From Octopus sinensis (lineage: Eukaryota): 21,176 nt of DNA. Under the pieces are notes generated by a model. That model was not told the DNA's origin, did not search any database, and worked only from the letters and a program-made list of their open reading frames with translations. Positions 1 through 21,176 of the stretch are shown here, in pieces; position 1 is the first letter of the stretch, and each line of letters begins with the position of its first letter. The position numbers were made by a program, and so were the translations under genes. The stretch covers positions 1 to 21,176 of the forward strand of contig NW_021823800.1 of the NCBI RefSeq assembly GCF_006345805.1, written 5' to 3'.

Positions 1-134
1 AAGTCTGGATAAATATATTTTGAGGAGAATTGAAATAATGTTGGAAAATAAGAAACAAATTAATCTGAATAATACACACGCAGGCACGCTTGCTTTTGTG
101 TGTGTGTGTGTGTGAACGTGTGTATATACCAATT

Positions 135-759
135 GGAAAGATTTTATAGAAAATAAGCAAAACTAGGGACAAATAAAAAGAGAAGTAGAGCAAAGAAAGC
201 CCTTGCTAAACATAGAAACTGTGTCGTCCCTCAGTTGCTTAACTTCACATCTGAGAAGTCATCTTCATGAAACTGGCTGTAAGATCATTCTAGCAAACAT
301 GCTCATGTGTCATATTCTTTTCTACTCTAGGCACAAGGCCCGAAATTTTGGGGGACGGGTCTAGTCGATTAGATCGACCCCAGTATGCAACTGGTACTTA
401 ATTTATCGACCCCGAAAGAATGAAAGGCAAAGTCGACCTCGGCATTATTTGAACTCAGAACGTAAAGACGAAATACCCCTAAGCATTTCGCCTGGTGTGC
501 TAACGTTTCTGCCAGCTCACCGCCTTTCATGTGTCATATTTGTAATAAGACATTTAAGTCCTGCCTTGGTCTAAAAAGGCATTTAAATATCCATAAATCA
601 GACAAGACAAACAACACTGTACCACTTGATGTGAAACTTATTTGCATTGTTTGTGATGCAAATTTCAAACAGTTTTGGGGATTAAAAAGCCACTTAGGGG
701 TCGATAAAGAAAGTACCAGTGAGGCAGCAGGTGTCAATGAAGTTGACCTACCCCACTAA
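135..759 (+). mobile_element. Degenerate 3' end of a LINE ORF2 (RTE-like) with C-terminal C2H2-type zinc fingers, interrupted by a SINE
   Basis: Removing the SINE at 317-526 and one TSD copy gives a continuous frame: ...KREVEQRK...SSLSCLTSHLRSH...MCHICNKTFKSCLGLKRHLNIH...CIVCDANFKQFWGLKSHLGVD. The 'GLxSHxRxH' style fingers after a basic KR-rich patch resemble the RTE-clade ORF2 tail. Confidence 0.6.
317..526 (-). mobile_element. tRNA-derived SINE (family A) with a 14-bp target-site duplication
   Basis: The reverse complement starts ggcggtgagctggcagaaacgttagc (tRNA-like head) and carries gtcgactttgcctttcat...ggggtcgataaattaagtaccag (Meta/Sauria-like central domain). The exact TSD tcatgtgtcatatt is at 303-316 and 527-540. 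Confidence 0.85.
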
Positions 760-787
760 AATATATATAAATATACATATATATATA

Positions 788-1179
788 CCGTGAGGTATAT
801 TTGCCACCTAAATGTGGCTAACCCTTAAGGGTTGATGCTACTGTAGCTTGTAGCCCCAGGACGACATTTCCTCTAGCTGGCTATTGACACACATTCTGTC
901 CCCTATCAGTATTTGCAAAGGGAAGCCATCGTTCCCTTCTCCAGTGTGACATTATACACATGGACCGGAGTTTCTGGACAGGTCAATGCCCAGAAACTCG
1001 GGTCCGTGTGTATCACGTCAGGTTGAAGATGGGAAGGACGGCTTCCCTTTGCAAATACTGATAGGGCACAGAAAGTGTGTCAATAGCCAGCTGGAGGAGA
1101 TGTCTTCCTGGGGCTACAAGCTACAGTAGCATCAACCCTTAAGGGTTAGCCATATTTAGGTGGCAAATATACTTCACAA
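788..1179. mobile_element. Fold-back (palindromic) MITE-like element
   Basis: Arms 790-977 and 990-1177 are inverted copies around a 12-nt loop, with about 7 mismatches in the outer 138 bp. The left end reads TA|CCGTG, like Tc1/mariner termini. Confidence 0.8.
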
Positions 1180-1220
1180 TGTTGTGCAGTTGCAGTTCAT
1201 ACCTCGCTCATACATTTATG

Positions 1221-1300
1221 ATATATATATATAAATATAAAGAGAGAGAGAGAGAGGGGAGTGAAAGAGAGACAGACAGAAGGAGAGAAGGACAGAAAGA
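1221..1300. repeat. (TA)n / (GA)n microsatellite
   Basis: Direct reading of the sequence. Confidence 0.9.
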
Positions 1301-1644
1301 GACTATTAGCTAGATGGATGTGTAGGCAAGGGCGTGTGTGCAATACAGTGGTGTTGGCAGTTGAGGTGAAAGAGATAATGGCAAGGAGTCATTGTTTCCT
1401 GTGATATTGCAATCTCTTATTTCTTTGGCAAATCTCAAAGTTGAAGAGAATTTCACAATAAATGATGGCAGGTGGCAGGGAGGAGGGTCTGCAAACAGGA
1501 TAAGAGCTGATAGGGGTGCAATATCACAGAAGATATAAAGAGGAGGGGGGTAGGTAAGGGGCCGTTAATGGGTGTACGGTGTGTGTATACAAGAGCAACA
1601 GCTATGATAACTGTGTATGTGTGTGTGTAGTATCACTTTGTAAA

Positions 1645-1920
1645 GCCACATGGTTCTGGGTTCAGTCCCATCGCATGGCACCTTGGGCAATTGCCATCGA
1701 CTACAGCCACACGCTGAGAAAAGCCTTCTGAGAGGATATGGTAAACGGAAACTGAAAGAAGCCCATCATCTCCAAGTGTGTGTTTGTCTCTCCCCTCCCA
1801 CTGCTTGACAACCAGTGTTGGTGTGTTCATGTTCCTGTAACTTAGCGACTTGGCAAAACGAGATCGACAGAATAGGTTCTTGTATTAAAACATAGAAAGT
1901 ACAGGAGTTGATTCGTTTGA
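1645..1920 (+). mobile_element. tRNA-derived SINE (family B), degenerate
   Basis: Shares ccacatggttctgggttcagtccc, caccttgggcaa (CORE-like), acggaaactgaaagaagccc and gcttgacaacc...ggtgtgtt with the copies at 6415, 7757 and 10138. Confidence 0.85.
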
Positions 1921-2029
1921 CTGCCTTTAGCCATCCCACTGATATTGATGCAAGGGATGTGAACGAGGTCAACCCTCAGCATATTATCTCTACCATAACT
2001 GTCTCAGACACTGAAGCAGCAAAGAAGAC

Positions 2030-2235
2030 CAAACTGAACACGTGCAGTTTGCAAAAGAGAATGCCCTCAGCCGACCATATTCTCTTCCATCAGAGGAACG
2101 ACTCACAGCATCCAAAAGTAGAGACTTAGGAGTAGCTGTTGGAAACAGTCTCGACTGGAGTGTTCTCATCAACACTAAAGTCAATATGGTTCACAGAATG
2201 AGCTCCTCGATCCTTAGAACCTGCCAGTCCAAGGT
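2030..2235 (+). mobile_element. CR1/L2-like LINE reverse transcriptase C-terminal fragment
   Basis: Translates to RPYSLPSEE...RDLGVAVGNSLDWSVLINTKVNMVHRMSSSILRT, matching the 'DLGV...L.W..HI...V.KA.RM...ILR' motif after the RT core of CR1-group LINEs. Confidence 0.65.
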
Positions 2236-2244
2236 GCCAAAATG

Positions 2245-3212
2245 TCATCAGACCATTTCCTCCACTCTGTCCACCTTACATGACCCAGCGCGAGCAGTTA
2301 TCTATCTTGTACACCACATCCGAGTCTCCATTTTTCTCAGCACATTTCTTTGTCCTAAAAGCACCCTGGTATTGCACATCCAGTGGAGCATGCTAGTTTC
2401 TTCTCTTTCTATATCTTCTGCATTCAACGCCTAACTTTCACAACTGTGTAGCTTTGCTGTTTGTATATAGGCATCGTACAACCTACCTTTCACTCTGAGA
2501 GAAAAGTCTTTCATTACCAACTTACATAAAAGTTCTCTAAGCTTTCTCCACTCACATCTTATTCCAGTAACTATCCTTTCAGTCTATCCTCCTCCACTGT
2601 TAATTAGCTCACCTAGATAACAGAATCTGCCTACTATTTCTAGGGAGCCTCCTAGGTATTCCACAACATCTATTTCCCATGTTCTCTTATTACATATTGC
2701 TCCTGCACATCTGCCACAAACAACTTCTGTTCTCTCTCTTTACATTCCTCTCATACCACTATACCTCTTATGCGTCCATGGTTTGCACTGAGGACATTGT
2801 AAGCAATTTCTGCCTACACCTTGTCTATACATGGAACAGGGTCATTTATCCAAACGGATTACTGCCCTATTTTTCTGCTAACTTGAACTTGGGTCTTTGC
2901 CAACTTAACTTTAAGACCCTTTCATTCCTGGTTTTGTTTTCACATTTGGAATTCTCAAATTAATTCTCCTAAGTTTCAGCTGTAAGAACAAGATCTTCAT
3001 CATAGAGGAGTTCCCATGGGTAACCAGTCTTAAATTCCTCCGTTATGGCCTTGACGACTATGTAAAATAAGAGAGGTCTCATGACTGACCCATGATTGAA
3101 CTCCCACTCGCACACTAAATTCATCTCGCTGGACTCATTGTTAACTGTCTTCTTCATTAACTGGGCTACGGCTCTTGCAGGGACATTTATAACCTGGTCC
3201 AGTAATCTAATA
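2245..3212 (-). mobile_element. RTE-clade LINE fragment (RT core to C-terminus), internally deleted and degenerate
   Basis: The minus strand gives LLDQVINVPARAVAQL...HGSVMRPLLFYIVVKAITEEFKTGYPWELLYDEDLVLTAE (RT motifs QGSVLSPLLF and YADD). A Cys-rich segment and an 'MLHWMCN...CGVQ' segment follow, with many stops. Confidence 0.85.
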
Positions 3213-3311
3213 CACACAAGTAGACACATACATACGTATATTTGTACATATGCCTATACATACATACATGCATACATAGATACATATATACATATATATA
3301 TGTTTACATAT

Positions 3312-3615
3312 CACGTGATCACGTGACCAACCAGACCATCAGATGTTGTTACACATCGCTGGTCACAATGCGTTTGCATTGTTTTAGCCTTCGAATGATG
3401 CCACCCCGCTGGCTAAGCGAGCAGGCCAACAGAAGAAAGAGTGGGAGAAAGAGTGGTGAAAGAGTACAGCAGGGATCACCACCCCCTGCTGGAGCCTCGG
3501 GGAGCTTTTAGGTGTTTTCGCTCGATAAACACACATAACGCCCGGTCTGGGAATCGAAACCGCGATCCTGCGACCGCGAGTCCGCTGCCCTAACCACTGG
3601 GCCATTGCGCCTCCA
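3312..3615 (-). mobile_element. tRNA-derived SINE (family C), well preserved
   Basis: The reverse complement starts ggcgcaatggcccagtggttagggcagcggactcgc...ggtttcgattcccagaccgggcg (A and B boxes) and ends in a tcacgtga tandem tail. It is CpG-rich relative to its flanks. Confidence 0.85.
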
Positions 3616-3639
3616 CATGTTTACATATATACGTGCCAA

Positions 3640-5005
3640 ATCTGCAGCTGGTGCAAAGTCCCATCCAGACCTAGGGTTACATGGCAGAGGAACAATGCTG
3701 TTGACAAGGCCATTAGAGCAAAGAAGATTGGGGGTAGGAGGATACTGTATCAGATAACCAGAAGGAAAGCTAGGGGACAGGTCTATCTAGCCAAGAGAGA
3801 AGCAGAAAAGAAGTTTGCCTATGTTTAGCGACATGAGAACCAGAGTCTTGAAGTGTTTTGGAATGCAAGACAGTGTATGAGAGAGATTTGTGATGTCATA
3901 GGAGAGAAATGTGTCCACATGGATGATGGTTCACTAGCATTTAATGATTTGGCAAGGAAAGAGGCTTAGAAATTCCATTATGAAAGACTGCTGGACGTAG
4001 AGAATGAATGGGAGGAGAGTCTGCCAAATGTTGACCCAAGTGAGGGACCAGCTATCAAAAGTGACAGTATCTTGATAGATAAAGCAATTAAGAATATGTA
4101 AACAGGGAAAGGCCCCAGCCCATCAGGAATCACTGCTGAGATCCTTAAAATATCTTGGCGTGTGTGGGTAATGGTCTACTCACTCATATCAAGTTGTTCA
4201 CGAAGGAGTCATACCCAATGACTGGTGTAGCAGCACCATAGTGAACTGCTACAAATGGGAGGTGATGCTTTAGATAGGAATAATTGCAGAGGTATCAAAT
4301 GTTGAATCAAATGATGAAAGTTGCAGAGAGGGTCCTAACCAAACTAATTAGGGAGAGAGTTAGTCTAGAAGAGATGCACTTTGGTTTTGTGGTGCCAGGG
4401 AGAAGCACCACTGATGCTATATTTCTGGAAGGGCAGCTTCAGGAGTGTTAGCATCTAAATCTGTCCAATAGAATATTCTAGAGAGTTCTACAACTATTCA
4501 TTCGATTCTATTGGACAGATTTAGATGCTAGTGATCTCCACAACAAAGAGAAATATGTAAACAAAAATAAACCTCTGTACTTGGCTTTTGTTGACTTGGA
4601 GAAAGCATTTGACAGGGGCCCCCGATCCCTTATCTGGTCGTCAATGCTGAAACTAGGGTTAGAAGAGTTGTTGGTGGGCCGTTCAAGCAGTGTACAGGGA
4701 CGCAATCAGCAAGGTGATCGTTGGCAAGGAGTACAGTGAAGAATTCAGGGTATAAGTAGGTATTCACCAAGGATCGGTTCCCAGCACCCTCTTGTTCATC
4801 ATAGTTCTCCAGGCAATAACAGAGGAATGTATGACAGACTGCGCCTGGGAGCTCCTCTAAGCTGATGTCTTTGCTATAATAGATGAATCACTTCCAGAAC
4901 TAGAGAAAAAGTTTCAGGTATGGAAGCAAGGTCTAGAATAGAAGGGCCTTAGAGTTAACCTACCAAAATCTTAGTAAATAGAAGTCAGACAAATCACGAA
5001 TCCTT
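3640..5005 (+). mobile_element. RTE-clade LINE ORF2 fragment (pre-RT region and RT domain), degenerate
   Basis: Frame-hopping translation gives GPSPSGITAEILK, EMHFGFVVPGRSTTDAIFL, KPLYLAFVDLEKAFDR and HQGSVPSTLLFIIVLQAITEE...WELL*ADV, with multiple stops and frameshifts. Confidence 0.9.
4449..4530. mobile_element. Small MITE-like hairpin inserted in the RTE fragment
   Basis: Perfect 26-bp inverted repeat (4449-4474 / 4505-4530), equivalent to 24-bp TIRs flanked by TA, with a 30-nt spacer. It interrupts the RT between 'QLQE' and 'EKY...KPLYLAF'. Confidence 0.75.
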
Positions 5006-5029
5006 CACGTACATGCATATATATATCTG

Positions 5030-5368
5030 AGAGACCCCTTCAGTCCACGACACTGACCATGGGATTGCACCTAGAAAGCTACCCTCCCAGGCACAAGTCC
5101 GGCAAGGTTGTTTATGGAAGACCAGCAGTCGCCCATGCATACCAGCCTCCCCACTCTACACCACCAGTGTTATCCAAGGGAAAGGCAAAGGGGCCGATAC
5201 AGCTTGCCACCTGTGACACTGCAACTCATTTCTAAGGCTGAGTGAACTGGAGCAACGTGAAATAAAGTGTCTTGCTCAAGAACACAACATGAAGCCCAGT
5301 CCGGGATTCGAGCTCACAACCTCACGATTGTAAGCTGAACACTCTAATCACTGAGCTATGCACCTTCA
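5030..5368 (-). mobile_element. tRNA-derived SINE (family D)
   Basis: The reverse complement starts gaaggtgcatagctcagtgattagagtg...gagctcgaatcccgg (A/B boxes), followed by CORE-like gtgttcttgagcaagacacttt. Its 3' part recurs at 6193-6335. Confidence 0.8.
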
Positions 5369-5401
5369 CATATATACACACATACATCTATCTATATATG
5401 A

Positions 5402-5447
<46 letters not shown>

Positions 5448-5580
5448 TGTGTTGTGTGTGGGTGTGTGTGTGTGTGTGTATATACCCACACACATGCACA
5501 TATATATCTATCTATAAATACACATATATATACCCACATATATGCATTCACATGTACACACACGTACATACACATACAGT
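5369..5580. repeat. Compound (TA)n, (TG)n, (CA)n microsatellite
   Basis: Direct reading; about 20 perfect TA units at 5405-5443. Confidence 0.9.
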
Positions 5581-6056
5581 TTTCTTGCACGTGTTTATCA
5601 GTCACCTCTCCACGTGACACACACCACTTTAAATACCACTTCAGATATTGAAGTATATTCTTTGGAATGACTTTGTTCCCATTATGTCCTGTGTTAAGCA
5701 GTGACAATGGGGCCATCCATGCCCACCCTCGCCAACTCACTCTCTAAGCAACCTTACAACACACGAGGAATGTTACCAACACATGACATAATCTCCAGAT
5801 AAACTGCTCTTCTCTCTTTGTTGTTTTTAGCAGATTAGATTAACAATGTTGACCAAAGTCTTCTCTTATCAGCAAAACAGAACATACACTCTCAGCTAAT
5901 GTACGTGGTAAATCAACAGACAAGAAATAGCAGCCAATTTTGCTGTTAATCACACCCTTGTCTTATATCATAAGACCCCTTAGATAGTGCAGTTGAAAAT
6001 AGATGTAAAATTTTGGGATGGTCATGGATGGAATGCTTTTGATCATGAATCCTAAT

Positions 6057-6180
6057 CAGAGAGAGAAAGAACGAGAGAGAAAGAGAGAGAGAGTGAGTGA
6101 GTGAGGGAGGGAGAGAAAGAGAGAGAGAAAGAGGGAGAGAGTGAGAGAGAGAGAGAGAAAGGGGGGAGAGAAAGAGGGTA
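6057..6180. repeat. (GA)n-rich microsatellite
   Basis: Direct reading. Confidence 0.9.
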
Positions 6181-6192
6181 AAAGTATAAAGG

Positions 6193-6332
6193 CTCCCTTC
6201 GGTCATGAATGACCATGGGATTGCACTTAGAAAGTTCCCTTCTGAGGTACAAGTCCAGCAGTTGCCCATGCATTCCAGCCTCTGCTCTCCATGTCACCAA
6301 TGTTGTCCATGGGAAAGGCAAAGGACGATACA

Positions 6333-6335
<3 letters not shown>
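6193..6335 (-). mobile_element. 5'-truncated copy of SINE family D
   Basis: gaccatgggattgcac.tagaaag..ccc and gggaaaggcaaagg.cgatacagc match 5030-5200. Confidence 0.75.
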
Positions 6336-6371
<36 letters not shown>

Positions 6372-6414
6372 ATATATATATACATATAGATATGTGTGTG
6401 TGAGAGAGTACTTA

Positions 6415-6680
6415 GGTGCAGACGTGGGTTGGTGGTAAGAAGTCTGCTTCCCAGCCACATGGTTCTGGTTTCAGTCCCACAGTGTGCCACCATGGGCAAG
6501 TGTCTTCTACTACAGTCTCACGCCCACCAAAGTTTTGTGAGAGGATTTTGTAGATGGAAACTGAAAGAAGCCCATCATATGTAAACATACATCTAAATGC
6601 ATAGATCTTTGTGGGTATTTCTTCCCCACAATCGCTTGACAACTGGTGTGTGTTTACATTCCTGTAACCCAGTGGTTCAT
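6415..6680 (+). mobile_element. SINE family B copy
   Basis: ggtgcagacgtgggttggtggtaagaag...ccacatggttctggtttcagtccc...gatggaaactgaaagaagccc...cgcttgacaactggtgtg. Confidence 0.8.
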
Positions 6681-7709
6681 CAAAAAAAATCAATAAAATA
6701 AATATCAAGATTTTTTTTTTAAATGAGGTCAATTCATGTGTTTAAAACGTTTCAAGGCAGTGCCCCAGCATGGGCACAATATAGATAGATACATACATAT
6801 AAATATAAATCAGAAATGGAAAAACAAAACAATAAATTGAACAATGTATGCATGTATATGTAATTTATACACATATATAGATACCCCCACCCACCCCATC
6901 AGTGGTCTACTACCCCTTCTACCACTCCCCTCTCCAATCACATACCCCTATTCATCTCCATTTCTGCCCCTCTCCTCTTCTCTCATATTGATGTGACTAA
7001 CGATAGCACTGGATCTTTCCGATGGCTCCCTACATCAATTCCATTGTAACAAGAGAGCCAAGAGACAATATCACCCCCACCCAACACCCCTCTCATGCAC
7101 ATAACTCTTCTGCTATTGTTTGGGGTCCACATATAAGGGAGCTCATCAGATGTACATGTACCCCATACACTCGCTCCCACCAATGTCATTTGATATTGAC
7201 ATCAACATTCACTCTCATCATTTATTGAGATGCCTATATCTCGCTCTTTCTCACTTCTAATCCCCTCCTGCTGGATCCAGAACAAGAAGGCACCAAGGAC
7301 ACTGTAAGACAGTTGATGTTAGGAAGGACAACATACCATAGAAACGAAACCCAAAATAAATATTAAAGGCTAAATGACATCCTGAGACCCATCTGGGAGA
7401 GAACCGCTGACCCTCCAATCCATAAAATGGACACACGCACACATATGAACTAATAAAATGATGAAGATGGAGAGCCCCTTCCAATGTGGAAAGGGTCAGT
7501 TAAGTAATTTACATATTTCCGAAATATAAAAAGATGACTTTTGCCTTTCTACATTGTAAGAAGCTGTCAGTCTCCAATGACAAGGCTTCTAGCAAACCAC
7601 AAGGCTCTTCAGTACAGTGTGTGGTGTGGTGTGTGTGTGTGACTATCTATGTATATGTAAGTGTGCACACACACACACACACGTCTGCATATATAGTTTT
7701 TGTATTATG

Positions 7710-7756
<47 letters not shown>

Positions 7757-7757
<1 letters not shown>

Positions 7758-7912
7758 CAGGGGTGCCTTTGTAGTAGAAGCTTGCTTCCCAACCACACGG
7801 TTGTGGGTTCAGTCCCATTGCATGGCACCTTGGGCAAGTGTCTTTGGGCCGAGCAAAGACTTGTGAGTGGATTTAGTAGATGGAAACTGAAAGAAGCCCA
7901 TCGTATATGTAT
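7757..7912 (+). mobile_element. SINE family B, 5' half
   Basis: ccacacggttgtgggttcagtccc...caccttgggcaagtgtctt...gatggaaactgaaagaagccc. Confidence 0.8.
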
Positions 7913-8399
7913 ACATATATATAAATAGTTTCTCAGTGTATTTGCTTTGTATGTTGTAATTAGTAATACTGTTAATTATAGCAGTTGCTTAATCACTAGA
8001 CTGGAGGCAGATACTATACACACACACACACATACTAAATATATTATATATATATGTGTATGTATTATATTTATGTATATATGTAAATACGCATCTATCT
8101 ATGCACACAGAAAAATAATTGTATGTACATTTATATGTGTGTGTGTGTGTGTGTGTGTGTTTGCAAGTATTTATCTCTTTTTCCCTGTAGTGGGAACCTA
8201 GCACACACACACATCCATATATACGAGTAATATTATATATATATATATAGACATAATATAGAGACACACATGTAGGACATGTCTAGGCTTATCATTTGTC
8301 TACGTGATCAAATACATAACAGCTTGTGTGCAAATTTCACACTACACACCCACACACACGAGGCGTTAACGCCCACTTCCTTCCTGCTATTTATAAATA

Positions 8400-9350
8400 A
8401 GCCTCATCAGTAGGGATTATCACATTTTTGCCCGTTCTTCAACTGAACTCACAGACAGAAAGACTTCAGGCTGAAATTCAAACGCAATTATTGACTCAAG
8501 TAAGTACTTTTATGATAATTATCTTCATTAACAACTTCATTAACACATTTACAGTGTGAAATATTCCTTACAACTATTTCAAACATAATTATGCTGTTAT
8601 GTTGAAATTGTTTTATTTTCAGGCAGTATTTTTCATACTAGAATCTGTTCAAACATTTCACAGAGTTACATATAAGCAAAACATTTCATTTCCGAATATA
8701 ATATAAAGAATAGTTTGGTTATGACAAGGTCAAAACTATTTGATGGAAAATAAGGAAATGGAAATGTTCATCTAAGGATACAGCATTTTAAGTTGTTTCC
8801 AGTAGATTTCTAATTCTCAAGTGAAATTTAAATTTGTAAATCAATTTTATGGATGTTAAATTGTTTTTAGTAAATTTAATGTTTTTCAAAGTTTAGTCAA
8901 GGGAGAAGGGCCTTGCCGATGGCCTTTATATTTCCAGGGTCTTCAAGAGTGGGGAATGGAAGAAAGACATTCTCAAATCAAGAGACCTAATATACATCAG
9001 AGAAATCCTCTTTTAGGGGCATTTTTGGGGGACTTTGTTGTTGGTTTGTAATAGAGTTTATATTAAATGCAGACAATGTGAAATAATTCGCAGAAGCCAT
9101 CCATCTGATAGATAATATTGAAGATGGTGAGAAAACATATTTAATGCATTGCACATTAAAATGTTGATGTAGGATAAAGATGTGCTGAGAGAGAAAATAT
9201 ATGTTGTCACCAAATTGTTTAATATTTAAACAATTCTTCTTGTTTGCTTCAAGATATAAAATAGAAATGAAATCACCAGAACAATTCCATTTATATACAA
9301 AGTTTAATATTAAAATCAAAAAATCAGACTAAATGGTGGTGGTCGTGGTG
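8400..9350 (+). other. Candidate upstream exons (about 8410-8499, 8623-8729, 8897-9350)
   Basis: Strong donor caa|GTAAGT at 8500 and acceptor ttttattttcAG| at 8622 join in phase 0 (...QTERLQAEIQTQLLTQ|AVFFILESVQTFHRVTYKQNISF). A further acceptor gtttAG at 8896 opens SREKGLADGLYISRVFKSGEWKKDILKSRDLIYIREIL. The frames are interrupted and no homology was recognised. Confidence 0.35.
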
Positions 9351-9932
9351 AAGTAAAGATTTCAAGTTATATATGTAATGTGTGGCTGATGTGTTTTACT
9401 CCTTTAGTTATTGAACCACGGCCATGCTGGAGCATTGCCTTTATGTATTTAACTGATCGTATTAGCACCAACATTTCTTTTAAAGTCCGGTAAATATTTT
9501 AACCGAATCTATTTGTGGATCAGCTAAATTAGGAAATGGAGTTGATATTTTAATTAAACAGCAAGTACTAATGATTAAATGATGGAAAGAATATATATAT
9601 ATAAAGTGAGAGAGAGAGAGATACACACTTGTATACATACATATATACACACACTCTTCACGTTTGTGCTAAATTCCTCCAACCATTTTATAAACTAAAA
9701 AATGTGTCCAGGATTTCAAATACTTTACAAGAAGAGAAAGTTTATATTTTTTTGAACAATTTCAAAAATATTTGATGAATTCTAAAGAAAGAAAATGTAA
9801 ATTATATTTAATGACAAAAAGTTTTAGATTTTATTTTCATGGAAAATTCAAAGTTTATAAATCAATTTTACAGCAATATAAGCTAACAAATCAAATAGGT
9901 ACGTAATTGTGTCTTTATTTTTGTCCCACCAA

Positions 9933-10112
9933 CAGTGCTTGACAACCGATGTTGGTGTGTTTACATCCCTGTAACTTAGTTATTCAGCAAAAGACACCAA
10001 TAGAATAAGTACTAGGCTTACAAAGAATAAGTCCTGGGGTCGATTTCCTCGACTAAAGGTGGTGCTCCAGTATGGTCACAGTCAAATGACTGAAACAAGT
10101 ATAAGAATAAAA
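9933..10112 (+). mobile_element. SINE family B, 3' half
   Basis: Nearly collinear with 10355-10520 (gcttgacaaccgatg...agaataagtact.ggctta...gactaaagg.ggtgctccag...gtcaaatgactgaaacaagt). Confidence 0.85.
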
Positions 10113-10137
10113 GAATATATATATATATATACATACA

Positions 10138-10520
10138 GGCGCAGGAGTGGCTGTGTGGTAAGTAGCTTGCTAACCAAACCCATGGTTCCGGGTTTAGTCC
10201 CACTGCGTGGCATCTTGGGCAAGTGTCTTCTGCTATAGCCCCGGGCCGACCAATGCCTGTGAGTGGATTGGTAGACGGAAACTGAAAGAGCCTGTCGTAT
10301 ATATGTATATATATATATGTGTGTGTTTGAGTGTCTGTGTTGTCCTCCTAGCATTGCTTGACAACCGATGCTGGTGTGTTTACGTCCCCGTCACTAGTGG
10401 TTCGGCAAAAAGAGACCGATAGAATAAGTACTGGGCTTACAAGAATAAGTCCGGGGTCGATTTGCTCGACTAAAGGCGGTGCTCCAGCATGGCCACAGTC
10501 AAATGACTGAAACAAGTAAA
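10138..10520 (+). mobile_element. SINE family B, full-length, best-preserved copy
   Basis: tRNA-like head ggcgcaggagtggctgtgtggtaag...ggttccgggtttagtccc, CORE-like cttgggcaagtgtctt, internal TA/TG microsatellite and an A-rich tail. Confidence 0.9.
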
Positions 10521-10844
10521 ACAAAAAAAAATAAAAATAAATATGCCATGCCCCTATCACCCCTACCTCTATCTTTCATCTCTCAATCACTCTCTCTTCT
10601 TCTTTTACTCTACTATCTTACTGCTGTGACAAAGATTGGCAGTAAATCTCTTCTCTTCACCATTCTTCCAATGAAACTAGGGATGTACTTGGACCTACCT
10701 GGGTCTCTCCCCAACACTCAGCCACTCCTTTGCATATATTTATTACCCTAGATCTCTCACACATCCCAAGGTATATGTCACACCCAGAGATTGAGGGGAA
10801 CTTTAGTTTTGTCAAGGACATGGCGATTGTCTCTAGTGACGGTG

Positions 10845-10998
10845 CCATAAGATGCACCCAGTGCACATCGTGCAGTGGTGGTGTCAGGAAGAGCATCCAG
10901 CTGTAGAAAGAAAACCAGAAAATGTAACTTCAGGCAAGATATTCTCTGAACCATCCAACCCATTCCAGCATGGAAAGTGGGGGTAAATGATGATCATC
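10845..10998 (+). mobile_element. SINE/RTE-type 3' tail fragment
   Basis: gtcaggaagagcatccagctgtagaaa...ccatccaacccattccagcatggaa...aaatgatgatcatcat, ending in a short (gat/cat) tail. A related remnant lies near 7285-7350. Confidence 0.55.
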
Positions 10999-11166
10999 AT
11001 ACATACATACAGACGTATGGATGTATAAATATACATATGTGCATCCTTGTGTATATATACACATTCATTCTATCATATATACATATATATGTATGTATAT
11101 CCTGAAGAAGGTCTCTTATTTTTCATTCCTCCTGGGGTCAATAGAGTAACAGTCATTATTTCATAG

Positions 11167-12180
11167 ACCAAGGAGGCGGTGGAGAATCATTCTGATGATG
11201 ATGGGTCACCACAATGTCATTAAACACCCCACCAATATTTCCTAATCCACCTCATTAAACCCCCAATACTTTATAATAAACTACACCAAGTTATAACTCC
11301 TCACCTGACACAAAACAAAACACATTTCACCTGCCAAACCCCTTTTTCATACAAACACATCTTTCTCATTGATACCCAAACATTGTCCCTTATATTAAAG
11401 ATAATTAAGATGAACCTACCTTTCATTAATTGGGCTTATTCATTAACCAATCTTTATGATCTCAATCAGCAACAAATAATAACGATCCTCTCAACATGCT
11501 GTCTATCAGTGTGATTATATGAAAGCTCATCTTTGGATAAGCTTTCCGAGTTAATCAATGTTGTGTATGATAATTGTGTGGATTATATTGAAATGTCGAA
11601 AGATTTACAGCATTTGTCAGGTTAAGAACAGTTTCATCTCCAGCTTTATTGGTATCTGTTAATCCAAGTAAATATGATGGAAGCCAAGCCAACCATGACT
11701 GTCACATCATTTCCAGTGCATATAATTATTAATAATACTTATATTCCTGATTTGTAGGGACGTGGTATTTCATTATGCAACCATAAATTCCTGTAAAATA
11801 TATTAAATCGTTTTAGAAGTCAACACCACATTCTACTTTGTTAGCAGTGTTTTTCACATTATTCTTTTGATATTCCATAGAAATTATAGTTGGCTCTGAT
11901 TTTTTGCTAAAACCTTTCCTATCGAGATGTCAGATGTAAACAAACAATGAGATAAACAATGAGAACAAACAACAGATGTTTTTCTCTTTGATCTCATTGT
12001 TTGTTTCCATCTGACATTTCGATATGAAATATTGTAGCAGGAAATCAGTCCTGGCTATAATTTCTACCGATAATATCTGTAGAAATAACCTCAACAAAAT
12101 ATTTATATTCCTTCTTACTAAAAAACTTTTCACCATCACTTATATTCAGTCAATAAAGATAATGGTGTATTTATATCTTC
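11167..12180 (+). other. Candidate degraded coding exon(s) upstream of the propeller exon
   Basis: Acceptor ttattttcatAG| at 11166. One frame has only about 5 stops over ~210 codons despite high AT (e.g. PFSYKHIFLIDTQTLSLILKIIKMNLPFINWAYSLTNLYDLNQQQIITILSTCC.../LYESSSLDKLSELINVVYDNCVDYIEMSKDLQHLS). There is a possible donor cag|GTTAAG at 11621. Confidence 0.35.
11920..12024. repeat. Isolated inverted repeat / hairpin
   Basis: Arms 11920-11953 and 11991-12024 (34 bp, 2 mismatches) with a 37-nt loop. Confidence 0.85.
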
Positions 12181-12340
12181 AAGTTTTATTTCTAATGATT
12201 ATTCCATTGAAAACAGTTTAAATGTTTAACTTCACTGTCAAATAAACAATTTGTTTAATATATTTAATGAAACGTGTGTTTTCCTTGAAATTCTTTGAAT
12301 GAATCAAGTAAATATTATTTTACCAAAAGCTTTTCACAAA

Positions 12341-12367
12341 ACTAATAAAGTTTTCATTTTATTTCAG
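12341..12367 (+). promoter_or_regulatory. 3' splice site with branch point
   Basis: actaat (branch-point consensus) at 12341-12346, then ttttcattttatttcAG ending at 12367, directly before coding-like sequence begins. Confidence 0.65.
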
Positions 12368-15300
12368 CTTTCATGTAAAAATTAGTGAATTTTGAAGAGA
12401 TAAATTGTATTCCAAAGGAAGAAAACAAAATCCACAGAAAAGAATATATTTAACAAAAAGATAATAATTCTATATTCATAAAATGGAGAAGATTAATGAA
12501 GAAAACAAAATGTTGGCTCTCATTCCCACCACAGTCTGTGATACAACAGCAATTTATAAGGAAACTACACCAATTCTTACCCAAATATTACACACACAAA
12601 ACACAAAGAAAACAGAAGAACAGGAAAGAAAAGACACAAAGAAATCTAAAGAACAGGAAAAGTCCATGTTACCAAGTTTTCTTCATATTGTGACATGTTA
12701 CCGAACACTAATCAAAACAGACCACATCAATACGTTTATAGATTATGTAAAGGATAAATGTAATCACATGGACTCTCTGGGTTTAAATGGATCTCGAATC
12801 TTATGTAATATCAAACGTAAAATGCCAAAATTTCTGGAATTGCAGAACAAAATAATGATTTTTTCACCAAAATCTTGATTGGTTTCAACAAAGACTCTTT
12901 GACATTTATGTCACCTGTAACCCATACAACCACAAGACCATAGAACCACCAAAAGTAATCACAAAATTTCGTCCTCTTCGGCCAGTTGTGACCAGAGAAG
13001 TAGAGATTGAGGAATCTGGTGAAGACTAACAACCCAATATCCAATATTGTCGTCATACAAGGGGGTATTGTAACATATTCCGCGCCATTATATGTCAATA
13101 TGTTGTATAACAAGAGACGGCAACAGAAATGAAGTTCATTGCTCATCTTCCGTCACTGATTTTACCAGAATCAGTGAAGACACAGTCCTCGCCACCATCC
13201 CATTTCGAAAGATGATTCTTATTATCAACCCTTTAAGTTTGAGAATCAAAAGAATTCAGCTAGGATTAATCTTGGTTTCTTATTTGGAACATTCTACGCT
13301 TATAGGTGTCGAAATGTTTGGCCAGACCATATACGTCATTGACTGGGAAGAGAATAGAATAAAATACGAATTCATAACCAAAGAAACCCCTTCAGATATT
13401 GCTGTAGGAGCACAAAATAAACTCTTAGTATCCTTTTCCAATATTAACAGGGTTACCTGTTACAATGTGGATGGCCAGCAGTTATTTGAGGTGGATACCA
13501 ATTCCCTGGACATTCCAAGCCACATCTCTGTGTACCAAAACCATTTTTATGTCCTTCAGGGACATATTATTTATCGGATATCAGGTACAGGTGCTGTGAC
13601 AACAAGAGAAATTGGCATGAAATGCCGCCAATTTCTGTGGCAAAGAAAACATTTTTGTAACGATTATTTTGATGTCCTTCATATCATTGGAATAAATGAA
13701 GACTTTTGGCCCAGGCAGTCATATAACCCCCAGCTATGGACCCCAACATTGAACAACTATATTGATATTGAGGATTGCTACAACATTACAAATATTCTAC
13801 CTATGTCTACATCTTCTATATTAATAATTTACAAAACAAGAAAGCTAAATTATTCACTGATAACGGGGAAATAATTAACCAAAATAATTCAGTTTTCCTT
13901 GAGCTTCCTTCTTTCTGTTTTAGAATAAACGCAAACAGGTTCCTGGTATTTATGTGAAATGAAAGGGTTTCAGTATATCACCTGTCCTGAACTAAGAAAA
14001 GGCCCTTAATAAAGGTGCAAACTGGTTACATGAAAATATGTCATATTGTATCAAAAAGTGTCTGGCTGTGACCACCACTGAAAACAAAAGCGAGGTCCAT
14101 ATCCTCTTGATCAACGAAGATAAAGTTGACATTGCAGAAAGAATTTCTCTGGGACATCATAATGTCAGCATTGCTGCAACTCCAATTAATTTTGTAGTCG
14201 TAGATGGAAACGAAAATAAAATGGTATTTTATTCCACATGTGGTGAAGAACTTTTTCAAAAATACCTTCCATTCTATGGCTACCCTCATCACATCTACTC
14301 TGATAATGTTTATTTCTATGTCCTCTTCAGGAGACACTCTATTCTCAAATGTGTACGATCTATATGGACAAATGAAATGGCAGTGGGAACTGCCTTTCCT
14401 GTTCACCCTCACATTGCTGTTTTCCAAGGAACTCTTTATGTCCCGGACACTCAACTCAACAGGGTTCTTCTTTACAAGTATCAAGACCGGTCGTCTGCTG
14501 CCTTTTACCCATTAAAAATCCTTATATCAGAAATCTAAATCTACGACTCAAAGAAAAGGAGAATGACAAAAAACTTGTAATTGGCGAAATATGTAATCTG
14601 TCCAATAGACAGTTGGTGGTGTCTGACATCAATCATGATAGCTTGTTGTACATTTCTGAGGAAGGAGACATTGTGTCCAGATTATCTCTGCCGTCTACAG
14701 CCACAGATATATGTCGATGGGATTCTAATCATATAGGGGTCACATTACCCCTACAGAAACAATTAAGGGTCATCGGAAACCTATCAAAGACAGTGAGAAG
14801 TGTAAAATTAAGGCAGCCTTATGTACGGGTGTGTAAGATTGGTGAAGGTGAAATTGTTTGTTATTGTGATAAACCATCACATTTAGACATTTTAGCCATC
14901 AATTATTATAATCAAGTGGAAGTAATTAAGACAATAAATATCCCTGTGTTCGTGAAATCATTATCAATAGACAAGAAAACAGAAAAGATATTAATTGTTA
15001 CTAGGGGAAAAGCGTTTCAGTACAACACTACAATAGGTGGTGGTGGTCATGGCAGTGCACGTCGTCAGAGTGGTGGAGGTGATGGTAGTAGTAATAGTAA
15101 TGATGGTAGTATTAGTAGTAGTGATGGTAGTATTAGTAGTGGTGATGGTAGTATTAGTAGTAGTGATGGTATGGTTTCCAGTGATTCAATGTCCGAAACA
15201 GAAGCTTTCTTCAAGGACATTAGTGGTGGTGGTCATGGCGGTCGTCAGATGGTCCCCAGTGTTTTAATGTCCCAAGTGAAACGTCCCCTCAGTCTCCAAG

Positions 15301-18061
15301 GTGGATCTATTGACCAAAACGTCTGTTTATCTGATAGACAGAAGCCGTATGTTTGCCATAAACGATCAGAATTGTTGTTTGGTTAATGATCTCGTTACTA
15401 ATAATCAACTTAATTATTATATCGACCTGGTGGATGTATTTTCCAGACACATTTCTCTCAGTGAATGTTGTCTTCCACTTTATATCTACAGGACCTGACA
15501 GTTCTGATAAAGCCAGACATATTCCTCTCCCTAACATTTGGGAGACAAAGAACCAGCGAGGATTGATTCTTGGTTCTTACTGAAAATAATCTGATTGCAG
15601 GATGTGACAGGGAGAATGGAAACATTAAGATATTCACATTGGATGGTCAACTATTGGATTCAATCAAAGTGAATGTTTATCATAGTATTAAAATGTGTCG
15701 ATGGCAGGCAAACACACTAGTCATTACGATGAGGGATGATGAAGATGATGATAAACTCCAACTGTTGACATTAAAAGTGGAATTTCCATTCTTGTTGGTA
15801 ATTTACAAAACGAGAAATAATTATGGTTGTGTGGCTTCTTTATCAAATAATCAACTGGTTTTGAGTGAATGGAGAGATGGAAGACATTTGCATTTTGTTG
15901 ATATTGATGAAATACATTCGAGTGTGAAGGAAATAAAAAAAATAGACATACCTGAACCATTAATAGAGAGAAGCAGAAATGGAAATTATTCTGATTACAT
16001 CCTGGATATTAAAGTTACTGATGAAGATGTCATCATTGTCTTCAACAGAAGATTCATCATTTTCTTCAACAGTGGTGGTCAATATTTACATTCAGTCAGA
16101 CACTACATGGATTATTTTAGTCGTGATGACATGATGACAATTGATGACAGTTTTTTGTACATTTATGGTAAATGGGAGAAATATTTTCGTTTATCTGGAT
16201 ATCAAAACATTTTGTGTTTGACCCAGAATGGGGAATACAAGAGAATATTTTTAAATAAAATAATTTATAAAGATGAACTATATTTCTCCAGTATAGACTG
16301 TAAAGGACCAAGGTTTGTTGGAAGCCCCAGGAGGGAAGAAAGGAATGAATTGTATGTTGAAGGGTTGTTTATGGTGAATCGAGACAGCTTCCCGGTTGCT
16401 CGTTTACAACAGACAATGTCCTGTTCAAGTAAAAGATTTTGATGTCTCTGAGGAAGGAAAGACAGTTGTGTGTGAAAAAGCCAATAATGAAAATGTTAAA
16501 ATATTCGATGAAGACGGCCAGTTGCTATGTCACAGAAATGTTGCAAGTTTAGTTGGTGGTGTGTGTTTTACACAAGAATCACACATAATGGCCACGGTTC
16601 CTAAAAGGAAAGAAATATTTCAACTGAATGGAGAAGATTTGCAGACATCTCAAGTTTGGTCGAGTCTCATCCCTTATGGTGTAATATGGAGAAAAGTGGC
16701 GGGTATTTACTGGTGTGTACATAATGAATTGATTGAATGTCATTGCATAAAGATTGATGGGGACCAAGTGAACATTCTGGAATCTGTGTGTCGTTATTAA
16801 ATCTTGATTCTGGTCTTCGTTTCCCTTCCATTACATCTGAAACGAACAAGGAAATATTCAGTAATGAATTAATTAATAAATTGGAATACAGAGGAGGAGT
16901 GGAGAGGAGGAGGAAGAAGAAGAGGTAAATTAGGTGAAATAATTGGTAAAGGTAGATTAAGGTGAGATGTGGTAATTACATAGCGGAGATTAATAATTCA
17001 GGAATTGATGAAATATCAGTGAAGAGACTTCCATATAGGACAGCAATGGTCCCTTTTTCCATTCCTGCATTCGAGGAACCTGTTGATTATGATTGGATAG
17101 ACATTAGGGACCGGAACAGTAAACTAATTAAGTTAGATGAGAATGTGAGTGTGTTGATGTTTCGAGAAAGTGTCACATTAATCAGAACAACAACAACAAC
17201 AAGAGTGGACCTACTTCAACATGAACAACAACAACGACCACCACTGGACATTGTCGGTGGACAGAGGAATGTTTCATTGTCGCCTTTGGGAGAGAAATGA
17301 GGGTCTTCAACAGGGATCTCCGTCGTTTAAAAACCATCAGAACTGAGAAATACTACAACAGGATTTATAAATACAACGACAATCAACTCGTGTGTGGTGG
17401 TCATTATATTAGAGACATAACTCAAGAAGAGAGACACAAGAAATACAAAAGAAGATGGAAGAAGAACAAGGATTACTATTTTTGCATCGACCCCGACATC
17501 TTTGACCCTTATTATGTGGATGTGGTTGATATCAAAGATGGGAAATGTATAGATGAAGTGTGTCGTGGGAAGATGGAGAGATTGGGAAGGTTGGAGGGAG
17601 ATGAAGGGGTGGAAGATGTGGGAGTCACATCTTTTGGTGATGTTGTTGTTGTGAGGAGGGAGAAGATGGAGGAGAAGGTGCTTGGATATTGGAAAGTTTT
17701 TTGTTTTGTGGAATGGTTCAGGGAAAAGTCTTTTGTGAGGAGGATAAGAATAGAAGAAAGAATAATTGTTGGTCTGGGATATTATTATATTGCAAGACCT
17801 CGTCTGACCATAATTGGTGAATGTGTTTATATAACAGATTCAAATAACAATATTTACGAAATACCTCAACATATTGAAGAGGAAACATCTGAAGACGATG
17901 AAATCCTGAGATTAAAAGATAATCCAAAATATTTACTCCTCAGAAATGATGATAATGAAGTCTCTGAAGTTCTTGGTTTGGATGTTTCAGACAATTCTTT
18001 GATGGTTTTTGGAATTATTCCTGGACGTCAATCTTTTGCTTTCTTTTATTTTGACAAATAA
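12368..18061 (+). CDS. Single very large exon encoding a charged helical segment plus about six tandem NHL-like beta-propeller domains; apparently frameshifted (assembly indels or pseudogene)
   Basis: ORFs 12483, 13092, 13775, 14038, 14613, 15301, 15570, 16396, 16962 and 17297 are contiguous and co-oriented, and they join by 1-2 base corrections. Repeated blade motifs: PSDIAVGAQNKLLVSFSNINRVTCYNVDGQ; QLVVSDINHDSLLYISEEGDIV...ATDICRWDSNHIGVTLP; LIAGCDRENGNIKIFTLDGQLL; VKDFDVSEEGKTVVCEKANNENVKIFDEDGQLL; LTIIGECVYITDSNNNIY. Stop TAA at 18059-18061. Confidence 0.75.
15081..15185 (+). repeat. In-frame 21-bp coding minisatellite (DGSISSS)n
   Basis: GATGGT starts at 15081, 15102, 15123, 15144 and 15165. 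Confidence 0.85.
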
Positions 18062-18117
18062 ATATTTCCAGAAATATTAAACTTCAATCTTCGTCTTCTT
18101 ATTGTTGTTGTTGTTTT

Positions 18118-18175
18118 AAATGGCTTCGCCCGGGAATCGAACCTGCATCGCATACATTGCATTCTACACACTAAC
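18118..18175 (-). other. Degenerate tRNA-like fragment (B box / T arm)
   Basis: The reverse complement contains gcaGGTTCGATTCCcgggcgaagcca. No intact cloverleaf is visible. Confidence 0.35.
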
Positions 18176-18427
18176 AAGTATCGTTGTAACATTCCTCAAC
18201 ACTCTCTCTTTGTGTGTGTGTGTATATTTATATACAGTATATGTACATGTGTTTATATATATACACACATATTTAGGAATGTATGTATAGAAATAAGGCT
18301 ATAAGTATGTATGTTTCTGTGTGTGTGTGTATATATATATATAAATATATACGCATGCATGTATGTATAGGAATGTCTGGTCTGAAAGCAGAGACTTTCA
18401 TAATCATTGATTCTCCATTAAAAGGCA

Positions 18428-18545
18428 GACGACCACCGCCGCCGTCTCCGCCACCGCCGTCTCTGCCACCGCCGTCGTCGTCGTCGTCATCATCATCATC
18501 ATAATCATCATCACCATCGTCATCATCATCATCGTCGTCATCAGC
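18428..18545. repeat. Compound trinucleotide repeat (CCG)/(TCG)/(CAT)
   Basis: Direct reading. Confidence 0.9.
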
Positions 18546-18725
18546 GTTGTGTGTGCGTGTGTGCAGTCTGCATCTGACAGTTTTTAAACGTTTAATAAGA
18601 ATAGATTGTTGTTGTGTTGTTGTTGTTGCAGTGACATTCCAACGCACACACGCACACAAACATTGCCTTTCGTCCTCGTAGGGTTGTTGTTGTTGTTGTT
18701 GCTGTTGGGGGTTCATAAAAAAAGA

Positions 18726-19095
18726 GAAGGACACTTAAGAAGCCTTCAGTAAAAGCTTTCCCATAGCTGGTCATTTTTCACGCTAGAAATAGAAACCACT
18801 TTACTTTTCATATAAAATTTGAAGGACACTTTAAGAAGCATTCATAAATAAAATTGACCTGTATATGGTCTCATTTCATGCTAGAAAGAGCCACCTAAAC
18901 CTTCCCATTTTTGTTTCATCACAAATAAAAATCGAAGGACAATTTTCAAAACATCCATGTCAAATATTGTCCTATAGATGGCCTAACATCATGCCTTAAT
19001 AACAGCAAAATACTCTGAAATTTGTATCGTTTTTCATCAAAAAACGTGAAGGACACTTTAAGAAGCAACTCTGAAAATATTGTCCTGCGGCGGTT
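18726..19095. repeat. Diverged tandem repeat of ~95-114 bp units, probably internal to a DNA transposon remnant
   Basis: The anchor gaaggacac(t)ttaagaagc, or a variant, occurs at 18726, 18821, 18934 and 19048. Secondary motifs (ttca.gctagaaa, aaatattgtcct) also recur. Confidence 0.7.
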
Positions 19096-20157
19096 TAAGT
19101 GTAAAACATTATAAAAGTATGCATCTATGAGTTTTATGTGTTTAAAAAACATAGCAAAGACATGAGTGTATATGTAGGTATATACATGTGTATAAGGGTA
19201 TTTTTGTATAAAAATGGGTATTTTTGAATGAAATTTGGTAGAAATAACTTTCAAACGATGCAGATTACGATGAAAAAGAAATTTGTTGGCAAAATGTTTT
19301 GTAAGGGGTCGAGGGAAAAAGTGTGTGATTGAAGGGAGATTTGGCTGTTGTTTCTAGCACACCACCCTCCTTACCTTCTTTTTTTTCCTCATTTTTCCCC
19401 CAGAAAACCATTTCGTTATAAAAAAATAAAAAGAATATTTTTAAAATCTCTGATTATTTTTAGCCCCACTACCCGGCCCCCGATTTTTTTCTTTATATAA
19501 TTGTAAAATAGTGGAGAGCCTGAGAAGATTCTTGCTGGGATTTATCCACAGGGATTTAAATAAGAGCTTTGTAAAAGAGGATTTTCTTTTGAGAGCATCC
19601 TTTTCTGTTAGAAAATGAAAGTGGAAGTTTCATTAAAATATCCATTTTCCTGGAAGTTATGAGGAAACAAAGTCGATGGGGTGTTCATCTGTAATTATGC
19701 CACAGGATGTATAAATATATATATATATATAACTGTAGAAATGTAGGTGTGTATAATATATATTATATGTATGTGTGTTTGTGTATACATTTATTCATGT
19801 ATATGTACAAGTTTAAAAAAGAAATATCAAAAGATGTTGGAATATTTGAGGTATTGGATAATTTCCGACTCTATTGTATAGGATTGCCGATACATTTATA
19901 TAGGGATATAAAATAACATCATACTATACCCACAGGAAAGCAGAATATTATACATACATACATATTCATATATAAACTCAGATATAAACACCTACAGCTA
20001 TTATACATATAATTATACATTATTATACGTAACCTTCTTGCACACACATAAATCCATCTGTGACAACCCATGCTTAAGGGTATCTGGTATCACACAAATC
20101 GCCCAGTCTGGAGTCTCTCTATAACTTCTGCCGCTTCCCGTTCAATTGTTTCTATTT

Positions 20158-20170
20158 GTTGCCTAGCAAC
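20158..20170. promoter_or_regulatory. RFX X-box-like motif
   Basis: GTTGCCTAGCAAC fits the RFX palindromic consensus. An inverted CCAAT (ATTGG) is at 20348-20352. Confidence 0.35.
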
Positions 20171-20431
20171 GCTAATTTCAATGACAAAAAACGTGGGGGA
20201 AAACCGAGTCGAAATTATTTATTTGCAATAAAGGAGACATTGTCAGCATTTTTATGAATTAAATAATGTTGAATGACATAAAATGTGTCACAATTAACTC
20301 ATTAATACGAATTAACAATTTCGACGTGAAAAAGAAAGGAAAACTTGATTGGACGGAACACGAGTGAAGTAAAACAGATGTGTGTATATGTATGTATAAT
20401 GTGTACGTTGGCGGGTAAATGTATGTATAGT

Positions 20432-20473
<42 letters not shown>

Positions 20474-20569
20474 ATATGTGTGTGTGTGTGTGGCGTGCGT
20501 TGTGGTGTATGTATAGGCGGATGTGTATGAATATATATATATACACATAGAGAGATACATACACGGCTA

Positions 20570-20954
20570 TCTCTCTCTATATAAAACGCAGTTTGTCTGT
20601 GCGTGTTTCTGTGTGTCTGTTTTTCGTACCTCACTCTGACCACGGCTTTCAACCGATTCTGATGAAACTTGACACACACATAGCCCAATGTCATAATTCA
20701 AAACTAACGCAGCGAAAAATTTTGAAAAGTTCCCCCAGTTCTGAAAAAAATCGATAAATCGACATGGGGTCGAGAATCAAAAAAAATAAACCACAGACTG
20801 TCTAGGGGACGCAACTCAAACTTTTTTTACTCTCAAAAAAAAATTTACCATCATTTTTTTTCCATTTTTTTGCTATTTTTTGGCTATAACTCTCTAAAAA
20901 TGCTTTATAGTTATTTCCCTTACAAACCTGAGCAACGCCGGGCGATACTGCTAG
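20570..20954 (+). mobile_element. Non-autonomous Helitron
   Basis: A|TC 5' end (tctctctctatataaaacg), subterminal hairpin cctgagcaacgccggg, and 3' CTAG|T. These are the canonical Helitron termini and AT target, with no TSD. Confidence 0.85.
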
Positions 20955-21079
20955 TCTATCTATATATGTATGTATATGCAGATGTGTATGAATATCTATA
21001 TACATATATATAGAGAGAAATATAAAGTAGAGACTGATGTATATACGGAATCTATCTCTCAGACTATGTGTATGTCTGT

Positions 21080-21150
21080 CTGTTTTTCTATCTATCTATC
21101 TATCTATCTATCTATCATATATAATCTATCTATCTTTCTATCTATCTATC
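21080..21150. repeat. (TATC)n microsatellite
   Basis: Direct reading. Confidence 0.9.
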
Positions 21151-21176
21151 TCTGCATTGTCTGTTTGTTTCTCTCT

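Follow-up and report, generated by a model that had tools for sequence, protein, structure and literature searches.

A frame-broken locus of Octopus sinensis belongs to an octopod-restricted family of putative multi-propeller proteins and is probably intact in the animal

The locus and its coding region

The window, as the whole 21,176-nucleotide stretch of Octopus sinensis DNA analysed here is called, carries on its forward strand a colinear coding path that runs to a TAA at 18059-18061. The path includes open segments of 266, 336, 291 and 278 codons, which at a GC content of about 36% are far above chance length. The region 12483-18061 is a member of an octopod protein family and is colinear from end to end with its full-length members. 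Residues 1-1798 of the O. vulgaris protein P0002 (1,798 aa) map to 12483-18058 by tblastn, and in a MAFFT alignment 12483-18061 is 95.9% identical in nucleotides to L001, the O. vulgaris locus that encodes P0002 in an intact ORF. Amino-acid identity with P0002 is 94% over the first 855 residues, and the translation contains no internal stop once the frames are followed. The features of the locus are the following.

10543..12482, +, upstream flank common to paralogous loci (blastn, alignments)
ATG 12483 to TAA 18059-18061, +, coding region of an octopod multi-propeller family member, about 1,865 codons along the frame-followed path, with 25 frameshifting indels
12483..13042, +, N-terminal segment rich in Lys and Glu, modelled at low confidence, its helical block at 12651-12918 (AF2 DSSP helices 57-146 of P0048)
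13043..13691, +, predicted propeller 1, of about 24 strands in 6 blades (AF2 pLDDT about 80; dN/dS 0.17-0.27, purifying)
13758..14478, +, predicted propeller 2, 24 strands, 6 blades (AF2 pLDDT about 85)
14574..15414, +, predicted propeller 3, modelled with about 20 strands in 5 blades (AF2)
15037..15222, +, in-frame 186-bp Gly/Ser-rich insertion inside propeller 3 (alignment to L001)
15079-15171, minisatellite of 21 bp x 4.4 (TRF)
15427..15494, +, short helical stretch linking propeller 3 to propeller 4 (AF2 helices 223-245 of P0049)
15515..16361, +, predicted propeller 4, 24 strands, 6 blades, hypervariable (AF2 pLDDT 80-88; dN/dS 1.5-2.4)
16429..16793, +, three very conserved predicted blades, 12 strands (AF2; 99.5% nucleotide identity to L001)
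16803..16958, +, Gly/Arg-rich low-confidence linker (AF2 pLDDT below 50, residues 677-730 of P0049)
16959..18055, +, C-terminal run of about seven predicted blades, 28 strand elements, hypervariable (AF2 pLDDT up to 93; dN/dS 2.3-2.9)
12838, 12863, 13631, 13638, 13661, 13833, 14006, 14056, 14398, 14497, 15464, 15502, 15533, 15565, 16408, 16415, 16959, 17252, +, 18 1-bp deletions (MAFFT vs L001 CDS)
13028, 13952, 16900, +, 2-bp deletions (MAFFT vs L001 CDS)
13082, 14353, 15316, +, 1-bp insertions (MAFFT vs L001 CDS)
16785, +, 2-bp insertion (MAFFT vs L001 CDS)
18062..20345, +, downstream flank common to paralogous loci (blastn, alignments)
18433-18707, microsatellites in the downstream flank (TRF)

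The initial annotation had joined ten apparently separate ORFs into a single reading path, lying in one exon between an acceptor at 12367 and the TAA at 18061. A colinear path does exist and ends where proposed, matching P0002 to its last residue, and the same colinearity agrees with a product of some 1,800-1,900 aa; however, the path is not one ORF, as its frame changes at 25 places. The proposed start has to be abandoned. Stops in all three frames between 12368 and 12482 make a coding start at 12368 impossible, and the methionine of P0002 aligns with the ATG at 12483, where the coding region begins; the AG at 12366-12367 is at best a putative 5'-UTR acceptor. A single coding exon is supported, since five intact homologues (P0002, P0003, P0004, P0020 and P0063) are uninterrupted single ORFs, against which the window copy shows its 25 frameshifting indels. 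The interior was also described as free of repeats, which, given the minisatellite within the 186-bp insertion, does not hold strictly.

Protein modules

The structural picture comes from AlphaFold2 models of two close homologues, P0048 and P0049 (90% and 63% identical to P0002), whose mean pLDDT is only 62-65, with a shallow, octopod-only alignment. Within the domain cores pLDDT rises to 75-93, and the cores are all-beta with a four-strand periodicity. Taken together, the two models have helices at the N terminus and, after these, all-beta domains with about 33 blades in total, the blades being grouped from DSSP strand counts (24 each for propellers 1, 2 and 4, about 20 for propeller 3, and 12 plus 28 at the C terminus). 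In the models these correspond to four propeller-sized domains and ten C-terminal blades, which would make five or six propellers; the blades of 16959..18055 may form one or two propellers with the three that precede them, the grouping being uncertain. A chain of about six propellers behind a helical N-terminal segment had been proposed from the DNA letters. The helical segment and the chain were both recovered by the models and by Foldseek, and the proposed module borders fall within about 50 bp of the modelled ones; the count can be given only as five to six, with four clear propeller-sized domains.

The modules differ in their conservation. Conservation across the family is lowest in the N-terminal segment 12483..13042 (mean majority fraction 0.55), which has no Pfam match. 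Propeller 3 holds the most conserved motif of the family (invariant columns 715-806) together with a Gly/Ser-rich insertion whose length varies between paralogues. In-frame length differences also separate L003 from L001 (a single block of 219 bp) and from the window (45 bp). The propellers were also expected to be highly diverged repeats of each other, and hhalign does relate M3 to M6 and M4 to M6 at 94%. The first 30 residues of P0002 contain no hydrophobic leader, the maximum Kyte-Doolittle mean over 19 residues is 1.4, and the encoded proteins, of about 1,800 aa, are predicted to be soluble.

Relation to NHL and other propeller proteins

The best Foldseek matches of both half-models are multi-propeller proteins (such as IFT-A, LRP4/LRP2, DDB1 and Utp21), with E values of 1e-17 to 1e-21. 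Like the octopod family, DDB1 with its three propellers, the YWTD arrays of LRP4/LRP2 and the tandem WD40 proteins (IFT-A subunits, Utp21) carry chains of propellers in one polypeptide. However, identity to these scaffolds is 7-11%, a level at which no sequence relationship is detectable, blade families and numbers differ, and global TM-scores of 0.15-0.2 indicate that domains match and their arrangement does not. The LRPs are, in addition, extracellular and have EGF/LDLa spacers, unlike the octopod proteins. WD40-type matches are faint, sub-threshold and confined to 1-4 of 26 family members; the resemblance to WD40/YWTD proteins appears, from the models, to exist at the level of the fold only.

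At the sequence level, the family points towards NHL proteins. Propeller 1 has weak NHL matches to Brat and Thin, and in propeller 4 a classic NHL motif of 22 residues (not shown) aligns to TRIM71, although the E values of these TRIM-NHL matches (Brat, TRIM71, Thin) are only 0.03-0.5 and thus not significant. The gathering score of Pfam NHL (PF01436) is not reached by the window pieces, P0002 or 26 family members; P0063, at 18.5 bits, falls below the cut-off of 20. A full HMMER scan of 1.84e9 representatives returned a single match that was not traced to octopods: P0079, a protein of 441 aa with two B-boxes and an NHL repeat (Pfam NHL, 22.2 bits), which represents here the mollusc-type B-box proteins with an NHL-like propeller (TRIM-like without RING). 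Against its propeller, hhalign gave a probability of 93.5% for M3, which is propeller 3 (E 2.4e-7), 84% for M5, the three conserved blades, and 76% for M4, propeller 4. P0079 and the octopod family share the propeller motif ...LVVsD..n..l..is..G.iv..l.LP....DIc......igvTLP...ql..., and both are encoded in a single exon. P0079 has one propeller after its B-box zinc fingers, whereas the octopod proteins would have five to six, begin with a different helical N-terminus, are four times longer, and have no B-box or RING match to Pfam in the window pieces and 26 family members.

The NHL-like character assigned from the raw sequence is thus upheld by the Brat, Thin and TRIM71 matches and by the profile homology to P0079, and by profile comparison the propellers are distantly related to the one found in mollusc-type B-box/NHL proteins, although the octopod proteins have no B-boxes. 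With the TRIM-NHL proteins (Brat, TRIM71/LIN-41, Thin/TRIM32) the family has in common the NHL blade signature and a predicted cytosolic location without signal peptide; its propellers, like theirs, may be six-bladed. Unlike them, it has several propellers per chain and lacks the tripartite motif: where a RING, a B-box or both would precede a coiled coil there is only an unassigned helical block at residues 57-146.

Family and genomic setting

The family comprises about 56 clusters at 90% identity, and its named members all come from Octopus species or Argonauta, as the suspected lineage restriction had implied. Most of it lies on one O. vulgaris chromosome (at least 28 clusters, 29 Mb). C2H2-ZNF gene models adjoin family members. 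One paralogue is conserved as a single copy, with orthologues in three species of Octopus. Such genes had been expected to be missed by gene predictors; full-length paralogues are in fact already annotated as 'uncharacterized/hypothetical' in O. bimaculoides (for example LOC106868082), O. sinensis, O. vulgaris and Argonauta hians. Family members have no Pfam domain, and the literature search found no published description of the family.

Similarity between copies continues beyond the ORF, covering 10543-20345 of the window against L003 and 3809-9011 against L004. The flank 11099-12482 is 98.5% identical to L001, and the upstream flank 95.6% to L003. Shared flanks on the kilobase scale imply segmental duplication, not retrocopying. 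Dozens of intronless copies in TE-rich surroundings, with some gene models (P0012, P0007) fused to transposase-derived or zinc-finger domains, might instead suggest retrocopies, or a gene that a mobile element carries as cargo or uses as its own protein. This origin is very improbable, because the copies remain alike for several kb past the ORF on both sides without a poly(A) boundary, are clustered on one chromosome and include the single-copy paralogue, while transposase, RT and integrase domains are absent and four modules are under purifying selection. Similarity does not end at mRNA or element boundaries with poly(A) or terminal repeats, as it would in a processed or element-borne copy.

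Selection on the modules

Whole-gene dN/dS is 0.56-0.85, and the modules fall into two groups. M1, M2, M3 and M5 together give 0.36-0.38, and M4 and M6 together 1.9-2.4 (p 0.003-0.008), with the same module values in window-versus-intact and intact-versus-intact pairs. By these counts, propellers 1, 2 and 3 and the three conserved blades are under purifying selection, the blades at 16429..16793 having dN/dS of 0.13-0.33 when paralogues of O. vulgaris are compared with each other and of 0.54 when the comparison is with O. bimaculoides. In M4 and M6 dN significantly exceeds dS in three independent pairs, the ratio for the two propellers being about 2.2; these are pairwise counts, and gene conversion also occurs among the paralogues compared. 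On such counts, amino-acid changes build up faster than silent ones in propeller 4 and in the C-terminal propeller, in propeller 4 mainly in its predicted loops (loop versus strand, odds ratio 5.5, p=5e-8).

Assembly error or decay

The frame-breaking indels, defined relative to intact paralogues, span 12838-17252; their counts are identical against L003 and similar against L004. All are of 1-2 bp, and every indel of 3 bp or more in the coding path is a multiple of 3, whereas in non-coding controls indels of at least 3 bp are as many as those of 1-2 bp. No nonsense substitution occurs in 1,769 codons, against 5.4 expected if half the substitutions on the window lineage are assumed neutral (P=0.004). 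Only 52 codon changes are unique to the window, compared with its 25 frameshifts, and the ratio of frameshifts to unique substitutions is about 0.5, versus about 0.07 in control non-coding alignments. One-base gaps in the window are asymmetric in non-coding DNA too, the flanks having 47 missing and 14 extra bases (binomial p=2.7e-5). The real divergence of two paralogues cannot yield such an asymmetry, so the window is systematically short of single bases. Together with the in-frame longer indels and the module dN/dS typical of intact genes, this deletion excess in the flanks makes it most likely that the 25 frame breaks arose as consensus errors of 1-2 bp in the source assembly, and the gene at 12483-18061 is probably intact in the animal.

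The same breaks could mark a true unprocessed pseudogene that lost its function very recently, the locus being a segmental duplicate in decay through small deletions. This is a serious alternative, if an unlikely one. The sequence as given does contain the frameshifts, many truncated or fused family gene models lie on the same chromosome, many database entries are fragments, and true pseudogenes exist in the family. Runs of at least three bases hold 10 of the 18 one-base deletions, an enrichment that natural slippage explains no less well than sequencing error does. The overall dN/dS of 0.92 against L001 also looks nearly neutral, but two intact copies give 0.85, and the modules evolve exactly as in intact genes, down to 0.36 in the conserved ones. 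Decay would, moreover, be expected to leave nonsense substitutions, longer frameshifting indels and a frameshift-to-substitution ratio like that of the controls, and it does not account for a one-base deletion excess that is also present in the non-coding flanks. Disabling mutations combined with neutral evolution everywhere, the mark of unprocessed pseudogenes, are therefore not found here, frameshifts being present nonetheless. Far less probable still is that the ten segments are separate small genes, or exons with short hidden introns. Their frames do differ and some have an ATG at their start, but the frame switches are 1-2 bp differences within continuous 96% alignments to uninterrupted ORFs of 5.4-5.6 kb, nothing is skipped between segments, and each one is an incomplete piece of a propeller.

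Proposed function

The locus thus probably holds an intact copy of an octopod-restricted, segmentally duplicated, single-exon multi-propeller family that may constitute a recognition repertoire. An excess of dN over dS in two propellers, concentrated in the loops of one, suggests a fast-evolving recognition scaffold, which lends indirect support to an idea already raised in the initial annotation. The conserved propellers would provide a rigid scaffold or hold on to a constant partner, and the two hypervariable ones would offer paralogue-specific ligand-binding faces. The family could then act as a repertoire of cytosolic multivalent recognition or adaptor proteins engaged in an arms race, perhaps of the immune or restriction-factor type.

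A structural or RNA-binding scaffold of conserved function, with the high dN/dS reflecting relaxed constraint after duplication, would need no repertoire. TRIM-NHL propellers bind RNA, the nearest sequence matches are the NHL propellers of Brat and TRIM71, and whole-gene dN/dS stays below 1. Yet relaxation alone gives ratios of at most 1, dN is significantly above dS in two modules in each of three independent pairs, and the variability of propeller 4 lies in loops of an otherwise conserved frame, all of which renders this proposal improbable. A bolder version of the recognition reading, possible though doubtful, is that octopods evolved a new class of cytosolic receptors from a mollusc B-box/NHL protein, with five to six NHL-like propellers in a single chain, dozens of clustered paralogues and hypervariable, positively selected loops in two propellers. 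These would serve as a germline repertoire for recognition (antiviral, anti-transposon or other non-self) on a scaffold so used in no other animal.

Significance

A small number of large lineage-specific expansions is a known feature of cephalopod genomes, and the O. bimaculoides genome paper reportedly describes tandemly expanded protocadherins and C2H2 zinc fingers. The present family resembles these in its lineage-specific amplification in chromosomal clusters, although it is an unrelated protein class. No characterised counterpart was found that combines five to six NHL-like propellers per chain with the lack of the usual TRIM modules. From a practical point of view, a deletion-biased assembly can turn an intact 5.6-kb gene into ten apparent ORFs or a pseudogene. 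For octopod biology, the multi-propeller family appears to be another, hitherto undescribed, cephalopod lineage-specific expansion. Innate immunity is poorly understood in these animals, and the contrast between conserved propellers and two in which dN exceeds dS turns the idea of a recognition repertoire into a concrete hypothesis that can be tested.

Coding path and gene structure

Between positions 12368 and 18061 of the window, the plus strand holds about ten long open segments spread over all three frames, among them 13074-13871, 14376-15383, 15567-16439 and 17225-18058, of 266 to 336 codons each, which is far too long for chance at 36% GC. One continuous ORF is absent from this interval. 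The initial annotation had proposed a single reading path behind a splice acceptor at 12367; a coding start at 12368 is impossible, since stops occur in all three frames between the putative acceptor (AG 12366-12367) and 12482. The proposal of one reading path, on the other hand, is borne out by P0002, the closest full-length intact homologue (Octopus vulgaris, 1,798 aa). In tblastn, its residues 1-1798 align colinearly with 12483-18058, the frame changing along the way, and its N terminus, MEKINEENKMLALIP..., is identical to the translation of the window from the ATG at 12483. The reading of the open segments as separate genes was rejected. The single coding exon also proposed is found in five homologues, each with a gene span of three times the protein length plus three.

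Homologues with one uninterrupted coding exon
P0002: O. vulgaris OX597841.1, 9.57 Mb
P0003: O. vulgaris OX597841.1, 10.30 Mb
P0004: O. vulgaris OX597841.1, 22.66 Mb
P0020: O. bimaculoides
P0063 (divergent paralogue): O. vulgaris OX597815.1, single ORF at 3001-7989 of locus L007

Pfam returned no domain above threshold for eight open segments of the window, and none for the ORFs of at least 110 aa elsewhere in it. At the 3' end, an AATAAA hexamer (18057-18062) overlaps the TAA stop and may be meaningless; the hexamer occurs 45 times in this AT-rich window against 32 expected, an uninformative figure that is not an enrichment. Just 3' of the stop lie microsatellites (18433-18707) made up of (TCA)n, (GTT)n and a CCGCCG... 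repeat of 15 bp. On the minus strand they give rise to a spurious ORF of 153 codons (18273-18734) with a high content of Asp, Gly, Gln and Thr.

Predicted architecture

The protein was modelled with AlphaFold2 as two halves, using 32-sequence alignments of the family. The N-terminal half is represented by P0048 (978 aa, with 90% identity to residues 1-968 of P0002; mean pLDDT 64.9), which is predicted to be disordered at residues 1-79, helical at 57-146, and folded into three all-beta domains at 189-405, 428-669 and 702-909 (pLDDT 75-89). The C-terminal half is represented by P0049 (1,051 aa, aligning with residues 709-1798 of P0002; mean pLDDT 62.3), in which the third all-beta domain was modelled a second time. 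It continues with short helices (223-245), a 24-strand domain (253-529, pLDDT 80-88), twelve strands (553-673), a low-confidence Gly/Arg-rich linker, and about 28 strand elements (728-1050, pLDDT up to 93). Strand counts correspond to 6, 6, about 5, 6, 3 and about 7 blades, some 33 in total; grouped from these counts alone, they would form four clear propeller-sized domains and ten C-terminal blades.

Foldseek searches of the PDB with both halves matched almost exclusively multi-propeller proteins (E 1e-17 to 1e-21), including IFT-A subunits, LRP4/LRP2, Utp21, DDB1 and axonemal tandem-WD40 proteins. The global TM-scores are low, indicating that the individual domains are alike and their arrangement is different. 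Together with the all-beta domains, these matches support the chain of beta-propellers that had been proposed, and the module borders drawn at that time agree closely with the predicted domains when mapped onto the window:

12651-12918 (+), helices
13043-13691 (+), propeller 1
13758-14478 (+), propeller 2
14574-15414 (+), propeller 3
15515-16361 (+), propeller 4
16429-16793 (+), three conserved blades (module 5a)
16959-18055 (+), C-terminal blades

Membrane segments are not predicted, the Kyte-Doolittle mean peaking at 1.4, and the start of P0002 lacks a hydrophobic leader on inspection by eye; from this the protein is presumed to be cytosolic or nuclear. Within propeller 3, an in-frame Gly/Ser-rich insertion of 186 bp (15037-15222), missing from the P0002 locus L001, contains a 21-bp minisatellite of 4.4 copies encoding DGSISSS repeats, and may be a length-variable surface loop. 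The intact paralogue locus L003 differs from L001 by one in-frame block of 219 bp.

Family and distribution

The stitched translation of the window matches 55 protein clusters, originating only from O. vulgaris, O. bimaculoides and O. sinensis, usually 1,600-1,900 aa long and every one labelled hypothetical or uncharacterized. At least 28 of them sit on one O. vulgaris chromosome of 29.19 Mb. Pfam domains occur in these clusters only in obvious fusion models, 26 family members have none above threshold, and neither the literature search nor Pfam yielded a family entry, name or published description. The gene is hidden at this locus, as had been claimed, but not as a family, since full-length members are already in RefSeq/GenBank as uncharacterized proteins.

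An unfiltered HMMER scan of 1.84 billion representatives, with a shallow profile of the C-terminal two thirds of the family, returned only 30 proteins; the eight looked up comprised proteins of Octopus species and two of Argonauta hians (1,913 and 1,925 aa). As far as these databases show with so shallow a profile, the family appears to be restricted to octopods. A profile word-index search gained no further relatives, and a diverse-profile search returned two proteins only, which is uninformative on squids or cuttlefish. The paralogue P0063 is about 30% identical to P0002, lies on a different chromosome from the main cluster, and has orthologues at more than 90% identity in each of the three Octopus species. 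By appearance an older paralogue conserved in single copy, it evolves slowly, unlike the fast-evolving cluster, and is the probable founder.

Several database models of the family are composite. The top-scoring P0001 was rejected as the gene model of the window itself, because it joins two incomplete tandem copies located elsewhere, and P0001, P0007 and P0012 are all family fragments fused to neighbouring genes. At L003, a gene model showing weak matches to C2H2 zinc fingers (19390-22767) covers a second, partial family copy, of which 20137-22589 matches window 14275-17427.

Relation to known propeller proteins

At the fold level, the family resembles known multi-propeller scaffolds. Its blades are NHL-like yet remain below the Pfam NHL threshold, P0063 reaching 18.5 bits where 20 are required, and the NHL domains of Brat, Thin and TRIM71 are weak PDB matches (E 0.03-0.5) to one segment and to the family profile. 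It carries neither RING nor B-box and falls outside TRIM-NHL; it does not group with WD40 or YWTD proteins either. On the models, it would be a protein of NHL-like propellers whose single-chain architecture, with five to six of them, is without precedent, and whose expansion is lineage-specific.

The sole match of the HMMER scan not traceable to an octopod is P0079, which is 441 aa long and has two B-boxes and an above-threshold Pfam NHL repeat. Single-module profiles from the diverse alignment A5 matched its propeller with a probability of 93.5% for module 3 (E 2.4e-7), 84% for module 5a and 76% for module 4. Compared with each other by BLASTP, the segments of the window are only marginally similar (E about 0.003), so that hhalign on family sub-alignments was needed to reveal the internal repeats: 94% for M3-M6 and M4-M6, 82% for M4-M5 and 77% for M3-M4 (numbering modules from the N terminus), with weaker similarity of M1 and M2 to the others. 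The best reading of these profile comparisons is that the family goes back to a mollusc B-box/NHL-type propeller that was repeatedly duplicated within the chain and diverged deeply, while the B-boxes were lost.

Duplication and mosaicism

Window 10543-20345 matches L003, and 11099-15074 is 96.9% identical to L001. The paralogous similarity extends well beyond the ORF, which indicates that the copies spread by segmental duplication and not by retroposition; a retrocopy or transposable element was rejected. Window 3809-9011 is about 97% identical, in aligned columns, to DNA 5-10 kb upstream of P0004 (22.66 Mb), whereas the nearest relative of the gene's 5' half is the P0002 locus (9.57 Mb). This makes the duplicated segment a mosaic, suggesting gene conversion. 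The upstream flank (11099-12482) is 98.5% identical to L001 against 95.9% for the coding region (12483-18061), which is therefore diverging faster than its promoter-side flank, a pattern that fits diversifying selection and/or gene-conversion mosaicism. Short multi-copy sequences at 312-524, 1646-1900, 6181-6704, 7703-7954 and 9907-10544, found in both orientations in all four loci compared, are interspersed repeats; the O. bimaculoides locus also has them, and the ORFs near them hold no Pfam domains.

Frame breaks: assembly error or decay

In a global DNA alignment with the intact L001 ORF, the coding region shows 220 substitutions and 33 indels. Twenty-five of the latter shift the frame: deletions of 1 bp (eighteen) or 2 bp (three), and insertions of 1 bp (three) or 2 bp (one). 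The other eight preserve it (3, 3, 3, 3, 3, 6, 6 and 186 bp); the counts are identical against L003, and nearly so against the P0004 locus L004. A very young pseudogene is possible, but quite probably most of the breaks are technical artefacts in a gene that the animal carries intact. Five lines of evidence speak against ordinary pseudogene decay. Once the frame is followed, nonsense substitutions number zero in 1,769 codons comparable with L001, where 5.4 would be expected if half of the differences were neutral on the window lineage (P(0)=0.004, with about 5% of random substitutions creating a stop). Frameshifting indels are all of 2 bp or less and longer ones all multiples of three, against control non-coding alignments of two O. 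vulgaris loci, where indels of at least 3 bp are as frequent as those of 1-2 bp and of arbitrary lengths. Between window and L001, dN/dS is 0.36 in propellers 1, 2, 3 and 5a, which departs from neutrality at p=0.0002, and 2.24 in propeller 4 and the last propeller taken together; both values are indistinguishable from those of pairs of intact copies (0.37-0.38 and 1.9-2.4). A whole-gene dN/dS of 0.92, once considered a sign of neutral decay, was dropped as an argument, as intact pairs reach 0.85 and the per-module analysis removes it.

Codon changes confined to the window lineage number only 52, and their N:S ratio equals that of the intact lineages; this gives about 0.5 frameshifts per substitution, compared with about 0.07 for 1-2 bp indels in the control non-coding DNA. 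In non-overlapping comparisons, one-base gaps leave the window missing a base 47 times and carrying an extra one 14 times (binomial p=2.7e-5); non-coding gaps alone (3809-20345 against L001, L003 and L004) number 29 and 11 (p=0.006). Paralogues diverging by one natural process must give symmetric gaps. A shortage of single bases on one side only is the hallmark of deletion-biased consensus error, such as under-polished long-read assemblies show. Its presence in non-coding DNA suggests that such error affects the whole window, and other ORFs of the same assembly may be falsely broken. Ten of the 18 one-base deletions lie in runs of at least three bases, a context compatible with both error and slippage that does not separate error from mutation.

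Selection and inferred function

Whole-gene dN/dS between intact copies is high (0.56-0.85) and strongly heterogeneous across modules.

dN/dS by module
Propeller 1: 0.17-0.27
Three conserved blades: 0.13-0.33 between O. vulgaris paralogues; 0.54 against O. bimaculoides
Propeller 4: 1.5-2.4
Last propeller: 2.3-2.9

The excess of dN in propeller 4 and the last propeller combined is significant in three pairs, the window copy among them (p=0.003-0.008). Close paralogues differ at 38% of the predicted loop positions of propeller 4, compared with 10% of its strand positions (odds ratio 5.5, p=5e-8). The same two regions stand out as variable in the identity profile of the window (15614-16404 and 17200-17995), and between them 16405-16802 is 99.5% identical.

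The main functional alternative, a constant structural or RNA-binding role under relaxed constraint, fits less well because dN exceeds dS. We infer instead a multivalent cytosolic scaffold, in which the conserved propellers would keep the overall shape or engage an invariant partner, and two propellers would offer binding faces that diversify rapidly. As a whole, the family would constitute a recognition repertoire of the immune or restriction-factor type.
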